Below are positions 1 to 64,000 of a stretch of DNA of 64,000 bases, in pieces; positions within the stretch are counted from its first letter, which is position 1, and every line of letters begins with the position of its first letter. Position numbers and translations under genes: made by a program. The stretch comes from Minisyncoccota bacterium (GTDB taxonomy: Bacteria > Patescibacteriota > Minisyncoccia > Phycocordibacterales > UBA9973). The notes beneath the pieces were generated by a model that did not search any database, was not told the DNA's origin, and saw nothing but the letters and a program-made list of their open reading frames with translations. The stretch covers positions 99,263 to 163,262 of the forward strand of contig DALYDY010000002.1 in assembly GCA_031972855.1 (NCBI GenBank), given 5' to 3'.

Positions 1-168
1 ACGCTCACAATACGAGGTCTCATAGAGAAAAAACAGGAAGGGAAGAATAATTATTACACACCGTCTATTGACCTTCTTTCATCTCTTGGTATTACAGACA
101 AGACTCAATTACAAGACTTTGAACAACTCTCAAAAAGTATTGCTGGTATAATAGAAAAACCAGAATAA
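1..168 (+). CDS. 3' end of an upstream gene (partial; product unknown)
   Basis: Frame 1 is open from the window edge to a TAA at 166-168 (…LTIRGLIEKKQEGKNNYYTPSIDLLSSLGI…KPE*); the start lies outside the window. Confidence 0.3.
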   Translation, partial: TLTIRGLIEKKQEGKNNYYTPSIDLLSSLGITDKTQLQDFEQLSKSIAGIIEKPE

Positions 169-176
169 TTATATAT

Positions 177-1229
177 ATGTCAAACGCACTAAAAATCCTA
201 ATCCCACTCGTAAGTTCATTCTTCATAGGTTTTATTATTACTCCAATACTTACAAAATATTTTTATAAATTTAGACTTTGGAAAAGAAGTTCTCGTTCTA
301 ACGCATCTGTTTCAAAAGAATTCCAAGATGTTCACAATGAAAAAGAAGAGCTGAAGACTCCACGTGTTGGAGGTATTATCATATGGCTTTCTGTTTTGAT
401 AACAATACTTCTCATTGCTCTTATAGAACAGATATTTCCTAGTGAAATAACAAGTAAATTAAATTTTCTAAGTCGTAGTCAGACTCTTATACCTCTTGGG
501 ACACTGGTGTTGGGAGGACTTCTTGGGTTGTTTGATGATCTTGCTCAAGTTTTCGCATCCAATTCTTATGGTGCAGACGCACTTTCAAATCGTAGAGTAA
601 AGATTGCAATCATAATAGCAATGAGTCTTCTTATTGGTATCTGGTTTGTATTGAAGCTTGATCAAGCAAGTATTTTTGTACCATTTATTGGAGATGTTCC
701 TCTTGGATTAATGTTTATACCATTCTTCATACTTGTAACCCTCGCTGTGTTTTCTTCAAGTATTATAGACGGGATGGATGGTCTTTCTGGAGGTGTTCTT
801 CTACCTATTTTTGCATCATATACACTCATAGCCTATACAAACAACCAGATAGACCTCGCGGCTTTCTCGTCTGTCGTTACTGGATCTATTCTTGTATTTC
901 TTTGGTTTAATATTCCACCAGCAAGATTTTATATGGGAGAAACAGGAATGCTCGGCCTCACACTTCTTTTGTCTGTTATAGCATTTCTTACTGACGCTGT
1001 TTTTGTACTTCCAATCATAGCTCTGCCTCTAGTCGCAACAAGTCTTTCAGCTATCTTGCAAATCTATTCATACAAATATCGCAACAAAAAAAGAATTTTC
1101 TTAGTCGCTCCACTTCATCATCATTTCGAAGCAAAAGGATGGTCTCGCGCAAAAGTTACAATGAGATATTGGATAGTGTCTATAGCTTGCTCTGCTTTTG
1201 GAACAATTATTTATTTGATGACTAAATAA
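177..1229 (+). CDS. mraY: phospho-N-acetylmuramoyl-pentapeptide transferase
   Basis: Polytopic membrane protein with GDVPLG, GMDGLSGG and MGETGMLGL motifs typical of MraY/GT4; followed by ftsW 3 nt downstream. Confidence 0.85.
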   Translation: MSNALKILIPLVSSFFIGFIITPILTKYFYKFRLWKRSSRSNASVSKEFQDVHNEKEELKTPRVGGIIIWLSVLITILLIALIEQIFPSEITSKLNFLSRSQTLIPLGTLVLGGLLGLFDDLAQVFASNSYGADALSNRRVKIAIIIAMSLLIGIWFVLKLDQASIFVPFIGDVPLGLMFIPFFILVTLAVFSSSIIDGMDGLSGGVLLPIFASYTLIAYTNNQIDLAAFSSVVTGSILVFLWFNIPPARFYMGETGMLGLTLLLSVIAFLTDAVFVLPIIALPLVATSLSAILQIYSYKYRNKKRIFLVAPLHHHFEAKGWSRAKVTMRYWIVSIACSAFGTIIYLMTK

Positions 1230-1231
1230 TT

Positions 1232-2353
1232 ATGAAGAAAGAAGTACATTTTGATAAATTTTTCTTCGGTATAATAATCACACTGCTTTTGGTAGGATTA
1301 TTTATATTCGTATCAGCCTCTCTTGGAATTCTCGCAAAAAATACTGAGAAATTTTATCAAGTACTCTTTAGTCAGCTAGTTCTTGGATTTGGATTGGGAG
1401 GAATAGGAATGTATGTTTCTTCAAGAATAAATTACAAAGTTTGGAGAAAGTATGCATTTTATATTTTTATTGCTTCAATTCTAATAACAGCAGCGGTCTT
1501 CATACCAGGACTTGGATTCTCACACGGAGGCGCTAGACGTTGGCTTGATATAGGACCTGTTTCTTTTCAGCCAGCCGAACTCTTGAAAATCTGTTTTGTA
1601 ATATATTTTGCAGGGTGGCTTTCTTGGGTAAAAGGAAAGGTGACTGATTTTCGCTTTGGTATACTGCCTCTACTTTTTCTGCTTGGAATAATCGCTTTGG
1701 TACTTTTCAAGCAACCAGACACAAAGAGTTTTATTCTTATGGCGATATCTGCATTCTCTATGCTCATAGTAGCGGGTGTAAAATGGAAACAAATCACCAT
1801 TGCAGGCGTGATAATAGTAGGAGGTCTTATTTGTCTTTCTTTCTTTACTCCATATCTAAAAGACCGCGTAAAAACTTTTATAGATCAAAATCGTGACCCA
1901 TCAGGTTCTTCTTACCAACTTCAACAATCCCTGATTGCTATTGGTTCAGGTGGAATTACAGGACGCGGATTTGGACAAAGTATTCAAAAGTTTAGTTATC
2001 TTCCAGAACCACAAGGCGACTCAATCTTCGCTGTTGTAGGGGAAGAATTCGGTTTTATAGGAAGTACACTTCTTATAGCTTTATATGTTGCTTTTGCTTC
2101 GCGAGGACTTCGAATAGCCAACAATGCTCCAGATCAATTCTCTCAGCTACTCGTCACAGGGCTTATAATACTGCTCACAGCTCAATCTTTCATGAATATT
2201 GCTTCTATTACAGGCCTATTTCCTCTGACGGGAGTACCTTTAGTCTTCGTATCGCAAGGTGGAACATCTCTCATGTTTGCACTCTTTGCTATAGGAATCA
2301 TTCTTCAAGTATCAAGACACCAAGGTAAGGTATCCACGACACCAAAAGCTTAG
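1232..2353 (+). CDS. ftsW: SEDS-family peptidoglycan glycosyltransferase FtsW/RodA
   Basis: 10-TM SEDS topology with GGARRWLDIGP…QPAE and PEPQGDSIFAVVGEEFGFIG motifs; sits between mraY and murG. Confidence 0.85.
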   Translation: MKKEVHFDKFFFGIIITLLLVGLFIFVSASLGILAKNTEKFYQVLFSQLVLGFGLGGIGMYVSSRINYKVWRKYAFYIFIASILITAAVFIPGLGFSHGGARRWLDIGPVSFQPAELLKICFVIYFAGWLSWVKGKVTDFRFGILPLLFLLGIIALVLFKQPDTKSFILMAISAFSMLIVAGVKWKQITIAGVIIVGGLICLSFFTPYLKDRVKTFIDQNRDPSGSSYQLQQSLIAIGSGGITGRGFGQSIQKFSYLPEPQGDSIFAVVGEEFGFIGSTLLIALYVAFASRGLRIANNAPDQFSQLLVTGLIILLTAQSFMNIASITGLFPLTGVPLVFVSQGGTSLMFALFAIGIILQVSRHQGKVSTTPKA

Positions 2354-2373
2354 AATAGGTTATAATATATATT

Positions 2374-3507
2374 ATGCGTATTTTATTTACAGGAGGAGGT
2401 ACTGGAGGACATTTTTATCCTATAATTGCTGTTGCCGAAAAAACAAGTGAAGTAATTTCAAACAGGAAGATTTTAGGAGCAAAGTTGTACTTTATGTCCA
2501 ACTCTCCTTATGACAAAAAAGCTCTTGCTGACAACAATATAAAATATATTTATTCACCAGCAGGTAAGCTTCGTATTTATTTTTCTCTAAAAACAATTAT
2601 TGAAGTAATAAAAATAGGGTTTGGACTCATTACAGCGACAGTAAAAATGTTTTTCATTTATCCTGATGTTATTTTTTCAAAAGGAGGATACGGATCTGTT
2701 CCAGCATTGTTTGCTGCAAGAATTCTTCGTATACCAGTCATTATTCATGAATCAGACTCTTTTCCCGGACGCGTTACTCTTTGGTCTGCAAAATTCGCAA
2801 AGAAAATCGCGATATCATATCAAGAAGCAAGTGTTTTCTTCAAAGAATATGAAGAAAAGGTTGCTTGGACCGGACAACCTATCCGCAAAGAGATTCTTCA
2901 CCCTATCAAAGAGGGGGCAAATGAATTCTTGGGATTAAACAAAGATATACCTACAATATTTATAATAGGAGGATCAACAGGTGCTGTTACAATAAATGAC
3001 GCTGTGTTAAACATACTTCCAGAACTATTAGAAAAATATCAAATCATTCATCAGATAGGTAAGAATAATGTTGCGGATGTAGAAATGAGATTAAAAGTTA
3101 TTCTTGAAGAAAATCCAAACAAAGACCGCTATAAACCCATGGGATGGATAAATCCATTAACAATGAAAATGTCTGCTGGAGTAGCTGATCTAGTAATATC
3201 TCGTGCAGGGTCAACAATATTTGAACTTGCAACATGGGGTATTCCATCTATTATTATTCCAATACCAGAAGAAATCTCTCGTGATCAAAAGAAAAATGCT
3301 TTTGCATATGCTCGTGCAGGTGGATGTATAGTCCTAGAACAAAACAACATAACTCCAAGTGTGTTTTTAAGTACAATAGAAAGCATTATAGATAATCCTG
3401 AAAAAAGTTCTGAATTAAAACTAGCAGCAAAGAGATTCGCTAGAGGAGAAGCATCGCAAACAATAGCTGAAGAAATCGTAGATGTAGCAATGAGTCACTA
3501 CAGATAA
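2374..3507 (+). CDS. murG: undecaprenyldiphospho-muramoylpentapeptide beta-N-acetylglucosaminyltransferase
   Basis: N-terminal MRILFTGGGTGGHFYPIIAV G-loop and GT28 C-terminal domain (GGSTGA…). Confidence 0.9.
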   Translation: MRILFTGGGTGGHFYPIIAVAEKTSEVISNRKILGAKLYFMSNSPYDKKALADNNIKYIYSPAGKLRIYFSLKTIIEVIKIGFGLITATVKMFFIYPDVIFSKGGYGSVPALFAARILRIPVIIHESDSFPGRVTLWSAKFAKKIAISYQEASVFFKEYEEKVAWTGQPIRKEILHPIKEGANEFLGLNKDIPTIFIIGGSTGAVTINDAVLNILPELLEKYQIIHQIGKNNVADVEMRLKVILEENPNKDRYKPMGWINPLTMKMSAGVADLVISRAGSTIFELATWGIPSIIIPIPEEISRDQKKNAFAYARAGGCIVLEQNNITPSVFLSTIESIIDNPEKSSELKLAAKRFARGEASQTIAEEIVDVAMSHYR

Positions 3508-3516
3508 AAACAAAAA

Positions 3517-3554
3517 ATGGGTTTACCTCTGACAGGAAGGTAAACCCATTTTTA
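3517..3554. terminator. bidirectional intrinsic terminator between murG (+) and the 3558..4172 gene (-)
   Basis: Hairpin atgggtttacct…aggtaaacccat flanked by an A-run and a T-run. Confidence 0.6.
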
Positions 3555-3557
3555 GGA

Positions 3558-4172
3558 TTAAGCAATCTTAACCCTAACTTTCTTTTTATTTTTAAAATAA
3601 GACAAATACAATCTAACATCAAACCATACAAGAACGGTAGATATTAAGAATAGTATCGTTCCTACAATATATGGAGGAATTTCTGGAGCGATTTCGTTGT
3701 TTCCATTTTTCAATATCAACAACAAGTGAACAGTACTCGCTAAAACAATAATTGCTGAGACAAAGTACCATAGATACAAGACGGCTTTTTTAATTAATTT
3801 AAAAAAGAGAGAAGAAAGTCTTCTGTCTGAAATAAATTTGTTTAAAGCTTCTTCGATTTCTTTATTTTGTTCAAGAATAAGAACTCCTTTATTTTCAAGT
3901 TTCATCTTTGCTTTTTTTGAGATCCTGTCAAGATCCCAAGTTTCAATCCCATTCTCATCTCTTGGAAAAGTGATAATAATAGAACTGGTGGTAGGTGAGT
4001 GTTCAACTTTTGTTCCTCTCGGAAATTTCCCGAAGAAATGAAGTTGTTGTTTTAATCTCTCTGATGGTTCTAACATTGTATAAGCAATGTATATGAACAC
4101 GGCAATCGAAAAAATAATTAAGACTCCCATAGTTTTATTTGTTTTTTTGTTCAAACATATTATATCACACAA
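3558..4172 (-). CDS. hypothetical membrane protein (2-3 TM)
   Basis: Long ORF with hydrophobic N- and C-terminal segments; no recognisable motif. Confidence 0.5.
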   Translation of the reverse strand: MCDIICLNKKTNKTMGVLIIFSIAVFIYIAYTMLEPSERLKQQLHFFGKFPRGTKVEHSPTTSSIIITFPRDENGIETWDLDRISKKAKMKLENKGVLILEQNKEIEEALNKFISDRRLSSLFFKLIKKAVLYLWYFVSAIIVLASTVHLLLILKNGNNEIAPEIPPYIVGTILFLISTVLVWFDVRLYLSYFKNKKKVRVKIA

Positions 4173-4460
4173 TATATCAATATGTCAATATATAAAACAA
4201 AGCCCGGAATTCAAATGAATTCCGGGTGATGGAGAACTAAAAAATTGATTACAAAATCTATAAATAATTATACGCATATTTATTCAAAATGTAAATAAAT
4301 AACGCCAGGCCCTTTTCAGGTCCTGGCGCGTTGAACAAAAAAAACAGTAATAAAAATTGCTTTAAAAACAAAAGCTATTTTATACCACCTTTCGCTATTG
4401 ATTGTACCACATCAAGACATATAACGCATTTTGTGGAAATCTGCTAGAATATATTTACTT

Positions 4461-5966
4461 ATGTCCGAGAATACAAACCCAAAAATCGTAACCCGTTTTG
4501 CACCTAGTCCTACTGGATATCTCCATGTGGGAGGCCTCCGTACAGCATTATATGCATATCTCATGGCCAAGAAGTCTGGTGGCAGATTCCTACTTCGTAT
4601 TGAAGACACAGATCAAGCTCGCACGGTAGAAGGTGGAGTGGAGAATATCGCTCGCTCTCTTGCTTGGGCTGGAATTATTCCAGATGAAGGAATACAACTC
4701 GATGAAAACGGCGCTATTACAGAGACAGGTCACAATGGACCATACACACAATCATTACGTTTACATCTATACAAAAAGTACGCAGAAGAATTGGTAGAAA
4801 AAGGATTTGCATACCCTTGCTTCTGTAGTTCAGAGCGACTCGAAGAAGTGAAGAACCAAAGACAAGCCGACAAACTACCACCAGGATATGATGGCTTGTG
4901 TAAGACATTATCAAAAGAAGAAGTAGAAGCGAAATTGAAAGCAGGTGACAAACACGTAATTCGTCTCTCTATGCCCGAAGTTGGTGCGAGTGTATTCGAA
5001 GACCTCATTCGCGGAAAAGTTTCTTTTCAATATTCTGATGTAGATGACCAAGTGCTTTTGAAGTCTGACGGATTCCCAACATACCACCTCGCTGTAGTAG
5101 TGGATGATCATCATATGGAAGTCACACATGTGATCCGTGGTGAAGAATGGATTTCTAGCACCCCAAAACACCTCTATCTATATGAATGCTTCGGATGGAA
5201 TGCGCCACACTTCGCACACCTTCCACTTCTTCTAAATTCTGACCGTTCAAAGCTCTCAAAACGCCAAGGTGACGTCGCTGTAATGGATTACAAGGAGAAA
5301 GGATATCTTCCAGAAGCACTTTTGAACTTCGTGGCTTTCTTGGGCTGGAATCCAGGCGACGAAAGAGAACTCTTCACTCTAAAAGAATTAGTGGAAGAGT
5401 TCTCCCTCACAAAAGTGAACAAATCAGGCGCAATTTTCAATCTCGAAAAGCTTGATTGGTACAATCACGAATACTTGAAGAAATTATCTCATGAAGAATT
5501 CGAAAGCTATGTCGACAACTTCATGCCAAGCATTGCAAAGGAGAGTGACAATTACAAAGAAGTCCTCCCAAGACTTCTCGGTACACTTATCGAACGTATA
5601 GAAAAGGGTACAGACATCACAGAGACGTATAAAGAGAATATTTCATATTTCTTCACAAAGCCTGTTTTAGACCCAGGAATCTTTTCATGGAAGGGTCTAA
5701 AAATTAAATACCCAAATTCAGACGAATGCACATCTATATCAAAACAATACCTCGCCGAAGTTCGCGATATTCTCTCAAATCTTGAAGATGACAAGTGGAA
5801 TGACAAAGAGGCGATAAAGGATGCAGTATGGCCTCTCACAGACAAATATGGCCGTGGAGAAGTACTCTGGCCACTCCGTGTAACGCTTTCAGGCCGTGAA
5901 AAATCTCCCGACCCATTTGAACTTTGTTTTATTTTAGGTAAAGAAGAAGTTTTGAGAAGGATTTAA
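4461..5966 (+). CDS. gltX: glutamate--tRNA ligase
   Basis: Class I HIGH motif (PSPTGYLHVGG) and KMSKS motif (KLSKR); start probably at MSENTNPKIV (4461) rather than the 4431 given in the ORF track. Confidence 0.9.
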   Translation: MSENTNPKIVTRFAPSPTGYLHVGGLRTALYAYLMAKKSGGRFLLRIEDTDQARTVEGGVENIARSLAWAGIIPDEGIQLDENGAITETGHNGPYTQSLRLHLYKKYAEELVEKGFAYPCFCSSERLEEVKNQRQADKLPPGYDGLCKTLSKEEVEAKLKAGDKHVIRLSMPEVGASVFEDLIRGKVSFQYSDVDDQVLLKSDGFPTYHLAVVVDDHHMEVTHVIRGEEWISSTPKHLYLYECFGWNAPHFAHLPLLLNSDRSKLSKRQGDVAVMDYKEKGYLPEALLNFVAFLGWNPGDERELFTLKELVEEFSLTKVNKSGAIFNLEKLDWYNHEYLKKLSHEEFESYVDNFMPSIAKESDNYKEVLPRLLGTLIERIEKGTDITETYKENISYFFTKPVLDPGIFSWKGLKIKYPNSDECTSISKQYLAEVRDILSNLEDDKWNDKEAIKDAVWPLTDKYGRGEVLWPLRVTLSGREKSPDPFELCFILGKEEVLRRI

Positions 5967-5970
5967 ATTT

Positions 5971-7107
5971 ATGGAAAAGAAGTCTTCAAATTCAAATTTA
6001 CACAAAGCAAACAAAAATAAAAAAGATGAGTTTTATACTCAACTTTTTGATATTGAAAAAGAATTAAAACATTATAAAGAACAATTTAAAGGTAAAGTTG
6101 TGTATTGTAATTGTGACGACCCATTTGAAAGTAATTTCTTTAAATATTTCGCTTCAAATTTTAATGCATTAGGATTAAAAAGATTGATTGCTACAAGTTA
6201 CAAACCTTCACCAATTGCAAATACCCAGCTCGGACTTTTTGGAGATAATAAAACACTTACTACAGCAAAAGGTCGTCCAAAAAATAATGCTAATAAATTT
6301 ATTATAAATGAAGTTCATGATATAGACAGTGATGGAGCTTTTGATTTACGTGATATTGCAGAACAACTCAAAGCAAATAAAAATAACGAATGGTCACCAA
6401 TGGAAAATGATGGTGATTTTAGAAGTGATGAAAGTATTGAGCTTTTAAAACAGGCAGATATTGTAGTAACAAATCCACCCTTTTCATTGTTTAGGCAGTA
6501 TATTGCACAGCTCGTAGAATACAATAAAAAATTTCTAGTTATCGGAAGTTTAAATGCTGTTAAATATAATTCAATTTTCAAATTAATCAAGAATAATCAA
6601 TGTTGGTTAGGTTATAATAATGGTGCAAAAACTTATTTAGTTCCAAACAATTACGAACAAAAAAATATATTTGTAGGTGAAGATGGAAAAAAATATGCAA
6701 AAATGGGTAACACCTGTTGGTTTACAAATCTTGATATTCAAAAGCGTCATGAATCAATAGTCTTGTATAAAAAATATACAACAGAAGAATATTTTAAATA
6801 TGATAATTATGACGCTATAGAAATTGGAGAACAAAAGAAAAATGGTAATTGGGAAGGTCGAATAGATATTATACCAATGGACTATGAGGGTGTAATGGGA
6901 GTACCTATTACTTTTATTGATAAATATAATCCTGAGCAGTTTGAAGCTTTAGGAGTTTTTGATGATAAAAGAGAAGAGGATGATGCTTTTATACAAGGAG
7001 TACCAACTTATGTTGACGAACAACACAAAAGATATGTTGGTCCTGTTTTAAAAGGAAAAGCTCTTTATACGCGTGTTTTAATTAAAAATAAAAAACCACA
7101 GAAATAA
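5971..7107 (+). CDS. gamma-class N6-adenine DNA methyltransferase (orphan or system-associated)
   Basis: Motif X-like DEFYTQ, motif I-like VYCNCDDPF and motif IV NPPF (VVTNPPFS); starts 4 nt after the gltX stop; very AT-rich. Confidence 0.65.
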   Translation: MEKKSSNSNLHKANKNKKDEFYTQLFDIEKELKHYKEQFKGKVVYCNCDDPFESNFFKYFASNFNALGLKRLIATSYKPSPIANTQLGLFGDNKTLTTAKGRPKNNANKFIINEVHDIDSDGAFDLRDIAEQLKANKNNEWSPMENDGDFRSDESIELLKQADIVVTNPPFSLFRQYIAQLVEYNKKFLVIGSLNAVKYNSIFKLIKNNQCWLGYNNGAKTYLVPNNYEQKNIFVGEDGKKYAKMGNTCWFTNLDIQKRHESIVLYKKYTTEEYFKYDNYDAIEIGEQKKNGNWEGRIDIIPMDYEGVMGVPITFIDKYNPEQFEALGVFDDKREEDDAFIQGVPTYVDEQHKRYVGPVLKGKALYTRVLIKNKKPQK

Positions 7108-7109
7108 AT

Positions 7110-7144
7110 ATGATATATCTTATAATTTATACATGATATATCTT
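7110..7144 (+). promoter_or_regulatory. direct repeat ATGATATATCTT x2 (7110-7121 and 7133-7144) with a TATAAT between, in the 98-bp gap upstream of fic
   Basis: Two identical 12-mers spaced 23 bp apart inside the only intergenic gap of the MTase-Fic-DUF262/HNH-HNH block. Confidence 0.3.
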
Positions 7145-7205
7145 TATATTTTTACTTAAAGTCATAAACCTTGTTTTATAAGTATATTTATTATAATATT
7201 GATAC

Positions 7206-8369
7206 ATGTTAGAAAACCTAAAAGATATATCTCAAATAGAATTAAAAGTTCCAAAACCTGAGTGGAGTAGCGATTTAGCTAATACTATTATAGAGTTAGA
7301 AGCTTTAAGAAAGAGAGAACTTAGAGGGTCTACCCCGATTCATATTTTTTTTGAAATTAAAAATGTATTTCAATTTTTAGAAAGTATTGGTTCTGCTAGA
7401 ATTGAAGGAAATCATACAACTATTTCAGAGTTTGTAGAAAAAATTATTGAGGAAGCAAACCCTAAAAAAGATGAGAGTTTAGCAGAAATATTAAACATTA
7501 ACAAAGCTATTAGTTTTATTAATGATTTTATGTCTAAAGATAAAACCATAGACAAAGCTTTATTATTAGAAATTCATAAAATTGTAGTAAGTGGGTTAAA
7601 TAGAGAAGGTGCTAAAATCATTGGTGATTACAGAAAAGAAAATGTAAACATATCAAACGCTATTGTAAAACCTCCAGAATTTATAAAAGTTAATGAATAC
7701 ATGGATAATTTATTTAATTTTATAAATGAGGTGAATGACAGAGAAAATCATTTACTTAAAGTTGCAATTGCTCATCATTATTTTACAGTAATACACCCTT
7801 TTGATAACGGTAATGGGAGGGTTGTTCGTTTGCTAACTTTCTTAATGTTAATTAAGTATGGTTTTAATATAAAAAATGGAAATATTTTAAATCCAACAGC
7901 AATATTCTGTAATGATAGAAATATTTACTATAAAATGCTATCGGAAGCAGATAATGGAAATATAGAAAATTGGTGTGTATATGTATTATCTGGACTAAAA
8001 GAAGAGATAGATAAAATTGATAGAATAAGTAATATTAAATATATTGTCAAAATTTTTAGTGATGTATTAGAGGATGCTTTAAATAAAAAATATATTGATG
8101 AGTATTTCTATAATGTATTATCGTTAATTATTAAAAATAAAGACATGATTATTTCAGCTGGAGATCTTTCAGTTTTAGATAATATGGACTCTAATCTAAA
8201 ACGATCAAGGATGATTAAAAAACTAAAAGATGCAAAAATGATAAAATCTTTAGGTGGTGAAAAAAGTAGAACATATACTATTACTTTTAATGAAAACTTC
8301 TTACTTAGAAGTTTGATAAAAGTTTTAATAAATGAAAAATTTATACCAGAATCATTGAATACAAAATAA
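7206..8369 (+). CDS. fic: Fic/Doc family protein (AMPylase-type) with Fic_N domain
   Basis: Fic_N motif SARIEGNHTTISEF and canonical Fic active site HPFDNGNGRVVRLL. Confidence 0.85.
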   Translation: MLENLKDISQIELKVPKPEWSSDLANTIIELEALRKRELRGSTPIHIFFEIKNVFQFLESIGSARIEGNHTTISEFVEKIIEEANPKKDESLAEILNINKAISFINDFMSKDKTIDKALLLEIHKIVVSGLNREGAKIIGDYRKENVNISNAIVKPPEFIKVNEYMDNLFNFINEVNDRENHLLKVAIAHHYFTVIHPFDNGNGRVVRLLTFLMLIKYGFNIKNGNILNPTAIFCNDRNIYYKMLSEADNGNIENWCVYVLSGLKEEIDKIDRISNIKYIVKIFSDVLEDALNKKYIDEYFYNVLSLIIKNKDMIISAGDLSVLDNMDSNLKRSRMIKKLKDAKMIKSLGGEKSRTYTITFNENFLLRSLIKVLINEKFIPESLNTK

Positions 8370-8370
8370 A

Positions 8371-9474
8371 ATGAAGATAGATTTACATAAAATAAAAATA
8401 GCTGAAGTTGTAAAAGACTACAAAGACAGTGCTGAGGAAGGTGTTACTGCTTTTGGCGGAAAACTCGATATTCGTCCAAAATATCAAAGAGAATTCGTGT
8501 ACGACACAAAACATCGTGACGAAGTAATTAAAACCGTTAAAAAAGATTTTCCACTCAATGTAATGTATTGGGTTAAAAAAGAAGATGAAAACTTTGAAGT
8601 ACTTGATGGACAACAAAGAACTATTAGTATTGCTCAATTTGTAAATGGAGATTTTTCTATTGATTTTAACGGGAGAATTGCAATGTTCCACAATCTAACA
8701 AAAGAAGAACAAGATCAAATTCTAAATTATGAATTGATGATTTATCACTGTGAAGGACAAGAAAAAGAAAAACTTGACTGGTTCAAGATTATTAATATTG
8801 CAGGAATGGAACTAACACAACAAGAATTAAAAAACGCAGTATATACTGGCTCTTGGCTTTCTGACGCAAAACTCAAATTTAGTAAAACAAATTGTGCTGC
8901 ATATTTACTTGCAAATGATGGCGGACAATTAGTAACAGGATCACCAATCCGTCAGGACTATTTAGAAACTGCATTAACTTGGATAAATAATGAAGATATT
9001 GAAGGTTATATGGCAAAGCATCAGCACGATACAAACGCAGATGAATTATGGCAGTATTTCCAAAATGTAATTCATTGGGCAAGAGAAGTTTTTCCAAATT
9101 ACAGAAAAGAAATGGCGAGTGTAAATTGGGGTGAATTATATAATGAATTTAATAAAAAGAAATTTGATTCATTAAAACTTGAGGAAGAAATTAAAAAATT
9201 AATGCAAGACGAAGATGTAACTAAAAAATCTGGTATTTACCCATATGTTTTAACTCGCAAAGATAGATATCTTTCTATTCGTGCATTTACTCCAAATATG
9301 AAGCGCGAAGCATACGAAAGACAAAATGGTATTTGTTCATCATGTAAAAAAGAATTTTCTATTGGAAATATGGAGGCAGATCATATTGACCCTTGGCACG
9401 AAGGTGGTAAGACTACAACAGAAAATTGTCAGATGTTGTGTAAAGAATGTAATAGAAGAAAGTCAGGAAAATAA
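8371..9474 (+). CDS. DUF262 (ParB/Srx-like NTPase) fused to an HNH nuclease; GmrSD-like type IV restriction architecture
   Basis: N-terminal DUF262 signature LDGQQRTISI; C-terminal HNH (CSSCKK…ADHIDPWHEGG…NCQMLCKECNRRK); start 2 nt after the fic stop. Confidence 0.75.
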   Translation: MKIDLHKIKIAEVVKDYKDSAEEGVTAFGGKLDIRPKYQREFVYDTKHRDEVIKTVKKDFPLNVMYWVKKEDENFEVLDGQQRTISIAQFVNGDFSIDFNGRIAMFHNLTKEEQDQILNYELMIYHCEGQEKEKLDWFKIINIAGMELTQQELKNAVYTGSWLSDAKLKFSKTNCAAYLLANDGGQLVTGSPIRQDYLETALTWINNEDIEGYMAKHQHDTNADELWQYFQNVIHWAREVFPNYRKEMASVNWGELYNEFNKKKFDSLKLEEEIKKLMQDEDVTKKSGIYPYVLTRKDRYLSIRAFTPNMKREAYERQNGICSSCKKEFSIGNMEADHIDPWHEGGKTTTENCQMLCKECNRRKSGK

Positions 9475-9476
9475 AT

Positions 9477-9854
9477 ATGAAAAGAGATAGTATTCCTACT
9501 GATATAAAACGAGCTGTTTTGGTTGAGGCAGGTCATCGTTGTGCTATTCCAACATGTCGCGCTACTACAACTGAAATTGCTCATATTATTCCTTGGTCTG
9601 AAACACAAGACAATTCATTTATTAATTTAATTGCACTTTGCCCTACATGTCATACAAGATTCGATCAAAAAAAAGAAATTGATCGTCTTTCAATTAAGAT
9701 GTACAAACACAATCTTGGTATATTAAATAATCGTTACGGTGAATTTGAACGTAGATTGTTTGAGTATTTAGCAGTTTCAGGAGAAAGAGTTTTTGTCGTT
9801 GGTGCTGGAGGAGATTTACTTGTTGCAAATGGAGTAAAGGATGGTTTTTTTTGA
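9477..9854 (+). CDS. small HNH endonuclease; frame is interrupted at a T8 tract and may extend to 9998
   Basis: HNH motif CAIPTCRATTTEIAHIIPWSE…NLIALCPTCHTRFD; starts 3 nt after the upstream stop; TGA at 9852-9854 lies inside T8 (9845-9852); the +1 frame stays open for 48 more codons to 9998. Confidence 0.65.
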   Translation: MKRDSIPTDIKRAVLVEAGHRCAIPTCRATTTEIAHIIPWSETQDNSFINLIALCPTCHTRFDQKKEIDRLSIKMYKHNLGILNNRYGEFERRLFEYLAVSGERVFVVGAGGDLLVANGVKDGFF

Positions 9855-10035
9855 AGACAAAAAAGTTGGTGGAATGGACTTAGCTATTTCTACTAGTAGT
9901 GGTTTTAAAAGAAACTTCCCAATGTCTTTTACTTATTGGGTTACAGATGTTGGTGTTGATTTTATTAAGCGATATGCAGATGGTAAAGATATTGAATAAT
10001 AACTTGATTAAGAATTTGTATAAAAAATAAATAAA

Positions 10036-10692
10036 ATGCTCCAAAAACTAAAAATCCCACTATTTGCAATATTGTTCTCACTATCATTCATTTTGATTTG
10101 GAAAGTATTGAAGCTTCCATCGGACGAAGTAATGATTGAACTTGCACGTGGATGCTTCCTAAAATACGGATTCATCACCGTACTTATCGCCGCTATTATC
10201 GAAAGTATGCTTGTGGTGGGATGGTATCTACCAGGAGGGATTGTAATATTCTCTGGTGTCATACTCGCGTCAGGTCATCCATATCTCGCAATATTGTCTG
10301 TATCAGCGACAATCATCGGCTGTACTATCGGCTACACCGCGAACTATTTCCTCGGGAAATATGGCTGGTACAAATTATTCACCAAATTTGGATTGTCCAA
10401 GTCTCTCACTGAAGCCGAAATACAATTCGCAAAGTATGGATACAAGGCGATGTATATGTCGTATTGGCAGCCCAATCTCGCAGCTCTCATATCTACTTGT
10501 GCCGGAATTACAAAAGCACCATTCTGGAAATTCTTCCTCTCTTCTTTTACTGCGACAATACTCTGGTCAATATTCTGGGGAAGTTCGACATATATTCTCG
10601 GTGAGAAAATTCTGTCATATTTGGGAATTGTATTCTTTGGAATAATGATAGGGTGGATAGGATATATAGTCTATAAGAATTATAGGAAATAA
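10036..10692 (+). CDS. DedA/SNARE-associated family membrane protein
   Basis: DedA-type motif region GFITVLIAAIIESMLVVGWYLPGG; multiple TM segments. Confidence 0.7.
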   Translation: MLQKLKIPLFAILFSLSFILIWKVLKLPSDEVMIELARGCFLKYGFITVLIAAIIESMLVVGWYLPGGIVIFSGVILASGHPYLAILSVSATIIGCTIGYTANYFLGKYGWYKLFTKFGLSKSLTEAEIQFAKYGYKAMYMSYWQPNLAALISTCAGITKAPFWKFFLSSFTATILWSIFWGSSTYILGEKILSYLGIVFFGIMIGWIGYIVYKNYRK

Positions 10693-10709
10693 TTTATAAT
10701 AAATATTAC

Positions 10710-11159
10710 ATGAACGACGCACAACAAAAATTACAATCTGCTATGGCATACGCGATCAAAAATCGTCCAAAGGTTGGAGGGTTTCCATTTCTTGCTGAAT
10801 GTCTAAGGAAGGCTGGTGTTAAGAAAAATATTTGGTCACTTCCTAGTGCCGAGAGTATCTATATCACAAAAGAAGGCTCTCTAGTAAAGCCTGGTGTACC
10901 TTTGGTGTCTGAAATGACACCTGTACCAGACTTCGACAAAGAAGCACTCGTCAAAGCTCTCCAAAAAGATCAAGCGGGTGAAAGCACATTTCCAGAATTC
11001 CTACTCGCTACATGGAATGCAGGAGTTGTGAGCTATGAAGTGGACTTCATAGAACGTACAGTGTCATACCGTGGCGCTCTCGGTGAAGAATATGTAGAAT
11101 CATATCCAAAAGTAGAAGTGGGCAAAGATGACGATCTGGATATACTTATGTTTGTATAA
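10710..11159 (+). CDS. hypothetical protein (possibly DUF1398-like)
   Basis: Soluble 149-aa ORF; its 3' end overlaps the next gene by 32 nt. Confidence 0.45.
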   Translation: MNDAQQKLQSAMAYAIKNRPKVGGFPFLAECLRKAGVKKNIWSLPSAESIYITKEGSLVKPGVPLVSEMTPVPDFDKEALVKALQKDQAGESTFPEFLLATWNAGVVSYEVDFIERTVSYRGALGEEYVESYPKVEVGKDDDLDILMFV

Positions 11160-11682
11160 ATACCTACTATATAATAATTTTATGACTAAGTTTTATATAT
11201 TTATTTCGATAATGATTGGTGCTATTTTATTTATAAAATTATTAGGTGAGAATTCCTCTAAAAAAGAAAAAGTTAAACCTCTTTATAAATACAAAAAGAA
11301 AGACTTCTTAATCACTCGCCCTGAACATGAATTTTTTGATATTCTTGTTGAAATTCTTGGTGATAAATATCATGTATTCACTCAAGTACATTTACCAACA
11401 ATTCTTGACCATAAAGTACCTAATGGCCAAAATTGGAAAGGGGCTTTTAGTCATATAAATGGAAAGTCTGTTGATTTTGTTATTTGTGACAAAGATTATA
11501 TAAAACCACTACTCGCTATCGAGCTAGATGACAAGAGTCATGAAAGAGAAGATAGAATATTACGTGATAGTGAAGTAGAGAGAATGATGGAAGAATCTGG
11601 AATGAAACTTGTACGTTTCGAGAATCATGGTAATTTTGATAAAGAAGAGATAAGAAAAACTATTTTAGAAAAGTTAAATTAG
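11128..11682 (+). CDS. DUF2726 (restriction-endonuclease-like fold) protein with an N-terminal TM anchor
   Basis: N-terminal hydrophobic helix, then the DUF2726-like core SVDFVICDKDYIKPLLAIELDDKSHEREDR. Confidence 0.6.
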   Translation: MTIWIYLCLYKYLLYNNFMTKFYIFISIMIGAILFIKLLGENSSKKEKVKPLYKYKKKDFLITRPEHEFFDILVEILGDKYHVFTQVHLPTILDHKVPNGQNWKGAFSHINGKSVDFVICDKDYIKPLLAIELDDKSHEREDRILRDSEVERMMEESGMKLVRFENHGNFDKEEIRKTILEKLN

Positions 11683-11689
11683 ATTTTTA

Positions 11690-11733
11690 TTCCTCACACA
11701 ATGTTCTAAGTTTTGCGTGAGGAATTTTAGTAT
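11690..11733 (+). terminator. intrinsic terminator after the DUF2726 gene
   Basis: ttcctcac…gtgaggaa stem followed by tttt. Confidence 0.5.
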
Positions 11734-11874
11734 ATATTGACAATATGTAAAACATATTATAATGTAGCATTATATACAGCTCTTTCAAGGTCATAGATTT
11801 TGGTTTGGAGACCCTAGGTCATTTACAGGGGTTAGGGTCTCTAAACCAATTTTATAACCACTAAATAAAAAGTA

Positions 11875-12192
11875 ATGAAAAAAACAACCATTGTTAATCT
11901 CTATGAGTTTATTCAACTATTAGAGGATCAGAAGGTAAAGGGATTTAAATTTCCAAACCTTGAACAAATTATTTTTCATCTTTCTCAACAAAAAGAAGAA
12001 AATGACACTTTTATTCCAATAGGAACAGGAGAATTTATTGCCTTAATAAGGCCAAATATTTTCCCGGACGAGTTACAATTCATTAATAAAGTTGGCAACT
12101 TTATTGTAGTTGTAATGGAAGTAAGTCATTTAAACAGGGTTTTCTTAAACGGAAAATCGTTGATTACCTGGACGATTCCACAAGAAGGGTAG
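11875..12192 (+). CDS. hypothetical protein
   Basis: ORF only; preceded by a long imperfect inverted repeat at 11814-11870. Confidence 0.4.
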   Translation: MKKTTIVNLYEFIQLLEDQKVKGFKFPNLEQIIFHLSQQKEENDTFIPIGTGEFIALIRPNIFPDELQFINKVGNFIVVVMEVSHLNRVFLNGKSLITWTIPQEG

Positions 12193-12301
12193 TAAATGAT
12201 GTACAATCATTTAGATACATCCACCTAATTTAAAGTGGATGTATTTTTAATTTTAAGTGCTATAATTTTTTTGTATTATTATTTTAAAATCGTAAAAATA
12301 T

Positions 12302-12559
12302 ATGGAAAATACAAAAAATAAATGTAAAGCTTGTGAGAGTTGTCTAATGCCTTTTGATAAGGACCCAATGGGAGACAAAAGAGAGAATCCTAGATACTGT
12401 AGCTACTGCTTCAACAATGGAAAATTGTGTTATGAAGGTACAGACTTAAAAGAATTCCAAAAGGTGTGTTATGAATCAATGCGCAAAAATGGTACTCCAT
12501 ATATACTCGCAAAACTATACACATTTATGATCCGTTTCGCCCCACGTTGGAAGAAATAG
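12302..12559 (+). CDS. zinc-ribbon domain protein
   Basis: CKACESC…C(x)SYCFNNGKLCY pattern of paired CxxC. Confidence 0.45.
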   Translation: MENTKNKCKACESCLMPFDKDPMGDKRENPRYCSYCFNNGKLCYEGTDLKEFQKVCYESMRKNGTPYILAKLYTFMIRFAPRWKK

Positions 12560-12560
12560 T

Positions 12561-13067
12561 ATGATTACATCAAAATTTATAGACAAAAAAGGAATAGAAT
12601 ATACTTTTGAATATCACGAATGTGATGATTTTAACGATCTTCCACAAGAAAGAGTGAAGCAAGTCTACGGAGTTTGTTTTACACAACCAGACAAGATAGT
12701 CCTTGGTTTTGGTTGGTTTGGTGGACATGAAAAATCATGGGGCCTCATTGGTGGATCTATAGAAAAAGGAGAAACTATTGAAGAAACTTTTACAAGAGAA
12801 ATACAAGAAGAATCAAATATGAAAGTCTTGGATTTCACGCCTATTGGATATCAAAAAGTGACGACAGAAGGAAAAGAACCTATATACGAACTTCGAGTAT
12901 CCGCAAAAGTTGAACCATTTGGAGATTTCGTAGAAGATCCAATGGGTGGAATTACAGAAATTAAAATCGTAGATGTAAAAGAATATAAAAATTATTTTGA
13001 TTGGGGAGAAATAGGAGACGCTATAATAAAAAGAGGATACGAAATATCTTCAAAATTTTTTAAATAA
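12561..13067 (+). CDS. NUDIX hydrolase
   Basis: Nudix box GGSIEKGETIEETFTREIQEESNMKV (GX5EX7REUXEEXGU). Confidence 0.8.
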   Translation: MITSKFIDKKGIEYTFEYHECDDFNDLPQERVKQVYGVCFTQPDKIVLGFGWFGGHEKSWGLIGGSIEKGETIEETFTREIQEESNMKVLDFTPIGYQKVTTEGKEPIYELRVSAKVEPFGDFVEDPMGGITEIKIVDVKEYKNYFDWGEIGDAIIKRGYEISSKFFK

Positions 13068-13096
13068 AAACCCGCTTTAATAGGCGGGTTTTGTTT

Positions 13097-13675
13097 TCAC
13101 TTTTTAATAAATGAATTCCAAATTGGATCGAAGTCTTCTTTAAAAACAGCAAGAACTATATCATCGATATACTTACCATTTTTGAAAACATGATTCTTGA
13201 ATCTAGCTTCTTCTTTGTATCCACACTTCATACTGTAAGCTGCACTCCTCTCGTTTGTTTCAAAAACAAAGGATTGAATTTTGTGCAGATTTAGAGTGTT
13301 GAAAGCATAATTCAAAAGAAGCATCTTCGCTTCGAAGCCATAATCTTTTCCACGAAAAGACGATCCGAGCCATGCACCAGTGACAGCGTTCCTATGAACG
13401 AAGTCTATCTTGTGTAGACCCATAACACCGACAATCTCCTCTGTATCTTTTAGAAAGACACCGAGAGTGATATCGTCTCGTCTTTGGTAGAGAGATCCGA
13501 TCCAAGATTCTTCACTCTGTACTGAGACAGGGAAGTTGTTACTAAGTAGATAATCTCGCATTTCGGGATCATTCATACCTAGTGAAAGAAATGTTGCATG
13601 ACTCGCATCTAGCAAGCCAAGAGATACACGAGTAGAAAATTTTTCACTCGAGTAATTCAAAAATAAATTTTTCAT
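13097..13675 (-). CDS. GNAT family N-acetyltransferase (RimJ/RimL-like)
   Basis: GNAT acetyl-CoA binding region …IVGVMGLHKIDFVHRNAVTGAWLGSSFRGKDYGFEA…. Confidence 0.7.
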   Translation of the reverse strand: MKNLFLNYSSEKFSTRVSLGLLDASHATFLSLGMNDPEMRDYLLSNNFPVSVQSEESWIGSLYQRRDDITLGVFLKDTEEIVGVMGLHKIDFVHRNAVTGAWLGSSFRGKDYGFEAKMLLLNYAFNTLNLHKIQSFVFETNERSAAYSMKCGYKEEARFKNHVFKNGKYIDDIVLAVFKEDFDPIWNSFIKK

Positions 13676-14173
13676 TTTTAAAATTTATTAAAAGTGTAAA
13701 ATAACAAAGCCATCTCAACATGAGATGGCTTTTATATTCGTAAAATAATTTCGAGAAGATTAAATATACATACAAACACAAAAGCCATCGCACACACTAT
13801 GTGCACAATTCCCGGCGTTTTCTGTATTCGAATGTTTGTATGTATATTTCATACTTATATATTTATACATGTTTTTAGTATATTTGTCAATTTATTTTAA
13901 AATAAAAAATAAAAAGCGTTTTGACGCTTTTAGGTTAGGATTAGACCGCTACTAAGAGATGTTTCCTTTTCGCAGTGCACACAAACATGTACACGTGTTT
14001 GAATTAACATTCCTCCTTGTGGTACAGAGGTTTCATCTTTAGAAACTCTTTCGTATTTGTGAATACAGAGAAGCTGTTTTAAGAAAATTAGAACATGTCC
14101 TAATGATATGTTTTTCATAAGATATTAAGATTGGTTTCCTATAAAGATATCACTTAGCGTACTAAAGTCAATG

Positions 14174-14307
14174 AAAAAACCCACACCGTAAGATGTGGGC
14201 CGCTTGTCTAAGAAATGAAGTTGTAATCAATCAAATTTTAAACTAGCTACGAAAAATTAACACTCAAAAAGTTAGAAGTAAAACCCTAACAATCCTTTTT
14301 GTATTAT
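14174..14307 (-). ncRNA. candidate small RNA: consensus sigma70 promoter to intrinsic terminator, no ORF
   Basis: Minus-strand TTGACC (plus 14330-14325), 17-nt spacer, TATAAT (plus 14307-14302); about 120 nt downstream a minus-strand terminator hairpin cccacatcttacggtgtggg plus T6 (plus 14180-14199 and A-run 14174-14179). Confidence 0.3.
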
Positions 14308-14401
14308 ATATTATATTAAAGCAAAGGTCAATAGATGTAATTAGGACATATCTAACTATTAGCGTATACTCGCACGAGTCGGTTAGAAACAAATAATCAA
14401 G

Positions 14402-14443
14402 GTTACGCTGTATTTCTTTTTAAAAAAAGAAATACAGCGTAAC
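14402..14443. repeat. perfect ~18-bp-stem inverted repeat (gttacgctgtatttcttttt / aaagaaatacagcgtaac)
   Basis: Read directly from the sequence; lies immediately upstream of the 14455 ORF. Confidence 0.6.
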
Positions 14444-14454
14444 AAAAAAACAAT

Positions 14455-14667
14455 ATGCAAGACGAAGAAATCAAGAAAGACGAAACAACTCCTATAACAG
14501 TAGAAGTTTCAGAAACAGAAATTACAGAAACAGCAGATGGAGCAGAAGCTCATGTTGAAAAAGTAGTAGTTACAGGCACTCATGTAGCAGGTGAAGATAC
14601 AAAAGTTGAAATCGTTACTGAAGAAGGTGAAGAATCAGAAGAAGCGGCGGGAGAAGAAGTTAAATAA
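14455..14667 (+). CDS. small highly acidic protein (E/T-rich), hypothetical
   Basis: 70-aa ORF followed by the terminator-like hairpin gttaaataaata…tttatttatttaac (14660-14692). Confidence 0.4.
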   Translation: MQDEEIKKDETTPITVEVSETEITETADGAEAHVEKVVVTGTHVAGEDTKVEIVTEEGEESEEAAGEEVK

Positions 14668-14843
14668 ATAGACAAAGTTTATTTATTTAACTTCTTCGGA
14701 AGTACTCGATTTTTCCTTCATAAGAAAAATCAGAGTGCTGAGTAATCTAAGAGTTCACTTTTTATTTAAAAGTCCCACCAAACAATATGTTTGGTGGGAC
14801 TTTTGTTTTTATACACATATAAGTTTGATATAGCGTATAATAG

Positions 14844-15971
14844 ATGTATATGAAAAAAACTATAGCTATCATCATGAGTATTGTTTTGGGAGTTATAATT
14901 ATAATCGCTGTTTTAGGAATTATTAAATTTAATTTTATAAAAAATGACGTTGTTGTAGTTCCAGAAGAAACACCCGCAAAAGAAGAACCTATTCAACTTT
15001 GTTTTTATCAAGAATCAAAAACAAGTAGAGGTTTGTACGATGTATCTTGGCTAAAGATGAGTCTTGTAAACAAAAAAGTTACAGGGGAGTTTAGTTATTT
15101 ACCAGCAGAAAAAGATAGTAGGACTGGAACATTTGAAGGTGTAGTAGGTGATGTTGATAAAATGAGTATGTCACGCACAGCTACAGTATGGTGGAGTGTG
15201 TTTTCAGAAGGTATAAAAAACAGAGAAGAATTACAAATAGTATTCGGAGAAGGAAATGCTGTGGCAGGATTTGGAGAAATGATAAAAGAAAATGATGGTG
15301 TATATGTATACAAAGATAAGTCATCTATTACATATGGACCTGATATGGTAGATGTTTCTTGTGAAGAATTAAATAATAGAATATCTGTAGAAAAATATGT
15401 TCGTGAAAATATTCAAACATTGTCACCAGAAAAACCAGTCCTCGGAGGTGTATGGCATGTTACAAGTATTCATTTGGATCCAAAAACAAAATCTGGAATC
15501 GTGAAGTATGAAGATGGTCATATACAAGGAAGTGCATTATTTGATTATGTAATACAAAATGAACTTATTGAAATTAGAAATATAGAAAAAGGAGACGAGA
15601 CAAGTCTAAGAACAAAATATATTTCAAGTGCGAATCAGTGGCCACCAAAAGTAAGTTTGGTAAAAGGAATTTTTTCTTGTAAAGAAGGGGGTGATGAAAT
15701 ACAGAAAAATGGACTAACTGAAATAAAAATCATAAACGGAAAAGAATATTGTAAAACTTCATCAAGCGAAGGTGCTGCAGGAAGCGTCTATACAACATAC
15801 ACTTACATTACAAAAGTAGAGAAGCAAATAGCAAAACTAACTTTTACATTAAAGAAAACACAGTGTGAAAATTATGACGATCCAGCAAAAGAAGACTGTC
15901 TAACTGAGCGTGAAAACTTTAATCCAGACATAATCGCTGATAATTTGGTATTAAAGATGTTAAATAAATAG
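14844..15971 (+). CDS. hypothetical secreted / membrane-anchored protein
   Basis: N-terminal signal/TM (IAIIMSIVLGVIIIIAVLGII); no recognised motif; a terminator hairpin (14770-14808) lies upstream. Confidence 0.5.
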   Translation: MYMKKTIAIIMSIVLGVIIIIAVLGIIKFNFIKNDVVVVPEETPAKEEPIQLCFYQESKTSRGLYDVSWLKMSLVNKKVTGEFSYLPAEKDSRTGTFEGVVGDVDKMSMSRTATVWWSVFSEGIKNREELQIVFGEGNAVAGFGEMIKENDGVYVYKDKSSITYGPDMVDVSCEELNNRISVEKYVRENIQTLSPEKPVLGGVWHVTSIHLDPKTKSGIVKYEDGHIQGSALFDYVIQNELIEIRNIEKGDETSLRTKYISSANQWPPKVSLVKGIFSCKEGGDEIQKNGLTEIKIINGKEYCKTSSSEGAAGSVYTTYTYITKVEKQIAKLTFTLKKTQCENYDDPAKEDCLTERENFNPDIIADNLVLKMLNK

Positions 15972-16013
15972 CAATCGCAAAAAAGGTCAATATCTGCTAG
16001 TATATAAAAACTA

Positions 16014-16580
16014 ATGAAAATAAGTACTACAAAATTTGTAAAAGGAGTCGTAGGAGAAGACGAGGTACTTCGCGATGGAATTCCTCAAGTTGCCTTTATT
16101 GGGCGCTCAAACGTGGGTAAATCAACATTAATCAACACTCTGACAGGAAGTGCTGTATCTCGTACTAGTTCTTTTCCTGGAAGAACACAAGAAATAAACA
16201 TATTCCTCGTGAACGACAGTGTATATCTTGTAGACCTTCCTGGATACGGATTTGCTCGTATGGGAGGACTTGGCAGAGAAAAGATTGGCGACCTTATAGA
16301 CAATTATCTTTTCAACAATCCTTTTGAACAAAAATTGATTGTAATGATTATCGATGCAAATGTAGGAATGACAGACAAGGATGTGAGTATGTTTGAAGAA
16401 CTAAAAGAATGCGGCAAAAATTTCATCATTATTGCAAACAAAATTGATAAGATGAATCAATCAGAATCTCACAAAAAAATGCTCGAAATAAAAGCAATTA
16501 CAAAAGATCATACAGTTATTCCTTTTTCTTCAAAAAAGAGAGCGGGACTCGAGAAACTAATTGATACAATATTCGGATAA
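16014..16580 (+). CDS. engB: ribosome biogenesis GTP-binding protein YihA/YsxC
   Basis: G1 GRSNVGKSTLIN, DLPGYGF (G3), NKIDK (G4); terminator hairpin at 16582-16610. Confidence 0.85.
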   Translation: MKISTTKFVKGVVGEDEVLRDGIPQVAFIGRSNVGKSTLINTLTGSAVSRTSSFPGRTQEINIFLVNDSVYLVDLPGYGFARMGGLGREKIGDLIDNYLFNNPFEQKLIVMIIDANVGMTDKDVSMFEELKECGKNFIIIANKIDKMNQSESHKKMLEIKAITKDHTVIPFSSKKRAGLEKLIDTIFG

Positions 16581-16652
16581 TAAAAACCCTCTTAAATAGA
16601 GGGTTTTTACATAAATTGAAATTTTTTATTGAGTAAATACGTTATATAATAT

Positions 16653-17135
16653 ATGCATATGAAATCAAAAATAATTTTAGCATTAGCAGTAATAATAATT
16701 GTTGGAGGAGGAGCCTTTTTAACATTAAATAAAAAAACCGAAGCCCCTACAACAAACAATGGAACAGGTTTACAAAATAATAACCAAATAAATACTTACG
16801 ACACAGACAACGATGGAGAAAATGAAAGTGAGACAGATGATGACAATAAAAATACAACAGCACAAAAACCAACAATACAACCAACCAAAACAACAGGTTC
16901 TTCTTCATACACACTAGCTCAAGTTACAACTCACAACTCTCAAACAGATTGTTGGACCGTGGTTAATGGTAGTGTTTATAACATTACAAGTTATATAACA
17001 AGACATCCAGGAGGAGTCCGTGCTATATCATCTATTTGTGGAAAGGATGGAACATCTACTTTTGACGATCAACATGGAGGACAATCTCGTCCGGAAAACA
17101 CTCTCTCGTCATTCTTGGTGGGAAGTCTAAAATAA
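16653..17135 (+). CDS. cytochrome b5-like heme/steroid-binding domain protein, membrane-anchored
   Basis: N-terminal TM; C-terminal YTLAQVTTHNSQTDCWTVVNGSVYNITSYITRHPGG, typical of cyt-b5 domains. Confidence 0.65.
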   Translation: MHMKSKIILALAVIIIVGGGAFLTLNKKTEAPTTNNGTGLQNNNQINTYDTDNDGENESETDDDNKNTTAQKPTIQPTKTTGSSSYTLAQVTTHNSQTDCWTVVNGSVYNITSYITRHPGGVRAISSICGKDGTSTFDDQHGGQSRPENTLSSFLVGSLK

Positions 17136-17163
17136 ATAATATTTAAATTAAAAAAGGGGATTG

Positions 17164-17433
17164 TTACCCTTTTTTTAAAAACTCAACTCGCAATACTAAG
17201 CCTTTTATTCCGTCAGCATTACATTCTATAAGGTCCTCATCATCTGTAAGTCTAATGTTCTTTATCTTTGTGCCTTGTTTCAAAACAATAGAACTTCCTT
17301 TTACTTTGAGGTCTTTTATAACGACAACACTGTCACCATTTTCGAGAGTGTTTCCGTGAGCGTCTTTTACTATAATTTTTTCATCTTCTTCCATATACAA
17401 ACAGTATACATATTTTTTGAAAATTTGGTACAC
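17164..17433 (-). CDS. PhnA/YjdC-like protein
   Basis: VKDAHGNTLENGDSVVVIKDLKVKGSS…IKNIRL…IECNADGIKGLVLRVEFLKK resembles the PhnA C-terminal domain. Confidence 0.55.
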   Translation of the reverse strand: MYQIFKKYVYCLYMEEDEKIIVKDAHGNTLENGDSVVVIKDLKVKGSSIVLKQGTKIKNIRLTDDEDLIECNADGIKGLVLRVEFLKKG

Positions 17434-17479
17434 TTATATAAGTTAGGGATTTATTAAAAACATATTTAAACAAATTATT

Positions 17480-17542
17480 ATGGCAAAAGGTCTAGGTGCT
17501 CGCAAAGAAAAAAAGAAACCAAAGAAAGTTGTAGTGAAGTAA
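17480..17542 (+). CDS. candidate 20-aa lysine-rich micro-protein (MAKGLGARKEKKKPKKVVVK)
   Basis: ATG-to-TAA ORF below the ORF-track cutoff, followed by its own terminator hairpin (17552-17586). Confidence 0.2.
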   Translation: MAKGLGARKEKKKPKKVVVK

Positions 17543-17599
17543 TTTAGAAAAACCGCTCGATATTTTATAAAATGGGCGGTTTTTTGTTATTATATATTT

Positions 17600-18112
17600 A
17601 TGAATAAAAAAGTTCGAGTAAATAACAAAATGCAGAAAGGGTACACATACGAACTCGTCTCTCCAATGGGAAAAGATTTCGATCCAGAATTCAAACCAGA
17701 TCTAACTCCGAAACAAATGCTTTCACTTGGGGTCTTTGATGGCAAATATATGAGAGACTGCACAAAAGAATATCCGGAAGATTGGTTCAAACGTTCCAAA
17801 TTTGCAAAAGGTGACAAAAAAGATATTTCACTGAACTTTTTCAAAATAGACGCGAGTCAACCTCTATCTGTATGGATTAAAAAGGGTTGGATAAACAAAG
17901 ATCATGACCCTCGAGGGTGGTTTGAGTGGTATTGTAGATATTATATGGGTAGAAGAATACCAGACGAAGACAAGAAACAAATAAAACGATGGAAAGCAAT
18001 CCGAAGACATGTTGGCCAAATAGTGCATAATTGTCGCCCAGAAGATACAAATTGTAGACCAAAACAAAGACAAGCATTACTCCATTGGGCTTATGATTCA
18101 AGGAAAATCTAA
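17600..18112 (+). CDS. hypothetical protein (Cys/Trp-rich, basic)
   Basis: ORF only. Confidence 0.45.
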   Translation: MNKKVRVNNKMQKGYTYELVSPMGKDFDPEFKPDLTPKQMLSLGVFDGKYMRDCTKEYPEDWFKRSKFAKGDKKDISLNFFKIDASQPLSVWIKKGWINKDHDPRGWFEWYCRYYMGRRIPDEDKKQIKRWKAIRRHVGQIVHNCRPEDTNCRPKQRQALLHWAYDSRKI

Positions 18113-18201
18113 AAACACTTGCTTTTTTCTTGTAAAAATTGTATAATTATAAAATAATATTAATACGTCTATCGATATAGACTGCAAAAAGATAAAAATA
18201 T

Positions 18202-18780
18202 ATGGGAAATTTTGAAAGAGGAGGAAATAGAGGTGGAGGATTTAGAGGAGGAGACCGTGGTGGTCGTCCAGACTTTAAAAGAAGTTTTGGTGGAGATCGT
18301 GATCGTGGAGAAGTAACAATGCACAAAACTACTTGTAGTGAATGTGGTAAGAGTTGTGAAGTCCCTTTCCGTCCAACAGGCGAAAAGCCAGTGTACTGTA
18401 ACGATTGTTTCAGTAGTAAAAGAGAAGGTGGAGATCGTGAAGAACGCCGCCCAAGAAATGATTTTACAGAACGCTCACCAAGAAGAGAATTTAATAATGA
18501 CAGAGCTCCACGTCAAGAATTCGCTCGTCCACAACAAAGTGGAGGAAACGATGAAATGAAAAAACAATTGGGAGAAATCAGTATGAAACTAGATCGTCTC
18601 GTAAATGCAATTGAAAAAATGACTCAACCAAAAGTTGAAACTGTTGTTGCAAAACAAGCAGCTCCAAAAGCTGAAGTTGTAAAACCAGTAGCAAAGAAAG
18701 TTGAAGTTAAAGCTGTAAAAAAAGTAGCAGCAAAAAAAGCTCCAGCAGTTAAAAAAGTTGTAGCAAAGAAAAAGAAATAA
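18202..18780 (+). CDS. RGG-box / CxxC-x17-CxxC zinc-ribbon protein with a histone-H1-like lysine/alanine-rich C-terminal tail
   Basis: N-terminal RGG repeats, CSECGKSC-x17-CNDC, C-terminal (KKV/AAKK/AVKK) repeats. Confidence 0.6.
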   Translation: MGNFERGGNRGGGFRGGDRGGRPDFKRSFGGDRDRGEVTMHKTTCSECGKSCEVPFRPTGEKPVYCNDCFSSKREGGDREERRPRNDFTERSPRREFNNDRAPRQEFARPQQSGGNDEMKKQLGEISMKLDRLVNAIEKMTQPKVETVVAKQAAPKAEVVKPVAKKVEVKAVKKVAAKKAPAVKKVVAKKKK

Positions 18781-18843
18781 TTTTTCTAAATATAAAAACC
18801 CTCAGAGATGAGGGTTTTTATATTTTTGATATAATATACACAC

Positions 18844-19110
18844 ATGAAATATTTCAAGGAAAAAGTCTTAGAAGTTGTAAAAAATATTCCAAAAGGCAGC
18901 GTTATGACTTATAAAGAAATAGCAATTGCTGTTGGCTCGCCCAAAGCGTATCGAGGAGTGGGAACTCTAATGAAAAACAATTACGACGAATCTATTCCGT
19001 GTCATAGAGTAATACGATCAGATGGAAAAATAGGAGAATACAACAGAGGTGGAGAAAAAGAAAAAATTAGAAAATTAAAAGAAGAAGGCTGTGATATACT
19101 GTTTAAATGA
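18844..19110 (+). CDS. minimal methylated-DNA-protein-cysteine methyltransferase (Ogt/MGMT DNA-binding domain with catalytic Cys)
   Basis: IPCHRVI active-site motif (PCHRV). Confidence 0.75.
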   Translation: MKYFKEKVLEVVKNIPKGSVMTYKEIAIAVGSPKAYRGVGTLMKNNYDESIPCHRVIRSDGKIGEYNRGGEKEKIRKLKEEGCDILFK

Positions 19111-19355
19111 ATAAAATAATCGTAGATGTTAGATCAAAAGAAGAATTTGACGAAAAACATGTTGAAAATGCTTTAAATATTCCACTTATAGAATTAAGTG
19201 AAGGTAACTTGGATTTATTAAAAGATTTACCAAAAGATACAGAAATTTCTGTTTATTGTAGATCAGGAGCTAGATCAAGTATGGCAAAAGAGATATTAGA
19301 AAAAGAAGGTTTTACACATATTACAAACCTTGGAGGAATAGACAATATTTTATAA
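19107..19355 (+). CDS. single-domain rhodanese sulfurtransferase
   Basis: VYCRSGARS active-site loop; overlaps the upstream stop by 4 nt. Confidence 0.75.
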   Translation: MNKIIVDVRSKEEFDEKHVENALNIPLIELSEGNLDLLKDLPKDTEISVYCRSGARSSMAKEILEKEGFTHITNLGGIDNIL

Positions 19356-19365
19356 AATTATAATT

Positions 19366-19536
19366 ATGAATACATTTCTAAATATTCTCCCAACTATCTG
19401 GAATTCAATATTAACGCTTGGCATAGTAAAGACAGCTGTTATTGTAGTAGTAATAGCAATTCTTACAAATTATCAAAAAGTTTTGGGGTTTGTAGCTGCA
19501 ATATTATTTATCGCATATCTTGCAAAATTTATATAA
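19366..19536 (+). CDS. candidate 56-aa two-TM small membrane protein (below the ORF-track cutoff)
   Basis: ATG 19366 to TAA 19534-19536, hydrophobic throughout, immediately followed by the terminator hairpin aaaaaatccctcatttagagggctttttt. Confidence 0.35.
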   Translation: MNTFLNILPTIWNSILTLGIVKTAVIVVVIAILTNYQKVLGFVAAILFIAYLAKFI

Positions 19537-19544
19537 AAAATCCC

Positions 19545-19817
19545 TCATTTAGAGGGCTTTTTTGATGGGAATAAATTAATTCCGTCTTTTTTCTTTTCTA
19601 ATATTATTTTCTTCATATCAGAATAAAAAGCTGACGAACTTTTATTTTTTAATTCTAATTTTATATAAAGTTTTTCAATTCCTTTTGTAATAATATCAAA
19701 ATCTTTTAGGGAATGGTTTTCATTTTTAATTTTTACAACAATTTCTTGAAGTAAAATAAACTTTTGATCACTGTTCGCTTCTGTATGTGGCATAGGGTTT
19801 ATATAATTTAAATACAT
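19545..19817 (-). CDS. hypothetical protein
   Basis: ORF only. Confidence 0.35.
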   Translation of the reverse strand: MYLNYINPMPHTEANSDQKFILLQEIVVKIKNENHSLKDFDIITKGIEKLYIKLELKNKSSSAFYSDMKKIILEKKKDGINLFPSKKPSK

Positions 19818-19898
19818 TATAAGTATTTAATATATTTTGTCAATTTATATTTTAGTATTTTTTATTTTTATAACTTATCCACAGGAATTTATTTGCAT

Positions 19899-19914
19899 GT
19901 GAACGAGCGTTCAC
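19899..19914. promoter_or_regulatory. Cheo-type SOS (LexA) box GTGAAC-GAGC-GTTCAC
   Basis: Perfect palindrome matching GAAC-N4-GTTC, about 40 nt upstream of the small ORF and lexA. Confidence 0.6.
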
Positions 19915-19954
19915 TTATAATAAATACATAACAGGATAATAATATTTAAGCATT

Positions 19955-20149
19955 ATGAGTAAAGAACAATATCTAAAAATTATAGAAAGAGAAATTCACA
20001 ACATAAACAAAAAAATTGATATGAAAATTCTCTCAGGTGAAAAATATGAAAGAGAAGCTCGTGATCACAAATTGCTTCGCAAAAAATTAATCCAACACTC
20101 AAGTGGAAATATATTTAGCAAATTTTTCCAAATGCTCCCACTTTTTTAA
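19955..20149 (+). CDS. small protein co-transcribed upstream of lexA
   Basis: 64-aa ORF ending 3 nt before lexA. Confidence 0.4.
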   Translation: MSKEQYLKIIEREIHNINKKIDMKILSGEKYEREARDHKLLRKKLIQHSSGNIFSKFFQMLPLF

Positions 20150-20152
20150 TTC

Positions 20153-20719
20153 ATGGAACAAAACTACAAACAAAAGTTAATATCCTTTCACGAAAAAGAA
20201 AACAGAATGCCAACATACACAGAGATGATGGCTCTGTTTGGTTTTAAGTCAAAGAACGCAGTAGCTCGTCTTGTTGAAAAATTCATCGACGCGGGTTTTG
20301 TTTCAAAAGATCATTTAGGTAGGTTAATTCCAGAAAGATCATTCAACGAAATTCCACTTCTAGGATCAGTAAAAGCAGGGTTCCCAAGTCAAGCAGAAGA
20401 AGTAGAGTTGAACACTATTAATATAGACTCATATATTACATCCAAAAAAGCTAATTCATTTCTATTGAGAGTAGACGGTGAATCCATGATAGACGCACAC
20501 ATTGCTGATGGAGATATGGTTCTAGTAGAGAAGACGGAAGTCGCCAAGGATGGAGATATTGTTATTGCAGATGTAGACGGGGAATCAACAATGAAATATT
20601 TCAGAAAAGAAGGTGGTAAAGTGTGGCTTGAACCAGCCAACAAAAACTTCAAAAATATTTATCCAGAACAATATCTTCGCATTACAGCAATAGTAAAAGC
20701 CGTTATTAGAAAATATTAA
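20153..20719 (+). CDS. lexA: LexA repressor (S24 peptidase)
   Basis: N-terminal wHTH (MALFGFKSKNAVARLVEKFIDAGF), cleavage-site region VKAGFPSQ, S24 domain VDGESMIDAHIADGDMVLVE…MKYF. Confidence 0.85.
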   Translation: MEQNYKQKLISFHEKENRMPTYTEMMALFGFKSKNAVARLVEKFIDAGFVSKDHLGRLIPERSFNEIPLLGSVKAGFPSQAEEVELNTINIDSYITSKKANSFLLRVDGESMIDAHIADGDMVLVEKTEVAKDGDIVIADVDGESTMKYFRKEGGKVWLEPANKNFKNIYPEQYLRITAIVKAVIRKY

Positions 20720-20779
20720 AATAAATATAAACACAACTTATTTGATAATTACATTAAAAGTATTAAAATAATTAATTAT

Positions 20780-21112
20780 ATGAACAAAGACAATTTATCT
20801 TTTAAAGAAGCTCAAGAATCAGTAGAAGAATGGGTGAGCAATCCAGACTTCAAAGTAAAATACTTTCCTCCATTTGAAATATGTGCACAACTAAGTGAAG
20901 AAATCGGAGAAGTATCAAGAGAAGTCGCACATATTCATGGACACAAGAAGAAAAAGGACGGTGAAAAAACAGACGGCTTAGAATGTGAGATAGGTGATGT
21001 AATATTTGCATTAATCTGTCTTGCAAACTCAGAAGGAATCTCACTCGAAGAAGCTTTCAAAAAATCTATGGAGAAAAAGTGGGGAAGAGACAATAGTAGA
21101 TTTCTTAAATAA
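20780..21112 (+). CDS. MazG-like nucleotide pyrophosphohydrolase (small single-domain)
   Basis: EEIGEVSREV…ECEIGDVIFALICLANSEGISLEEA (MazG EExxE/D motifs); terminator at 21121-21158. Confidence 0.65.
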   Translation: MNKDNLSFKEAQESVEEWVSNPDFKVKYFPPFEICAQLSEEIGEVSREVAHIHGHKKKKDGEKTDGLECEIGDVIFALICLANSEGISLEEAFKKSMEKKWGRDNSRFLK

Positions 21113-21131
21113 GACAAAATAAAAACCCTGA

Positions 21132-21707
21132 CTATGCATTATGCAATTCAGGGTTTTTTATAACCTTTATAAAATGATCAAAGATTAGGACAGATAATTT
21201 TCTAGCTCTAAAAGCTATTTTGATACGGTCTTTATTGTTTAAAGCTTCCTTATACCTAACCCCCTCAAAAGAATCTTCTCTACCATCAAAATCAAATAAA
21301 AATAATCTAATTTTTTCATTAATATCGTCAGGTATAGTAATTTTAGTACTTTCTTTTATAATAAAGGCGAGAGAGAAAATATGACCAATCCTTACAGACC
21401 TTAGAAGATTTTTGTCAAGATATTTTCTCAAATCCCTTTCTCCTCTAACTTCAGAAAGCACCTTCTCTATTTCTTTTCTTTTAGAGTTAGATATTAATTC
21501 TTCAATAGAATCAACTATGATTGGCGACTCTATTATTGAAAAAAATACTTCTAAATCAACAAAAATCTCAGAGTGAACTTTTTCTTTGATTGAAGATAAA
21601 TTTTCAATCATTATTTTTTTCTTTTTTGTACTAAAAAAATGCACTTGCTCAATTTTTAACAAATCATGAGACAGTAATTTTTTTTCTAATTCATCATTTT
21701 CTTCCAT
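21132..21707 (-). CDS. hypothetical protein
   Basis: ORF only. Confidence 0.4.
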   Translation of the reverse strand: MEENDELEKKLLSHDLLKIEQVHFFSTKKKKIMIENLSSIKEKVHSEIFVDLEVFFSIIESPIIVDSIEELISNSKRKEIEKVLSEVRGERDLRKYLDKNLLRSVRIGHIFSLAFIIKESTKITIPDDINEKIRLFLFDFDGREDSFEGVRYKEALNNKDRIKIAFRARKLSVLIFDHFIKVIKNPELHNA

Positions 21708-21793
21708 TGTTATTTTTTTAAAATAGTAACATTATTATAATAAAAAGTCAATATTAGTTTAATCATATTCATAAATTATGTTTTTACTAATTA

Positions 21794-22207
21794 GTGTATA
21801 CTTTAGTAATGCAAACATACTCTTGGTATCAAAATTTAATCAAACCAACATGGGCGCCGCCTTCATGGATTTTTGGTCCTGTATGGAGTTTCTTATATCT
21901 AATTATTTTTGTTAGTTTTGGAAAAGTATTTTTGATGGCTTATAACAAGCAAATACCATTTATAGTAGTTCTTCCTTTTATATTGAATTTGATTTTCAAC
22001 TTTTTATTCTCACCAATACAATTTCAACTACAAAACAATCTACTCGCATCAATTGATATATTATTAATATTATCAACCCTCGTATGGGCTTTAGTGGCCA
22101 TATATCCATATGCAAAATGGATTAGTTTCGTAAATATTCCATACCTTCTTTGGGTTTCTTTTGCAACAATACTTCAAATCACAATCACTATATTAAATAG
22201 TAAATAA
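21794..22207 (+). CDS. TspO/MBR family membrane protein
   Basis: W…LIKPTWAPPSWIFGPVWSFLY signature; multi-TM. Confidence 0.6.
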   Translation: MYTLVMQTYSWYQNLIKPTWAPPSWIFGPVWSFLYLIIFVSFGKVFLMAYNKQIPFIVVLPFILNLIFNFLFSPIQFQLQNNLLASIDILLILSTLVWALVAIYPYAKWISFVNIPYLLWVSFATILQITITILNSK

Positions 22208-22209
22208 TC

Positions 22210-22500
22210 ATGTCTAAAGTTTTTTTAATAAAAGGGGAAATTTGGCGTTGGCCTGGAGATGGTGGGTGGCATTTTTTAACAATAGATAAAAAGACTTCTG
22301 AAAAAATAAAAGCTATAGGAAATCCATATGGTGCAGGTTTTATTAAAGCGCATCTAACAATAAAAAAGACTAGTTGGGAAACAGCTCTATTTCCAAACTC
22401 AAAAGAAAAAACTTATTTAATTTCTATAAAAAAGAAAGTAAGGGAAAAAGAAAATCTATTTGAAGGAGATATAATTAAAGTAAAGATAGAAATTATCTAA
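22210..22500 (+). CDS. DUF1905-like protein
   Basis: GDGGWHFLTI…GDIIKVKIEI pattern. Confidence 0.45.
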   Translation: MSKVFLIKGEIWRWPGDGGWHFLTIDKKTSEKIKAIGNPYGAGFIKAHLTIKKTSWETALFPNSKEKTYLISIKKKVREKENLFEGDIIKVKIEII

Positions 22501-22505
22501 AAAAA

Positions 22506-23498
22506 ATGATACAATACTCCATACTTTTTAAAAATATGGAAAACAATACAAATAAAAACAAAATACTCCTATATTACAAATATGCAGATATAGAAGATCC
22601 AGAAATTCTCCGAAAAGAACAATATGATCTCTGTAAAACCCTCGAAATGAAGGGGCGCATCATAGTAGCAAAAGAGGGTATAAACGGCACTCTAGAGGGC
22701 ACAGAAGCCTTTTGTAATGCATATATGAACCACATGAAAGCTGATCCTAGATTTAGTGATATACACTGGAAAATAAGCGATGGTACAGCTGACGGGACAG
22801 CCTTTCCAAGACTTTCTGTAAAAGCGAGAAAAGAAATAGTGTCTTTACATCTTGGAGAAAACGACTTCAATCCAAATGAAACAACAGGTATACATCTTAA
22901 GCCAGAAGAACTACACAAATGGTATGAAGAAGGAAAAGAATTTCATATTGTTGATATGAGAAATGACTACGAACTTCTCGTTGGAAAATTTGAAAATACT
23001 ATTTTTCCTGGAATGAAAAATTTTAGAGATTTAAGAAAAGATTTAAATAAAATTAAAAAACTCAAAGACAAACCTGTTCTTACTGTATGTACAGGAGGAG
23101 TAAGATGTGAGAAAGCTTCAGGATTCCTTCTGAAAGAAGGTTTCAAAGAAGTTTACCAATTAGACGGAGGAATCGTGTCTTATATGAATAAATTTCCTGG
23201 AAAAAACTTTCTTGGATCTCTTTATGTTTTTGATAAAAGAAAAATAGTTCACTTTAATGATGAAATATCTCACCAACCAATAGGTGTGTGTAGAAAATGT
23301 CACAAAAAGACAGAGCAATATGTTAATTGCGCAAATCTAATGTGCCATAGACATTTTCTTTGTTGTGATGATTGTATAGACAGTGACAAAGTTGGGAAGA
23401 ACGGTGTCATACTTTCTTATTGTGGATTATGGTGTAAGACAAAAGATTCTTTTAGAGATTTGTTTAAAAATTCAAAATATATTCCAAAAAGATTCTAA
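22506..23498 (+). CDS. trhO: rhodanese-domain tRNA U34 hydroxylase TrhO (UPF0176/YceA)
   Basis: N-terminal ILLYYKY…D; rhodanese Cys loop CTGGVRCEKASGFL; C-terminal Cys-rich region. Confidence 0.7.
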   Translation: MIQYSILFKNMENNTNKNKILLYYKYADIEDPEILRKEQYDLCKTLEMKGRIIVAKEGINGTLEGTEAFCNAYMNHMKADPRFSDIHWKISDGTADGTAFPRLSVKARKEIVSLHLGENDFNPNETTGIHLKPEELHKWYEEGKEFHIVDMRNDYELLVGKFENTIFPGMKNFRDLRKDLNKIKKLKDKPVLTVCTGGVRCEKASGFLLKEGFKEVYQLDGGIVSYMNKFPGKNFLGSLYVFDKRKIVHFNDEISHQPIGVCRKCHKKTEQYVNCANLMCHRHFLCCDDCIDSDKVGKNGVILSYCGLWCKTKDSFRDLFKNSKYIPKRF

Positions 23499-23502
23499 TA
23501 AT

Positions 23503-24657
23503 ATGAACAAAGTTAAAATACTTGTATTGTTCACTGTTTTTATAGATATTATTGGTATAGGAGTAATAATACCGACACTACCTTTCTATGTTGAATCTTT
23601 TGGTGTTTCTGATACTGTTGTAGCTCTTCTCTTTTCAATATACGCTTTCCTTTCTTTTTTATCTGCACCATTTTTAGGTTTAATTTCTGATAGATATGGA
23701 AGAAGACCAGTCTTAATTATAAGCATTCTAAGTAGTGCTATTGGATGGATTGTTTTTGCTGGAGCAAAAAATATATGGTTATTATTTTTAGGAAGAAGTA
23801 TTGACGGAATAGCTGCGGGAAATATTTCAACAGCACAAAGCTCTCTTTCTGATATATCTAAAAACAGCACAGAAAGATCTACTAATATGGGCTTAATAGG
23901 TGCAATGTTTGGTATAGGTCTTATTATAGGGCCATTGATTGGAGGATTGTTAAGTGTTTATGGAAATACTGCACCATTTTGGTTTGTTGGAATACTATCT
24001 TTAATAAATACAATATTGGCATACTTTTTTTTACCTGAAACACACAAAGAAAGAACTAATACAAAAATAAAAATAAACCCAATAAGTCCAATAATAGATG
24101 GTTTTAAAAATATTGAAATGAGAAAAATTTTCTTAATATTTTTCTCATTTGGATTAGCAATAACGATACAACAAACTATATTTGGATTATATACAGCAAG
24201 AGCTTTTGGTTTTAACTCTAAAACAATAGGAATGGTTATGGGTTTTATTGGATTTATTATATTAATAAATCAACTTTTTCTTCTAAAAAATGTTTGGTTA
24301 AAAATTTGGAATAATAAAATACTTACAAAGGTTATGTTTTTTATACTTGCAACAGGAATGATTATTAGCTCACTTAAAATTATTGCTTTATTTTTTATTG
24401 GGATAATTTTAACCACAATAAGTCAAAGTAATCTAAGAGGCACCTTAATGAGTACCATTGCAGGTCAAAACAAAGAAAAAACAGGTGAGTACATAGGAAT
24501 ATCAACATCAATAATGTCACTGTCTATGATATTAGGGCCATTACTTGCTTCGGCTGTTTATATAATAAACATATCTATTCCATTTATTTTAGCTGGAATA
24601 ATATCATTATTATGCATACCAATATACATAAACATTATAAAAAAAATTAATATTTAA
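23503..24657 (+). CDS. MFS transporter
   Basis: 12-TM topology with MFS motif GLISDRYGRRP; start likely at MNKVKILVL (23503). Confidence 0.75.
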   Translation: MNKVKILVLFTVFIDIIGIGVIIPTLPFYVESFGVSDTVVALLFSIYAFLSFLSAPFLGLISDRYGRRPVLIISILSSAIGWIVFAGAKNIWLLFLGRSIDGIAAGNISTAQSSLSDISKNSTERSTNMGLIGAMFGIGLIIGPLIGGLLSVYGNTAPFWFVGILSLINTILAYFFLPETHKERTNTKIKINPISPIIDGFKNIEMRKIFLIFFSFGLAITIQQTIFGLYTARAFGFNSKTIGMVMGFIGFIILINQLFLLKNVWLKIWNNKILTKVMFFILATGMIISSLKIIALFFIGIILTTISQSNLRGTLMSTIAGQNKEKTGEYIGISTSIMSLSMILGPLLASAVYIINISIPFILAGIISLLCIPIYINIIKKINI

Positions 24658-24672
24658 TATATAATAAAATAC

Positions 24673-25773
24673 ATGATATTTATAATATTTATAACAATAG
24701 CTCAACTTTTCCTTTTTCTAATACATTACATAATTTATCGTTTTGGAATTCAAGAATTTTATTTACTAGAAAAACATAAAATATTTTTTGGAACAATAAT
24801 TTTCATACTTTCATTTTCTTATAGTGCAAGTATGTTTTTGATTAGATTAAGTGAAAATACTCTAACAAAGATATTTAATCAAATATCTTCAATATGGCTT
24901 GGTACTATAGTTTGGGTCTTTATTGTAATAATAATATCTCTTATTTTAAAAAGAATACTCAATAATACATATAGTTCAAATATTTCATTGATACTTATTT
25001 TGATATCTTTTGGAATATCATTATTTGGAATATATAACTCACAAAGAGTTAATCTTGTAGAAAAAGATGTTTATATTGAAAACTTGCCAGAAAATTTTGA
25101 TAATTTGAGTGTTATGTTTATTGCAGATACTCATTACGGCAATATTCATACAGAAAAGAAATCAAGCAGAGATGTAGAATTTATAAAAAAAGTATCACCA
25201 GATGCACTATTTATTGCTGGGGATTTCTTTGATGGACCATCAAAGAAAATGGATTATTTTTCAAAACCTTATGAAGAAATGAATCCTATATTTGGGAAAT
25301 ATTTTGTAAGTGGAAATCACGAAACTTATGCGGACCTTGAAAAGAGTATAGAGTCAGTAAAAAAAGTAAATTTTGAAATTCTAGACAATCAAATAAAAGA
25401 AATAAAAGGTATTCAATTTGTTGGCATACCTTATAGTACGAGTAGTGTATCAGAATTAGATAAAAATATAACTGAAAGTATTATTAAAAAATCAGACGAA
25501 ACAAAGCCTGTTATTGTCATAAAACATGTGCCAATAAACACAGAATCTATTAGCAACTTGAATGCAGATTTTGCATTTTTTGGACATACACACAGAGGAC
25601 AAATGTGGCCTTTTAGTATAATAGTGAAAAAAATATATGGAAAACATTATTATGGATTTACAGAAGAAAAAAATACATTATTTTATACAACAAGTGGAGT
25701 GGGTGGTTGGGGACCAATACAAAGAATTGGAACAAATAGTGAAATGTTGTTAGTGCGTTTCCATAAAAAATAA
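24673..25773 (+). CDS. membrane-anchored metallophosphoesterase (calcineurin-like)
   Basis: N-terminal TM helices; MFIADTHYG…GDFFD…GNHE…GHTH motifs. Confidence 0.75.
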   Translation: MIFIIFITIAQLFLFLIHYIIYRFGIQEFYLLEKHKIFFGTIIFILSFSYSASMFLIRLSENTLTKIFNQISSIWLGTIVWVFIVIIISLILKRILNNTYSSNISLILILISFGISLFGIYNSQRVNLVEKDVYIENLPENFDNLSVMFIADTHYGNIHTEKKSSRDVEFIKKVSPDALFIAGDFFDGPSKKMDYFSKPYEEMNPIFGKYFVSGNHETYADLEKSIESVKKVNFEILDNQIKEIKGIQFVGIPYSTSSVSELDKNITESIIKKSDETKPVIVIKHVPINTESISNLNADFAFFGHTHRGQMWPFSIIVKKIYGKHYYGFTEEKNTLFYTTSGVGGWGPIQRIGTNSEMLLVRFHKK

Positions 25774-25787
25774 AGTCCTCACATAAA

Positions 25788-26072
25788 TTATGTGAGGACT
25801 AACAACAAAATAAATATAGGAATAAAATACATTAATACTCCTATTAATAAGTGTTTCAACGATATAGAAAAGTATTTTCTTATTATATAAGTACCAGTTA
25901 AAAATATTGATATTAATAAAAAGAGACCCATAATAAGTACTGCTATAGTTTTTTCATTTTCAATATTTTTTGGAACCCAATATGTATTAAATAAAAAATA
26001 CAGAACAATAGAGAGAGAAGCGAAATAACAAATTATCCCAAAAGTTCTAAATAACCACGAATTGTTTTTCAT
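25788..26072 (-). CDS. small membrane protein
   Basis: Three hydrophobic segments; ORF only. Confidence 0.4.
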   Translation of the reverse strand: MKNNSWLFRTFGIICYFASLSIVLYFLFNTYWVPKNIENEKTIAVLIMGLFLLISIFLTGTYIIRKYFSISLKHLLIGVLMYFIPIFILLLVLT

Positions 26073-26191
26073 AAGATCAAAATAAATTTATTTTATAATA
26101 CATCAAAATATATAGTGAGTCAAATTTAAACAACAAGATTAATTAAAATTATAAATTTTTTATATTCAAACAAATCAACTATAATAAGAGT

Positions 26192-26395
26192 ATGAAAAAA
26201 CTATACAGAAGCAGTGAAAACAAAATATATAAAGGAATACTAGGTGGAATTGGTGAATACTTCGAAATAGACCCGACCTTAATAAGAGTTTTATATATGT
26301 TTTTTACAATAACATCAGGTATTATTCCAGGAATGTTGGCATACTTCTTATCTTTACTAATTGTTCCAAAAAAACCACAAATTGAAATACTTTAG
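26192..26395 (+). CDS. PspC-domain protein
   Basis: KLYRSSENKIYKGILGGIGEYFEIDPTLIRVLYMFFT matches the PspC domain. Confidence 0.7.
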   Translation: MKKLYRSSENKIYKGILGGIGEYFEIDPTLIRVLYMFFTITSGIIPGMLAYFLSLLIVPKKPQIEIL

Positions 26396-26521
26396 TGAAA
26401 AAATATATTTTTATATATCAAAAAAAATACAATAAAATAAAACATTTTGTATTGAAATGGAACATATTGACTCTAATATAAATAAGAGTAGAATAACACA
26501 AGACCAAAAAAACTAAATAGC

Positions 26522-26953
26522 ATGACAACACAAGCAGTACCAGTAAAGAACTGTATTCTATTAGTAATAGAGAACAGTAACGGAAAAATTTTCATGAAAA
26601 TTGAAAAATCAGAAAAATATGGAGGGGAAGTAATTAAATTTTTGTCACACAAAAAAGAGTGCAACAAAACTTTTACTCAAGAAGACGAGGGGAAACTTTT
26701 AAAAGAAACCATCGAGTTATATTTTAAAAACCAAGTAAGCGCGGACGCTTTCCAAAAAATAAATACCTTATCCAAAGAGAATAATGTATTTCACGTATAC
26801 AAAACTGTACTAAAAAAGCAGGTCAACGTAATAGGTTCAAGAATCCATCTTGTTGATAGAAAAAAACTTAATGGAAAAAATTCTATTGAAGTTTGCCACA
26901 CTCCATGTCTGGTAACAGATTCGACAAAAGATATCATTATTGCATATATGTAG
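26522..26953 (+). CDS. hypothetical protein
   Basis: ORF only. Confidence 0.4.
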   Translation: MTTQAVPVKNCILLVIENSNGKIFMKIEKSEKYGGEVIKFLSHKKECNKTFTQEDEGKLLKETIELYFKNQVSADAFQKINTLSKENNVFHVYKTVLKKQVNVIGSRIHLVDRKKLNGKNSIEVCHTPCLVTDSTKDIIIAYM

Positions 26954-27055
26954 AAAGCCTTAAAAGGGCTTTTTTTATTTTTAAAATATATTATTTAATT
27001 GTCAATAGAAAGAAAAAGTTTTAAATACACGTATAATATAAAGTAGAGTCATTAT

Positions 27056-27628
27056 ATGGATATATACAAGACACTTACAGACAGTGAGCTTATTAATTTG
27101 AGTTTAAAAAATTCAGAGGCTTTTGGTATTATTGTCGAAAGATATAATGAAAAACTATCAAAATATATAAAAAGACGTTCACATGCATCAAAACAAGACA
27201 TAGAAGATATATTACAAAACGTTTTTATTAAAATATACAAGAATATGAATGATTATGATGAAAATCTAAACTTTTCATCATGGATATATAGAATAACTTA
27301 CAACGAACTCATTGATTGGTATAGAAAGGACAAAACAAGATCTACTCTTTCTCTTGATGATACAGATATTGGAATTCTAGAAAAAATATCAGAAGAAACT
27401 TACGAAGAGATATTAAAAAAAATTGATAAACAAAAAGAAAAAGAATTAATAGAAAAGTCTCTCGAAAAAATAAAACCAAATTACAAAGAAATAATAATAT
27501 TAAAATATTTTGAAGATAGGAGTTATGAAGAAATAAGTGATATTTTAAAAATACCAATAGGAACAGTTGCTACTTGGGTAAGTAGAGCAAAAAATGAGCT
27601 AAAAAAGATAATAGAAAAAGAAAAATAA
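27056..27628 (+). CDS. ECF-type RNA polymerase sigma-70 factor
   Basis: Region 2 (FIKIYKNM…WIYRITYNELIDWYRK) and region 4 HTH (YEEISDILKIPIGTVATWVSRAKNELKK). Confidence 0.8.
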   Translation: MDIYKTLTDSELINLSLKNSEAFGIIVERYNEKLSKYIKRRSHASKQDIEDILQNVFIKIYKNMNDYDENLNFSSWIYRITYNELIDWYRKDKTRSTLSLDDTDIGILEKISEETYEEILKKIDKQKEKELIEKSLEKIKPNYKEIIILKYFEDRSYEEISDILKIPIGTVATWVSRAKNELKKIIEKEK

Positions 27629-27629
27629 T

Positions 27630-28451
27630 ATGGATAATTTAACTGAAAAAATAATAAACAAAATAAAAGAAAATGAAGTAAAACCTGTTCCTAGGTGGCA
27701 TTTTGTAATTAAAAGAATATTTTTATGGGTGCCAGGAATAATCTGTACATTAATAGGTGGTATATCAGTATACGCAATCATGTACGGAACTAGTCATAAT
27801 GGGTGGGAATTTAGAAGATTTACACATCAATCAAATTATGAATTTTTAGTTGATACTCTTCAATATATTTGGATATTATCTTTTGTATTATTTTATATAT
27901 TTACAATAAATCTAATAAGAATAACAAAGGATGGATATAAGTATAAAATATCATCTATATTATTAATTAGTTTTTTAACTAGTGTAATAATTGGAACTTC
28001 TGTATTTATTTTGATAAATACTAGCACAATGAAATATTCCTTTGGTTTTGAAGGTCAAATAAAGAATGAACAACGATTGCACTGGTCTTTTCCAGAAAAA
28101 GGTAGGGTTTTAGGATTAATAACAGATATAAAAGAAAATAATTATATTATTGTAAAAGATCAGGAAGGTAATGAATGGAATTTAAATATAGAACAAATAC
28201 CTGCTGATATAAAAAATAATATAGAGGAAGGGGATATTATTAGGGTTTTGGGTGAAATAACAGAAAAAAATAATTTTACTGCGTGTGCTATATTTCCTTG
28301 GGATTTTGAAAATGAATTAGAAATAAGAAACAAGCCTTCAAAAAAAGAATTTAGAAAAAATGTTATTAGAAAAGGTGAAAAAGAAAGAATTATTGACCAA
28401 TGCAAAAAATTTGATCTATTTAACAAAAGTGAAATAAAAATACATCTATAA
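27630..28451 (+). CDS. membrane protein downstream of the ECF sigma (putative anti-sigma factor)
   Basis: Starts 2 nt after the sigma-factor stop; TM helices after a short cytoplasmic N-terminus. Confidence 0.45.
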   Translation: MDNLTEKIINKIKENEVKPVPRWHFVIKRIFLWVPGIICTLIGGISVYAIMYGTSHNGWEFRRFTHQSNYEFLVDTLQYIWILSFVLFYIFTINLIRITKDGYKYKISSILLISFLTSVIIGTSVFILINTSTMKYSFGFEGQIKNEQRLHWSFPEKGRVLGLITDIKENNYIIVKDQEGNEWNLNIEQIPADIKNNIEEGDIIRVLGEITEKNNFTACAIFPWDFENELEIRNKPSKKEFRKNVIRKGEKERIIDQCKKFDLFNKSEIKIHL

Positions 28452-28515
28452 CGTATTAATATATGTGCGCACAAAAAATAAAATAAAATTTTACTAGAAT
28501 TAACTTGAAAAAAAT

Positions 28516-28965
28516 ATGTATAAATACACAAAAGAAATGAGAAAATCGGGTAAAAACTTTATAATAGGAGGAACTATGAGTGTTATAGCCTTAACAAGTT
28601 ATGCTGGTATAGCAGAAGCTCAAACAATGGATAAAACCCAAAACAATGTAAGACAAGAAAGAGTTCATTTTAAGACACCTCCGACAGAAATTCAAAAAAA
28701 AGCTTTAGAAGAAGCTAGGGATCAATTTAAACTAGGTAACAAAGAAAAAGCTGAGCAAATAATAAAAGAAGCTGGTCTTGAAGGAAAATTTTTAAAGAAC
28801 CACTTTAAAAAAGTAGTTCTTTCTGATACTCAAAAGCAAGCAATCATCAATGCGAAAGCTCAAATGAAAGCTGGAGATAAGACAGGAGCAAAAGTAACTT
28901 TAAAAAATGCAGGACTTCCAGAAAATGGTTTTAGACAGGGGTGGTTTAAAGGAAAAAGAGTTTAA
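28516..28965 (+). CDS. hypothetical secreted protein
   Basis: Signal-peptide-like N-terminus; terminator hairpin at 29051-29085. Confidence 0.45.
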   Translation: MYKYTKEMRKSGKNFIIGGTMSVIALTSYAGIAEAQTMDKTQNNVRQERVHFKTPPTEIQKKALEEARDQFKLGNKEKAEQIIKEAGLEGKFLKNHFKKVVLSDTQKQAIINAKAQMKAGDKTGAKVTLKNAGLPENGFRQGWFKGKRV

Positions 28966-29136
28966 ATAAAAAATTAATAATTACAAACACAAAATCATAT
29001 AAAATTATTGAAGAAAAAAAGTGATTATTTAAAATTAATTTATGTTATGGGTCGGTATATAAAATTTATATACCGACTTTTTGTATGGTAAAATTAAAAA
29101 ATTAATAGGGAAGTCACTCTCCTATTCAAAAAAAAT

Positions 29137-29595
29137 ATGAAATATTGGCTATTAAAATCAGAAGGTACTTGCTACCCTATATCACAATTAAAGAAAGATA
29201 GGACGACTTCTTGGACTGGAATTCGGAATTATCAAGCAAGGAACTACATGATGAAAGATATGTCTGTGGGAGACCTTTGCCTCTTCTATCATTCAACAAG
29301 TAAACCTAGTGGCGTATATGGACTTGCAAAGGTGTCTGGTAAGCCTCACACAGATGAAACTCAGTTTGATAAAAAAGATGAACATTATGACCCTAAAGCA
29401 ACAAAAGAAAAACCTATTTGGTACTGTGTCGACATTTCATTTTTAGAAGCTTTTAAATCACCTATAAGCTTAGATCAAATTAAATTCGATACAAACTTAG
29501 ATGGCATGATGGTTAGAGCTCAAGGATCAAGACTTTCTATACAACCAGTAAAAGAAAATCATTTCAAGTATATTGTTGAAAAAATGAAGCCTTAA
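29137..29595 (+). CDS. EVE (PUA-like) domain protein
   Basis: MKYWLLKSE…SWTGIRNYQARNYMMKDMSVGDLCLFYHS…GVYGLAKV matches the EVE/DUF55 family. Confidence 0.75.
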   Translation: MKYWLLKSEGTCYPISQLKKDRTTSWTGIRNYQARNYMMKDMSVGDLCLFYHSTSKPSGVYGLAKVSGKPHTDETQFDKKDEHYDPKATKEKPIWYCVDISFLEAFKSPISLDQIKFDTNLDGMMVRAQGSRLSIQPVKENHFKYIVEKMKP

Positions 29596-30174
29596 AATGA
29601 CCTATAAGCCACACATAATAGGTAAACACGAACAACTACTCATATACCAGATAAAGTAAATTATTCCTTACAAGGAATTTTTTATTTTTTGACAGGGAAG
29701 TCATTTTTTGTATTTTTTATAAAAAACTGTTTTTTATAATTTTTCAAAAAAAGTGACAAAAACCTTAAGAGAAGTGGTTGTTTAAGAAAGACGCTGCTAG
29801 TGAATTATAGAGATGTAACAAATAATACTAAGTGTTGTATTTAATAGAAAAAATGTAGTTTTTACAATATGTATATATTTAAAGCTTTATTTTTATATTC
29901 TATGTCGCAAAAGATATATTGTGCGACACTATAATAGTTTTCCACACCTATACCCTCATATCGTGAAACTTGCACATTTGACGAAAATATTTTGTTATTA
30001 TATTTATTAAAATGTAATAACAAAATATTCCTAAGGATATTTGTAAACAATTAATCAAGTATACCTAACTTGTATACTCTCCCCTTAAGTGGTGTTGGTT
30101 TAAAATATTACTTGACATATATTATAATTAGTGTTTTAAATATAAAAGCCCCATTTGTTGTGAGGCTTTTATAT

Positions 30175-31098
30175 TTACTTAACTTCAACACAATTATTAA
30201 ATGCTTTGACTTGATTGTTGTATGTATCTACAGCCTGCTTAATAGTCTTTGATAGTGTATTATACTCTGAAGCTTTTTGATTATATGTTGTAATAATACT
30301 TGCAACAGAGACTCCTGAACTATTTGGTGTATGTTTACTAATTATTGATTGCAATGACTTTAAATCAATATCTAGAATCTCTACATCTTTTTTTAGTGTA
30401 TCTATTTGTATTTTCAACTTTTCATCAATCGAAGGACAATTTGATCGTGGATTACCAAAATGTTGTACAGCCATCCAAACTTTTTTACCTTGATATGTAC
30501 CTTCAACAATACCAATACCTATCTCTGTATATTTTGTTTGTAATATATTAGCACGGTGTCCAGGACTATTCATCCAAGCATCAACAATCTCTTGTCCTGT
30601 TGTAAAAGGACCCATAGCAAGATTTTCACCAACTGTTATATACTCATATTTAACATCAGAAACAAGATCAGATATCCCGCGTCCATCAGGAGAATCATGT
30701 TCAAAATATTGTCTTTTTAACATGTCATTTGTTTTAAACAAAGCAGAACTATTTAGTAGTGAGTTTTCTTTTAATGCTGGTAGATTATTTTCTACTCTAG
30801 CATTATTTGTTGATTCGATAATTGAAGCAATAGTTAGCTCTCCTTTTGTTTTTGTTGATATAGATCCAGGATCAACAATCAAAGCACCAGGTGTAGACAA
30901 AAAACCTATTTCTGAAACACTATCTTCAATAGAACCATCAAGTCCTATTTGTGCTTTTGATATAGAATTTTTTACAAAAGAGATACTACTATTTAAAACA
31001 TTTGGACCATATTTTTTAAATAATCTTAAAACATCTTCACTATAAATATATATACCATACAAAATAGCTAGTGTTAAAATGAGTTTTATTATACGCAT
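30175..31098 (-). CDS. secreted CAP/SCP/PR-1 domain protein
   Basis: N-terminal signal; C-terminal CAP motifs (HRANIL…, YTEIGIG, GENLA). Confidence 0.65.
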   Translation of the reverse strand: MRIIKLILTLAILYGIYIYSEDVLRLFKKYGPNVLNSSISFVKNSISKAQIGLDGSIEDSVSEIGFLSTPGALIVDPGSISTKTKGELTIASIIESTNNARVENNLPALKENSLLNSSALFKTNDMLKRQYFEHDSPDGRGISDLVSDVKYEYITVGENLAMGPFTTGQEIVDAWMNSPGHRANILQTKYTEIGIGIVEGTYQGKKVWMAVQHFGNPRSNCPSIDEKLKIQIDTLKKDVEILDIDLKSLQSIISKHTPNSSGVSVASIITTYNQKASEYNTLSKTIKQAVDTYNNQVKAFNNCVEVK

Positions 31099-31114
31099 AA
31101 ATTAATATAAATAA

Positions 31115-31588
31115 TTATTCACAACTTGGTGAAGGAGAATATCCTTTTTGAATAGCTTCTTCTCTTGTATTAAAGTATACCCTATTTTTTAAAACTATAC
31201 TTGATGAAGCACTGCATTCAATAGGATAAAATCTTTTTCCTCTTTTTGAAGCAACATAAGAACCAGAAGAAGTAGGTGTTGAAATACTTTTTATAGCACT
31301 TGCCTGCCCTAAATTATTAGCGCCTATTGACATAGTATTATAATTTGTGTCATTATTCGCAGTTTTTATGTTTTGAATATTCACACATGAATTATCCTTA
31401 TTTTCTAAAGATAAAGATATTCTACCCAGTAAAAAAGAACTTGTACCAGTCAAAATAACTATTAAAATAAAGGCTATAAGTCTCCCCCTTTCACTATCCA
31501 AAAAGCCCTTGATTTTTTGAATAAAATTAGTTATACTCATATAACTTAGTATAACAAAGATTAGAAATAAAATAACACTATGGCACAT
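31115..31588 (-). CDS. membrane-anchored hypothetical protein
   Basis: N-terminal TM; C-terminal tail resembles an Ada-type metal-binding domain but carries only two Cys. Confidence 0.4.
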
Positions 31589-31852
31589 AGAAAAGCTGGC
31601 GGTTCAGCAAAAAACCTTACCGACTCAAACCCACAATATTTAGGAACTAAACTATACGCTGGAGAACACGCTCAAGCAGGTAGTATTATCGTTCGCCAAA
31701 GAGGAACAAAAATCCTCCCAGGAAATAACGTTGGACTTGGAAAAGACCACACTCTTTTTGCTTTGAAAGAAGGAAAAGTTAAGTTTGGAATAAAAAGAAA
31801 AACTCATTTTGATGGAAAAACAGTAGTCAAAAAAGTTGTAAACATTGAATAA
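31580..31852 (+). CDS. rpmA: 50S ribosomal protein L27
   Basis: MAHRKAGGS…[11 protein letters not shown]…. Confidence 0.9.
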
Positions 31853-31880
31853 TAAAAGCCCGACATATGTCGGGCTTTTA

Positions 31881-32321
31881 TTATTTTTGAGTAATTTTTA
31901 AATAGAAAGAACTGCTTTTATTACCTACTCTTACTTTTATATCATGAGTACCTGTTGTTTTAATTGGTTTTTCAAGATCAATCAATTTTTCATCAATATT
32001 GATGTTATTTTGACTAAGAAATTCAATTATATCTTTAGAATGTATTCCGGAAAAAAGATGCCCTTCATTATTGGCTGGTAACGAAACTTCTATAGAAACA
32101 TCTTTGATGGATTCTAAGTTTTTATCAAGCAAATTGTTTTGAATATCTTTATCAATTTTTATAGATTCTAATTTCTTTTTTAAAGAAGCTATTGATTTTT
32201 CATTTGCTGGAACAGCTATCTTTTGAGGAAAAAGGAAATTTTGTGCATAGCCATCATTAACATCTTTTATTTCGTCTTGTCTTCCAATATTTTTAATTGT
32301 TTTTAAAAAAATAACTTTCAT
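31881..32321 (-). CDS. rplI: 50S ribosomal protein L9
   Basis: MKVIFLKTIKNIGRQDEIKDVNDGYAQNFLFP. Confidence 0.85.
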   Translation of the reverse strand: MKVIFLKTIKNIGRQDEIKDVNDGYAQNFLFPQKIAVPANEKSIASLKKKLESIKIDKDIQNNLLDKNLESIKDVSIEVSLPANNEGHLFSGIHSKDIIEFLSQNNINIDEKLIDLEKPIKTTGTHDIKVRVGNKSSSFYLKITQK

Positions 32322-32326
32322 ATATT

Positions 32327-33535
32327 TTAATTATTTAGTAATAATATTGCCTTGTTTAGTTGAGGGTCATTTTTTGAGATAATATCTTCTTCTGTTACAG
32401 AAACATCAAAATCAGGAGTTAGGCCATTATTTGATATAGATAAACCATTTGGAGTTAGCCATTTTGCAATTGTTATTTTTAAAGAAGTATTATTTGTAAC
32501 AGGAACAACTTCTTGAACAGAACCTTTTCCAAAAGTCTTTTTTCCTACTAAAACAGCTTTTTTGTGATCTTGCATAGCTCCTGCAAATATTTCTGAAGCA
32601 GATGCTGATCCCCCGTCCACAAGTATAACTATTTTATAATCATCATTAAAAATATTATATCCTTTACTCAAATGTTTTTTCTGTTCTTTATTTTCACCAA
32701 AATCTTCTTTTACAATAACTTCACCTGAAGGCAAGAACCAACTAACCATATCTATAGCTGAATCTAAATATCCACCAGGATTGCCTCTTAGGTCAATAAT
32801 CAATTTTTTATTTCCTGATAAATAAAATTCTCTCAAAGCTTCTCTAAATTTATTTTCAACATTTTCAGAAAAAGTATAAACACTGATTATATTAACACCT
32901 TCTTTTATATCACTTTCAACAACTGGTACAACTATTGTATCTCTAACGATATTAAAAACTATTGGATCTTTATAGTCTTTTCTTATAATAGTTATTTTTA
33001 CATTAGTTCCCTTTTGACCTCTTATCAATTTTATAGCTTTATCAACAGATAAATCTTTTGTAAAAACATCATCTATTTTAAAAATAATATCTCCTGATTT
33101 AATCCCAGCACTATAAGCTGGTGTGTTTTTTAAAGCAGACACAGCCGTCAATAAACCATCTTTTATTCCCACCTCCATACCAATACCACCAAATTCTCCT
33201 GAAATTGTTTCTGAGAAAGCCTTATTCTCTTCTGGAGGAAAGAAAACAGTGTAAGGATCACCTAGAGAGCTAGCTAAGCCCTGTATAGCACTATAAACTC
33301 TTTCTTCTGAAGATACTTCGCTTGCGCTTGGTGACTTTTCATCTATAAGCTTCCAAACACGCCAAAAAGAAGACATATTGACGTCATTTTTTGATATTCC
33401 TAATGTATCAACACTTATAGAGGAATTATTTTTCCCTGTATAATATCCAGTACCAAAAATTATTATTCCTGCTACAAAAACAGAGAATATAGTTATAGTT
33501 CTATTTTTTTGTCTTCTAATAAAATTATCTTCCAT
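32327..33535 (-). CDS. ctpA: carboxyl-terminal processing protease (S41)
   Basis: PDZ region plus S41 catalytic region (GGIGMEV…, IVILVDGGSASASEIFAGAMQ). Confidence 0.8.
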   Translation of the reverse strand: MEDNFIRRQKNRTITIFSVFVAGIIIFGTGYYTGKNNSSISVDTLGISKNDVNMSSFWRVWKLIDEKSPSASEVSSEERVYSAIQGLASSLGDPYTVFFPPEENKAFSETISGEFGGIGMEVGIKDGLLTAVSALKNTPAYSAGIKSGDIIFKIDDVFTKDLSVDKAIKLIRGQKGTNVKITIIRKDYKDPIVFNIVRDTIVVPVVESDIKEGVNIISVYTFSENVENKFREALREFYLSGNKKLIIDLRGNPGGYLDSAIDMVSWFLPSGEVIVKEDFGENKEQKKHLSKGYNIFNDDYKIVILVDGGSASASEIFAGAMQDHKKAVLVGKKTFGKGSVQEVVPVTNNTSLKITIAKWLTPNGLSISNNGLTPDFDVSVTEEDIISKNDPQLNKAILLLNN

Positions 33536-33538
33536 ATT

Positions 33539-33760
33539 TTAAATATTTGGAATTTGGTTTAAAACATCTTCACCAGCAACACTTTGTGTATTTTCTTGTT
33601 TTTCTTTATTTAAACGTTCGCGCCAAACTACGTATCCAATAATCACAACAAATAAACCTGTTAGTATAAGTAATACTTTTTTCCAGCTAGTCGGAAAACC
33701 TAAAAAAGGTAATATCATTATCCAGATACCAATAAAAAGTAATGTATAATCTCGTTTCAT
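33539..33760 (-). CDS. small membrane protein
   Basis: Two TM helices; ORF only. Confidence 0.4.
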   Translation of the reverse strand: MKRDYTLLFIGIWIMILPFLGFPTSWKKVLLILTGLFVVIIGYVVWRERLNKEKQENTQSVAGEDVLNQIPNI

Positions 33761-33780
33761 ATCTAGATAGTATACAAGAC

Positions 33781-34461
33781 CTAGAGAGGAGCCACAATAA
33801 CCACAAACTCACCACGCAGAAGTCGTTCGTCTTCGTCAAATTTTTCAATTAAATTAATAGCTTTTCCTGATAAAACTTGCTCGTGTATCTTTGTTAATTC
33901 TTTAACAATAACAATTTGGTTTTCAGGTAATTTTTCAGATAGAGAAAGTAGAGTTTTTTTGATTCTATGTGTTGATTCATAAAAAACGACAGGAATATCA
34001 CTTTTTTTCATGTTTTCAAAAATAGTATTTCTTCCATTTTTTTGAGGAAGGAATCCAAGAAACTCAAAAGAAGATACAGGAATTCCGGAAATTGAAAGTG
34101 CAGAAATAACAGCACTTGGACCCGGAATACTTTCTATTTTTACTTCAGGTAATTCATCTTTTATTTGTTTTATTAAAAGAAATCCAGGATCAGAAATACA
34201 GGGTGTTCCAGCATCTGTGACCAAACACAGATGTTTTCCTTCTTCTAATTTTGCAAGTATAGGAATAACTCTTTCTTTTGTGGAATGAGCATCATATCTA
34301 AAAAGAGGCTTTTTAATGTTGTAGTGAGAAAGTAATTTACCAGTTACGCGAGTGTCTTCACAAAGAACAGCATCACACTCAGAAAGAATGCGAATAGCTC
34401 GAAGTGTAATATCTTCGAGGTTTCCTATTGGAGTAGATACTACAGAGAGTGTGCCTTTCAT
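33781..34461 (-). CDS. rsmI: 16S rRNA (cytidine1402-2'-O)-methyltransferase
   Basis: Tetrapyrrole-methylase fold with N-terminal GTLSVVSTPIGNLEDITLRA. Confidence 0.8.
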   Translation of the reverse strand: MKGTLSVVSTPIGNLEDITLRAIRILSECDAVLCEDTRVTGKLLSHYNIKKPLFRYDAHSTKERVIPILAKLEEGKHLCLVTDAGTPCISDPGFLLIKQIKDELPEVKIESIPGPSAVISALSISGIPVSSFEFLGFLPQKNGRNTIFENMKKSDIPVVFYESTHRIKKTLLSLSEKLPENQIVIVKELTKIHEQVLSGKAINLIEKFDEDERLLRGEFVVIVAPL

Positions 34462-34519
34462 ATATATATTATAACTTATTTAAAACAAAAAAACCTCATA
34501 TGAGGTTATTTTGTTTTTT

Positions 34520-34550
34520 GTGCGTGTACTTGGAATCGGACCAAGGACCT
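34520..34550 (-). repeat. 31-nt exact duplicate of the tRNA-Ile 3' end (T-arm plus acceptor 3' strand)
   Basis: Positions 34520-34550 are identical to 34588-34618; an att-like direct repeat. Confidence 0.7.
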
Positions 34551-34588
34551 TATTAAAAAATTCCTTTAAAAAAATATTCCACCCTAAG

Positions 34589-34660
34589 TGCGTGTACTTG
34601 GAATCGGACCAAGGACCTCTGTCTTATCAGGACAGCGTTCTACCACTGAACTATACACGC
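34589..34660 (-). tRNA. tRNA-Ile (anticodon GAT)
   Basis: Cloverleaf folded by hand: acceptor GCGTGTA/TACACGC, D-arm GTTC…GAAC, anticodon loop CTGATAA, T-loop TCCGATT; 72 nt. Confidence 0.8.
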
Positions 34661-34712
34661 ACACAAGAAACAATATTATTTTTTAAAGGTTTTTTTCAAC
34701 ACTCCGTGTTGA

Positions 34713-34772
34713 GGACAGCTGATAACTCATCACGTCCGAAGGGACGCTTCGTCACCACTGAACTATACACGC
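34713..34772 (-). pseudogene. pseudo-tRNA: duplicated 5' half of tRNA-Ile (acceptor plus D-arm, 19/19 nt) interrupted by an unrelated ~33-nt hairpin insert
   Basis: accactgaactatacacgc at 34754-34772 equals 34642-34660; ggacagc is also shared; the D-stem cannot close, so not a functional tRNA. Confidence 0.55.
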
Positions 34773-34852
34773 GTTTCTAGAATATACCAAAAAAACCTAT
34801 ATTTAGCAAATAAAATTATGTTATAAATTTATGTATAATATTCGAGCAACCT

Positions 34853-35827
34853 TTATTCATCATCTGAATCACCCACAGTTCCAGATTGGAGAGCATCAAC
34901 GATTTTCTGTATATTACCCAACATTATACCAGGTAAATTTGACCATGATTGCTTAATGCGGTGATCAGTAATTCTATCTTGAGGGAAGTTATATGTGCGA
35001 ATTTTTTCACTTCTATCCCCTGTCCCTATTTGATCACGACGTTCACCTTCATATTTTTTTGCTTCTTCTTCATCTTTTTTGAGTTGTAATTTTGAAAGCA
35101 AAATAGACATAGCGCGTTCACGATTTTTTAATTGACTTCTTTCTGAAGTACAGCGAACGTCTATTCCTGTTGGAGTGTGAATAAGACGCACAGCTGTTTC
35201 AACCTTGTTCACATTTTGACCACCAGCACCACCAGAGCGAGAATACTCAATTTCTAAATCGCTTGGATTAATTACAAAAGTGCTTCTTGTACGAATAGGA
35301 AGAACAGCCACAGTAACTGTAGATGTGTGAACACGGCCATTCTTCTCAGTTTGAGGAATACGTTGAACACGATGAACCCCAGTCTCATATCGAAGAGTTT
35401 TGTATACGTCCTTACCTTTAATTTCAAAGGAGGCTTCTTTATACCCACCAGCTGAAGATAAAGATGTCTCAAGTGTTGTCCATTGCCACTTACGAGTCAC
35501 AGCATAGCCTTTATACATCTCTACAAGCTCTCCAGCAAAGAGAGATGCTTCATCTCCACCTGCACCAGCACGAATTTCAAAAACAACTTCATTTGGAAAT
35601 TCTTCCTCTTCCTTGTCTGATTCAAGAATAGTTTTAATTTGAGAAATAAGTCCATCTTTTTCTATTTCAAGATTTTTTAAATCCTCTTCTGCCATATCTT
35701 TTAAAGAATCATCAAGAGCTAATTCTTTTGTTTCATCTATTTTATATAAGACAGACTGAAGTAAGCCTCCAAAATAAGATGTCTTGTGGTCTTTTTTTAT
35801 TGCTTCTAAATCAAAATCTATTTCCAT
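34853..35827 (-). CDS. prfA: peptide chain release factor, RF1-type
   Basis: GGQ motif ([11 protein letters not shown]); tripeptide discriminator region reads PQT (RF1-like PxT, not the RF2 SPF); no frameshift site. Confidence 0.7.
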
Positions 35828-35886
35828 ATATGTATTGTAGCAAACAAAAAATCGCCTTACAAAGCGACTTTTTGTTTTGATTGAAT

Positions 35887-36141
35887 TTATTTACCTGCAA
35901 GTGAAGCGCGCTTTTTGAAACGATCAACACGTCCAGCAGTATCTAGAACTTTTTCAGTTCCTGTAAAGAATGGGTGTGAAGCACTTGAAATTTCAACACG
36001 GAAAAGTGGGTATTCTTTACCATCTGTCCATTTTGCTGTCTCTTTTGTATTTACTGTAGAGAGCACCAAAAATTGAGCTCCGTTTGAATTATCTTCAAAT
36101 ATAACGTAGCGGTTATTTTTTGGGTGTATATCTTTCTTCAT
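35887..36141 (-). CDS. rpmE: 50S ribosomal protein L31
   Basis: MKKDIHPK…HPFFTG. Confidence 0.85.
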
Positions 36142-36275
36142 AGTTATGAAATAATAGCATATTTTATAGTTACTAGCAACTAGTGAATAGTGATCAATAA
36201 AACGACAAATTATTAGTATAGGAAACAGGGAGTGGGGAGCCTTTAGCTCCCCACTCCCTGTTTAATTTATGGTTA

Positions 36276-37622
36276 TTATCTCTTAGATACTCCGTATTGT
36301 TTCAAGTAATTAATATCTGCTTGAATACTATCCTTTAATTTCATAACGCTTCTACCATAAGAACAATTTGATCCTCCTGTACCATAATATTTACAAGCAG
36401 CTTTTATTTCAGAAGTAGAACTACCCTGTCTTGCTCCAAGTTGAGTCAAATAAAGAGCTGAGGCCGTAAAAGCATCACGAGCTGACCATGGATTTGCAGA
36501 ACCTGTAATTGCTTTAACTTTTTCATCAAATATTTGCCATGTTGAAGGAATAAATTGAGCAGGACCCATCGCGCCACCATATCCAGCAACCCCGGCAATA
36601 GGACAAGACACAGCTGTTTTTGACCAATCAAAACCAAGAGAACTAACAATATTCAAAAATGGTTTTACATCTCTAGTCGGTTTCATAAGATTTGGCCAAA
36701 CTTTTCCTCCAGTACTTATACCAGCACCTGTTGTAGTATCAGTAAGGAAACACTTACCAACATTTGCTCCAAGTCTCGATTCTTGAGTCAGGATAGCAAG
36801 AACAAAGGCAGGGTCAACTCCTGTACTTCTAGACGCATCTTCAGCATATCCAAGTGCCACATCAAATCTAATTGCTTGAGAACCTCCAGCAAGATTAAAG
36901 AGTCTTGCCTTAATTTCTGTTACTCTTTTTTGTCTTTCTGCAACTTCTTTTTGATAAGCAGATTCTTTGTCTTTACTAATCGCAAGTAATTTCTTCTTTT
37001 CTGACTCACTTTTTTCTACTTGTTTTTTTTGACCCTCCAAAAGAACCTTTGCATCAACTTGATCATCTTTGTTATCTTGTAAATTTTTCTTTTCTTCTTC
37101 AGTGTCAGCTTTTACAATCTTAATACTATCCACAGCTGATTTTACAGATTTTTTTAGAGACGCAAAAGAGTCTAAATCTTGATAAAAATCAGAAACACTT
37201 TCATTTGATAAAAGCATGTACACAACATTTTCTTGACTCAAATCATTTGTCTTTTTTAATAGTTGAGTTAGAGAATCCTTTGATATATCTAATTTATCTT
37301 CCAAAACACCAATAGTCTTTGTTCTACTATTTATTTCTTTTGACAATTTATCAATCAAAAGATTTTTTGATTTAATTTTTGTTTTTGCTAAATTAATCTG
37401 ACTAGTAAGTAAATCAACATCTTTTTTAATAGTTCCTGACTGTTTTCTTTGTTCATTTAATTGAGCTTCTTTTTGAGCTATTTCTTTTTCTAAAGCTTGA
37501 AGTTCAGAATAAAGACGAGCTCTATCTTCTTCTGAAGTTTGAGCAAATACAAAGTGAGTACTTGTAAAAAGCACTACGAAAATCATTATTGGTATAACTA
37601 AACGCTTTATAAACATAGACAT
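36276..37622 (-). CDS. coiled-coil protein with a C-terminal lytic transglycosylase (SLT) domain
   Basis: Signal/TM, long coiled coil, then AILTQESRLGA…AMGPAQFIPSTW (SLT catalytic-Glu and GxMQFxPsTw motifs). Confidence 0.7.
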   Translation of the reverse strand: MSMFIKRLVIPIMIFVVLFTSTHFVFAQTSEEDRARLYSELQALEKEIAQKEAQLNEQRKQSGTIKKDVDLLTSQINLAKTKIKSKNLLIDKLSKEINSRTKTIGVLEDKLDISKDSLTQLLKKTNDLSQENVVYMLLSNESVSDFYQDLDSFASLKKSVKSAVDSIKIVKADTEEEKKNLQDNKDDQVDAKVLLEGQKKQVEKSESEKKKLLAISKDKESAYQKEVAERQKRVTEIKARLFNLAGGSQAIRFDVALGYAEDASRSTGVDPAFVLAILTQESRLGANVGKCFLTDTTTGAGISTGGKVWPNLMKPTRDVKPFLNIVSSLGFDWSKTAVSCPIAGVAGYGGAMGPAQFIPSTWQIFDEKVKAITGSANPWSARDAFTASALYLTQLGARQGSSTSEIKAACKYYGTGGSNCSYGRSVMKLKDSIQADINYLKQYGVSKR

Positions 37623-37685
37623 TAATTATAACACAAAAAAGAGCCTTTTCCGGCTCTTTTTTGTTAAAAATTATTTGACAATAGA

Positions 37686-38321
37686 TTATTCTGCTGGTGT
37701 TTCTTCTTCGTCTTTCTTACCTTTCTTTTCAACTTCGATTGAAGAAATATCCATTGGAGTTTCTTCTTCTTTTTCTTCTTGTTGTGGAGCTACAAGAGCA
37801 ACAACTTCTTCACCATCTGTTTCCATTGTTACATCCTTTGGAAGAATAATGTCAGATACGTGTATTTGGTCTTCAAGAGTAACTAGTTTTTCTATAGAAA
37901 CAACTATTTCCTGAGGAAGATTTTTTGGAAGAGCGCTAACCTCTACTTCATGAATAACTTTCACAAGTGATCCGAGGTTTTCTTTAACAGCTGGAGAAAC
38001 TCCTTCGAAAACAAGTTCTACTGAAACTGTTACAGGCTTACTTGCATCAATAGCAAGAAAATCTACGTGTAGTGGATATCCCTTTACTGCTTCGTATTGT
38101 ACTTCTTGTACAAGGGCGTCAATTTTCTTCCCTTCAAGTTCTACAACAATAGCACTTGATTCACCTGCTATTTTAAATAATTTTATAAAATCGCGACTAT
38201 TTATGGCGATTGGAGTATTCTCCACACTTGCGCCATAGATAACAGCTGGTATTAGTCCTTGGTTACGAACTTCTCCCATCTTGTCTGTCTTACTTCGTTT
38301 TGTTGCGGTTAATGTTTGCAT
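37686..38321 (-). CDS. rplY: 50S ribosomal protein L25 / general stress protein Ctc
   Basis: MQTLTATKRSK…GLIPAVIYG; acidic C-terminal tail; start taken at MQTL. Confidence 0.8.
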   Translation of the reverse strand: MQTLTATKRSKTDKMGEVRNQGLIPAVIYGASVENTPIAINSRDFIKLFKIAGESSAIVVELEGKKIDALVQEVQYEAVKGYPLHVDFLAIDASKPVTVSVELVFEGVSPAVKENLGSLVKVIHEVEVSALPKNLPQEIVVSIEKLVTLEDQIHVSDIILPKDVTMETDGEEVVALVAPQQEEKEEETPMDISSIEVEKKGKKDEEETPAE

Positions 38322-38364
38322 TCGGAAATAGTAACACAAAAATTATTTTTAAGCAATAAAAACC

Positions 38365-40050
38365 TTAAGAATTATGAGTTTTATCGTGTTTTTCGAGAAT
38401 TAGATGATTTGCAAGATATTCTTTCGTACCACCTTGTCCATCTAATAGTGCGACTTTCTTGCCTGGATTAAATATGTTAAGTGGATCAAAAAGTTTTTTT
38501 GTTTGAACAAAAAGACTATATATTTCTTTTCCGTACATTTGTTCAAGATAAGGAGTTCTTACAATCCCATCATTATGCTCAGCTGTAATAGTACCTTGAT
38601 ATGAAAGTACGAGATCATAAACCCTATCTGAAACTTCAAGAATAATATCTTTTGTATTTTTATCAGAGAAATCCATTAAAGGTATAATGTGGAAATTTCC
38701 ATTACCTGCATGTCCTGCAATTGTATAAATAAATTTATATTCATCCAAAATAGCTGTAATTTTTGGTAAAAATTCTGGTAAATATTCTGGTTTTACACAT
38801 ATATCATCAATAAAAGGTGCTGTGTGTTTTCCTTTTATATGTTTACGTAACATATTAAAACTCTCTCTACGAATACGCCAGTATTTCTCAGCTTGTTCTT
38901 TTGTTTTTACTAAACGCATTTTATATTGAAATGGCTCCACAGCTTTTATTAAATTATTTACTTTTTCATCTAATTCTAGAGAATCACTTCCCACACATTC
39001 AACAATCATAACAAGTTTTGGAAGTCCATGACGTAGTAACATTATTCCTTCAGGAATAAATGAAAGTCCTAGTTTTATAAAATTTGGAAAAGTCATTGAT
39101 TTCATAAAATCAGGGAAAAATCTTATAGCCAATTTCAAACTATAGTCATCATATGATTCAATACTTTCTGGTTTGAAAGGAAGTACAACATCTACAAGTT
39201 CTCCAAGTCTCTTTATGTCTGGTAAAAATAGAACAACAAGACGAGATTCTTTTGCTACAGGAATTAAACCAAAAGTTATTTGAGTTACAACACCAAGAGT
39301 TCCTTGTGATCCCACTATTAATTTACACAAATCAAATGTTTCTGTTTTTTCATCATATATATTCCACAAGTAGTACCCTGCAGAATTTTTGGAGACTTGA
39401 GGCTTTCCAGCTTTTATAAGAGAAGAGTTTTCTGTAATTATTTTGTAAAGCTCTTTATATATACCACCTTCCAAAGTTTGTTCTGTTATTTTTTGTAATA
39501 GTTCTTTTTTTGTAATAGGTTTTATTGTGTATTCATACCCATCACGAAAAACTACTTTCAATTCTTTTACCCAATTTTCAACTTTTCCATAAGAAATTGA
39601 CTTTTCACCCCCAGCATTATTCCCTACCATTCCACCAACAGCACATAATTCTTTTGATGCTGGATATGTTGGCATTATTAAACCCTTCTCTAGAGTAGCT
39701 TTTTCAAAATCACGATAAAAACATCCAGGTTCAACGACAGCATAATCATTTTCAACTGAAATAATTTTATTCATATACCGACTAGTATCTACAATGATTG
39801 ATTCATTTATAGATCCCCCTGACATACAAGTTCCAGCAGCACGCATTGTAAGCGAAAGTTTAGCCATTCCTGGTTTGTGTTCTTGAACAAAACGTACAAG
39901 AGCTTGAATGTCTTTTGAACTTTTTGGATAAACAACGATTTCTGGTCGGACTTCAAAAATACTGGCATCATGAGAGTATTTAGTAAGTGTTTCATTACTT
40001 ACATCAACATCCCCTTCTATTATATTTTTTATTTTTTCAATAATTTCCAT
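38365..40050 (-). CDS. FAD-linked oxidase (PCMH-type FAD-binding domain; GlcD / D-lactate dehydrogenase-like)
   Basis: FAD-binding region (…AAGTCMSGGS…) and C-terminal FAD-oxidase_C-like region. Confidence 0.65.
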   Translation of the reverse strand: MEIIEKIKNIIEGDVDVSNETLTKYSHDASIFEVRPEIVVYPKSSKDIQALVRFVQEHKPGMAKLSLTMRAAGTCMSGGSINESIIVDTSRYMNKIISVENDYAVVEPGCFYRDFEKATLEKGLIMPTYPASKELCAVGGMVGNNAGGEKSISYGKVENWVKELKVVFRDGYEYTIKPITKKELLQKITEQTLEGGIYKELYKIITENSSLIKAGKPQVSKNSAGYYLWNIYDEKTETFDLCKLIVGSQGTLGVVTQITFGLIPVAKESRLVVLFLPDIKRLGELVDVVLPFKPESIESYDDYSLKLAIRFFPDFMKSMTFPNFIKLGLSFIPEGIMLLRHGLPKLVMIVECVGSDSLELDEKVNNLIKAVEPFQYKMRLVKTKEQAEKYWRIRRESFNMLRKHIKGKHTAPFIDDICVKPEYLPEFLPKITAILDEYKFIYTIAGHAGNGNFHIIPLMDFSDKNTKDIILEVSDRVYDLVLSYQGTITAEHNDGIVRTPYLEQMYGKEIYSLFVQTKKLFDPLNIFNPGKKVALLDGQGGTKEYLANHLILEKHDKTHNS

Positions 40051-40159
40051 ATATACATCATACTAAATTATGCTTTGTTAATATAGTCTTGTTTGGTGGG
40101 AATTGTTATTGTAGATAAGTAAATAAAAAGACCCTAAATAATTTTAGAGTCTTTTTATT

Positions 40160-41029
40160 TTAATCAACATTATTAAATAATTTTAATTTCTCAGTCACTT
40201 TTTCTTCTACAGCTTCAACTGTTGGTTTGAGAATTTTATATGGAGCAACTTCTTCAGGGTGTTCTTCCAAACTTTTTTCTAAAGCTTCTTTGTATGCGAC
40301 ACGAATCTCTGTATTTATATGAACGACCGCCATACCAGCTTTGATTGCTTCAGCAAAATCTGCTTCATTTCCTGAGCCTCCGTGGAGAACAAGTGGAATT
40401 CCAACAGTCTCACTTATCTCTTTTATTCTTTCAATATTCAATCTTGGATCAACTCCTCCCTTGAACATTCCATGAATATTCCCTACGGCTGGAGCGAGCA
40501 TATCTACACCTGTTTCTTCAACAAATCTTTTTGCATCTTCAGCTGTAGTAAGACTATCCAAGAGAACTCCTTCTGGTACTCCATCAAGAATCTTTGAAGA
40601 TTGACCAATATACCCGAGCTCTCCTTCTACAACAACATCGCGACCACAATTACGTGCATATTCAACACACTTCTTCGCAAGAGAAATATTTTCTTCAAAC
40701 GGAAGTGCAGCACCATCAACAATAACAGAATCAAAACCTCTATCAATACAAGCTTTAACACTTTCAAATGTATAGTGATGATCAGCATTTAGAAATACAG
40801 GCTTTCCTTGTTCTCTTATTGCATGCACTAGAGCAAACACTTCATCACGTCCTACAAACATCTCTTCTCCTTCTGAAACTCCAATAATCACAGGTAAATC
40901 AAGCTTCGTTGCAGCACCAACTATCCCATGGAAAGCTTCGAGATTTGAAATATTGAAATGCCCCACAGCTCTTCCTTGTATTCTTGCTTCGTTTATATAT
41001 TCTCTAAGTGTTTTTATATTTTGTTCCAT
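40160..41029 (-). CDS. fba: class II fructose-bisphosphate aldolase
   Basis: Zn-binding His motifs (ADHHYTF…, VLHGGSG). Confidence 0.85.
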   Translation of the reverse strand: MEQNIKTLREYINEARIQGRAVGHFNISNLEAFHGIVGAATKLDLPVIIGVSEGEEMFVGRDEVFALVHAIREQGKPVFLNADHHYTFESVKACIDRGFDSVIVDGAALPFEENISLAKKCVEYARNCGRDVVVEGELGYIGQSSKILDGVPEGVLLDSLTTAEDAKRFVEETGVDMLAPAVGNIHGMFKGGVDPRLNIERIKEISETVGIPLVLHGGSGNEADFAEAIKAGMAVVHINTEIRVAYKEALEKSLEEHPEEVAPYKILKPTVEAVEEKVTEKLKLFNNVD

Positions 41030-41033
41030 ATAA

Positions 41034-41678
41034 TTATAGTAAATTAGAATTTTGTTTTTTTCTAAAAATATTCAAAATTTTCCAAGTATAAGTTGTACTT
41101 CTTGTTGATAAATTAAATAAAATCGCTAAAGTAAACAAAGCTAAAGCAAGTTGTGTATTATAAAAACAAACAACAATAGCTAAAATAGCAGCAAATACTG
41201 GAAAAAGAACTCTAGTATAAGCGTGTTCATTTTCTACTTGAGTTACAGAAGTGTTTTCTATAGTAGAAGAATTTATAACATACTTTCTCATCCAAAATAG
41301 AGACATTCCTATACAGATAACATTTATAGCAAAAAGTATTATTGATGTTTGTGTATAACTATATTTACCCAAAGTTGCAGCAGAAAAAGGTATTAAGCAA
41401 ACAAATATAAAAAATAAAGCATTAAGATTACTAAAACGAATGTCTATATTTTTTGCAAGAACTGAAGCAATATAATGATGACTTCTCCAATAAGTAAAGA
41501 GAAGTAAAAAAGAAAGAAGATAACTCAAAAACAATGGGTACATACTCAACAAAGAGTCTAACAAAATATTATTTGATACACGACCAAAAAAATCTGGCAA
41601 ATGTATTTCAAAAACCAAAATAGTCATAACTATAGCAAAAATTCCATCAGAAAGTGCGTCTAACCTTGATTGTTTCAT
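41034..41678 (-). CDS. DUF1211 / TMEM175-family membrane protein (putative K+ channel)
   Basis: RLDALSDGIFAIVMTILVFEI signature helix. Confidence 0.7.
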   Translation of the reverse strand: MKQSRLDALSDGIFAIVMTILVFEIHLPDFFGRVSNNILLDSLLSMYPLFLSYLLSFLLLFTYWRSHHYIASVLAKNIDIRFSNLNALFFIFVCLIPFSAATLGKYSYTQTSIILFAINVICIGMSLFWMRKYVINSSTIENTSVTQVENEHAYTRVLFPVFAAILAIVVCFYNTQLALALFTLAILFNLSTRSTTYTWKILNIFRKKQNSNLL

Positions 41679-41739
41679 ATAAGTAAATTATATCATGTGT
41701 TACAATAGTAAGTATAATAAAAGATAAAATTAGAACATT

Positions 41740-42750
41740 ATGAATTTATTTAGTAAACAATATGATTTTTTAGCAATTGGAGATACTGTTATTGATGCAT
41801 TCATCAAACTAACAGATGCTGACCATGCTGACGTACGTGGAAGCGCTGGACACGAAGACTACAAAATATGTCTTCCTTTTGCTGACAAAATTCCTTATGA
41901 AGAAGTACATGTATTGAATGCTGTTGGAAATGCTGCAAACGCTGCTGTATCTGCTGCACGTCTTGGGCTCAAAACAGCTTTGGTTACAAATCTAGGAGAT
42001 GATAGTTATGGAGAAGATTGTATTGATAAATTAAAAAGTGAAAATATTTCTACAAAATTTGTAAAAATAAATAGAAAACAAAAAACAAATTATCACTATG
42101 TTCTTTGGTATAAAACAGAAAGAACAATATTGATAAAACATGAAAAGTATCAATATGAATTACCAAATATAGGAAAACCAAAATGGGTATACTTTAGTTC
42201 TGTAAGTAATACGGCATTTCCTTTTCATAATGTTGTCGCGGAATATCTAGAAAATAATCCTGAAGTAAAGCTCGCTTTTCAGCCAGGTAAAAATGAAATT
42301 AATCTTGGAAAAGAAAAACTAGCAAGACTATATGCTCGCACTGAAGTATTCTTTTGTAATATTGAAGAAGCTCGTACTATACTAGACATGCAAGATGCTG
42401 AAGTATTAAAACTTGCACAAGAACTCTCAAAACTCGGACCAAAAATTGTTGTTATTAGTGATGGTCCAAATGGCGCATATGCGTACAAAGAAAACGAACT
42501 CTGGCAAATACCTATATATCCAGACAAACAAGCTCCAGTAGAGAGAACAGGTGCAGGAGACGCTTTTGCTTCAACTGTAACTTGTGCACTTGCTCTGGGT
42601 AAGACACTCGAGGAAGCACTCATCTGGGGGCCTATAAACTCAGCATCAGTAGTGCAATATGTAGGAGCACAGGAAGGATTACTCAAAAAAGATCAATTAG
42701 AAAAAGAATTAAAAAATTTACCGGAAGGATACAAATTAACTAAAATATAA
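41740..42750 (+). CDS. PfkB-family carbohydrate kinase
   Basis: C-terminal TGAGDAFASTV motif; N-terminal GG-like region. Confidence 0.75.
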   Translation: MNLFSKQYDFLAIGDTVIDAFIKLTDADHADVRGSAGHEDYKICLPFADKIPYEEVHVLNAVGNAANAAVSAARLGLKTALVTNLGDDSYGEDCIDKLKSENISTKFVKINRKQKTNYHYVLWYKTERTILIKHEKYQYELPNIGKPKWVYFSSVSNTAFPFHNVVAEYLENNPEVKLAFQPGKNEINLGKEKLARLYARTEVFFCNIEEARTILDMQDAEVLKLAQELSKLGPKIVVISDGPNGAYAYKENELWQIPIYPDKQAPVERTGAGDAFASTVTCALALGKTLEEALIWGPINSASVVQYVGAQEGLLKKDQLEKELKNLPEGYKLTKI

Positions 42751-42753
42751 TTT

Positions 42754-42981
42754 ATGGAATTTAAAGAAAAACCATATCAACAAAGTGTAGACAATGTTCA
42801 ACAGGAAGCTGAGCCAACAGAATTACAAGTATTAGAATTGCAACATAAAGAAATTATGGCTAAGTTAATGGAGATTGAATCAGCTAAAAGTCCTGGAGAA
42901 CTTTTTGAAGATTTTGAATATATGAATTTAGCAAAAAAAGAAGAATTAATTAGAAAAAATATTGATGCATTAAAATATTAA
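42754..42981 (+). CDS. hypothetical small protein
   Basis: 75-aa ORF 3 nt after the kinase; bidirectional terminator at 42985-43018. Confidence 0.35.
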   Translation: MEFKEKPYQQSVDNVQQEAEPTELQVLELQHKEIMAKLMEIESAKSPGELFEDFEYMNLAKKEELIRKNIDALKY

Positions 42982-43016
42982 ACAAAGGTGCGAGATATAT
43001 ATCTCGCACCTTTGTT

Positions 43017-44060
43017 TTATCTCTTCCTTTCTATTACTGTCTTCACTGCTGACATTATGTGAGACACTCCCAGTCCATAATGTTCTATAAGCTGGTCTGG
43101 AGTTCCTGATTGTCCAAATTGATCTCGCACTCCAACAAATTCTACAGGTACAGGTACATACTGTGCGAGACATTCAGATACTGCACTTCCCATACCTCCC
43201 GCTATTTGATGTTCTTCTACAGTCACAATTGCACCAGATTCTTTTGCAAGAGTAATAATACTTTCTTCATCTAGAGGTTTGATTGTTGCAAGATTTGTAA
43301 CACTTACAGAGATTCCGTTTTCTTCCAATTTTTTTGCCGCCATAAGTGCTTTATGCAAAAGTGCACCAGTTGAAATAATAGCAACTTCTGGATTTTCTCC
43401 CTTCCAAAGAGTTTGAGATTGTCCTAGTTCAAAAGGAGTCTCGAGTGTTGTCATAATTGGGGTCTTTTCACGAGCAAGTCTGATATATGCTGGTTTACCA
43501 ATTTTCAAAAGAGCTTGTATAGCCTTCTTTGCTTCAATAGAATCACAAGGAGAAACTACAATCATGTTTGGAATAACACGTGTAATAGCAATATCCTCGA
43601 TTGCTTGATGTGTGCCTCCGTCTGGGCCTACAGATATTCCAGCATGAGAACCTGCAATAATCACAGGGCGATCATTGTAGCAGATTGTAGTGCGAATTTG
43701 TTCCCAATTACGTCCAGGAGAAAACATCGCATAAGAAGAAATTACTGGAAGCTTACCAATAGAAGCCATTCCTGAAGCAACAGATGCGAGATTTTGTTCT
43801 GCAATTCCAATCTCCACAAATCTATCAGGGAATGCTTCAGCAAATAAATTCATCTTTGTAGACTCTGTAAGGTCAGCACAAAGAGCAACAATATCTTTGT
43901 TGTGTTTTCCCTCTTCTAGAAGTCCTTCACCAAATCCTTGACGGATAGGAATCTGTTCGACATCTTGGTCAAACATTTTTTCATTTAATTTTAGATTTTT
44001 GTTTAACATATTATTCTTCAATAAGTTCAAATCTTTTAATTTGTTTTCCGTCTCGCTCAA
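43017..44060 (-). CDS. transketolase, C-terminal subunit
   Basis: Pyrimidine-binding and C-terminal domains (…GGTHQAIEDIAITR…). Confidence 0.85.
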   Translation of the reverse strand: MSETENKLKDLNLLKNNMLNKNLKLNEKMFDQDVEQIPIRQGFGEGLLEEGKHNKDIVALCADLTESTKMNLFAEAFPDRFVEIGIAEQNLASVASGMASIGKLPVISSYAMFSPGRNWEQIRTTICYNDRPVIIAGSHAGISVGPDGGTHQAIEDIAITRVIPNMIVVSPCDSIEAKKAIQALLKIGKPAYIRLAREKTPIMTTLETPFELGQSQTLWKGENPEVAIISTGALLHKALMAAKKLEENGISVSVTNLATIKPLDEESIITLAKESGAIVTVEEHQIAGGMGSAVSECLAQYVPVPVEFVGVRDQFGQSGTPDQLIEHYGLGVSHIMSAVKTVIERKR

Positions 44061-44238
44061 TTATCTCTAAAAACATCTTCACTGGTCTAACCCAAATATT
44101 TGCTCGCGCATCTGTTCCAAGATGATCATATACAACCATATCTTCTTCTGTTTCAGAATCCTTTGCAATACAAATAATCTTCATAGTATCTCCTTTGAAA
44201 TGTTTATATAATTGTCCTGGTTTTATATTATGTTCCAT
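44011..44238 (-). CDS. DUF1653-like small protein
   Basis: PGQLYKHFKGDTMKIICIAKDSETEEDMVVYDHLG pattern; overlaps the adjacent ORF end. Confidence 0.5.
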   Translation of the reverse strand: MEHNIKPGQLYKHFKGDTMKIICIAKDSETEEDMVVYDHLGTDARANIWVRPVKMFLEIIERDGKQIKRFELIEE

Positions 44239-44242
44239 ATAA

Positions 44243-45100
44243 TTAATGATGTTCTGCTTTAATTTTACCTCCTAAAGTATGAAGTTCTTCTAGAGCCTTT
44301 TTTGCTTCATCTTTGTTTGGAGCTTTGCCGTGCCAGTGATAATCATATTCAAATTCTGGAACACCTTTTCCTGGAATAGTACGACAAATTATTACAGAAG
44401 GTTGTTCTGGTACCGCGTGAGCCTTCCCAACGGCGTCATTTATCATTTCAAAATTATGTCCATCTATTTCTTGAACGTGCCAATTAAATGCAGTCCATTT
44501 TGCAGTGAGACTATTGAGCGGCATTATATCTTCTGTATTTCCATCAATCTGGATATTGTTGCGGTCAACAAAAACGACAAGCTTACCGAACCTTTCTTTA
44601 CCTGCGAGCATTATAGCCTCCCAATTCTGCCCTTCATTGAGTTCGCCATCACCAAGAAAACAGTAAGTAAAATTCTTCTTATTATTCATACGAAGAGCTA
44701 TAGACATTCCTACGGCCTGAGAGAGTCCTTCACCAAGAGGACCAGAGCTTGTTTCAAGCCATGGCATAAATTCACGATGAGGATGACCTTGCAGACGACT
44801 ACCGAATTTGCGAAGAGTGTTCAATTCTGAAACAGGCATATATCCCGCATGAGCCATTGTTGCGTACAATACAGGACAAATATGACCATTAGAAAGCACC
44901 ACTCTATCACGTTCTTCCCATTCTATGTTTTTTGGATCATGTTTTAATATATGAAAATATAGAATTGTAAAAACATCAGTCATACCAAGAGGTCCTGCCG
45001 TGTGTCCACTTCCTGCAGACAAAAGCATTTCTACAATTGATTCGCGAATATTGTTTGCGATTTCTCTTAATCCCAGAATTTTTTCATCATTGAGTTCCAT
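44243..45100 (-). CDS. transketolase, N-terminal (TPP-binding) subunit
   Basis: GSGHTAGPLGMTD…; GDGELNEGQNWEA TPP motif. Confidence 0.85.
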   Translation of the reverse strand: MELNDEKILGLREIANNIRESIVEMLLSAGSGHTAGPLGMTDVFTILYFHILKHDPKNIEWEERDRVVLSNGHICPVLYATMAHAGYMPVSELNTLRKFGSRLQGHPHREFMPWLETSSGPLGEGLSQAVGMSIALRMNNKKNFTYCFLGDGELNEGQNWEAIMLAGKERFGKLVVFVDRNNIQIDGNTEDIMPLNSLTAKWTAFNWHVQEIDGHNFEMINDAVGKAHAVPEQPSVIICRTIPGKGVPEFEYDYHWHGKAPNKDEAKKALEELHTLGGKIKAEHH

Positions 45101-45107
45101 AATGAAA

Positions 45108-45791
45108 TTATATCATGTCAATAAAATTTTGAGCTGTGTATCCTGGACTTTCTGTATTAAAAATAGCAGACCCAATCACAAATCTATCTACACCAACATC
45201 ATTTAACTCTCCTATAGTATTTTCATTAACGGCACCATCAACACTTACAATCATTTCTGGATATTTATTTTTTATTTCTTTTACTTGTTCCAAAACTTTT
45301 TTATCAAAAGGATTACCTTGAACACCTATTTCATCAATACCCATACATTGAATAAAATCAATTTCTTCAATAAGATTTTCTATTTCAGAAATATTTGTTT
45401 CAGGTAGTATTGCAAGTCCAATCTCACATTGTTCTTTTATATAAGGATCAAGATTCTCAAAAAAATCTTTTGGATTGTCTAAACTTTTCAAATGAAAGAC
45501 TATTCTTTTTGGACCAAATCGTATAATAGTCTCGAGTTCTTTTGTAGGGTTTTTGACCATACAGTCAATCTCCAAATCAAGAGTTTCCCAAAAAGGCATT
45601 CCCTCTTCTTCAGAAAAAATAATTTCCAAAGAATTTTCATCTTTAGGGTGATATGGCCAAGTCTTTGTATGAACATAAATACCATCACAAAGATCTATTT
45701 GAACAGTTGAAACAAAGCCATCAACAAGTGACATCTTTTCTTTCAAATCATAAAAATTGCGTGGCATTATTGCAGGAATTATTTCTTTCAT
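45108..45791 (-). CDS. rpe: ribulose-phosphate 3-epimerase-like TIM-barrel protein
   Basis: IDLCDG…H and C-terminal VDGAVNENT…FVIGSAIF resemble Rpe; lies between the transketolase subunits and rpiB. Confidence 0.55.
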   Translation of the reverse strand: MKEIIPAIMPRNFYDLKEKMSLVDGFVSTVQIDLCDGIYVHTKTWPYHPKDENSLEIIFSEEEGMPFWETLDLEIDCMVKNPTKELETIIRFGPKRIVFHLKSLDNPKDFFENLDPYIKEQCEIGLAILPETNISEIENLIEEIDFIQCMGIDEIGVQGNPFDKKVLEQVKEIKNKYPEMIVSVDGAVNENTIGELNDVGVDRFVIGSAIFNTESPGYTAQNFIDMI

Positions 45792-45792
45792 A

Positions 45793-46230
45793 TTATTCTA
45801 TCTCTTCTATTCTTCTTTTATGTCTTTCTTCTCCAGAGAATGGAGTTTCTAAAAATATTTGAACCGCTTCTTTTGCTTCACTTTCAGTAATAAAACGTGC
45901 TCCTAAAGATAGTATATTTGCATTATTGTGTTCACGTGCGAGTTTTGGGATATCGAGACTTCCACCATAATATTCTGCACAACGGACACCGTCAATATGA
46001 TTCACAACCATAGCTTCACCTTCACCAGAACCTCCAATGATTATTCCTAATGCATCAGACTCATGAGAAACAAGCGACCCAACAGGACGCACGAGTGATG
46101 GATAATCATCATCTTCATTATATGTTGTAGGACCAAGATCAGATACCAAATATCCAAGAGATGAAATAAACGGGACTAGTATTTCTTTCAGAGAAAATCC
46201 AGCATGGTCTGAAGCGATATATACCTTCAT
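45793..46230 (-). CDS. rpiB: ribose-5-phosphate isomerase B
   Basis: MKVYIASDHAGFSLKE…; start taken at MKVYIAS. Confidence 0.85.
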   Translation of the reverse strand: MKVYIASDHAGFSLKEILVPFISSLGYLVSDLGPTTYNEDDDYPSLVRPVGSLVSHESDALGIIIGGSGEGEAMVVNHIDGVRCAEYYGGSLDIPKLAREHNNANILSLGARFITESEAKEAVQIFLETPFSGEERHKRRIEEIE

Positions 46231-46288
46231 ATAAATACAGTATAGACCAGAACTAGGTTCTAGGGAATAGGTTATAGTTGATAGTAAA

Positions 46289-47011
46289 CTACAAACCAAG
46301 CTCCAATAAAATTACTTTCCTTTTTCCAAACTTAAAAGATTTAATTTTTGAATAACCTTCATAAGAAATTTCTTGCTTTTTATTTACAACAATCGCAATT
46401 ATTGCATTTTTACTAAGAACTCCTTTTATTTTATCTAATGTTACCTGTATAGGGTTTATTCCTTCTTGTAAGTCGACCCAGTCGGTCAATTTTCCATAAG
46501 GAGCATCCGCAATAACTATATCTACATTATTTAATAATTTCGGAAAGTTTTCCTCGCTTAATATATTAAATTCAAATATTTTTGTCTGGACAGAAAATTT
46601 TTGAGACTTCGCTTGTAAACACTCTGCACTTTTTAAGGCTTCTTTATGAGAAGCTTTTTTATATTCCTCTATGAACTTTTTAAGCTCATTAACACGAACA
46701 ATCATTCCTTGAATACTTAGAAGGGATAAATTCTTGTTTGCAAATTCTAAGATAGTCTTATCAATATCAGAAGCAATAATTTCTTTTATATTATGACCAT
46801 ATAAAAAACCAAGGACGGTCATAGAATATCCAGCACCGCAAAATGGATCATATACAACATAAGGGCCAGGATTTCCTTTATTAGTTAAATATTCAGAGCA
46901 TATCTCAAATATCTGTCTTGATAAACTAACAGAGAAATTTGTCGCTCCCGGAGCACCATATAGAACTCGCCCGCTTGAGTAATCTTCGTAGTTTTCTTTA
47001 ATATTATTCAT
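46289..47011 (-). CDS. SAM-dependent methyltransferase with FxGxG and D-A-P-Y motifs (N6-adenine/N2-guanine MTase-like; DNA or RNA target unknown)
   Basis: YDPFCGAGYS (motif I) and VIADAPYG (motif IV variant). Confidence 0.55.
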   Translation of the reverse strand: MNNIKENYEDYSSGRVLYGAPGATNFSVSLSRQIFEICSEYLTNKGNPGPYVVYDPFCGAGYSMTVLGFLYGHNIKEIIASDIDKTILEFANKNLSLLSIQGMIVRVNELKKFIEEYKKASHKEALKSAECLQAKSQKFSVQTKIFEFNILSEENFPKLLNNVDIVIADAPYGKLTDWVDLQEGINPIQVTLDKIKGVLSKNAIIAIVVNKKQEISYEGYSKIKSFKFGKRKVILLELGL

Positions 47012-47531
47012 TGAGCAACTTAAAAAGCATATCCTTACTTTCTTCTTTTGTTAAATTCGTATTGTCCAGAATTTTGTAATTTCTAGATAAGGTTTCAGTT
47101 CTTAAATATTTTGCCCAGTTCATCATTTGATCGTTTGCAAGTTCTGGTTGTCCTCTATCTATTAATCTTTGTTTTCGGATTTCGTCAGTACAATCAAATA
47201 AGATTACTTCATATGAATCTATATTATTTTTCTTGCAAGCTTCTTCAATAAACGAAGGTCTTGTTTGTCCGTCTAAAATAGCCGGCTTTCTGTCTAAAGA
47301 CTCTTCTTTCATTTTTTTGGTCCAAGAGTTTGTATTTATTTTCTGCCAATTGTCTCCACTGCCAAATCTCTCTATCATTTCTTCTGGTGAAGGAACTCCA
47401 ATACTATCAAAGTAACAATATTCAAAAGCCTCAGGATGAGTTTCCTGGATGTTTTTCAAAGCTGTAGTTTTACCTGCACCAGAAGCCCCAATAATAAAAT
47501 ATATCTTATTCACTACCTTATTATACCACAA
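47004..47531 (-). CDS. P-loop NTPase / small-molecule kinase-like protein
   Basis: Walker A IIGASGAGKTT; overlaps the downstream MTase by 8 nt; terminator at 47536-47570. Confidence 0.5.
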   Translation of the reverse strand: MWYNKVVNKIYFIIGASGAGKTTALKNIQETHPEAFEYCYFDSIGVPSPEEMIERFGSGDNWQKINTNSWTKKMKEESLDRKPAILDGQTRPSFIEEACKKNNIDSYEVILFDCTDEIRKQRLIDRGQPELANDQMMNWAKYLRTETLSRNYKILDNTNLTKEESKDMLFKLLNE

Positions 47532-47620
47532 AAAAAAACGGGACCCTTTCGGGTCCCGCTCTTGTATATTGTGTTAGTCTATACTCTATCTACTAATTAC
47601 TATTTGCTAGTTTTTAATAA

Positions 47621-48919
47621 TTATTTTTTAGGAATAAACGTTAATGCTTTTCCTGTTTTACCAGCACGTCCTGTTCTTCCAATGCGGTGAATGTATGTTT
47701 CGTAAGAAGAAGGGATTTCGTAGTTAATAACATGAGACACGTTATTAATATCAAGACCACGGGCTGCAACGTCTGTAGCGATAAGAACCTGAACTTCACT
47801 ATCTTTAAATTTCTTGAGTGAACGTTGTCTTTCGCGATGACGTTTGTCGCCGTGTATTGATTCAACCATAAATCCTCTCTTTTGAAGTTCTTCAGTCAAA
47901 TCTTCAACCCCGTGTTTTGTTTCTCCAAAGATAAGAACTTTGTCAAAATCTTTTTGAGTTAACAAATCATGAAGCTGTTCAATTTTGTGGTGTCTTTCTT
48001 TATATTCAACAATATCTTGATCAATATTTTTTGATGTATCACGAGATTTCACAGAAATCTTTATTGGGTCTTTTGTAAATTCATAAATGAATTTTTCAAT
48101 TGCTGGAGGGAGTGTTGCAGAGAAAAGAAGAGTTTGTCTTTCTTCTTTTGTTTTTTGAATAATCAAACGCATGTCATCTATAAATCCCATATCAAGCATT
48201 TGATCTGCTTCATCAAGCACAACAATATCAGTATCTCCAAGATACAAAGCTCCTCTATCATGAAGATCTTTCAAACGTCCTGGTGTACCAATAACTATGT
48301 GGTGTTTTCTTTTGAGTTCACTAATTTGTCTAAAAATTGGAGCACCACCAACACAAACCACAGTCCACATTCTTTGACCTTTTATATATTCAAAAGCTTC
48401 ACGTTCAACTTGAATTGCAAGTTCACGTGTTGGAGCCATAATTATTGCTTTTGTTGCTAGACCTTTTGAAATACGATCAATAATAGGAATTAGAAACGCT
48501 GCAGTTTTACCTGTTCCAGTGTTTGCTAGTCCAACAATATCGCGTCCTTCAAGACCAGCAGGAATTGCTTTGTCTTGAATTGGGCTTGGAGCTGTAAACC
48601 CACGAGCAATAACTGTCTTTTTTAATGTTTCATTCATTTCAAAATCATTAAAAGTATGAGTAGGCACAAAAACTTCTTCAGTAGTTGTCACTGCACGATT
48701 AACGAATTTTGAGAAATCAATAAATGATCCCTGACGGCGTCTACTACCACCTCCACGATTGTTAAATTTTCCTCGTCCAGAAGAGAAAGATCTACTTCCT
48801 CCAACAGTGCCGAAGCCAGTTTTCTTTTTAAACCCACCAGTAGGTTTTGCCGAGTTACCAGATTGGTAACTCTTTGTATATGTTTTTTTATGTTCCATAA
48901 GTGGCCACAAATTCACCAC
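47621..48919 (-). CDS. DEAD-box ATP-dependent RNA helicase with an RG-rich C-terminal tail
   Basis: Q-motif, AxTGTGKT, DEAD (VLDEADQMLDMGF), SAT, HRIGRTGRAG. Confidence 0.9.
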   Translation of the reverse strand: MVNLWPLMEHKKTYTKSYQSGNSAKPTGGFKKKTGFGTVGGSRSFSSGRGKFNNRGGGSRRRQGSFIDFSKFVNRAVTTTEEVFVPTHTFNDFEMNETLKKTVIARGFTAPSPIQDKAIPAGLEGRDIVGLANTGTGKTAAFLIPIIDRISKGLATKAIIMAPTRELAIQVEREAFEYIKGQRMWTVVCVGGAPIFRQISELKRKHHIVIGTPGRLKDLHDRGALYLGDTDIVVLDEADQMLDMGFIDDMRLIIQKTKEERQTLLFSATLPPAIEKFIYEFTKDPIKISVKSRDTSKNIDQDIVEYKERHHKIEQLHDLLTQKDFDKVLIFGETKHGVEDLTEELQKRGFMVESIHGDKRHRERQRSLKKFKDSEVQVLIATDVAARGLDINNVSHVINYEIPSSYETYIHRIGRTGRAGKTGKALTFIPKK

Positions 48920-49083
48920 TTAGAAATAAAAATCTACATTGTTGTAGATATACGGAGAATCAATGACTTATAAAGAATAGCATATTTATACTTCTGTGTC
49001 AATACAAACAATATATTTATAGACAAAAAGAAAACCCCATGAGATGTCGCATTTTTGCACTATCTCACGGGGTTAATAAAAAA

Positions 49084-50856
49084 CTAAACAATCATAGGAT
49101 TTGTTTGTCTATCCCACATTTCTCTGTATATTGGCGACATTTCTAAAAGGTCGTCATGTTTTCCAGATTTGAGAACTTCCCCATCATCCATCAAAACAAC
49201 TTCATCGAGTACTGCCACCGTCGATAGACGATGAGCAATCACAATAAGAGTCTTATCTTTGAAATGATCTCTGATAGATTCTTGAATTGAACATTCAGTA
49301 ATAGAATCCAGAGCACTGGTCGGCTCATCCATGATCACTATCGGTGCATCTTTTAATATTGCAGATGCGATAGCGATACGTTGAGCTTCCCCACCAGAGA
49401 GTTTAATTCCCTTTTCACCAACAAGAGTATTGAGTCCGTCTGGTAATTTTTCCCATACGAATTCGGCTTTTGCTTTTGCTAGTGCGGACATAATTTCATT
49501 ATCAGTAGCATGTTCTTTTCCAAGTGCGACAAGGTCGCGAACTTTCCTGTTGGGAAAATTATGATTCTGTGGAACATAAGAGATCATTGATCTTATTTGA
49601 TTTTTTTCAATATTATTCAATTTAACAATATCTAAATCTTTTCCAAAATACATTTGACCATCTGTAGCTTCATGTATCCTCAATAGCAATTTTACTACTG
49701 TAGACTTACCAGCTCCTGAGTGCCCCACGATTCCATAGTGCCTCCCTCCTTCAAAAGTGAAATTGAATTTTTTAAGTATTTCTTCTCCTTTTGGGTAAGA
49801 GAATTCAACATCTTCAAAACAAATGTTTCTTTTAAATATTGATTCATCTACATACAGAGATTCATCTGATTCAATTTTTTCATTACCTACTTCGTCTAGC
49901 AACGCTGACATCTCGTAAGCATCAGCAATTGATGAGCGAATTTTAGAAAGACTTTGACCCAAATTGTACATATAGCTAGCTAGTGTAACAATATAGGATT
50001 GAATCATGACTGCTGTACCTATAGTCTGCTCTCCTGATATCACATCAAGTATTACTATATACATGACACAAGTCTCAAGGGCAAGCATGAGCAATGATTG
50101 CACAGCCAGATGAACATTTGAAATATTCCAAGTTTTTAATCTCAATTTTCTCTCTACTTTTGTAGTTTCCTTGAAATGCCTATTTTCACGAGGCAGAGAA
50201 GAAAAAATACGAAGAGTAAAAATAGAAAGAATAATATCACTAAATTCTCCTGTTGTTTTTGAATCTGCATTTGCACTCGCTAGATCATGCTTTGTACGAA
50301 TACGAAACACGATAAAAACAAACAATACAAACAAAGAAACCCAAACAAAGAAAACAATTGAAAGCTTTGGAATGATCATCAATGTGAAGATTAATAAATA
50401 AGCAACTAGAAATACTGACCTAAAAATAGTAAAGACAAGTTGATCAATCACATTTTCGGACATAGCTGCAAAGCGTTTTGCTTTTGCTACCATGGCACCA
50501 GATGAATGTGAGTTGAAAAAATCTGTACTTTTTGTAAGTAGACCCTTGAGTGCATAATTTTTTAAATCTTGAATTATTCCAGATTCACAATAAGATATAA
50601 CCTGAAATCCAATTCGATTTAAAATCCATGAAATCAGAGCATATATCCCTATCCAAATAAATGGTATCCAGGGTAACTCTTTTTTCAAAAGAAGATCAAA
50701 GACATCTTTCCATGCTGTCGGCTTCAATAATTCTGCATATAATGCCAGAATATATGAGATAGACAGAATAGATAGACTAATCCAGTAATTCTTGAATACT
50801 GGTGACCAGTGGCGCCAAACTGTGGCAACCATCTTGGGTGATTGTTTGTTTTTCAT
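49084..50856 (-). CDS. ABC exporter, fused permease and ATPase (MsbA-like)
   Basis: 6-TM N-terminal domain; Walker A GHSGAGKST, signature LSGGEAQRIAIA, Walker B IMDEPTSALD. Confidence 0.85.
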   Translation of the reverse strand: MKNKQSPKMVATVWRHWSPVFKNYWISLSILSISYILALYAELLKPTAWKDVFDLLLKKELPWIPFIWIGIYALISWILNRIGFQVISYCESGIIQDLKNYALKGLLTKSTDFFNSHSSGAMVAKAKRFAAMSENVIDQLVFTIFRSVFLVAYLLIFTLMIIPKLSIVFFVWVSLFVLFVFIVFRIRTKHDLASANADSKTTGEFSDIILSIFTLRIFSSLPRENRHFKETTKVERKLRLKTWNISNVHLAVQSLLMLALETCVMYIVILDVISGEQTIGTAVMIQSYIVTLASYMYNLGQSLSKIRSSIADAYEMSALLDEVGNEKIESDESLYVDESIFKRNICFEDVEFSYPKGEEILKKFNFTFEGGRHYGIVGHSGAGKSTVVKLLLRIHEATDGQMYFGKDLDIVKLNNIEKNQIRSMISYVPQNHNFPNRKVRDLVALGKEHATDNEIMSALAKAKAEFVWEKLPDGLNTLVGEKGIKLSGGEAQRIAIASAILKDAPIVIMDEPTSALDSITECSIQESIRDHFKDKTLIVIAHRLSTVAVLDEVVLMDDGEVLKSGKHDDLLEMSPIYREMWDRQTNPMIV

Positions 50857-51090
50857 AATTTTATTTAATTTTAAAGGTACTTTTTATTGCTAAAACAAAA
50901 ACTCGAGCTCCTGTTCAGCTCGAGTTCTCTAATCAACTAAGAAATTAAGGGCTAAACATGAACACAATATGTAGAAATAAGAACACCAAATACAGACCAA
51001 TTGTGATTGGCTTGGGCGTTTCTATTCATATATGTGTTATGCGTTTGCATGACAATACATTAGCATATTTATAGATAATTGTCAAAACAA

Positions 51091-51122
51091 AAGACGCGCC
51101 CATTCTGGGCGCGTCTTTTGTT
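51091..51122. terminator. bidirectional intrinsic terminator
   Basis: aaaagacgcgccc…gggcgcgtcttttg hairpin downstream of the 51135..51419 (-) gene. Confidence 0.55.
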
Positions 51123-51134
51123 TGTTCACCATTT

Positions 51135-51419
51135 TTATGCAGCTATTTTTGGAATAGTCACATCTTTTACAGATACAATATCTGCTGTACCTATATCTCC
51201 ACCTTCTTCTTGTTCTTTTACTTGAACCAAAGTCACAGTCAAGTCTTCTTTGTTTTTATCGAAAACTTCCCATGTACCACCTTCGTATTCTACAAAAGTG
51301 TGCATTCCTATAAGATTTAGTTTTTCTTCAAGACGTCTCTTTTCTTGATGTTCTTGTGTACCAAAATCAGAACCAAGCTGGTCGTGAATCTTTTTCATTG
51401 TATTTTCGTTGTGTTCCAT
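51135..51419 (-). CDS. hypothetical protein
   Basis: ORF only. Confidence 0.4.
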   Translation of the reverse strand: MEHNENTMKKIHDQLGSDFGTQEHQEKRRLEEKLNLIGMHTFVEYEGGTWEVFDKNKEDLTVTLVQVKEQEEGGDIGTADIVSVKDVTIPKIAA

Positions 51420-51522
51420 AATTTTAAAATTAAACTAATATTCGCACTGAGTATCCGATTCCAAAAATCTACTTACAATAAGTCTAGCAAGATGGACCAT
51501 ATATAGCAATATAAAAACCCTT

Positions 51523-52152
51523 TCAACTATTAGCTAAAAGGGTTTTGTCTTGAAAAAAAAGATTCCTTAAAATATCCTTCTCTTTATTCTTAAGACATTG
51601 AAAATCAAGAGTTAATAACCATTTTCTACTTCTCATTACTTTCAATATTTCAGATTCGTCAAAAACTAATTCTGAAATATCAATAATAACAATATCTCCA
51701 TTAACAACACCATAACCACTGAACTTAAATGAATTATCTGAGAAACCTAGACGCAAAGTTTTTTCTTGAAAATAACAAAATTTATGAAGAATATCTTGTC
51801 TCTCTTTTTCGTTTGATTTTTTCAAATAATCTCTTAAAGTTATAACTTTATCTTGAACAAAAGTTGTACCAAAAAATATTGGATTTGCAAAAATTTCGGA
51901 ATATTCTTTTAAATTCCTAATTACACAAAATGTACGTAACATATGTTTTTTTCTGGCTGAAAAATTATGGAATATTTCAAATAATCTCCAAAATAAAAAT
52001 ATTCTAGAAATAATTTGTTTCCATAGAGGACGCATTACTTTAATTACTTTTTTAGGATCTGTTTTTGAGTCAAAAACAATATAATCCCAACCTTCACCAA
52101 CCACTACCCGTGATTGAAATAGGTATAGTATGATTTTTGTTAAAATTCTCAT
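51523..52152 (-). CDS. hypothetical protein
   Basis: ORF only. Confidence 0.4.
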   Translation of the reverse strand: MRILTKIILYLFQSRVVVGEGWDYIVFDSKTDPKKVIKVMRPLWKQIISRIFLFWRLFEIFHNFSARKKHMLRTFCVIRNLKEYSEIFANPIFFGTTFVQDKVITLRDYLKKSNEKERQDILHKFCYFQEKTLRLGFSDNSFKFSGYGVVNGDIVIIDISELVFDESEILKVMRSRKWLLTLDFQCLKNKEKDILRNLFFQDKTLLANS

Positions 52153-52242
52153 TTTGTTTTTTATTTTTTAAAACAATACAATATTTTGAAAAAAATGTAA
52201 ATAAAAAACTCTCAATCGAGAGTTTTTTATTTTTATTGGGAT

Positions 52243-53283
52243 TTATTTTTGTACTGTCTTAATCACATGATCTACAAGAGTGTGAGTGTACCCCATTTCA
52301 TTGTCGTACCATCCCATTACCTTTACCAAGTTTCCTCCAACAACACGAGTCATCTCAAGGTCTGCAATAGATGCATGAGAATTGCCAAGAATATCAGAAG
52401 ATACTAGAGGTTCTTCAGTCACTGAAAAAATATTTTTCCAATTATCACTCATTGAAGCTTTTTTCAATATTTCATTTACTTCTTCGGCTGTTGTATTGCG
52501 TTTTGAAATAAATGTCACATCAACAATAGATCCAGCAGGAACAGGTACACGGATAGATATACCATCAAAGAGTCCTTCGAGTTCTGGATATGCCTTTGTC
52601 ACCGCAATAGCAGCGCCTGTTGAAGATGGAACTATATTTTGAGCCGCAGCACGTCCTTCACGGAGATCCTTTTTACTTGGACCATCAACGAGAGATTGAG
52701 ATGCTGTATATCCATGAACAGTGTTAAGAATAGCTTTTTCAATTCCTAGAGCTTCACTCAAGATTCCAATAAGTGGTGAAGCGGCATTTGTAGTACAAGA
52801 AGCGTTTGAAGTGATAGGACACATTCCAAATTTATCTTCATTCACACCGAGAAGTATTGTTTGACCAAGAGTTCCCTCGCCTTCACCTTTTGCAGGTGCA
52901 GTAATCACAACCTTCTTCGCTCCACAATCAATATGAAAATGTGCTTTTGCATAATCTGTGAAGAGTCCTGTTGATTCTACAACAACATCCACATCAAGAG
53001 CTCCCCAAGGAAGCTTTGTTGTATCTTTCTCAGAAACGAAAGTTACTTTTTTTCCATCAATAACAAGATTAGTTCCATCGATTTTTACATCATGACCCCA
53101 ATTGCGATACACAGTGTCATATTTCAAAAGATATGCAAGACTTTCTATACTTCCAAGGTCATTCACGGCTACTATTTCAATTTCTGGTCTTTCCCATGCA
53201 ATCTTAAGGAAAGCTCTCCCAATTCTTCCAAAGCCATTAATAGTAACACGAATTTTTTTATGATTTGAATTAAATAATTTCAT
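52243..53283 (-). CDS. gap: glyceraldehyde-3-phosphate dehydrogenase
   Basis: NGFGRIGR NAD-binding motif, catalytic SNASCTTN; start taken at MKLFNSN. Confidence 0.9.
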   Translation of the reverse strand: MKLFNSNHKKIRVTINGFGRIGRAFLKIAWERPEIEIVAVNDLGSIESLAYLLKYDTVYRNWGHDVKIDGTNLVIDGKKVTFVSEKDTTKLPWGALDVDVVVESTGLFTDYAKAHFHIDCGAKKVVITAPAKGEGEGTLGQTILLGVNEDKFGMCPITSNASCTTNAASPLIGILSEALGIEKAILNTVHGYTASQSLVDGPSKKDLREGRAAAQNIVPSSTGAAIAVTKAYPELEGLFDGISIRVPVPAGSIVDVTFISKRNTTAEEVNEILKKASMSDNWKNIFSVTEEPLVSSDILGNSHASIADLEMTRVVGGNLVKVMGWYDNEMGYTHTLVDHVIKTVQK

Positions 53284-53342
53284 ATGGATAATTATACCAA
53301 AAAACAAAAAGGCCTGCATTGTGTAAGCCTAAGAACAAAAGC

Positions 53343-53564
53343 CTATTTACAAATAATCACATGTTTACCCCAAGGTATACGATTCCACACCCTCTCATGA
53401 GCAAAATACATAAAGATACTAAATATATTAGATATAACAACAAGTATAAGTGTTTTTTCAGCACTTTGTGTTACCAAAAAAGCAACAGTACTATCAAATA
53501 TAATACTAATAATACGATAAGTTATAGCTTTTATTATTGAACGATTTCTTTTGTCGTGATGCAT
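53343..53564 (-). CDS. DUF2061-like small membrane protein
   Basis: KAITYRIISII… pattern; two TM helices. Confidence 0.45.
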   Translation of the reverse strand: MHHDKRNRSIIKAITYRIISIIFDSTVAFLVTQSAEKTLILVVISNIFSIFMYFAHERVWNRIPWGKHVIICK

Positions 53565-53568
53565 ATAA

Positions 53569-53949
53569 TTATTTAAACCAATTAATTTTCCAATCTTCCA
53601 TCATGTCTATTTCTTTTGTTTGAGCTGAAACAATATCATTTGCAAGTTTAATCAGTTCTGGTCTTTTTGATATTTCAAGAACTTGATTAGCCATAACAAC
53701 AGCACCTTCATGATGGACTATCATTTGTTTTAAAAATTCTCTATCAAATTCATCACCAGCTTTACCTTCAAGTGAAGATGACATATCTTTCATCATAGAG
53801 TCCATAGACATTTCAGTATGCATATCTCCCGCCATCTTTGAACCATCATTCATTGTGTGTTCCGTATTTTTTGGAAAAAATTGAGAACCAATGAAAGAAC
53901 CAATTATTAGACAAACAATTCCAACAATAATAGTATTTTTATTTTGCAT
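53569..53949 (-). CDS. DUF305 (ferritin-like) domain protein, membrane-anchored
   Basis: FDREFLKQMIVHHEGAVVMA… is typical of DUF305. Confidence 0.6.
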   Translation of the reverse strand: MQNKNTIIVGIVCLIIGSFIGSQFFPKNTEHTMNDGSKMAGDMHTEMSMDSMMKDMSSSLEGKAGDEFDREFLKQMIVHHEGAVVMANQVLEISKRPELIKLANDIVSAQTKEIDMMEDWKINWFK

Positions 53950-54042
53950 TACATTATTATAACAAAAAATTTATACAGCAACCATTATTGTAATTTATTG
54001 TTTAAAATTTGTTTATAGTATAGAATAACAAAAAAATAAAAA

Positions 54043-54465
54043 ATGGGAAATATAAAGATTTTAATTGTAGACGACCTAAAATTGGCACATATGCCGATTG
54101 GAAAATTTTTGCAAGATTTTGTCTTTATAGAAAATGAACTTATCATTATTGATGCTTATAATACAACCCAAGCCAAACATCTTCTAAAACAATCAGAATA
54201 TAATTTAGTAATGTTAGATGGTGATGTTGGAGGTAATTGGGGTTATGAAATAATTCAAGATATTTTAAAAAACAACAAAAATATTACAATTATTTCAAGT
54301 TCCAATCATGATGATTTCAATACAAGAAATGTAAGTATGGGATCACATGGAGCTATAAACAAAACATATATTTATGATTGGAATGACAAAGGTGGATTAT
54401 TTAGAACACAAAAAGCAAAAATAATAAGGGAAATTTTTTATAAGAGAAATTCAGGTAATCTTTAA
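54043..54465 (+). CDS. orphan response-regulator receiver (REC) domain protein
   Basis: KILIVDD…VMLDG…; CheY-like with no output domain and no adjacent kinase. Confidence 0.55.
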   Translation: MGNIKILIVDDLKLAHMPIGKFLQDFVFIENELIIIDAYNTTQAKHLLKQSEYNLVMLDGDVGGNWGYEIIQDILKNNKNITIISSSNHDDFNTRNVSMGSHGAINKTYIYDWNDKGGLFRTQKAKIIREIFYKRNSGNL

Positions 54466-54609
54466 GACACTCAAACTAGTGTCTTTTATTTTGATTTAAA
54501 TATTGCAATTTTAATTTTTTGTTGCTATAAATACATCACTGCTCTTTTATAAAAAAGATTCGTTGTAATGTTAAAGCCGGACTCCTATTTAGGAGGCCGG
54601 CTTGCTTGT

Positions 54610-55023
54610 TCAAAATGGATAGTCATCTTCGTTAAAAGAATGTGGGAATTCAAAATGTAGTTGTTGAGTTTTTTTAATAACAATCCTTTGTTTGAATTCT
54701 CTTGGAACTTTTTTAAATGACAAAGCCATTTTTACAGCTCCATGAAATCCAGTATCAAAGTATTTTTTATACAAATCAATAACACTTCCACTATAACCAC
54801 AACCATAACATTTATATTTAGATAAATTTTGAGAAAACCTGAGTGATGGAGTTTTTTCTTTATGAAAAAAGCATTTGATTGTATAGTCTCCACTTTTTCT
54901 TAATTTTGGTAAAAAAAGTTTATCTTGAGTTTGTATAAAATGATATGCAGCAAGCAAAAGAAAATAGTCAGGATCTAATACGATCCTATCAACAAGGTCT
55001 GGGTCGTATTTGTGTTTTTTCAT
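54610..55023 (-). CDS. standalone CHC2-type (DnaG/primase-like) zinc-finger protein
   Basis: CFFHKEKTPSLRF…YKCYGCGYSGSVIDLY matches the primase CHC2 zinc-binding motif; no TOPRIM domain. Confidence 0.55.
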   Translation of the reverse strand: MKKHKYDPDLVDRIVLDPDYFLLLAAYHFIQTQDKLFLPKLRKSGDYTIKCFFHKEKTPSLRFSQNLSKYKCYGCGYSGSVIDLYKKYFDTGFHGAVKMALSFKKVPREFKQRIVIKKTQQLHFEFPHSFNEDDYPF

Positions 55024-55095
55024 TTTTATAGTGTTTGGAAGGTAGTGTAACAGAAGAGGTGGAGGGAGGCAAATTTATATTATCTTACAGAATAA

Positions 55096-55836
55096 TTACT
55101 TTTTAATACTTTCAAAATCTAAAATGTTTTTTGTAATACCCAAACCACGAGCAATTTCTAAAACATTCTCTGCTCCACCAACATATTGAGAGGTTTTTTC
55201 TACTTCTCTTTTAAATTTTTCTTCTGTGATGTCTTTAGCTTTTTCAAGGATATACTCAACATCATTATCTAACAATAATTGATACCCTTGAGACACAAGG
55301 CGTATCATCTTGTATAAATTTGCAGGATAAGATTTTATGATTTTCAGTTTTTTATTTTTAATGTCTAAAACAGCATCTTCAATAGAAGAAACTTTATTTA
55401 ACCAATTAATTGAGTCGATTTCTTTAATGTCTAAGGCTACGGCTCCAATAGTAAAATCACTTATTCTTTCTAGAGTAGATTCTATACTCTCAGAAGAAGA
55501 AAATATTTTGCAATCGAGATATAAAAAGTCATTATATCTATCTACAGGATTCAGAATCCTAGCTTTCTTGAGTACTTTTGATTTTTCTGAGTCTTTACTT
55601 CCGTAAACAAATCCTGCTTTTAATAAGTTTTGGGCAAATAACTCACCATCTCCGATAACAATACAATCAAAATCTCGTTGTTTTATTTTTTCCTTAAAAT
55701 AATTAAAATGAATAGCGTTTCGAATAGTGCCCCCAAATAAATATACTTTTGTATTTTCAGGAATCAGTTCTTTAATCTCATTTAGAATTATTCTATTAGA
55801 AAGATTGTGAAGAAATATAGGTAAGGCATTTTCCAT
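55096..55836 (-). CDS. Pol-beta-superfamily nucleotidyltransferase (CCA-adding / poly(A) polymerase head-domain-like)
   Basis: LFGGTIRNAI…DFDCIVIG (GGxxR…DxD). Confidence 0.5.
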   Translation of the reverse strand: MENALPIFLHNLSNRIILNEIKELIPENTKVYLFGGTIRNAIHFNYFKEKIKQRDFDCIVIGDGELFAQNLLKAGFVYGSKDSEKSKVLKKARILNPVDRYNDFLYLDCKIFSSSESIESTLERISDFTIGAVALDIKEIDSINWLNKVSSIEDAVLDIKNKKLKIIKSYPANLYKMIRLVSQGYQLLLDNDVEYILEKAKDITEEKFKREVEKTSQYVGGAENVLEIARGLGITKNILDFESIKK

Positions 55837-55940
55837 TAAATAATTATATCATGAGTTTAAATTCTCTATCATGGTAAAAATTTTTGTCTTTGGAATCGGT
55901 AACAAATCACTAAATATTTTTATTCACTTATATAAATTTA

Positions 55941-56153
55941 GTACAGGACTCGATCCTTACAGGATCAGTACAGATTTTTCATTTTTGAAAACAAATACAT
56001 TTTCAAAAATAAGGAACAATCTTTTCTCGTCCTGACACAAGCCAAGCAGTTGGCTTGTTTACGGTCCACATTTGCTAAAGCAAATTTCTATTGCTTTCAA
56101 AAAGCAATAGAAAACAAAAAATCCATCAGGAGATGGATTTTTTGTTTGTGGAC
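55941..56153. repeat. copy 1 of a ~215-bp tRNA-Ala-linked structured repeat
   Basis: Aligns along its length with 58018-58236; begins with gtacaggactc (a tRNA-Ala 3'-end fragment) and ends with a hairpin plus T-run terminator and gtggac. Confidence 0.75.
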
Positions 56154-56286
56154 TACCCTTTTAAATTTTCAAACAACTCACAAGAGCAAAAAAATAAACA
56201 ATGTTCTAGGGTTAAAAATGACTTTAAAATTCACTTACATAAGTTTAATGGGTCAATAGAAGGAGTAGAAATCTGAAAGCATATTA

Positions 56287-56883
56287 TTACACATCACCTT
56301 CAATTTCTTGACCAACAACATACTGACAACCATTCTCTCCAACCTTGGCGCCATGCTCAATTCCTACCGGAACATCGAACCTCTCACCAGTAGAAACGAC
56401 CTTCTGAATACCTCCAGAAAAGCTCACAGAGCCCTCAATTACATAAAAAGATACTTTGCCTTGATGAGTATGATTTTCATACACTGTACCCGGTTTATCG
56501 TGCCATTCGTAGACTATCGGGAATCCTTCGGTCTCAAGTATTTTTTTGAGAAAGTTTATTTTCAAAATGATGCATCTTGGGTTTTCTTCAATAGTATTCA
56601 CGATTTCCTTGTTTGAGAAGATTTCATTCGCTGGATATTGAGATTTTGTGAAATCGTGTTCAATATCGTCTAATAGGTTCCAGTAATGTGAGATATTATT
56701 ACTGTCTTTTGCTTTTATAATTTTTCCACCCAAAAACTCTTGAAAGAGCTTTACTGTAACAAAACATTGCCCCTTTGCAGGATTATTCTGTGACCAATCT
56801 TTTTGCCATGGTTCATAGCAAGTTTCTTTTGTCCAAACAAGAGGAACTATTGTCTCGAAATCACGTAGCGATATTTTATTCAT
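56287..56883 (-). CDS. cupin-domain protein
   Basis: C-terminal cupin barrel (HTHQGKVSFYVIEGSVSF…GERFDVPVGIEH). Confidence 0.55.
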   Translation of the reverse strand: MNKISLRDFETIVPLVWTKETCYEPWQKDWSQNNPAKGQCFVTVKLFQEFLGGKIIKAKDSNNISHYWNLLDDIEHDFTKSQYPANEIFSNKEIVNTIEENPRCIILKINFLKKILETEGFPIVYEWHDKPGTVYENHTHQGKVSFYVIEGSVSFSGGIQKVVSTGERFDVPVGIEHGAKVGENGCQYVVGQEIEGDV

Positions 56884-57202
56884 AATCTTCAATCGGATAA
56901 ATATCAAAAGCTATCTCTTCATACGGATGTACTTTCTTCACTACCTCAATTACTTCCTTGAGAATACTTCTTGGCAACACAACCTCAATTTTTTCTTCTT
57001 CAACAGACTCATATTTCATCGCTTCTCCGATTGAGGGATTTGAATTTTCATTTCCACAATAGCGACCTGTGCCTTTTGTTGAGAATGAACAAAAATCGTA
57101 GTTTCCTATCTTTCCTGCTCCTGCATTGCCAAGAGTCTCGCGAATAATATCTGCGTGCGAGAGAGGTGTGAATATAACAAGTTTTATATTTGATGACTGC
57201 AT
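56876..57202 (-). CDS. YqfO/NIF3 insert-domain-like small protein
   Basis: KLVIFTPLSHADIIRETLGNAGAGKIGNYDFCSF…HPYEEIAFDIYPIE closely resembles the NIF3/YqfO C-terminal insert domain. Confidence 0.55.
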   Translation of the reverse strand: MQSSNIKLVIFTPLSHADIIRETLGNAGAGKIGNYDFCSFSTKGTGRYCGNENSNPSIGEAMKYESVEEEKIEVVLPRSILKEVIEVVKKVHPYEEIAFDIYPIEDYE

Positions 57203-57206
57203 ATTT

Positions 57207-57794
57207 CTATTTCAAAAAATTATTTGGGAATTCTCCGAGCATTTCTTTTGCTCTAAGGTAGTGACATTGAAATGCTTTTTGTACTTCTGGTAATACAATC
57301 TTTCTATTCCAATCCTTTTCTATTTTCTTTTTAAGATACTCTTGGGTAGTGGTAAAATCATCACCATTTTCATTGAAATAACTCGGATAAAATACACCAG
57401 TGAAATGTGACGCTCCATCCGCAGATGAAACAATTTGAGTCTCGATTGGAGTTGTGCGAATATCAATTTCATTTTTCTTTTCCATTAGTTGCCAATATTC
57501 AATAACTTTATCTACGAATTCTTGAGAGAAACCACATTCAAGCATCACTTTCGGTCCTTCAGATAAAGTAACAACTCTTTCGTTCTCTTCATTTATCGGC
57601 TTACCGAAATCATGGAACCACACAAGAGCTTGTACAATATCTCTATCCGCTTCTGTGTAAATATCACAAAGTTCCATTGCGATTTTCTCTACAATTTTAA
57701 GATGATACTCAACCATCCATTCGTGATAAGTAAAATCCTTTCTTGAGAAATTTTCTATCACGATATTCTTAAATTTTGTGAGATTTTCTTGCAT
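57207..57794 (-). CDS. HD-domain phosphohydrolase
   Basis: H…HD motif (ALVWFHDFGK) with downstream D. Confidence 0.6.
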   Translation of the reverse strand: MQENLTKFKNIVIENFSRKDFTYHEWMVEYHLKIVEKIAMELCDIYTEADRDIVQALVWFHDFGKPINEENERVVTLSEGPKVMLECGFSQEFVDKVIEYWQLMEKKNEIDIRTTPIETQIVSSADGASHFTGVFYPSYFNENGDDFTTTQEYLKKKIEKDWNRKIVLPEVQKAFQCHYLRAKEMLGEFPNNFLK

Positions 57795-58017
57795 GTAATT
57801 ATTTGATTATTTTAATAAGTTTTGGAAACCACACTGAATCTCTTCTACCCCTTGTTCAGTCATTTTTTTCATATCTCAAATAATACACCTATAAATAACA
57901 GATTGAAAGAGTTCTAATTCAAATAAGGATTAGTATATATGGGAAATAGTTTTGGAACCCCAAAAATATCTATATTTTAAAAAGTAAAATCCGCATTATA
58001 CATGCGGAGTCTACTAG

Positions 58018-58236
58018 GGTGGACCGTACAGGACTCTTTCCTTACAGGAACAGTATACCTTTTCGATGAATTTAGATAAACTCAAAATTCATAACGAAAA
58101 ACTTTTCTCGTCCTGACACAAGTGAAGCAGTTCACTTGCTTACGGTCCACATTTGCTAAAGCAAATTTCTGTTACTTTCAAAAAAGTAACAGAAAACAAA
58201 AAATCCATCAGGAGATGGATTTTTTGTTTGTGGACC
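58018..58236. repeat. copy 2 of the ~215-bp tRNA-Ala-linked structured repeat
   Basis: Starts with ggtggaccgtacaggactc, a duplicate of the tRNA-Ala 3' end; ends abutting and overlapping the genuine tRNA-Ala 3' end. Confidence 0.75.
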
Positions 58237-58303
58237 GTACAGGACTCGAACCTGCCACCCCATCATTGCAAATGATGTGCTCTACCAGATGAGCTAACGG
58301 CCC
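58231..58303 (-). tRNA. tRNA-Ala (anticodon TGC)
   Basis: Cloverleaf folded by hand: acceptor GGGCCGT/ACGGTCC, D-arm GCTC…GAGC, anticodon stem-loop CATCA-TTTGCAA-TGATG, T-arm GCAGG-TTCGAGT-CCTGT, discriminator A; no encoded CCA. Confidence 0.85.
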
Positions 58304-58388
58304 AGTACCAGTGAAATCACTGGACGCGGTTGGTATATATAAATATACACCAACCTATTTAAAAAAGAAAGAACATATGAGGAATATT

Positions 58389-59366
58389 CTAACTCTTTTT
58401 TCTAGATTCTGCAAGCGATAAAATATGTGTAACAAAAGTCTCTGGAGTAATACCTACAAGAGAGACTAATTTTTGAAAAAGAGAATTTTCGTGAACTTTT
58501 GGTAAATCATCAATTTCCATAAAATACAACCCATTTTTAGTCTCTTTAAATTGCAACATTGTATATGAATGAATACCAAAATCTTTTATTAAATATTTAA
58601 TAGAATTTAGAAATTCTTCGTCTATCTTCTCTGGAACAAGTCTATAAGCACCATCCCGTTTTGGACCTTTGTATAAAACTTTGTCGTGATACATAATAGA
58701 TTGTTTTGGAAGCGAATACCATTTTTCATCTCTCAATCCTTCAACAAAACCAAAAACAACTTCTCTTCCAGGAATAAATGTTTCTACAATTAAATCTTCT
58801 CCAGCAAACAAAGAATCTTCTAGAATAGTAATTAATCTATGTAAAGTCTCAGCATAAGCAAGATTATGACTACTTGTTCCTTTTAGAGGTTTTACAACCC
58901 AAGGTGGGGCAAATTTTTGGTGAACAGAAATTGCAACCTCTCGTGCTTTTTCTTTTATTTCATCTTTTGTTTCAAAATTCATTTCTGGAATTATTAAGTG
59001 AGGAACAGTTTTAAAACCAAGGGCTTTTGCGCGTTCTTTTGCATGAGCTTTGTGAAGTGATAATGCACCACCAAATACAGTACTACCTGTATGTAGTATA
59101 TTTGTATCATCAAGAATTTTTGTAATTGTTCCATCTTCTCCCATGCCTCCCTGAAGAGCATTCCATACGACATCAATCTTATGTGAAAGTTTATGAGGAG
59201 TTATAGATATTCCTCCTGTATAAAATATTCCATCTTGATCAACTAAAATATCAATAGGTTCATAACCTAAAGTTCTTAGAATATTTAAAATATACTTTCC
59301 AGAAAGAAGAGATTCTTCTATGTATGTATTCCCTCCTCTGAGAACTCCGACGCGTAAATTACTCAT
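58389..59366 (-). CDS. ddl: D-alanine--D-alanine ligase
   Basis: ATP-grasp with N-terminal RVGVLRGG…E…S, and C-terminal …EIN; start taken at MSNLRV. Confidence 0.8.
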   Translation of the reverse strand: MSNLRVGVLRGGNTYIEESLLSGKYILNILRTLGYEPIDILVDQDGIFYTGGISITPHKLSHKIDVVWNALQGGMGEDGTITKILDDTNILHTGSTVFGGALSLHKAHAKERAKALGFKTVPHLIIPEMNFETKDEIKEKAREVAISVHQKFAPPWVVKPLKGTSSHNLAYAETLHRLITILEDSLFAGEDLIVETFIPGREVVFGFVEGLRDEKWYSLPKQSIMYHDKVLYKGPKRDGAYRLVPEKIDEEFLNSIKYLIKDFGIHSYTMLQFKETKNGLYFMEIDDLPKVHENSLFQKLVSLVGITPETFVTHILSLAESRKKS

Positions 59367-59394
59367 ACATATAGTATACAATCAAAATAATATT

Positions 59395-60621
59395 TTAGGG
59401 TGTTAGGAAATTTTTTCCTCTTTTTTCTCTGTGGAAAGTAATAGCGAATCTATGAGCCTCAGCATTTGAAAGTAATATTTGTTCTTTATATTTTTCTACT
59501 GTTTCTTTGTCACCCAAAATATCTTTTGGCTTATGTCTTTCGTCTTTCAATACAGAAACAACAGGAATATTTTTTCCTAATTCTTTCAAAACTTGCTGCC
59601 CAACATTTAGTTGTGCTTGTCCCCCATCTATAACTATTACATCAGGAATACCCCATTCTTCATGATTAAATCTTCTTTCTAATATTTCTCTTAGAGCTTT
59701 TGTATCGTCTGCACCAGAATTACCACGAATAATAAACTTCTTATACTCATTAGGAGTCTTTTGGTTACCCATTACAACAGTCATAACTCCAACCATATTT
59801 TTACCTGACATATGAGCTATATCATAAGATTCAATACGAACAGTATTTCCAATATTTATATCAAAATATTCTTTCTTCATTAAAGCCACATCGTTTATAT
59901 GTGTGAGAGCAAAAATTTGTCTTTTTATTAAAGATGCGCGTTCAAATTTTTGCTCTTTTGCAGCGTTATACATTTTCTTCTCGAGCTCTATCAATATTTT
60001 CTTTTTCTTTCCAGCAAAAAAATCTCTTATATGTTTAATATTTTCTTTATATGCTTCACTTACTGTATTTTCTCTAGTATCAGGAGTGAGGCCGAGCTGA
60101 CGATAAAATTCTTGATTATCTTTCTTGAGTGAATCGCCATCTATATATGGGAATATTCTTCTAATAATCTTCATTGCATCACGAAGAGCACCTCCATTTG
60201 GATAAGGGCCAAAAGTATATTTTATATTAAGTTTTTTAATTTCATCTTTAAGAGTAATATTTCTTGCGCGTATCATAACAACTCTTGGTAAAACATCATC
60301 TGTAATCCCAACCATATAAAAACTCTTATTATCTTTTTCTTTTGTATTGTATTTTGGTTGATGCTTCTTGATGAGTTCCGCTTCAAGTATAAGAGCTTCG
60401 ATAACAGAGTCTGTCTCAATCCATTCTATATTTGTAGATTGAGTTACCATATCAAGAAGTGCGGGCCCACGAGTAGATATAAGATCTACACCAAAATAAC
60501 TCCCCACACGGTCTTTTAGAGATGTTGCTTTGCCTATATAAAGAATACTTTCATCTTTCTTGAAGAAGTAGACTCCTGGATTTTTAGGAATATTAAGTTT
60601 TTTAAATTCTTGCAATTTCAC
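59395..60621 (-). CDS. uvrC: excinuclease ABC subunit C, short form lacking the C-terminal (HhH)2 domain
   Basis: N-terminal GIY-YIG (GVYFFKKDESILYIGKA…), UvrB-interacting region, RNase-H-like endonuclease domain (…VIDGGQAQL…); ends without an HhH domain. Confidence 0.75.
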   Translation of the reverse strand: MKLQEFKKLNIPKNPGVYFFKKDESILYIGKATSLKDRVGSYFGVDLISTRGPALLDMVTQSTNIEWIETDSVIEALILEAELIKKHQPKYNTKEKDNKSFYMVGITDDVLPRVVMIRARNITLKDEIKKLNIKYTFGPYPNGGALRDAMKIIRRIFPYIDGDSLKKDNQEFYRQLGLTPDTRENTVSEAYKENIKHIRDFFAGKKKKILIELEKKMYNAAKEQKFERASLIKRQIFALTHINDVALMKKEYFDINIGNTVRIESYDIAHMSGKNMVGVMTVVMGNQKTPNEYKKFIIRGNSGADDTKALREILERRFNHEEWGIPDVIVIDGGQAQLNVGQQVLKELGKNIPVVSVLKDERHKPKDILGDKETVEKYKEQILLSNAEAHRFAITFHREKRGKNFLTP

Positions 60622-60661
60622 ACTAATATAGTACTATGAATTCTAATAAAAGCACATAACA

Positions 60662-60874
60662 ATGGAAAAATTAATTTTTTGTTTAAAAGAAAGTTGGAAA
60701 TTTAGACTCGCGCTTATTATTTGGATTATTATATTCTCAATAATAGTTAACACTACTCACACCGAAGATAAGGTGGTATTATCAGAAATATACGAATATT
60801 GTGTTCTCCCATTTACGTGTACAAGTACAATAATATTGATATATCTTATATACTATCGGAAACAGCCCATATAA
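60662..60874 (+). CDS. small membrane protein
   Basis: Two TM helices; ORF only. Confidence 0.35.
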   Translation: MEKLIFCLKESWKFRLALIIWIIIFSIIVNTTHTEDKVVLSEIYEYCVLPFTCTSTIILIYLIYYRKQPI

Positions 60875-60990
60875 AGGCTGTTTTTTATTTGACAAAAAGA
60901 TAATTTTATATTAAATTAATAAAAAACATTATATGGAGAACACCTCTGAAAGATCTCTAGCTAAGGAATCTCTAGGAGATTTCTTAAATT

Positions 60991-61290
60991 TTGTGTCAAC
61001 AAAAAAGATTACTAAACAAAAAAAACTACAAAAGTAGATTAAGAAACTCTATTCAAGTATTTTTAAACAGATTAAAAAGAAGAGCTTATGAACACAGTCA
61101 CCAAAAAATAAATCTTGAACTGGAAAAAAACTCATGGGACTTCTTAACAGAAGTTGATCCTATTTACCTAGCTAATTGCCAAGGAGTAGGAAAAGAGAGT
61201 TTCAAATTAATTATTGACTCATACAAAGAGTTAGGAATTAAAGAGTGTACACTCTTTGGAAATAAACCTTTTCAAGTATCTGCCCCATAA
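60991..61290 (+). CDS. hypothetical protein (possible HhH-like motif)
   Basis: ORF only; LANCQGVGKESF… is weakly HhH-like. Confidence 0.35.
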   Translation: MCQQKRLLNKKNYKSRLRNSIQVFLNRLKRRAYEHSHQKINLELEKNSWDFLTEVDPIYLANCQGVGKESFKLIIDSYKELGIKECTLFGNKPFQVSAP

Positions 61291-61422
61291 TGGGGTATTT
61301 TATTTGAATATTTTTTTTAAAAGAGTACACTATAAAAAGACACCCCCGCACATATTTTTCCAGGAAAAGTATCTTGCACCACAAAAATTAAATAATTCAC
61401 AATGATTTAAAAAAACAATTTT

Positions 61423-61941
61423 ATGCCAAAGGTTCAAGAATTACCAGCAATTCAAACAGGTCACAAAATAAGTGACCTAATTTCTAAACAAACAAAAGCA
61501 AAAATTATAAAAATCTACAAACCAAGAACAAAACAAAAGCCTACTCCTTATTTAATCAGAAAAATTGAAAATGAATTTGGATTTAATTTATTTGAACAAA
61601 AAAGTTATCAGAAATTTAAAACAAAGAAATTGATACGTATTTGGAATCAACTGAAACAAATTAGAGTTAGAGGTAAAAAAGCTGAAGCATTTGAAGAAGC
61701 TAAGAAATATTTTTTAAATTTTATTTCAAAAAGAAGTAAAATTCAAAAGTTTGATGAAGAAATATTTGTTTACAAATATTTCTTCGTTGCTATTTTAGAA
61801 ATAAGACCAAAAACAATTGTCAGCCTGTACGAAGATGATGGTGAAATAATCAGAACAATAGAGAATAGAAAACACTGTTATCACACTGAAGAAGATTTGG
61901 AAAATCATCTTATGACAAATTTCCACTACAGCCGCTTATAA
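61423..61941 (+). CDS. hypothetical basic protein
   Basis: ORF only. Confidence 0.4.
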   Translation: MPKVQELPAIQTGHKISDLISKQTKAKIIKIYKPRTKQKPTPYLIRKIENEFGFNLFEQKSYQKFKTKKLIRIWNQLKQIRVRGKKAEAFEEAKKYFLNFISKRSKIQKFDEEIFVYKYFFVAILEIRPKTIVSLYEDDGEIIRTIENRKHCYHTEEDLENHLMTNFHYSRL

Positions 61942-62000
61942 TAGCGGCTTTTTATTTGACTTTTAAGTAGTTTTTTTGTTTAATTAGAAAAAAGTAAAAT

Positions 62001-62207
62001 ATGGAAGATTACCGTAATAGAATACAAAATATGCTTGAGAAAATTATCGGAACGAGAGATGTAACAAATCTAGATTACAAACAAATAGATGAGAAGACAT
62101 CAATTGAAGACTTAGATCTTAGAGGTTTTAGTACTCCAGACAGAGTTCTTTTACCAAAAGAACAAAATAAAATTGTTTCCGATTTTCTTTCAATGAAACT
62201 TACCTAA
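62001..62207 (+). CDS. hypothetical small protein
   Basis: ORF only; terminator hairpin at 62204-62226. Confidence 0.3.
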   Translation: MEDYRNRIQNMLEKIIGTRDVTNLDYKQIDEKTSIEDLDLRGFSTPDRVLLPKEQNKIVSDFLSMKLT

Positions 62208-62236
62208 AAAGCCCCGTTAAGGGCTTTTATTTTTTT

Positions 62237-64000
62237 CTAAACTTTAGGTCTAGAGCGTAAGACTTTCTTCAAATATTTTCCAGTATATGATTTTGGGTTA
62301 TTTGCAACCTCTTCTGGTGTTCCTCTTGCAACTATCTGCCCACCACCAATTCCACCTTCAGGACCAATATCAATAATATAGTCAGAGCACTTTATAATAT
62401 CCATATTGTGTTCAATAAGAAGCACTGTATTCCCTTTTACTACCAATTTTTCAAGAACTTCGAGAAGCTTTGCAACGTCATCATAGTGAAGACCAACTGT
62501 CGGCTCGTCTAGAAGATATATAGTCTTTTCTAAGTGAGGACGATAAAGTTCTGAAGCTATTTTTACACGCTGAGCCTCACCACCAGAGAGTGTTGTGGCT
62601 GATTGTCCGAGCTCAAGATATCCAAGTCCTACATCCATGAGAGTCTTCACACGGTCGTGAATTGCAGGAATATCAGCAAAGAAAGTATTTGCTTCTTCTA
62701 TAGTCATTTTTAATATTTCGTGAATATTTTTCTTTTTGTATTTTACTGTGAGAGTTTCTTTATCAAAACGCTTTCCATTACATACATCACAAGTCACATA
62801 CACTGTTGGCAAGAAGTGCATTTCAACAGCGATTTGACCATTACCTTCACAAGCTTCACAGCGACCTCCTTTCACATTAAAAGAGAAGCGATTTGATTTC
62901 CAGCCACGAAAACGTGCATCTTCACTTGCAGCAAAAAGATCACGAATATGTGTAAATGATCCTGTATATGTAGCAATATTGGAACGAGGAGTTCTACCAA
63001 TTGGAGATTGGTCAATCAATACAGAACGAGAAATATATTCTGTACCAGTAAAAGTCGCGCAGTTAAATATCTTTGCTGTACGATATTTTCTTTCAAGACG
63101 AGCTTGAAGATTTTTGTAAACAATTTCGTACATAAAAGAACTCTTACCAGAACCAGACACCCCCGTGATAGTAGTCATTCTTCCTAGAGGTATTTCTGCA
63201 TTCAAATTTTTTATATTAAAAATATTTCCACCTGTTATTTTTAGAGAACCTTTATCGCGAGTACGTCTTTCTTCTGGTACTTCTATAATAGCTTCACCAC
63301 GAAGATATGCGAGAGTTCTAGAACCACTCTTATTAGTCTTCGCATCAAGAAGGTCTGTAAGCCATCCATCCACCACGACTTGTCCACCATGAACACCAGC
63401 TTTCGGACCAATATCAACAATATAGTCAGATGCAAAAATAGTATCTTCATCATGTTCAACAATCAAAATAGTGTTCCCGAGATCACGCAAATCTTCGAGT
63501 GTTTTAATAAGCTTTTCATTATCTCTTTGATGAAGTCCAATAGTTGGTTCGTCGAGAACATACATAGCTCCTACAAGCCTTGAGCCAAGCTGTGAAGCAA
63601 GTCTTATACGTTGTGATTCGCCACCTGAGAGAGTGCTTGCTTTTCTATTAAGAGAAAGGTATTCGAGACCAACATTTAGAAGGAAAGCTAAGCGGGCTTC
63701 AATTTCTTTTATTATAACTTTTGCAATTTCACGTTCTTGTTCTGAAAGCTTAATATCTCCAAAAAAATTCATCGCATTCTCAATAGAAAGTGCTGTAAGA
63801 TCTACAATGTTTGTTTTCTTCCCTCCAAGAAAAACATGCATCGCTTCTGTACGAAGACGAGCACCTTTACAGTCATCACATACTTCACTCCCTCCAAAAT
63901 ATTTTGAACCTAGGCCATTACACGCCGGACATGCACCATAAGGACTGTTGAAAGAGAATAATCTTGGTTCTACTTCAGGAAAAGAAAATCCATCATTAGG
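62237..64000 (-). CDS. uvrA: excinuclease ABC subunit A (partial; N-terminus lies beyond the window end)
   Basis: Two ABC ATPase modules (Walker A/B, LSGGE signatures), UvrA zinc finger CEACEGNGQ…CDVCNGKRF; the reading frame continues upstream of the tracked M at 63841 (…FSFNSPYGACPACNGLG…). Confidence 0.85.
   Translation of the reverse strand, partial: PNDGFSFPEVEPRLFSFNSPYGACPACNGLGSKYFGGSEVCDDCKGARLRTEAMHVFLGGKKTNIVDLTALSIENAMNFFGDIKLSEQEREIAKVIIKEIEARLAFLLNVGLEYLSLNRKASTLSGGESQRIRLASQLGSRLVGAMYVLDEPTIGLHQRDNEKLIKTLEDLRDLGNTILIVEHDEDTIFASDYIVDIGPKAGVHGGQVVVDGWLTDLLDAKTNKSGSRTLAYLRGEAIIEVPEERRTRDKGSLKITGGNIFNIKNLNAEIPLGRMTTITGVSGSGKSSFMYEIVYKNLQARLERKYRTAKIFNCATFTGTEYISRSVLIDQSPIGRTPRSNIATYTGSFTHIRDLFAASEDARFRGWKSNRFSFNVKGGRCEACEGNGQIAVEMHFLPTVYVTCDVCNGKRFDKETLTVKYKKKNIHEILKMTIEEANTFFADIPAIHDRVKTLMDVGLGYLELGQSATTLSGGEAQRVKIASELYRPHLEKTIYLLDEPTVGLHYDDVAKLLEVLEKLVVKGNTVLLIEHNMDIIKCSDYIIDIGPEGGIGGGQIVARGTPEEVANNPKSYTGKYLKKVLRSRPKV

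Follow-up and report, generated by a model that had tools for sequence, protein, structure and literature searches.

Genes of the locus and their base composition

In the window, by which we mean the whole stretch of 64,000 nucleotides analysed, four genes stand between gltX and dedA. Do they form one new four-gene defence system, as an earlier note on this DNA had proposed, or is a smaller system joined here by genes of other origin? The features concerned are as follows, with M for the methyltransferase gene and R for the DUF262-HNH gene.

4431-5966, + strand: gltX, glutamyl-tRNA synthetase (Pfam tRNA-synt_1c, 1.5e-104, and Anticodon_2)
5971-7107, + strand: M, N6-adenine DNA methyltransferase of the EcoRI_methylase family, 378 aa (Pfam, PADLOC)
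7108-7205, + strand: control region of the Fic cassette, GC 0.143, with repeated boxes
7206-8369, + strand: Fic, AMPylase of the CccR/SoFic type with a C-terminal HTH domain, 387 aa (PDB, PADLOC, Pfam)
8371-9474, + strand: R, DUF262 (ParB-like NTPase) fused to an HNH nuclease, 367 aa (Pfam, PADLOC)
9477-9999, + strand: frameshifted stand-alone HNH gene, ORFs 9477-9854 (125 aa) and 9841-9999 (52 aa) (Pfam)
9845-9852, + strand: T8 homopolymer at which the frame of that gene is lost (+1 frameshift; ORF comparison)
10036-10692, + strand: dedA, VTT-domain membrane protein (Pfam VTT_dom, 6.6e-14)

The housekeeping genes gltX (upstream) and dedA (downstream) are flanks outside the restriction-modification (R-M) system. 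M starts 4 nt after the gltX stop codon, and the gaps inside the block are 98 nt (M to Fic), 1 nt (Fic to R) and 2 nt (R to the second HNH gene). The ORF coordinates and gaps agree with the description of four co-directional, tightly spaced genes, and Pfam matches bear out the domain calls made for all four. The block was also said to be AT-rich relative to its neighbours, and it is: its GC is 0.286 against 0.418 in gltX and 0.396 in dedA, although this is only the 12th percentile among equal-sized windows and the region at 24-28 kb is even lower. GC3 is 0.15-0.20 in the block and 0.36-0.42 in the flanks. Since both values lie far under those of the flanks, they were counted for horizontal acquisition, and the idea of a restriction or defence locus with deviant base composition is supported.

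M and R as a restriction-modification pair

What is the core of the block? M matches Pfam EcoRI_methylase (PF13651) over its full length (2.4e-132, 1-345/345), carries NPPF at residues 168-171, and is matched in full by the PADLOC profile MTase_II PDLC03297 (8.8e-116). R joins a GmrSD_N/DUF262 domain (Pfam, 4.4e-18) to an HNH domain (1.7e-13), and matches PADLOC REase_II PDLC03418 at 2.5e-130 over 1-372/372. Through these end-to-end matches the pair resembles a family catalogued in REBASE/PADLOC as Type II R-M, whose members NCBI names 'adenine-specific methyltransferase EcoRI family protein' and 'DUF262 domain-containing protein'. In the literature on this family we found no biochemical characterisation or recognition site. 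The parts can hardly be called undescribed, because PADLOC already holds profiles for M (MTase_II), R (REase_II) and Fic (SoFic).

Loss of catalytic residues in R had been named as a possible refutation of the earlier proposal. These residues are intact: DGQQR at 79-83, DH at 337-338, N352, N361, and CxxC at 322-325 and 357-360, with no variation of DGQQR, DH and the Cys pairs among 28 homologues. R has more than 8000 homologues, the best 120 at 75-100% identity; its AlphaFold model is poor (pLDDT 54.9). At 78 of 81 related loci in species-representative genomes R is directly preceded, on its own strand, by a homologue of M, and the same holds for all 8 viral contigs. The pair is also plasmid-borne, for example on pMiCAN82a of Macrococcoides canis. 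Its family has a very wide distribution and an unusual degree of conservation, most of all in Patescibacteria/CPR genomes. The claimed linkage of the methyltransferase with DUF262-HNH is thus a strongly conserved one. Judged from sequence, these results show the block to be what appears a horizontally acquired two-gene R-M module, M plus R.

Two features set the pair apart from textbook Type II enzymes. In 98% of locus pairs R shows more conservation than M, whose C-terminal third varies; one would not usually see this in a classical Type II pair. A DUF262 NTPase domain is not typical of ordinary Type IIP enzymes, and it counts against the R-M reading. Palindrome counts gave no clear avoided recognition site.

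Could R then be a modification-dependent Type IV enzyme like GmrSD, with the methyltransferase an unrelated or orphan neighbour? Like GmrSD, BrxU and SspE, R has the NTPase motif DGQQR in a DUF262 domain at its N terminus, joined to a nuclease of the His-Me-finger kind; it also has a weak match to PADLOC mREase_IV (3.3e-05) and matches McrA (PDB 6ghc) through its HNH part only. However, the nuclease of those enzymes is DUF1524, while that of R is a canonical zinc-binding HNH (PF01844). R is about half their size, lacks the long linker, and has a methyltransferase always adjacent and usually abutting; over its whole length it matches a Type II REase profile best. Searches at sequence level, a profile search among them, found no match to the structures of BrxU or SspE. 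Because the upstream methyltransferase is constant, R is more likely blocked by modification than dependent on it. The GmrSD/SspE/BrxU analogy drawn earlier therefore stands for the DUF262 domain and fails for the Type IV assignment, which we regard as very improbable.

A recurrent slot at the M-R junction

The family norm is M followed by R with stop and start abutting, as in 42 of 78 M-R loci; in the window the Fic cassette separates them. Co-directional cargo ORFs lie between M and R at 34 of the 78, and they belong to more than 20 unrelated sequence clusters, including RhuM, Bro-N, T5orf172, an AAA_15/OLD-like ATPase, a trypsin-like protease, DUF2130 and unknowns. PADLOC lists several of them as candidate defence genes (PDC-S05, PDC-S13, PDC-S57, Old/AriA-like). 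Whichever gene stands 5' of R, it nearly always ends with an A-rich stretch, a stop codon, 1 nt and the ATG of R. The M-R junction is thus a recurrent slot for accessory genes, and in the window it is occupied by the Fic cassette, consisting of an AT-rich control region of its own and the Fic gene. Fic fills the slot at a single one of the 78 loci, and since 42 have nothing there, Fic is optional and not a required part as had been supposed.

The second HNH gene and the four-gene proposal

Does the last gene of the block belong to the system? Its HNH domain, claimed earlier, is confirmed (Pfam HNH, 2.1e-08, plus HNH_2), but the single intact ORF is not, on account of the frameshift in the T8 run. 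Deleting one T (T7) restores a 173-aa ORF, and the repaired protein is 75-85% identical to over 100 intact homologues, each of 173 aa. These intact relatives sit in integron-like cassette arrays of unrelated bacteria. The frameshift also appears in the Logan assembly L001, a second assembly of the window sequence. Among the 80 related loci in genomes, the 8 viral ones and the Fic-derived ones, none has this gene as a neighbour. What landed behind R is an unrelated, frameshifted copy of a mobile gene, probably a pseudogene outside the R-M system.

An obligate composite of methyltransferase, Fic, DUF262-HNH and second HNH, perhaps aided by the NUDIX, MazG, EVE and DUF2726 genes that are present near the block, would be consistent with the tight co-directional packing and with defence-type domains in all four products. 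Yet the four genes occur together at no other examined locus except L001, which is the same sequence. One of the four is broken and its family travels elsewhere, Fic is rare in the slot, and NUDIX, MazG, EVE and DUF2726 recur near none of the related loci, so that a helper role for them lacks conserved linkage. A new obligate four-gene system, to which we give hardly any credence, was rejected: the M-R pair is conserved, Fic is optional, and the second HNH gene is broken and unlinked. The locus is one defence gene nested within another system.

The Fic gene and its control region

Why is a Fic gene found here at all? The protein has a Pfam Fic domain (4.4e-18) with the motif HPFDNGNGRVVR at residues 197-208 and an inhibitory-helix motif, SARIEGN, at residues 63-69. 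It is homologous over its full length to CccR of Yersinia pseudotuberculosis (PDB 7xux, 9.2e-83, residues 11-382 against 7-379), and both proteins have the inhibitory-helix motif, a C-terminal HTH domain, and N in place of the consensus D/E of the Fic motif, CccR being an active enzyme. CccR AMPylates FtsZ at Thr8, a residue said to be conserved in Enterobacteriaceae only; it is described as a T6SS-secreted effector, and its HTH domain binds two palindromes and represses its own promoter (PMC9755527). CccR is not reported within an R-M operon, whereas the window Fic gene sits inside one.

The likeness extends to the control region, which is also recorded as a D2 repeat: as the CccR promoter has two spaced palindromes, so two TGATATATC boxes (palindrome GATATATC) lie 5' of Fic at 7111-7119 and 7134-7142. 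At 7200-7208 comes a third, related box, TGATACATG, which overlaps the Fic start codon, and a further GATATATC at 7224-7231 falls within the first Fic codons. The window holds 5 boxes against 0.65 expected. The double box is kept 5' of Fic in L086, L088, L091 and L092, is degenerate in L019, and is absent from the 100 other loci searched.

A survey of Fic beside DUF262-HNH, suggested in the earlier note, did reveal recurrent linkage. All Fic orthologues of at least 79% identity with readable context lie between M and R, and close orthologues do so in at least four genomic contexts. A 62% homologue directly precedes a DUF262-HNH R of only 36% identity, and homologues of 59% and about 50% precede Type I hsdR. 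In all readable R-M contexts, then, the clade is placed just 5' of a restriction gene. The spacing to R is always stop, 1 nt, ATG in the DUF262-HNH loci and L092; at the Type I loci L097 and L108 an ORF of 61-62 aa separates Fic from hsdR. L088 bears scars, 45 nt copied from the 5' end of R and a piece copied from the 3' end of M, which show assembly through recombination between related operons.

One might argue that the R-M pair, Fic and the dead HNH gene, each a selfish or defence element in its own right, simply share a permissive insertion site. The M-R junction would be a safe, transcribed harbour, and Fic a stand-alone SoFic-like abortive-infection gene or a toxin-regulator passenger with no functional interplay with restriction. 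Many unrelated genes do enter the slot, Fic has its own control region, and 2 of 5 sampled relatives of about 50% identity lie outside R-M operons. What is more, R of L086 has an in-frame stop while its Fic is intact, so Fic is able to persist without R. [quoted passage not shown] The window Fic matches PADLOC SoFic at 2.2e-50 over residues 53-358, but it is distant from SoFic structures (PDB 3eqx/3zcn about 2e-10, 9vjc 5.5e-12), and scores 68.7 on the NCBIfam SoFic equivalog, far under the cut-off of 550. It also lacks the small AS1-like antitoxin ORF downstream, because R starts 1 nt after it. Against independence, the clade stands immediately 5' of a restriction gene in three backgrounds (DUF262-HNH of 83-88%, DUF262-HNH of 36%, Type I hsdR), with the spacings noted above. 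This placement is too regular for a random harbour, which would predict less regularity; mere neighbourhood is a possibility, though a rather doubtful one.

Another question is whether Fic acts mainly as a controller that times or limits R after entry into a new cell, AMPylation being secondary or used for sensing. In C-protein Type II R-M systems the gene for a DNA-binding controller immediately precedes R, is expressed together with it, and is itself preceded by repeated palindromic operators. The classical C proteins, about 80-100 aa long, are of the Xre-type HTH class and have no enzymatic domain. The window appears similar in having an HTH-bearing gene, apparently translationally coupled, directly 5' of R, with at least two upstream palindromic boxes conserved across orthologues as far as the Type I context; CccR, a proven autorepressor with two palindromes, offers a precedent. 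However, the window protein, at 387 aa, is a fusion of AMPylase and HTH, over half of the M-R loci have no slot gene, and most cargo lacks an HTH. Simple autorepression would not make R appear later than M. Conservation of the complete Fic catalytic motif and of the inhibitory helix argues that enzymatic activity is under selection. We therefore consider a large analogue of the C proteins unlikely.

Proposed mechanism and relation to known systems

As a whole, the locus is probably best explained as an R-M pair with Fic as cargo in its slot, working in the following way. M would methylate the adenine of its target sequence on host DNA, and the HNH site of R would cut incoming unmethylated DNA, with the DUF262 NTPase domain probably gating or moving the nuclease. 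By analogy with CccR, Fic may bind its own boxes through the HTH domain and so set transcription of the Fic-R unit, while the stop-N-ATG junction would couple translation of R to that of Fic. The inhibitory helix would normally keep the AMPylase off, and once restriction fails Fic might serve as a second-line, growth-arresting (abortive-infection) effector. Such a role agrees with that proposed for PrrC, DarTG2 and other Type I-nested toxins.

Is the combination itself new, as had been claimed? PrrC in EcoprrI and Fic/Doc and RhuM in R-M neighbourhoods are published embedded toxins (PMC3710099), DarTG2 is embedded between hsdS and hsdR (PMC12255303), and 'guilt by embedding' has been published as well (bioRxiv 10.1101/2024.01.29.577857). 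These operons resemble the window in carrying an optional toxin-type gene between modification and restriction genes, and the slot cargo RhuM, Bro-N, T5orf172 and OLD-like ATPase matches PADLOC PDC families or known defence ATPases. The hosts in the published cases considered here are Type I R-M, BREX, DISARM and Hma, whereas that of the window is a Type II-like pair of two genes that offers one precise slot, shows conserved stop-N-ATG coupling and occurs mostly in CPR bacteria. That Fic and RhuM can be embedded in R-M operons is thus known, and a Type II-like M-R host with a precise slot is a variant of it.

Gene layout and composition

The block lies between gltX and dedA and consists of an EcoRI-family N6-adenine methyltransferase gene (M), a Fic gene, a DUF262-HNH nuclease gene (R) and a gene for a second HNH protein (gene 4). 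Palindromic boxes stand in the gap before Fic, and exact copies of the box occur elsewhere in the window.

Features of the block, its flanks and the boxes
4431-5966, + strand, gltX, followed by 4 nt before M
5971-7107, + strand, M, 378-aa ORF, followed by a 98-nt gap
7111 and 7134, TGATATATC boxes in the 98-nt gap
7206-8369, + strand, Fic, 387-aa ORF, followed by 1 nt
8371-9474, + strand, R, 367-aa ORF, followed by 2 nt
9477-9854 and 9841-9999, + strand, gene 4, two overlapping short ORFs
from 10036, + strand, dedA, the downstream flank
23850-23858, 37281-37289 and 60837-60845, further exact TGATATATC boxes outside the Fic control region

The domain calls for M, Fic, DUF262-HNH and HNH in an earlier note were confirmed by profile searches. 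In that note the block also looked AT-rich, which was taken to suggest horizontal acquisition. GC content is 0.286 in the block against about 0.40-0.42 in the gltX and dedA flanks, and GC3 is 0.15-0.20 against 0.36-0.42. Since both values are well below those of the flanks, a foreign origin is plausible. However, the GC content of the block is merely at the 12th percentile within the window, where other stretches are even more AT-rich. A repeat search of the block flanks gave no direct or inverted repeats at the borders, and a promoter and terminator scan gave counts no different from those in shuffled sequence. The lowest-GC stretch of the window is 24001-28000 (about 0.25, below the block); it holds a metallophosphoesterase gene (24673-25773) together with ORFs without Pfam match, and may be another acquired region. 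As a separate observation, murG and gltX are ordered on a Parcubacteria-type contig (L110, 53-5197) as they are in the window, and a 48%-identical Fic gene lies about 2.5 kb downstream of gltX there, with R-M genes absent. The region after gltX may be a recurrent variable site in the lineage.

A Type II-like pair of M and R

Do the four genes form one composite defence system, as first proposed? Among 78 loci with an M-R pair, the second HNH gene was found in none and Fic in only one, and gene 4 of the window is itself frameshifted. The proposal of a four-gene system is thus rejected, and M and R are better considered as a pair.

M matches PF13651 (EcoRI_methylase) with 2.4e-132 over 1-345 of 345, has the NPPF motif at residues 168-171, and matches the PADLOC profile MTase_II PDLC03297 end to end (8.8e-116). 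R matches REase_II PDLC03418 with 2.5e-130 over 1-372 of 372; both PADLOC profiles are REBASE-derived. Within the 367 aa of R, the DUF262 part (PF03235, GmrSD_N/DUF262, 4.4e-18) carries an invariant DGQQR at 79-83, and the nuclease part is a canonical zinc-binding HNH domain (PF01844, residues 322-365). Its HNH residues (DH...N...N) and Cys pairs are intact and invariant among homologues.

For R, more than 8000 homologues were found. Lengths among the best 120 are 363-381 aa (343 aa in one case), identities are 75-100%, and those with a name come mostly from Patescibacteria/CPR MAGs. A scan with one genome per species gave 394 R relatives, of which the best 80 were examined. Of 81 non-redundant genome loci, 78 have an M homologue as the gene immediately upstream of R and on its strand; in the other three, the contig ends at most about 900 nt away from R. 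The same arrangement was found on 8 of 8 IMG/VR viral contigs (L112-L119), where R is 56-74% identical and both Fic and the second HNH gene are absent. The pair also occurs on plasmids of cultured bacteria, for example pMiCAN82a of Macrococcoides canis. Phages or prophages may have helped the spread of the family.

A Type II R-M system has separate, adjacent M and R genes conserved as a pair, a methyltransferase with intact motif and full-length family match, and a nuclease of a catalogued family with intact active site, and each of these features is found here. By homology and gene order, M and R are a known and very common two-gene Type II-like R-M pair. NCBI names the two proteins 'adenine-specific methyltransferase EcoRI family protein' and 'DUF262 domain-containing protein'. 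In the literature search, we found no paper characterising this DUF262-HNH/EcoRI-family group or giving its recognition site. Nor did the search bring up a DUF262-HNH Type II enzyme that has been characterised, or a publication in which DUF262 is paired with EcoRI-family methylases.

The earlier note had likened R to the GmrSD/SspE/BrxU architecture. The likeness holds for the N-terminal DUF262 with DGQQR, and the nuclease is indeed a canonical HNH rather than DUF1524, but the Type IV reading does not follow. GmrSD, BrxU and SspE are proteins of about 600 aa or more with a C-terminal DUF1524 His-Me nuclease on a long helical linker, whereas R is small and has no DUF1524 match; they act on modified DNA and have no cognate protective methyltransferase gene, whereas R, judged from genomic context only, has an adjacent one nearly everywhere. 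On these grounds, namely the constant upstream methylase, the absence of DUF1524 and the small protein, the Type IV reading was rejected.

R is nevertheless atypical as a Type II enzyme. Such enzymes cleave a specific sequence with Mg2+ as their only requirement, and the cognate methylation blocks them. Because its NTPase motif is invariant, R is probably not a simple Mg-only Type IIP enzyme, and the motif suggests NTP use. The conservation of the pair is also unusual for an R-M system: across 70 M-R loci the mean pairwise identity is 0.81 for R against 0.67 for M, and R is the more conserved in 98% of locus pairs. M is 306-424 aa long overall, and its C-terminal third varies in length. Swapping of target recognition domains in M against a constant R was considered, but the variation lies in loops between conserved blocks and gives no support to it. 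As for the recognition site, none of the 4-mer and 6-mer palindromes is clearly depleted in the window or in 80 loci; the lowest ratios are 0.68 for TCGA and 0.72 for ACGT in the window, and 0.68 for GGCC across the 80 loci. The AlphaFold2 model of R, from a shallow alignment of 28 sequences with 75-88% identity, has a mean pLDDT of 54.9 and a pTM of 0.35, too poor for a fold search. Single-sequence and profile searches of solved structures with R gave matches through the HNH motif only and none for the DUF262 part, and no PDB relative of M was found by sequence.

The M-R junction as a cargo slot

What separates M from R in other loci? M abuts R in 42 of the 78 loci, 33 of these sharing an identical 4-nt tblastn offset, while in 34 of the 78 the junction holds 211-1940 nt of co-directional coding sequence. 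The proteins in this slot fall into more than 20 unrelated clusters. T5orf172 proteins are found in 5 loci, RhuM in 4 and Bro-N in 4, and the others include membrane and coiled-coil families without Pfam match, a trypsin-like protease, an AAA_15/AAA_21 ATPase and DUF2130. Several match PADLOC profiles of candidate or known defence genes: PDC-S05 (8.9e-145), PDC-S13 (2.7e-112), PDC-S57 (2.2e-56) and Old/AriA/GajA-like (5.3e-50). With few exceptions, the gene before R closes in an A-rich stretch and a stop codon, and the ATG of R comes after 1 further nt (...AAAAATAAtATGAAAATAGA...). As this junction is nearly constant, translational coupling to R appears to be kept in nearly every arrangement.

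Nesting of defence genes in R-M and other systems is a published principle (bioRxiv 10.1101/2024.01.29.577857). In its known cases PrrC and DarTG2, a same-strand gene lies between the modification and restriction genes, the cargo is optional, and it either confers defence or becomes active once the R-M system is disabled. Fic has the same position in the window, and the empty and diversely filled slots show the same optionality. How might cargo enter the slot? One Fic-bearing locus, L088, shows it. There two copied fragments separate an older cargo gene from the Fic cassette. The first, a 35-aa ORF (2245-2352), is a 45-nt copy of the 5' end of R; the second, directly before the Fic boxes, repeats the 3' end of M (AAAAAACCACAAAAATAG). 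Both are scars of recombination and show that cargo is stacked through exchange between related operons.

Fic protein, its contexts and its control region

Fic is homologous over its full length to Yersinia pseudotuberculosis CccR (PDB 7xux; 9.2e-83, residues 11-382 of 387); SoFic and EcSofic are only remote relatives (about 1e-10 to 1e-12). It matches the PADLOC SoFic profile with 2.2e-50, and scores 68.7 bits against the SoFic equivalog NF046030 of NCBIfam, far below the cut-off of 550. By these scores it is SoFic-like, not a SoFic equivalog. Its motif HPFDNGNGRVVR at 197-208 has N in place of D/E at position 5 of HxFx(D/E)GNGRxxR; CccR, an active AMPylase, aligns there with HPFGNGNGR and has N at the same position. 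The class II inhibitory-helix motif (S/T)xxxE(G/N) is present as SARIEGN at 63-69, aligned with that of CccR. A C-terminal HTH is predicted as well, the CccR HTH (276-380) being covered by the alignment. CccR AMPylates FtsZ, and its C-terminal HTH binds two spaced palindromes and thereby represses its own promoter (PMC9755527).

The 98-nt gap before Fic has a comparable layout. TGATATATC occurs 5 times in the window against 0.65 expected, twice in this gap, and a related box overlies the start codon of Fic. Upstream of Fic, the double box is kept in L086, L088, L091 and, in a Type I context, L092; L019 has a degenerate form of it, and 100 other loci searched lack it. Given this conservation with Fic, the cassette consists of a predicted operator/promoter plus Fic and travels as a unit. 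The box at 60837 lies between genes and has an extension, TGATATATCTTATATAC, similar to box 1; this box could be an extra target of the Fic HTH or a chance occurrence.

The boxes bring a further reading into view, in which Fic has a purely regulatory role like that of the C protein of some R-M systems. An HTH gene directly 5' of R and upstream palindromic repeats are common to both. However, C proteins are Xre-type HTH regulators of about 80-100 aa, whereas Fic is a 387-aa Fic-HTH fusion.

Is Fic found next to DUF262-HNH genes elsewhere, as would be expected of a working association? A dozen Fic contexts were examined through homologous proteins and their encoding contigs. Only five other protein clusters are at least 79% identical. 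The three such relatives with readable context all show M-...-Fic-R, in surroundings unlike those of the window. Fic stands between M and R in the window, L019, L086 and L088; among the 78 M-R loci only L019 has Fic in the slot (Fic 79%, M 80% and R 84% identity). A 62% homologue is arranged as M-DUF4145-Fic-R, with R 36% identical, and a 59% homologue as hsdS-ORF-Fic-hsdR. Of four sampled relatives of about 50% identity, two are in hsdS-Fic-small ORF-hsdR and the other two are outside R-M operons. A metagenome scan with exact Fic peptide patterns gave a single irrelevant locus of 21% identity (L085). In two Type I operons, the ORF between Fic and hsdR is 61-62 aa long (L097 5199-5384, L108 5198-5386) and might be an AS1-like antitoxin, of the kind reported downstream of EcSofic (PMC12249575); such an ORF is absent from the window.

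The main alternative to a working link between Fic and restriction is that Fic is a mere passenger in a convenient, transcribed site. The diversity of cargo in the slot and the Fic relatives outside R-M operons are in favour of it. So is L086 (6166-7269, the same as L087), where an in-frame stop at about codon 114 splits R into calls of 113 + 245 aa while M and Fic are both whole; the next genes there are DpnI-like and GIY-YIG. On the side of a link, wherever the CccR-like, operator-bearing Fic clade was read in an R-M context, it stood 5' of a restriction gene, and these genes are of more than one type.

The second HNH gene and neighbouring genes

Gene 4 has an HNH motif (CAIPTC, AHIIP, CPTCH), and had been listed as a second small HNH protein. 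This overlooked a frameshift in the T8 run at 9845-9852, and an intact 173-aa ORF is absent. Deletion of one T gives a 173-aa protein with more than 100 intact 173-aa homologues, 75-85% identical. The same frameshift is found in an independent Logan assembly of the sequence. Intact relatives come from Campylobacterales, Burkholderia, Desulfobulbaceae and others. An 83%-identical relative was read in eight places (L099-L106; 3501-4022 in L099), each time in an array of small co-directional ORFs. The arrays include ParE and BrnT/CopG toxin-antitoxin genes, several are adjoined by an opposite-strand integrase gene (Phage_integrase + Phage_int_SAM_4), and none of the eight holds R-M genes. They resemble integron cassette arrays. 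In view of these relatives and the frameshift, gene 4 was removed from the functional model of the block, as apparently an unrelated passenger and HNH pseudogene.

Four of the nearby genes once suggested as helpers (DUF2726, NUDIX, MazG and EVE) are real, but they lie 1-19 kb downstream among housekeeping genes and have homologues in 0 of more than 100 related loci. Nothing found links their action to that of the block. The DUF2726 protein weakly matches MTES_1575 and DUF559, two REase-like families; it matches nothing in PADLOC and does not recur near related loci. Its ORF (11128-11682) overlaps a DUF1398 ORF (10710-11159) by 32 nt.

Functional model and implications

How might the block work? 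Adenine methylation by M would protect the host DNA, and the HNH site of R would cleave unmethylated DNA, with the DUF262 NTPase in control. Fic would bind its own boxes and so set the expression of Fic and of the translationally coupled R. The auto-inhibited AMPylase may then serve as a second-line, growth-arresting effector once restriction fails. This last step is proposed by analogy, because there are precedents in PrrC with EcoprrI and in DarTG2 within Type I R-M (PMC12255303), and because such a role was proposed in 2013 for Fic/Doc and RhuM in R-M operons (PMC3710099).

A further generalisation, which we hold to be rather doubtful, is that the Fic-HTH clade is a bifunctional 'controller-toxin' of restriction operons and the M-R junction a plug-in socket. 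Fic with its own double operator would insert directly 5' of a DUF262-HNH R or a Type I hsdR and take over both transcription and translation of the nuclease gene. Its AMPylase would stand by as an abortive-infection effector, to be set off by a block of restriction. The socket would be defined by the fixed stop-N-ATG coupling, with dozens of unrelated defence candidates swapped by inter-operon recombination.

Every part of the block belongs to a catalogued family. Three aspects of the arrangement were not found described in the literature searched: a two-gene DUF262-HNH/EcoRI-family R-M system dominating CPR genomes as the embedding host; a single precise slot, about 44% filled, with conserved coupling; and an operator-bearing CccR-like Fic clade 5' of restriction genes of different types. 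The block is better annotated as a Type II-like R-M pair with an embedded SoFic/CccR-like gene and an HNH pseudogene than as a new four-gene system.

In the Patescibacteria, the DUF262-HNH/EcoRI-methylase pair ranks with the R-M modules that are most conserved and most widespread. As about 44% of its copies hold differing genes at this one position, all coupled to R in the same way, the family offers a natural catalogue of embedded genes. The slot survey carries 'guilt by embedding' over from Type I, BREX and DISARM systems to a two-gene system, and it marks several uncharacterised families of cargo as candidates for defence. The Fic clade, for its part, gives a way to test the wiring of a Fic AMPylase-repressor to restriction.

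Follow-up and report, generated by a model that had tools for sequence, protein, structure and literature searches.

GmrSD-type enzymes are solitary and modification-dependent. Together with BrxU and SspE they exhibit an N-terminal DUF262 domain of the ParB/Srx fold with a DGQQR motif, then helical regions and, at the C-terminus, a His-Me finger nuclease, within a total length of 560-587 aa. Their nuclease is controlled by an NTP switch (PMC4619093, PMC10952713). The nuclease domain is DUF1524, in its turn a domain of the HNH/His-Me finger type (PMC4619093); BrxU is described in PMC12707154. Proteins in which DUF262 (COG1479) is fused to an HNH domain had already been noted by 2013 (PMC3632139). 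Regarding restriction-modification (R-M) operons, embedded Fic/DOC, RhuM and GIY-YIG genes have been read as a multilevel defence (PMC3710099), and examples of such genes lying between the core R-M genes have been reported (PMC9881135).

The 64-kb stretch of DNA analysed here (the window) exhibits an ORF, hereafter R, with the same general layout: a ParB/Srx-type DUF262 domain with the DGQQR motif (aa 79-83, nt 8605-8619), a helical middle part and a His-Me finger nuclease at the C-terminal end. R is however about 200 aa shorter than GmrSD, BrxU and SspE, and its nuclease is a zinc-bound HNH domain of the PF01844 family instead of DUF1524. The features of the locus are listed in Table 1. An earlier sequence-only reading of the window had assigned a DUF262 domain and a classical HNH domain to the two ends of this ORF, and the ORF and all the motifs listed for it are indeed present. 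Pfam profiles bear out both assignments, with 66.6 bits for GmrSD_N/DUF262 (curated cut-off 33.2, E-value = 4.4e-18) and 51 bits for the classical HNH (cut-off 21.4, E-value = 1.7e-13). No match to DUF1524 (PF07510) was found in R by Pfam at E<=0.01. The HNH part exhibits the motifs C322-x2-C325, A336-D337-H338 followed by IDPWHEGG, N352, C357-x2-C360 and N361. Its residues D337, H338, N352 and N361 align on D53, H54, N68 and N77 of the Gme HNH nickase (PDB 4H9D), so that the histidine and asparagine residues fall on catalytic positions. The two pairs C322xxC325 and C357xxC360 are the predicted zinc ligands, and D337-H338, N352 and N361 the predicted catalytic/structural H-N-N set. The PF01844 match, the alignment to 4H9D, the fold match given below and the double CxxC pairs are all those of a His-Me finger HNH nuclease. 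By its domain content R is a genuine DUF262-HNH nuclease.

Table 1. Coordinates of R and of the neighbouring features in the window
Feature	Position (nt)	Strand	Description
M gene, EcoRI-family (gamma-class) N6-adenine DNA methyltransferase	5971-7107	+	378 aa, NPPF at aa 168
M-Fic spacer, left boundary of the Fic insertion	7108-7205	+	98 nt, three 'TGATAYAT' motifs, direct repeat
Fic guest gene, SoFic-like, class II auto-inhibited, predicted protein AMPylase	7206-8369	+	Fic_N, Fic and C-terminal regions
R gene	8371-9474	+	ATG start, 367 aa; ParB/Srx-fold DUF262 NTP-binding domain, helical middle, zinc-stabilised HNH nuclease (predicted)
DUF262/GmrSD_N domain of R	8470-8844	+	aa 34-158, Pfam PF03235
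HNH nuclease domain of R	9334-9465	+	aa 322-365, Pfam PF01844
Small second HNH gene	9477-9854	+	125 aa, begins 2 nt after the R stop
52-aa ORF overlapping the small HNH gene	9841-9999	+	

An AF2 model of R, built from an alignment of 56 sequences with 34-56% identity, reached a pLDDT of 93.8 and a pTM of 0.80; an alignment of only 37 sequences with 75-100% identity gave a model that was discarded (pLDDT 50). A Foldseek comparison of the model with the PDB gave matches at the level of domains only. The N-terminal domain matches CDP/CTP-bound ParB (6SDK, 7BNR) and sulfiredoxin, and the C-terminus matches Gme HNH (4H9D_C) with an rmsd of 2.0 over 53 columns, as well as McrA, the Cas9 HNH and Cap5. 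Global matches to BrxU (E-value = 8.9e-3, TM 0.25/0.17) and SspE (E-value = 0.35) are both weak. Consistent with this picture, a profile of the R family searched against PDB sequences hits 4H9D (E-value = 1.3e-6) and, within aa 36-71 only, BrxU (7P9K, E-value = 3.9e-3). The residues Q39, R40, D79, G80, R83, N142, Q151, E152, N155, W236, F241, C322, G346 and N352 are invariant in the 56 family members, and H338 is kept in at least 90% of them. Since residues of both the NTP pocket and the HNH site are invariant, their conservation argues for a functional nucleotide pocket and a functional nuclease site. The invariant ParB/Srx pocket residues, taken together with the fold matches of the model to CDP/CTP-bound ParB, suggest that R uses a nucleotide, and an NTP switch controlling the nuclease is probably a feature that R has in common with GmrSD, BrxU and SspE.

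R is a further member of a known family for which database models exist, and the combination of DUF262 and HNH is common and named in annotation pipelines. A word-indexed protein search gave more than 8000 candidate hits, the best 120 of which are 75-100% identical to R, about 367 aa long and all made of PF03235 and PF01844. Through an exhaustive search, 7839 of the proteins representing clusters at 50% identity matched R at E<=1e-3, of which 482 also reached E<=1e-30; in species-representative genomes, relatives were confirmed at 394 places. The close relatives are mostly from Patescibacteria MAGs. Full-length relatives with 38-61% identity are found on plasmids of Macrococcoides, Aeromonas, Variovorax, Gordonia, Dietzia, lactobacilli and Enterococcus and, in the same range of identity, in the Flavobacterium phage laban6-1. 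The R protein of the window is itself already present in public databases. It was stated in the earlier reading that known DUF262 defence proteins pair with DUF1524 and not with a canonical HNH. Given the HNH nature of DUF1524, the fusions noted by 2013 and the domain content of the 120 best relatives, this overstated the novelty of R, and an unusual DUF262-HNH fusion has by itself little significance for an architecture that is common and already in PADLOC.

R matches the PADLOC profile PDLC03418 (REase_II, "Type II restriction enzyme") over its entire length (aa 1-367 against positions 1-372 of 372, 432.9 bits, E-value = 2.5e-130). The "Type II" label of this profile may rest on gene context only. 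A weak match to the PADLOC Type IV mREase model (E-value = 3.3e-5) runs through the HNH part. Among R-M-like modules, the family ranks with the most widespread ones, both in Patescibacteria and on plasmids. Our search of the searchable literature found no biochemical study of any family member or of a module made of a methylase and a DUF262-HNH protein; the restriction activity, the NTP dependence and the m6A sensitivity of the family are therefore predictions. The "DUF262 HNH" genes of Acinetobacter sit inside BREX loci, a different context.

Two genes upstream of R, the window encodes an EcoRI-family methylase, hereafter M. It matches Pfam EcoRI_methylase (PF13651) over aa 9-374 (E-value = 2.4e-132) and PADLOC MTase_II (PDLC03297, E-value = 8.8e-116); no solved structure related to M was found. 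Of the 80 genome loci compared, 77 have a gene of this methylase family upstream of R and in the same orientation. The three others have less than 900 nt of upstream sequence, so that M is present in all of the 77 informative loci. The M-then-R pair is likewise annotated in all the plasmid and phage relatives that were inspected, namely those on plasmids of Macrococcoides, Aeromonas, Paucilactobacillus, Dietzia and Enterococcus and that of the Flavobacterium phage laban6-1; on the Dietzia plasmid the pair adjoins Shedu, Abi and NYN genes. A natural fusion of 688 aa, in which EcoRI_methylase is followed by GmrSD_N and HNH, is rare and occurs as two distinct sequences from independent assemblies. 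Both genes have full-length PADLOC counterparts (REase_II and MTase_II) with the same layout, M then R, and the linkage of a nuclease gene to a DNA methyltransferase gene across lineages is that of R-M systems in general. The block made of M, Fic, R and the small HNH gene has a GC content of 25-31%, versus 37-43% in the flanking gltX-like and DedA-like genes of the window, which is consistent with horizontal acquisition.

These data bear on the proposal of the sequence-only reading that R is a variant GmrSD-like enzyme. R would then be a solitary modification-dependent nuclease of Type IV, in which the DUF262 NTPase drives the cutting of modified phage DNA and an HNH domain has replaced DUF1524. 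The DUF262 domain with its DGQQR motif, the weak profile and fold matches to BrxU (7P9K) and the weak match to the Type IV mREase model are in line with such an enzyme. However, GmrSD and BrxU stand alone and SspE goes with a phosphorothioation system, whereas R is always found with its own m6A methylase, in the 77 informative loci as on the distant plasmids and the phage, and is occasionally fused to it. The absence of a DUF1524 match and the large gap between the Type II and the Type IV PADLOC scores also speak against this proposal. Moreover, a modification-dependent nuclease beside an active methylase would be toxic to its own host unless another modification were its target. We therefore abandon the GmrSD-like assignment and consider a Type IV enzyme very unlikely. 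The synteny of M and R across phyla, plasmids and a phage, the M-R fusions and the low GC content of the block indicate that R is the partner of the methylase. R is likely the nuclease of a mobile restriction-modification module, the core of which is M followed by R in a fixed order.

The gene abutting R in the window is that of a Fic protein (PF02661, E-value = 4.4e-18; PADLOC SoFic, 2.2e-50; PHROG 5978, 8e-60). Its Fic motif HPFDNGNGRVVR at aa 197 is intact, and the class II inhibitory motif, SARIEG, is located at aa 63. The protein exhibits both of the features that define the SoFic type, i.e. the HxFx(D/E/N)GNGRxxR motif and an N-terminal (S/T)xxxE(G/N) inhibitory helix. As its score against the NCBIfam SoFic equivalog model (68.7) is below the cut-off (550), it is classified by sequence as a relative of SoFic and not as an equivalog. 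The fic TAA ends at 8369 and the ATG of R is at 8371, leaving one nucleotide in between, the same geometry that the earlier reading had worded as a start "2 nt after" the fic stop. From this junction it had concluded that R is translationally coupled to the Fic enzyme.

The abutting geometry stands; the dedicated partnership does not. Exactly one nucleotide separates the upstream stop from the ATG of R in 50 of about 83 loci, and the sequence context 'AAATAAN-ATGAAAAT' at the start of R is kept even where the upstream ORF stops earlier. In about 46 loci the gene abutting R is M itself. M and R are separated by one or two genes of the same orientation in 31 of 77 loci (40%). These genes fall into 25 sequence clusters and include RhuM (PF13310, E-value = 1e-97), T5orf172/MUG113, Bro-N, an AAA_15/AAA_21 ATPase, DUF2130, several membrane or unknown proteins, and Fic. 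Fic is found in this slot at only two of about 78 loci, that of the window and a second one (L022), the 29 other occupied loci carrying unrelated genes. Since the same junction is observed with every kind of upstream gene, the abutment of stop and start is a property of R and gives no evidence of a partnership between Fic and the nuclease.

A dedicated two-component system, in which Fic would for example AMPylate and thereby regulate R, could be read from the stop-1 nt-ATG junction and from the recurrence of the M-Fic-R order at L022, where Fic is 79% identical to that of the window. The rarity of Fic in the slot, the direct abutment of M and R in about 46 loci, the identical junction with all other upstream genes and the listing of SoFic as a stand-alone defence gene in PADLOC make such a system most improbable. 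The slot between the methylase and its nuclease is prone to insertions, and the Fic gene is one of its interchangeable guests. According to an alignment with the Fic-bearing L022 and with an insert-free locus (L069), the insert begins directly after the stop codon of M, and its 98-nt spacer is common to the window and L022. No repeats that would point to a transposon or to an integron-type cassette were found around the Fic insert. On an Enterococcus plasmid, the slot between M and R harbors optrA.

Similar genes accompany Type I R-M systems, the accessory ("rlo") genes of which encode PrrC/RloC, Fic/DOC, RhuM and GIY-YIG proteins. The guests observed here are of like kinds (Fic, RhuM, GIY-YIG/T5orf172-like proteins and ABC/AAA ATPases) and have the same orientation. 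The host operon in Type I systems is however hsdRMS, whereas here it consists of the two genes M and DUF262-HNH, with one precise slot that extends from the stop of M to the start of R.

The sequence variation of M and R was compared in 68 loci where both genes are full-length. The mean pairwise identity is 0.81 for R and 0.67 for the whole of M, which splits into 0.76 for aa 1-200 and 0.55 for aa 201-378. The N-terminal catalytic half of M is conserved. In its C-terminal half, conserved blocks are mixed with hypervariable segments (around aa 200-280 and 320-365), and 27 types can be distinguished. The identity of R follows that of M aa 1-200 (Spearman +0.68) and not that of M aa 201-378 (-0.12); nor is there a correlation between the two halves of M (-0.07). 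It is the DUF262 part of R that tracks the N-terminal half of M best (rho 0.65-0.72), and no 30-aa window of R was found to co-vary with the variable region of M. For instance, in the loci L018 and L026 the first 240 residues of R are 100% identical, while the identity of M is 90-100% as far as about aa 180 and falls to 10-55% in the two variable segments. R proteins that are 98% identical can be paired with M C-terminal regions that are 43% identical. The C-terminal half of M, together with the slot, behaves as a cassette that is swapped between conserved anchors.

The position of the variable segments in a gamma-class methylase suggests that they form the presumed target-recognition region. 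If so, R cannot itself possess a specificity that matches that of M. Because the C-terminal half of M is hypervariable and evolves independently of a highly conserved R, R itself may be blind to the DNA sequence. Classical Type II pairs do not usually show such a decoupling of R from M, and the module may work in another way than a textbook R-M system.

The more conventional alternative is an autonomous Type IIP enzyme: R alone would recognise the short sequence methylated by M and cut it with no need of NTP, the DUF262 domain serving as a DNA-binding or dimerisation module. The full-length match to the PADLOC "Type II restriction enzyme" and the fact that M and R are two distinct genes, as is usual for Type II systems, fit this alternative. 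On the other hand, an invariant NTP-binding domain is atypical of textbook Type II enzymes, as is the decoupling of R from the variable half of M. The invariant residues Q39, R40, D79, G80 and R83 of the ParB/Srx fold argue for the use of a nucleotide, and R does not track the variable half of M, which would count against an R with its own specificity on the assumption that the variable segments of M set the target. We consider an autonomous Type IIP enzyme unlikely.

For the R-M module of M and R, we propose the following mechanism. M would methylate adenines in the host DNA and so protect it, and the zinc-stabilised HNH (H-N-N) site of R would cut or nick incoming DNA that is unmethylated. 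By analogy with GmrSD, BrxU and SspE, binding or hydrolysis of NTP by the ParB/Srx-type DUF262 domain would act as the switch that licenses the nuclease. The stop-N-ATG junction would make the translation of R depend on that of the gene before it; in this way, R would be made neither without M nor ahead of it. Fic is probably an independent second-line toxin, or a passenger that gains from the stability of the module.

A more radical version can be put forward tentatively, and we regard it as rather doubtful: the module would not be of Type II at all, R being a sequence-agnostic nuclease with an NTP switch that receives its specificity from M, either within an M-R complex or by sensing m6A. 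The recognition half of M and the guest gene would then be swappable as one unit between two anchors, the catalytic half of M and R. In Type III (Mod/Res) as in Type I systems, the nuclease subunit depends for its specificity on the methylase/specificity subunit, and there, too, a methylase whose recognition region varies goes with a conserved nuclease partner that requires NTP. This likeness is only an analogy, and R differs from the nucleases of both types by having no helicase or translocase domain, with a ParB/Srx-type NTPase and an HNH nuclease instead. Were the specificity of R indeed borrowed from M, the module would represent a new R-M class in which a logic like that of Type III and Type I systems is assembled from unrelated parts, and a ParB-like nucleotide-gated clamp or slide might signal along the DNA. 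Variants of M that differ in specificity beside an unchanged R would, if this is true, amount to a new coupling of restriction to modification, and the module would offer a natural platform for second-line defence toxins, Fic being an example. The remaining interest of the module lies in the guest-gene slot and in the decoupled evolution of R and the variable half of M, both of which are compatible with a borrowed specificity.

We also scanned the window for other signals. Among palindromes, which were examined as a clue to the recognition site, none is clearly avoided in its 64 kb: the observed/expected ratio is 0.68 for TCGA and 0.89 for AATT, and GGTACC occurs once against 5.6 expected, all of which are weak signals. 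A scan of positions 4000-10600 detected no promoter or terminator signals above shuffled expectation. The small second HNH gene downstream of R was considered as a partner of R and rejected, being absent from all 80 related loci and found only in L001, whose sequence is the same. This gene and the overlapping 52-aa ORF are probably a single gene of about 175 aa that has been split by a frameshift in a run of eight T (9845-9852).

The slot between the gene of the EcoRI-family N6-adenine methylase (M) and that of the DUF262-HNH nuclease (R), which in the window spans positions 7108 to 8369 and holds the Fic gene, is prone to insertion among the related genome loci (L008-L087). One or two guest genes occupy it in 31 of the 77 loci, always on the same strand as M and R. 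These guests fall into 25 sequence clusters and include RhuM, T5orf172, Bro-N, AAA_15/21 ATPase, DUF2130, membrane and Fic proteins. In a plasmid of Enterococcus dispar (pK205-4b-C, locus L089), the oxazolidinone/phenicol resistance gene optrA (572-2539) lies between the EcoRI-family methylase and DUF262-HNH genes; the slot can thus house a resistance gene as well. In the window, the spacer between M and Fic is conserved with L022, a locus having a close counterpart of this Fic gene, and has repeated motifs (for example at 7110-7120, 7131-7143 and 7198-7208); it could be an operator or promoter of the Fic insert.

The two genes flanking the slot also occur as a natural single chain, EcoRI_methylase + GmrSD_N + HNH, in the proteins P0135 / P0272 (688 aa), two distinct sequences from independent assemblies. 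Such a fusion is rare (one among the 150 best representatives). The C-terminal half of M is a mosaic of hypervariable segments and conserved blocks, with 27 types, and has evolved independently both of R and of the catalytic half of M. Between L018 and L026, for instance, it is 43% identical, versus 98% for R. Within R, an aspartate replaces C360 (CKED-N) in most close relatives, as L003, L004 and an alignment consensus show; zinc coordination at the second CxxC is thus seemingly not strictly required within this clade.

Features of the M-R locus and its flanks (window positions)
Feature	Position	Strand	Remarks
Putative sigma-70 promoter	4188-4159	minus	perfect consensus, TTGACA-18-TATAAT with TG extension
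Terminator-like hairpin	4226-4203	minus	10 bp, GC-rich; adjoins the promoter
gltX-like gene	4431-5966		flank for GC comparison
M C-terminal half	6570-7107		M aa ~200-378; compared with M genes of L008-L087
M-Fic spacer	7108-7205		conserved with L022; three TGATAYAT motifs
R C360	9448-9450		fourth zinc-ligand cysteine; CKEC-N
Small second HNH gene	9477-9999, including the 52-aa ORF		125 aa; starts 2 nt past R stop
DedA/VTT gene	10036-10692		flank for GC comparison
DUF1398 gene	10710-11159		overlaps DUF2726 start
DUF2726 gene	11128-11682		weak matches also to REase_MTES_1575 and DUF559 nuclease-like families

The small HNH gene was found next to R in no related locus. Where it passes through a T8 homopolymer (9845-9852), a 52-aa ORF overlaps it; a single gene of about 175 aa with a frameshift probably underlies both, and phase variation, decay and assembly error are candidate causes of the frameshift.

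The M-Fic-R-HNH block (5971-9999) exhibits a GC content of 25-31%, in contrast to 37-43% in the flanking genes. Only 4 nt separate the gltX-like stop codon from the M start. Just downstream of this island, the region 10710-11682 may represent a further defence-related gene. On the other side, the putative sigma-70 promoter and the hairpin (4159-4226) both lie at the 5' end of a minus-strand ORF (3558-4172).

Follow-up and report, generated by a model that had tools for sequence, protein, structure and literature searches.

The gene for tRNA-Ala(TGC) is located on the minus strand at positions 58230-58303 of the window, i.e., the complete stretch of 64 kb that was analyzed, where it was recognized by ARAGORN and by the Rfam tRNA model (62.6 bits). 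The only other tRNA gene that ARAGORN detected in the window is that for tRNA-Ile. Upstream of tRNA-Ala lie the genes for Ddl and UvrC, and synteny is conserved. Downstream, two structured units, designated U1 (55941-56153) and U2 (58019-58229, adjoining an 18-bp repeat of the tRNA end at 58230-58247), enclose a variable block of three genes (56287-57794, minus strand). The units are ~86% identical over their length, and their repeat blocks are found at two places only in the 64-kb window, where 0.00-0.02 occurrences are expected from shuffled sequences. The initial annotation had described the units as direct repeats, the second one adjoining tRNA-Ala, that both start with the tRNA 3' end. 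This description holds, with the copies spanning 55941-56153 and 58019-58235. The 18-mer GTGGACCGTACAGGACTC is present exactly at 58019-58036 and at 58230-58247, whereas U1 begins with only the final 11 bases of this 18-mer.

All parts of the units lie on the minus strand, which is the tRNA-sense strand. The proximal copy of the direct repeat consists of the last 18 nt of tRNA-Ala, from G57 in the T-loop to C74 (58247-58230). U2 is a 211-bp insertion (58019-58229) composed of a 193-bp element, which contains no ORF, and a second, distal copy of the last 18 bp of the tRNA gene (58036-58019). U2 is located directly 3' of the tRNA end yet closes with the same 18 nt, which may represent either a duplication or a part of the element. 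Directly after the tRNA, a 16-bp terminator-like hairpin flanked by an A-run and a T-run is found (58194-58229), which is identical in U1. It is followed, at 58151-58195, by the hairpins e (58195-58166) and d (58166-58151), extra hairpins that are present only in the genome of the window and in its sister genome. Next are a leader, GTGGACCGTA (58141-58150), which is the reverse complement of positions 65-74 of the acceptor 3' strand of the tRNA, and hairpin c (58119-58138), with a stem of 8 bp and the loop CUGC on the tRNA-sense strand. The remainder forms a three-way-junction module (58026-58117), which matches covariance model R1 with 88.6 bits (E 3e-18) and displays covariation. It comprises P1 (CAGGAC/GTCCTG), the long variable hairpin P2 (~58059-58103) and P3, a hairpin of 4-5 bp with a GTA loop (58038-58050), and its junction sequences GAGAAAAG, GTATACTG and AGA are conserved. 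The native terminator hairpin T1 (57990-58008, minus strand) is located after the distal repeat of U2 in the window and directly after the tRNA gene in the sister genome.

U1 is the older copy and contains the same parts in the same order, i.e., the terminator (56147-56112), hairpin e (56113-56085), hairpin d (56085-56070), the leader (56069-56060), hairpin c (56057-56038) and the module (56036-55941), which matches R1 with 86.5 bits. U1 terminates at ..GAGTCCTGTAC and, therefore, copies only positions 57-67 of the tRNA. It is preceded by a degenerate remnant of a tRNA end, gtggactac (56148-56156; GTAGTCCAC on the minus strand), which reads GTGGTCCAC in the sister genome, L243, and GTAGTCCAC and GTAATCCAC in the loci L051 and L070, respectively. 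Within each unit, the tRNA 3' end is also present in inverted orientation, interrupted by hairpin c; in U2, this inverted copy consists of TACGGTCCAC (58141-58150) and GTCCTG (58110-58115). Neither the inverted copy nor the remnant preceding U1 had been recorded in the initial annotation.

The genes between the units, all on the minus strand, encode an HD/HDIG protein (57794-57207), a stand-alone NIF3 insert domain (57202-56876; PDB 2gx8, E 1e-30) and a YunG + cupin protein (56907-56287), in agreement with the earlier calls of an HD hydrolase, a NIF3-insert-like gene and a cupin gene. The reported absence of integrases and transposases was likewise confirmed by a scan of 28 window ORFs, which revealed no recombinase or transposase. 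In the sister genome, the YunG + cupin gene is replaced by genes for a DUF4238 protein, a 106-aa ORF and an XRE-type helix-turn-helix protein. The cargo of the window is 94.3% identical to that of the sister, which is below the 98.4-99.0% identity of the flanks, and in other genomes the HD gene clearly behaves as mobile cargo.

The sister genome lacks exactly U2. Thus, U2 is a precise indel of 211 bp between the copies of the 18-bp repeat, although it could equally reflect a deletion between the two repeats in the relatives. The empty site, where the tRNA end ..GGTCCAC is followed immediately by CCTAGTAG.., is found both in L243 and in the Logan contig L244, whereas in the window and in L001 U2 is present between the 18-bp repeats. 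Samples with this organism are SRR6410602 for the occupied allele and SRR12762275 for the empty one. Look-ups of the flanking proteins for empty sites yielded mostly contigs that end inside the repeats (L001, L121). The sister genome has retained U1, together with its different cargo and an intact junction between tRNA and T1. Its U1 copy contains five uncompensated changes that break pairs or motifs and, in this one lineage, looks like a relic. The module of U2 is 87% identical to that of L112 and the module of U1 is 88% identical to that of L081, and the nucleotide similarity of the window to these two genomes is confined to the tRNA and the modules. Since the modules of U1 and U2 share only 77% identity with each other, the two units appear to result from independent insertions rather than to constitute the two arms of one cassette.

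Among the matches listed, units built in this way are found behind tRNA genes for nearly all specificities in Patescibacteria. The tRNA gene is followed by a terminator hairpin, the inverted acceptor 3' strand, hairpin c with its CUGC loop, the inverted T-stem and T-loop up to T54, the module, and, finally, the tRNA 3' end repeated in direct orientation. In the inverted arm, tRNA positions 54-74 are present as their reverse complement, with hairpin c inserted at 65/66, and the direct arm at the far end corresponds to positions 56/60-74. Because the direct arm is copied at the far end, the tRNA gene is left intact and its 3' end is duplicated. Approximately 50 modules were found in ~35 of the 119 tRNA-Ala loci listed. 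Hairpin c is the most conserved piece of the scaffold of the family. Among the metagenomic matches listed, the tRNAs that precede it represent more than 17 amino-acid specificities, and its distance from the tRNA is about that of one terminator hairpin (40-50 nt); in some members, the unit follows the tRNA after ~10 nt, with no terminator in between. Most members are single units without genes, but the layout of two units around accessory genes is also seen in L051 and L070, and tandem arrays of the module only are found in L043, L049, L094 and L151. Such arrays can arise by slippage, as illustrated by L043 versus L029. The family was found only with patterns for the tRNA 18-mer and for hairpin c. 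Exact patterns specific for the units had no match in collections of genomes, metagenomes and viruses, which do not include the source genome. In phage, viral and plasmid collections, no member of the family was found; blastn searches with U2 against phages and plasmids gave chance matches only, and the viral matches of two scaffold patterns proved to be coincidences in coding sequences. The searched literature contains no description of such hairpin elements at tRNA ends, and the family is apparently undescribed.

The arms of the elements track the adjacent tRNA. The leader matches its own tRNA at 6.7 of 9 positions and non-cognate tRNAs at 5.1 of 9, and the arm behind hairpin c at 9.5 of 12 versus 7.5 of 12 positions (standard deviation of the control mean 0.1 in both cases). 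Where the tRNA and the distal copy disagree, the inverted arm agrees with the tRNA 68 times and with the distal copy eight times. The direct copy extends to position 73/74 in 43 of 57 elements, and the distance between hairpin c and a full right-end copy is 55-121 nt in 13 of 16 elements. Furthermore, the inverted and the direct arms pair with each other in every fold, and in the predicted single-stranded DNA fold of the integrated state the tRNA end pairs with the inverted arm.

The initial annotation had inferred from compensatory changes between the two copies that the unit is a functional structured RNA or a structured DNA site, perhaps an undescribed element linked to a tRNA. The changes were confirmed (two pairs in hairpin c, two in hairpin e and one in P3, besides one terminal pair lost), and P2 is wholly resequenced between U1 and U2 and yet forms a perfect hairpin in both. 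The inference itself now rests on 36 homologous modules instead of two copies. In their alignment, 91.5% of the cells are paired, and 118 cells show double changes, against 29 in shuffled alignments and 9-22 in slid controls. The predicted folding of both copies is much more stable than that of shuffled sequences, with z-scores of -9.3 to -12.5 with RNA parameters and of -13.7 and -14.2 with DNA parameters. The stems are almost purely Watson-Crick on both strands; G-U pairs number 57 and 49 on the two strands, of ~1050-1080 pairs, and, being so rare on both, do not identify the strand that folds. The sense strand folds slightly better in 27 of the 36 modules. On this strand, the loops are GNA triloops: in 32 of 36 modules, P3 has a GTA loop with a closing C-G or T-A pair, and GCGAAGC forms the apex of P2 in five modules. 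GNA triloops give rise to very stable DNA minihairpins. In addition, an internal loop with tandem G.A pairs (GAA/UGA) recurs in P2. The minus strand is the G-rich strand, from which the tRNA-sense strand would be the lagging-strand template. On the tRNA-sense strand of the window, tRNA and module are separated by two to three terminator-like hairpins with T-runs, and a search for promoter-like sites yielded none beside U2 on either strand and none beside U1 on the plus strand. Several of these features, namely the equal rarity of G-U pairs on both strands, the GNA triloops, the terminator-like hairpins, the lack of promoter-like sites and the probable position in the lagging-strand template, hint at DNA rather than RNA, as does the pairing of the tRNA end with the inverted arm in the single-stranded DNA fold.

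An enzyme linked to the element was sought in loci of 8-15 kb, whose 3127 ORFs were clustered all against all. These loci showed no enrichment of any family of recombinases or transposases, the scan of 28 window ORFs detected neither, and a search for long, ORF-bearing, autonomous versions of the element found none. Large serine recombinase genes adjoin tRNA-Ala in 27 loci, where they belong to a separate type of island, and an IS200-like Y1 transposase, TnpA, was found in L040 only, without recognizable flanking ends. With regard to att-type insertions, an exact 18-bp direct repeat of the tRNA 3' end bounds U2 and an empty site exists in L243 and L244, but no integrase or recombinase is encoded within the bounded sequence.

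Several known types of elements were considered and rejected. In the window, only the two tRNAs exceeded the Rfam gathering threshold, and at E <= 10 the unit gave only sub-threshold matches driven by the terminator (rimP, Phe leaders). Among 16 related loci and a class-2 unit, Rfam detected only tRNAs and two unrelated group I introns; the introns, in L155, are inserted in tRNA anticodon loops. A tmRNA or another tRNA-like gene is not indicated, as ARAGORN reports tRNA-Ala and tRNA-Ile only. For a CRISPR array, a retron, a T-box, SRP RNA, RNase P, a hammerhead ribozyme or a group I intron, all considered on account of sequence resemblance, either Rfam support or a required gene (reverse transcriptase, Cas) is absent. 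The unit is not an integron attC site: its ends are tRNA-derived (..CAGGACTCGAA / GAGTCCTG..), GTTCGAG deviates from GTTRRRY at positions 4 and 7, and there is no RYYYAAC box. Neither does the context resemble that of an integron, as the genes upstream of the tRNA encode Ddl and UvrC and no recombinase recurs in the loci. Finally, the unit is not a MITE, since its inverted copy is internal, being located behind the terminator and divided by hairpin c, and the repeat of 11-19 nt is the tRNA end.

The explanation that we favor, with a probability of roughly 0.58 for the whole, is that U1 and U2 are independently acquired copies of a widespread, non-autonomous, gene-less insertion element of Patescibacteria of ~150-215 bp, which resides at tRNA 3' ends and folds as single-stranded DNA. 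The three-gene block would be separate, variable cargo at the same hot spot, present there with U1 before U2 was gained or was lost by the sister. The anatomy of the element is a conserved scaffold, consisting of hairpin c and the P1/P2/P3 three-way junction, between arms copied from the target tRNA. Presumably, the element acts as DNA, folded on the tRNA-sense strand in the lagging-strand template. Its inverted arm could pair with the tRNA 3' end at the left or with its own copy at the right end, and such pairing would place both junctions beside hairpin c. There, an enzyme acting in trans and recognizing the scaffold may cut and join the DNA, either by single-strand recombination like that of integron attC sites and CTX phage or by an IS200/IS605-like reaction in which DNA-DNA pairing sets the cleavage sites. 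An excised circle or a tandem copy would then contain the junction P3 - GAGTCCTGTACGGTCCAC - AAACAAAAAATCC. A bolder and rather doubtful extension is that the family represents a naturally programmable, DNA-guided mobile element, in which the scaffold recruits the enzyme and the feet of hairpin c select the site by pairing with the sense strand at the 3' end of a tRNA gene, over a length of ~21 nt. The enzyme could be encoded by the host or by an element, and retargeting to another tRNA would simply require exchange of the arms.

One possibility raised in the initial annotation was that the two repeats serve as att arms of one non-autonomous integrative cassette containing the three genes; they would then correspond to attL and attR. 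Direct repeats do bracket 1.9 kb of accessory genes beside a tRNA, the layout recurs in L051 and L070, and the HD gene is mobile elsewhere. Nevertheless, this is highly improbable: the sister genome contains cargo and U1 with an intact tRNA-T1 junction, so that U2 alone explains the difference at the tRNA side, the cargo differs and has diverged, the modules belong to different sub-lineages, and most family members are single and gene-less. The comparison of relatives upholds, at least in essence, the idea of an integrative unit lacking its own integrase, with U2 as the precise indel and its empty site in L243 and L244, but not that of cassette arms, as cargo and U1 persist in L243. Another explanation, which we consider unlikely, is that the units are leftover attP arms of larger, integrase-bearing tRNA islands, of the large-serine-recombinase type or with T-loop tyrosine integrases, that suffered internal deletions. 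The serine recombinase genes beside tRNA-Ala, the HD gene carried by the L246 island and the joining of the L103 island to the inverted arm of a module are in line with it. So is the block of identity from the T-loop to the tRNA 3' end, which is the classical signature of integration at tRNA genes, and truncations after ..GTAC and remnants like GTAGTCCAC would fit a crossover near TAC/GG. However, no single sequence-specific integrase explains the same scaffold behind more than 17 tRNA species among the matches listed, with arms re-matched each time, and att sites of the serine or lambda type require neither an inverted core copy 100 nt away nor covarying hairpins. Moreover, no integrase is located beside the great majority of the copies, and the spacing between hairpin c and the right end is tight, without long ORF-bearing versions.

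The unit might also be a structured non-coding RNA. It could arise on the tRNA-sense strand if transcription continues past the tRNA terminator, or it could be a transcript of the opposite strand that stops at the shared hairpin. With its paired ends, the RNA would mimic the "top half" of the adjacent tRNA, i.e., the acceptor and T-arm, and serve as a decoy, a sensor or a processing signal for tRNA-binding enzymes. This possibility, which had already been raised in the initial annotation, is retained but weakened, and we regard it as a less probable alternative. It would account for the strong covariation and the conserved unpaired nucleotides in the junction, the frequent tandem G.A loop in P2, the slightly better folding of the sense strand, the members that follow the tRNA after ~10 nt without a terminator, and the arms that repeat the sequences of both the acceptor stem and the T stem of their own tRNA. 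It is less easily reconciled with the failure to match any Rfam family even at E <= 10 or a tmRNA or tRNA-like gene in ARAGORN, with the terminator-like hairpins before the module and the lack of promoter-like sites on the plus strand beside the units in the window, and with the equal rarity of G-U pairs on both strands, which is atypical for RNA families. Furthermore, the leader is the exact Watson-Crick complement of the tRNA 3' strand, with A3-U70 instead of G3-U70, and, therefore, was copied from DNA and not derived from the 5' strand of the tRNA. Finally, U1 decays without compensation in the sister genome, and U2 is dispensable in this 98-99% identical relative. If the unit is an RNA after all, it would define a new, widespread class of tRNA-mimicking RNAs.

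If, on the other hand, the units are insertion elements as favored above, Patescibacteria, which are poorly understood, mostly uncultured bacteria with small genomes, carry a very abundant class of tiny, gene-less elements that home to almost any tRNA gene. Such homing would rely on target copies in direct and inverted orientation, and the matching of the arms to the adjacent tRNA hints at an unusual mode of target choice by mobile DNA. The elements would explain the recurrent assembly breaks and the variable islets beside tRNA genes. A target-matched site that is defined by structure would join the short list of single-strand DNA recombination systems, so far represented by integron attC sites, CTX phage and IS200/IS605. 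It would also point to an enzyme that reads a conserved hairpin scaffold and acts where base pairing dictates, a property relevant to programmable DNA insertion. Covariance model R1 and the simple pattern for hairpin c are tools for mapping the family.

Like integron attC sites, the element is defined by a folded single strand rather than by its sequence, with imperfectly conserved ends and a variable middle hairpin. Like attC sites with their cassettes, it has no recombinase of its own and may be located between unrelated accessory genes in the same orientation. Also the boundary of homology lies beside a G/TT step in both cases, i.e., G53/T54-T55 of the T-loop here and G/TTRRRY in integrons. 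In contrast to attC sites, however, there is no R''/R' consensus (RYYYAAC/GTTRRRY) and no IntI or attI nearby, the arms follow the sequence of the adjacent tRNA, most copies are gene-less, and the side hairpin c splits one arm. The similarity to attP(+) of CTX phage and to IMEX elements is that two inverted copies of the target on one strand fold, as predicted here, into a mimic of the double-stranded target, and that the enzyme, again a prediction in our case, is not encoded by the element. Whereas those elements target dif and attP(+) is part of a phage genome, the present ones of 150-215 nt are found at many tRNA 3' ends and contain no recognizable Xer-type site.

IS200/IS605 elements, PATEs and REP/RAYT systems are strand-specific and rich in hairpins, their cleavage is set by DNA-DNA guide pairing near a subterminal hairpin, they insert directly 3' of their target, their non-autonomous copies are mobilized in trans, and the lagging-strand template is favored; the present elements are likewise rich in hairpins, of which c and P3 are unlike each other, and the pairing, the mobilization in trans and the strand preference would be features here too. 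Yet, ~21 nt would pair on both feet of a single hairpin, as compared with 4 nt at each of two similar hairpins in IS200/IS605. In addition, the right end repeats the target, and a Y1 transposase is associated in L040 only. The MITE-like pneumococcal BOX and RUP elements and the Correia elements of Neisseria are also short, gene-less repeats with strong predicted folding and modules that vary in copy number, but they occur dispersed in intergenic regions, and their terminal inverted repeats are fixed, in contrast to the target-copied arms at tRNA 3' ends. In tRNA islets, CIMEs and tycheposon-like arrays, direct repeats of tRNA 3' ends likewise delimit inserts, insertions occur successively at one tRNA, and the cargo varies among relatives. 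Their repeats, however, are plain att cores left by integrases, whereas a structured scaffold of 150-215 nt with an extra inverted core copy is found here. If the guide proposed above is real, the principle of the 4-nt guide in IS200/IS605 would be expanded to a guide of full length, comparable to the bridge RNAs of IS110, with the difference that the guide is DNA and that the element contains no gene.

U1 and U2, the two hairpin-rich repeats near tRNA-Ala(TGC), are probably independent copies of a widespread mini-element that targets tRNA ends and acts as folded DNA, a reading to which we give a probability of roughly 0.58. The tRNA gene (58303-58230, minus strand) is adjoined by U2 (58019-58235), and U1 (55941-56153) lies farther away; both are direct repeats. 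The 18-mer GTGGACCGTACAGGACTC, which in reverse complement spans tRNA positions G57 (T-loop) to C74, is present in exact copies at 58019-58036 and 58230-58247, and U1 starts with its last 11 bases, which bears out the initial annotation of two direct repeats beginning with the tRNA end. Blocks conserved between the units occur twice in 64 kb, where 0.00-0.02 occurrences are expected by chance. Compared with shuffled sequence, both units fold strongly as RNA (z -9.3 to -12.5) and as DNA (z -13.7 and -14.2). The compensatory stem changes reported earlier between the copies are real, and stem P3 supplies one more.

Read on the tRNA-sense strand, i.e., the minus strand of the window, a unit starts with GGTCCAC, the end of the tRNA, and a terminator-like hairpin, followed by two extra hairpins, e and d, known only from this genome and its sister. 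Then comes the leader GTGGACCGTA, a reverse-complement copy of the acceptor 3' strand. It is followed by AAG with hairpin c (loop CUGC) and by CAGGAC, which corresponds to the T-stem 3' strand in reverse complement. The module that follows is a three-way junction, in which J12 (GAGAAAAG), the long variable hairpin P2, J23 (GTATACTG), the short P3 with loop GTA, and J31 (AGA) succeed one another, and at its end the unit repeats the tRNA 3' end in direct orientation as GTCCTGTAC(GGTCCAC). Therefore, each unit holds an inverted copy of the last 18-21 nt of the tRNA, split by hairpin c, as well as a direct copy. According to folding, the inverted arm in the integrated state can pair with the tRNA end or with the right-end copy.

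Scanning the 18-mer against one genome per species yielded at least 119 loci. Among the matches listed, most are from Patescibacteria (Paceibacterota, Nomura-, Moranii-, Lloyd- and Saccharibacteria), and in about a third a terminator hairpin and, beyond it, GTGGACCGTAAGCAAG.. come after the tRNA, which is the architecture of the unit. A covariance model of the module (A2, R1), made from 16 modules, located about 50 modules among the matches listed. In an alignment of 36 modules, 91.5% of the cells are paired, and 118 cells show changes on both sides, vs. 29 after column shuffling and 9-22 with slid partners; at all five pairs of P3, UA, CG, AU, and GC interchange. With this covariation, and with no recombinase among the 28 ORFs scanned in the window, the unit was rightly described as structured, tRNA-linked and devoid of an integrase. 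Modules occur singly, in tandem arrays without genes (L043, L049, L094), or with gene blocks between them (L051, L070, L040). The interior of the unit falls into at least two classes, with nesting possible, and hairpin c occurs in other positions too. Arrays of modules or whole units without intervening genes were also seen in L151, and locus L043 (4245-4449) has one 122-nt unit more than its close relative L029 (4535-4616), with boundaries directly after CCTG. In a sub-type from metagenomes (L164, L167, L175, L188, L218, L242), hairpin c tops a palindrome built from the tRNA 3' end with its trailer and from the complement of both (TCACAAAACACAC..GTGTTTTGTGA), only about 10 nt after the tRNA and without the terminator hairpin.

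The arms follow the adjacent tRNA. Behind tRNA-Ala(CGC) and tRNA-Asn, the same scaffold is found with leader and P1 rewritten to fit each tRNA. A metagenome scan with the hairpin-c pattern gave at least 120 loci; among the matches listed, hairpin c stands 40-50 nt (roughly the space of one hairpin) downstream of tRNAs specific for Glu, Ser, His, Asp, Met, Val, Ala, Gln, Lys, Arg, Pro, Leu, Ile, Gly, Asn, Phe, and Thr. In these listed matches, the 9 nt before hairpin c fit the acceptor 3' strand of the cognate tRNA at 6.7 positions vs. 5.1 for other tRNAs, and the 12 nt after it fit the T-stem and T-loop at 9.5 vs. 7.5 positions (control SD about 0.1 in both cases). The inverted arm has its terminus at T54 and is split at 65/66, whilst the direct copy, which starts between positions 56 and 60, extends to 73/74 in 43 of 57 elements among the matches listed. 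At positions that distinguish the tRNA from the distal copy in these matches, the inverted arm sides with the tRNA in 68 cases and with the distal copy in 8. Locus L155 contains two Rfam group I introns of 62 bits each (245-478, minus; 714-1004, plus), the second of which splits the anticodon loop of a tRNA-Asp. A mini-element follows the 3' end of that tRNA, and its arms fit another tRNA-Asp allele.

The sister genome GCA_964586445.1 (L243), reached through the HD protein of the cargo, is 98.4% identical to the window over UvrC-Ddl-tRNA and 99.0% over U1 and downstream sequence. Its tRNA junction, ..GAGTCCTGTACGGTCCAC joined to CCTAGTAGACTCCGCATG.., is exactly the sequence after the distal repeat of U2 in the window, and this makes U2 a clean indel of 211 bp, of which 18 bp are one repeat and 193 bp the rest. 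The empty allele is also present in an independent Logan contig (L244), and the occupied one in another (L001). L243 retains U1, in which five changes without compensation disrupt pairs or conserved motifs. The three genes between the repeats were identified correctly in the initial annotation, i.e., HD/HDIG, a stand-alone NIF3 insert domain (PDB 2gx8, E 1e-30), and YunG plus cupin. When this block (56287-57794) is compared with L243 (5001-7854), the HD and NIF3-insert genes are only 94.3% identical vs. 98.4-99.0% in the flanks, and L243 has DUF4238, a 106-aa ORF, and an XRE regulator where the window has YunG/cupin, which suggests recombination or replacement within the islet. The module nearest to that of U2 is in L112 (87%) and that nearest to U1 in L081 (88%), whilst U1 and U2 share 77%; beyond the modules, the tRNA is the sole nucleotide similarity of those two genomes to the window. 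As U1 and U2 hardly differ in their left halves (terminator, e, d, leader), the copies are mosaics. Thus, given the indel, the differing cargo and the closer modules elsewhere, sequence comparison indicates that U1 and U2 were acquired separately at one hot spot. The earlier interpretation of the repeats is, consequently, only partly supported: they are not the arms of one cassette, and the empty site sought in relatives exists for U2 (L243, L244) but, in L243, which retains U1, not for the whole cassette.

The HD/HDIG protein (195 aa; 57207-57794, minus) looks like highly mobile cargo. It has 477 homologues, a large share of them 80-94% identical, and occurs at 60-94% protein identity in many unrelated neighborhoods. 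Among these are an island with a large serine recombinase at tRNA-Ala (L246) and arrays of genes that follow tRNA-Gln and tRNA-Glu; many homologues are on 1.5-2.5-kb contigs that end at repeats. Directly beyond U1 lies a 246-aa ORF (55096-55836, minus) with a GGxxRN..DxD nucleotidyltransferase-like motif and no match in Pfam or NCBIfam, adjoined by a 137-aa stand-alone DnaG-type CHC2 zinc ribbon (54610-55023, minus). The pair also follows U1 in L243, and other loci showed no tie to the element. Elsewhere in the window is a defence-type cluster (5971-9474, plus) of an EcoRI-like adenine methyltransferase, a Fic/DOC protein, and a GmrSD-N plus HNH endonuclease.

Whether the unit acts as DNA or as a structured RNA was weighed from several sides. 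Its stems are almost wholly Watson-Crick, and G-U is equally rare on either strand (57 and 49 of about 1050-1080 pairs), which speaks against RNA, as do the two to three terminator-like hairpins with T-runs that precede the module on the tRNA-sense strand and the lack of a promoter-like site beside U1 and U2 on the plus strand. On the other hand, the unpaired junction sequences are conserved, a GAA/UGA tandem G.A internal loop recurs in P2, the sense strand folds slightly better in 27 of 36 modules, and some family members follow the tRNA without a terminator, all of which would fit an RNA. GNA triloops produce unusually stable DNA minihairpins. In 32 of 36 modules, P3 has a GTA loop with C-G or T-A as the closing pair, and in five, P2 has GCGAAGC as its apex. 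The leader complements the 3' strand exactly, giving A3-U70, whereas the tRNA has G3-U70. Since the minus strand of the window is the G-rich strand, we infer that the tRNA-sense strand, which bears the GNA loops, is the lagging-strand template, exposed at replication forks. Because of these pairing, loop, terminator and leader features, the free decay of U1 and the dispensability of U2 in L243, and the inferred lagging-strand position, action at the DNA level is considerably more probable than action as RNA.

As folded DNA, the arms would let a single strand form a copy of the double-stranded tRNA 3' end or, equivalently, the feet of hairpin c would pair with the target strand; the conserved scaffold might be the handle for an enzyme acting in trans. 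There is a small but realistic chance that the element is a DNA-guided, retargetable insertion system. A search by family revealed no recurrent recombinase among the loci listed, and the data collected contain no long, ORF-bearing version. Genes for large serine recombinases (514-575 aa; Resolvase, Recombinase, Zn ribbon) lie directly against the tRNA-Ala(TGC) 3' end, with the ORF antisense into the tRNA, in L013, L019, L079, L085, L120, L246, and about 20 other genome loci. They represent a classical integrative island that uses the tRNA of the mini-element. Such islands, found at the same tRNA end in at least 27 loci, may account for the truncations after ..GTAC and the GTAGTCCAC remnants, but they cannot explain the re-matched arms at more than 17 tRNA species, and the module's inverted arm is used once, in L103, where the island end is joined to that arm in a module without hairpin c. 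The sole IS200-like Y1 transposase gene among the loci listed (144 aa; L040, 6068-6502, plus) lies about 270 nt past a run of decayed modules, adjoining an XRE regulator.

In the full-text literature, no description of such elements was found, and phage, plasmid, and viral collections contained nothing resembling the unit. A scan of the unit matched no Rfam family, and by their defining tests it is neither an Rfam family member, nor an integron or attC site, nor a MITE. It has the att repeats of tRNA-integrated elements, though with no integrase inside, and the structure of a folded single-strand att site. We class it among non-autonomous, structure-defined mobile DNA. Its proposed logic is like that of integron attC sites and the CTX-phage attP(+), where a strand folds into a mimic of a double-stranded site, and like that of IS200/IS605, where DNA-DNA pairing beside a subterminal hairpin sets the cleavage sites.
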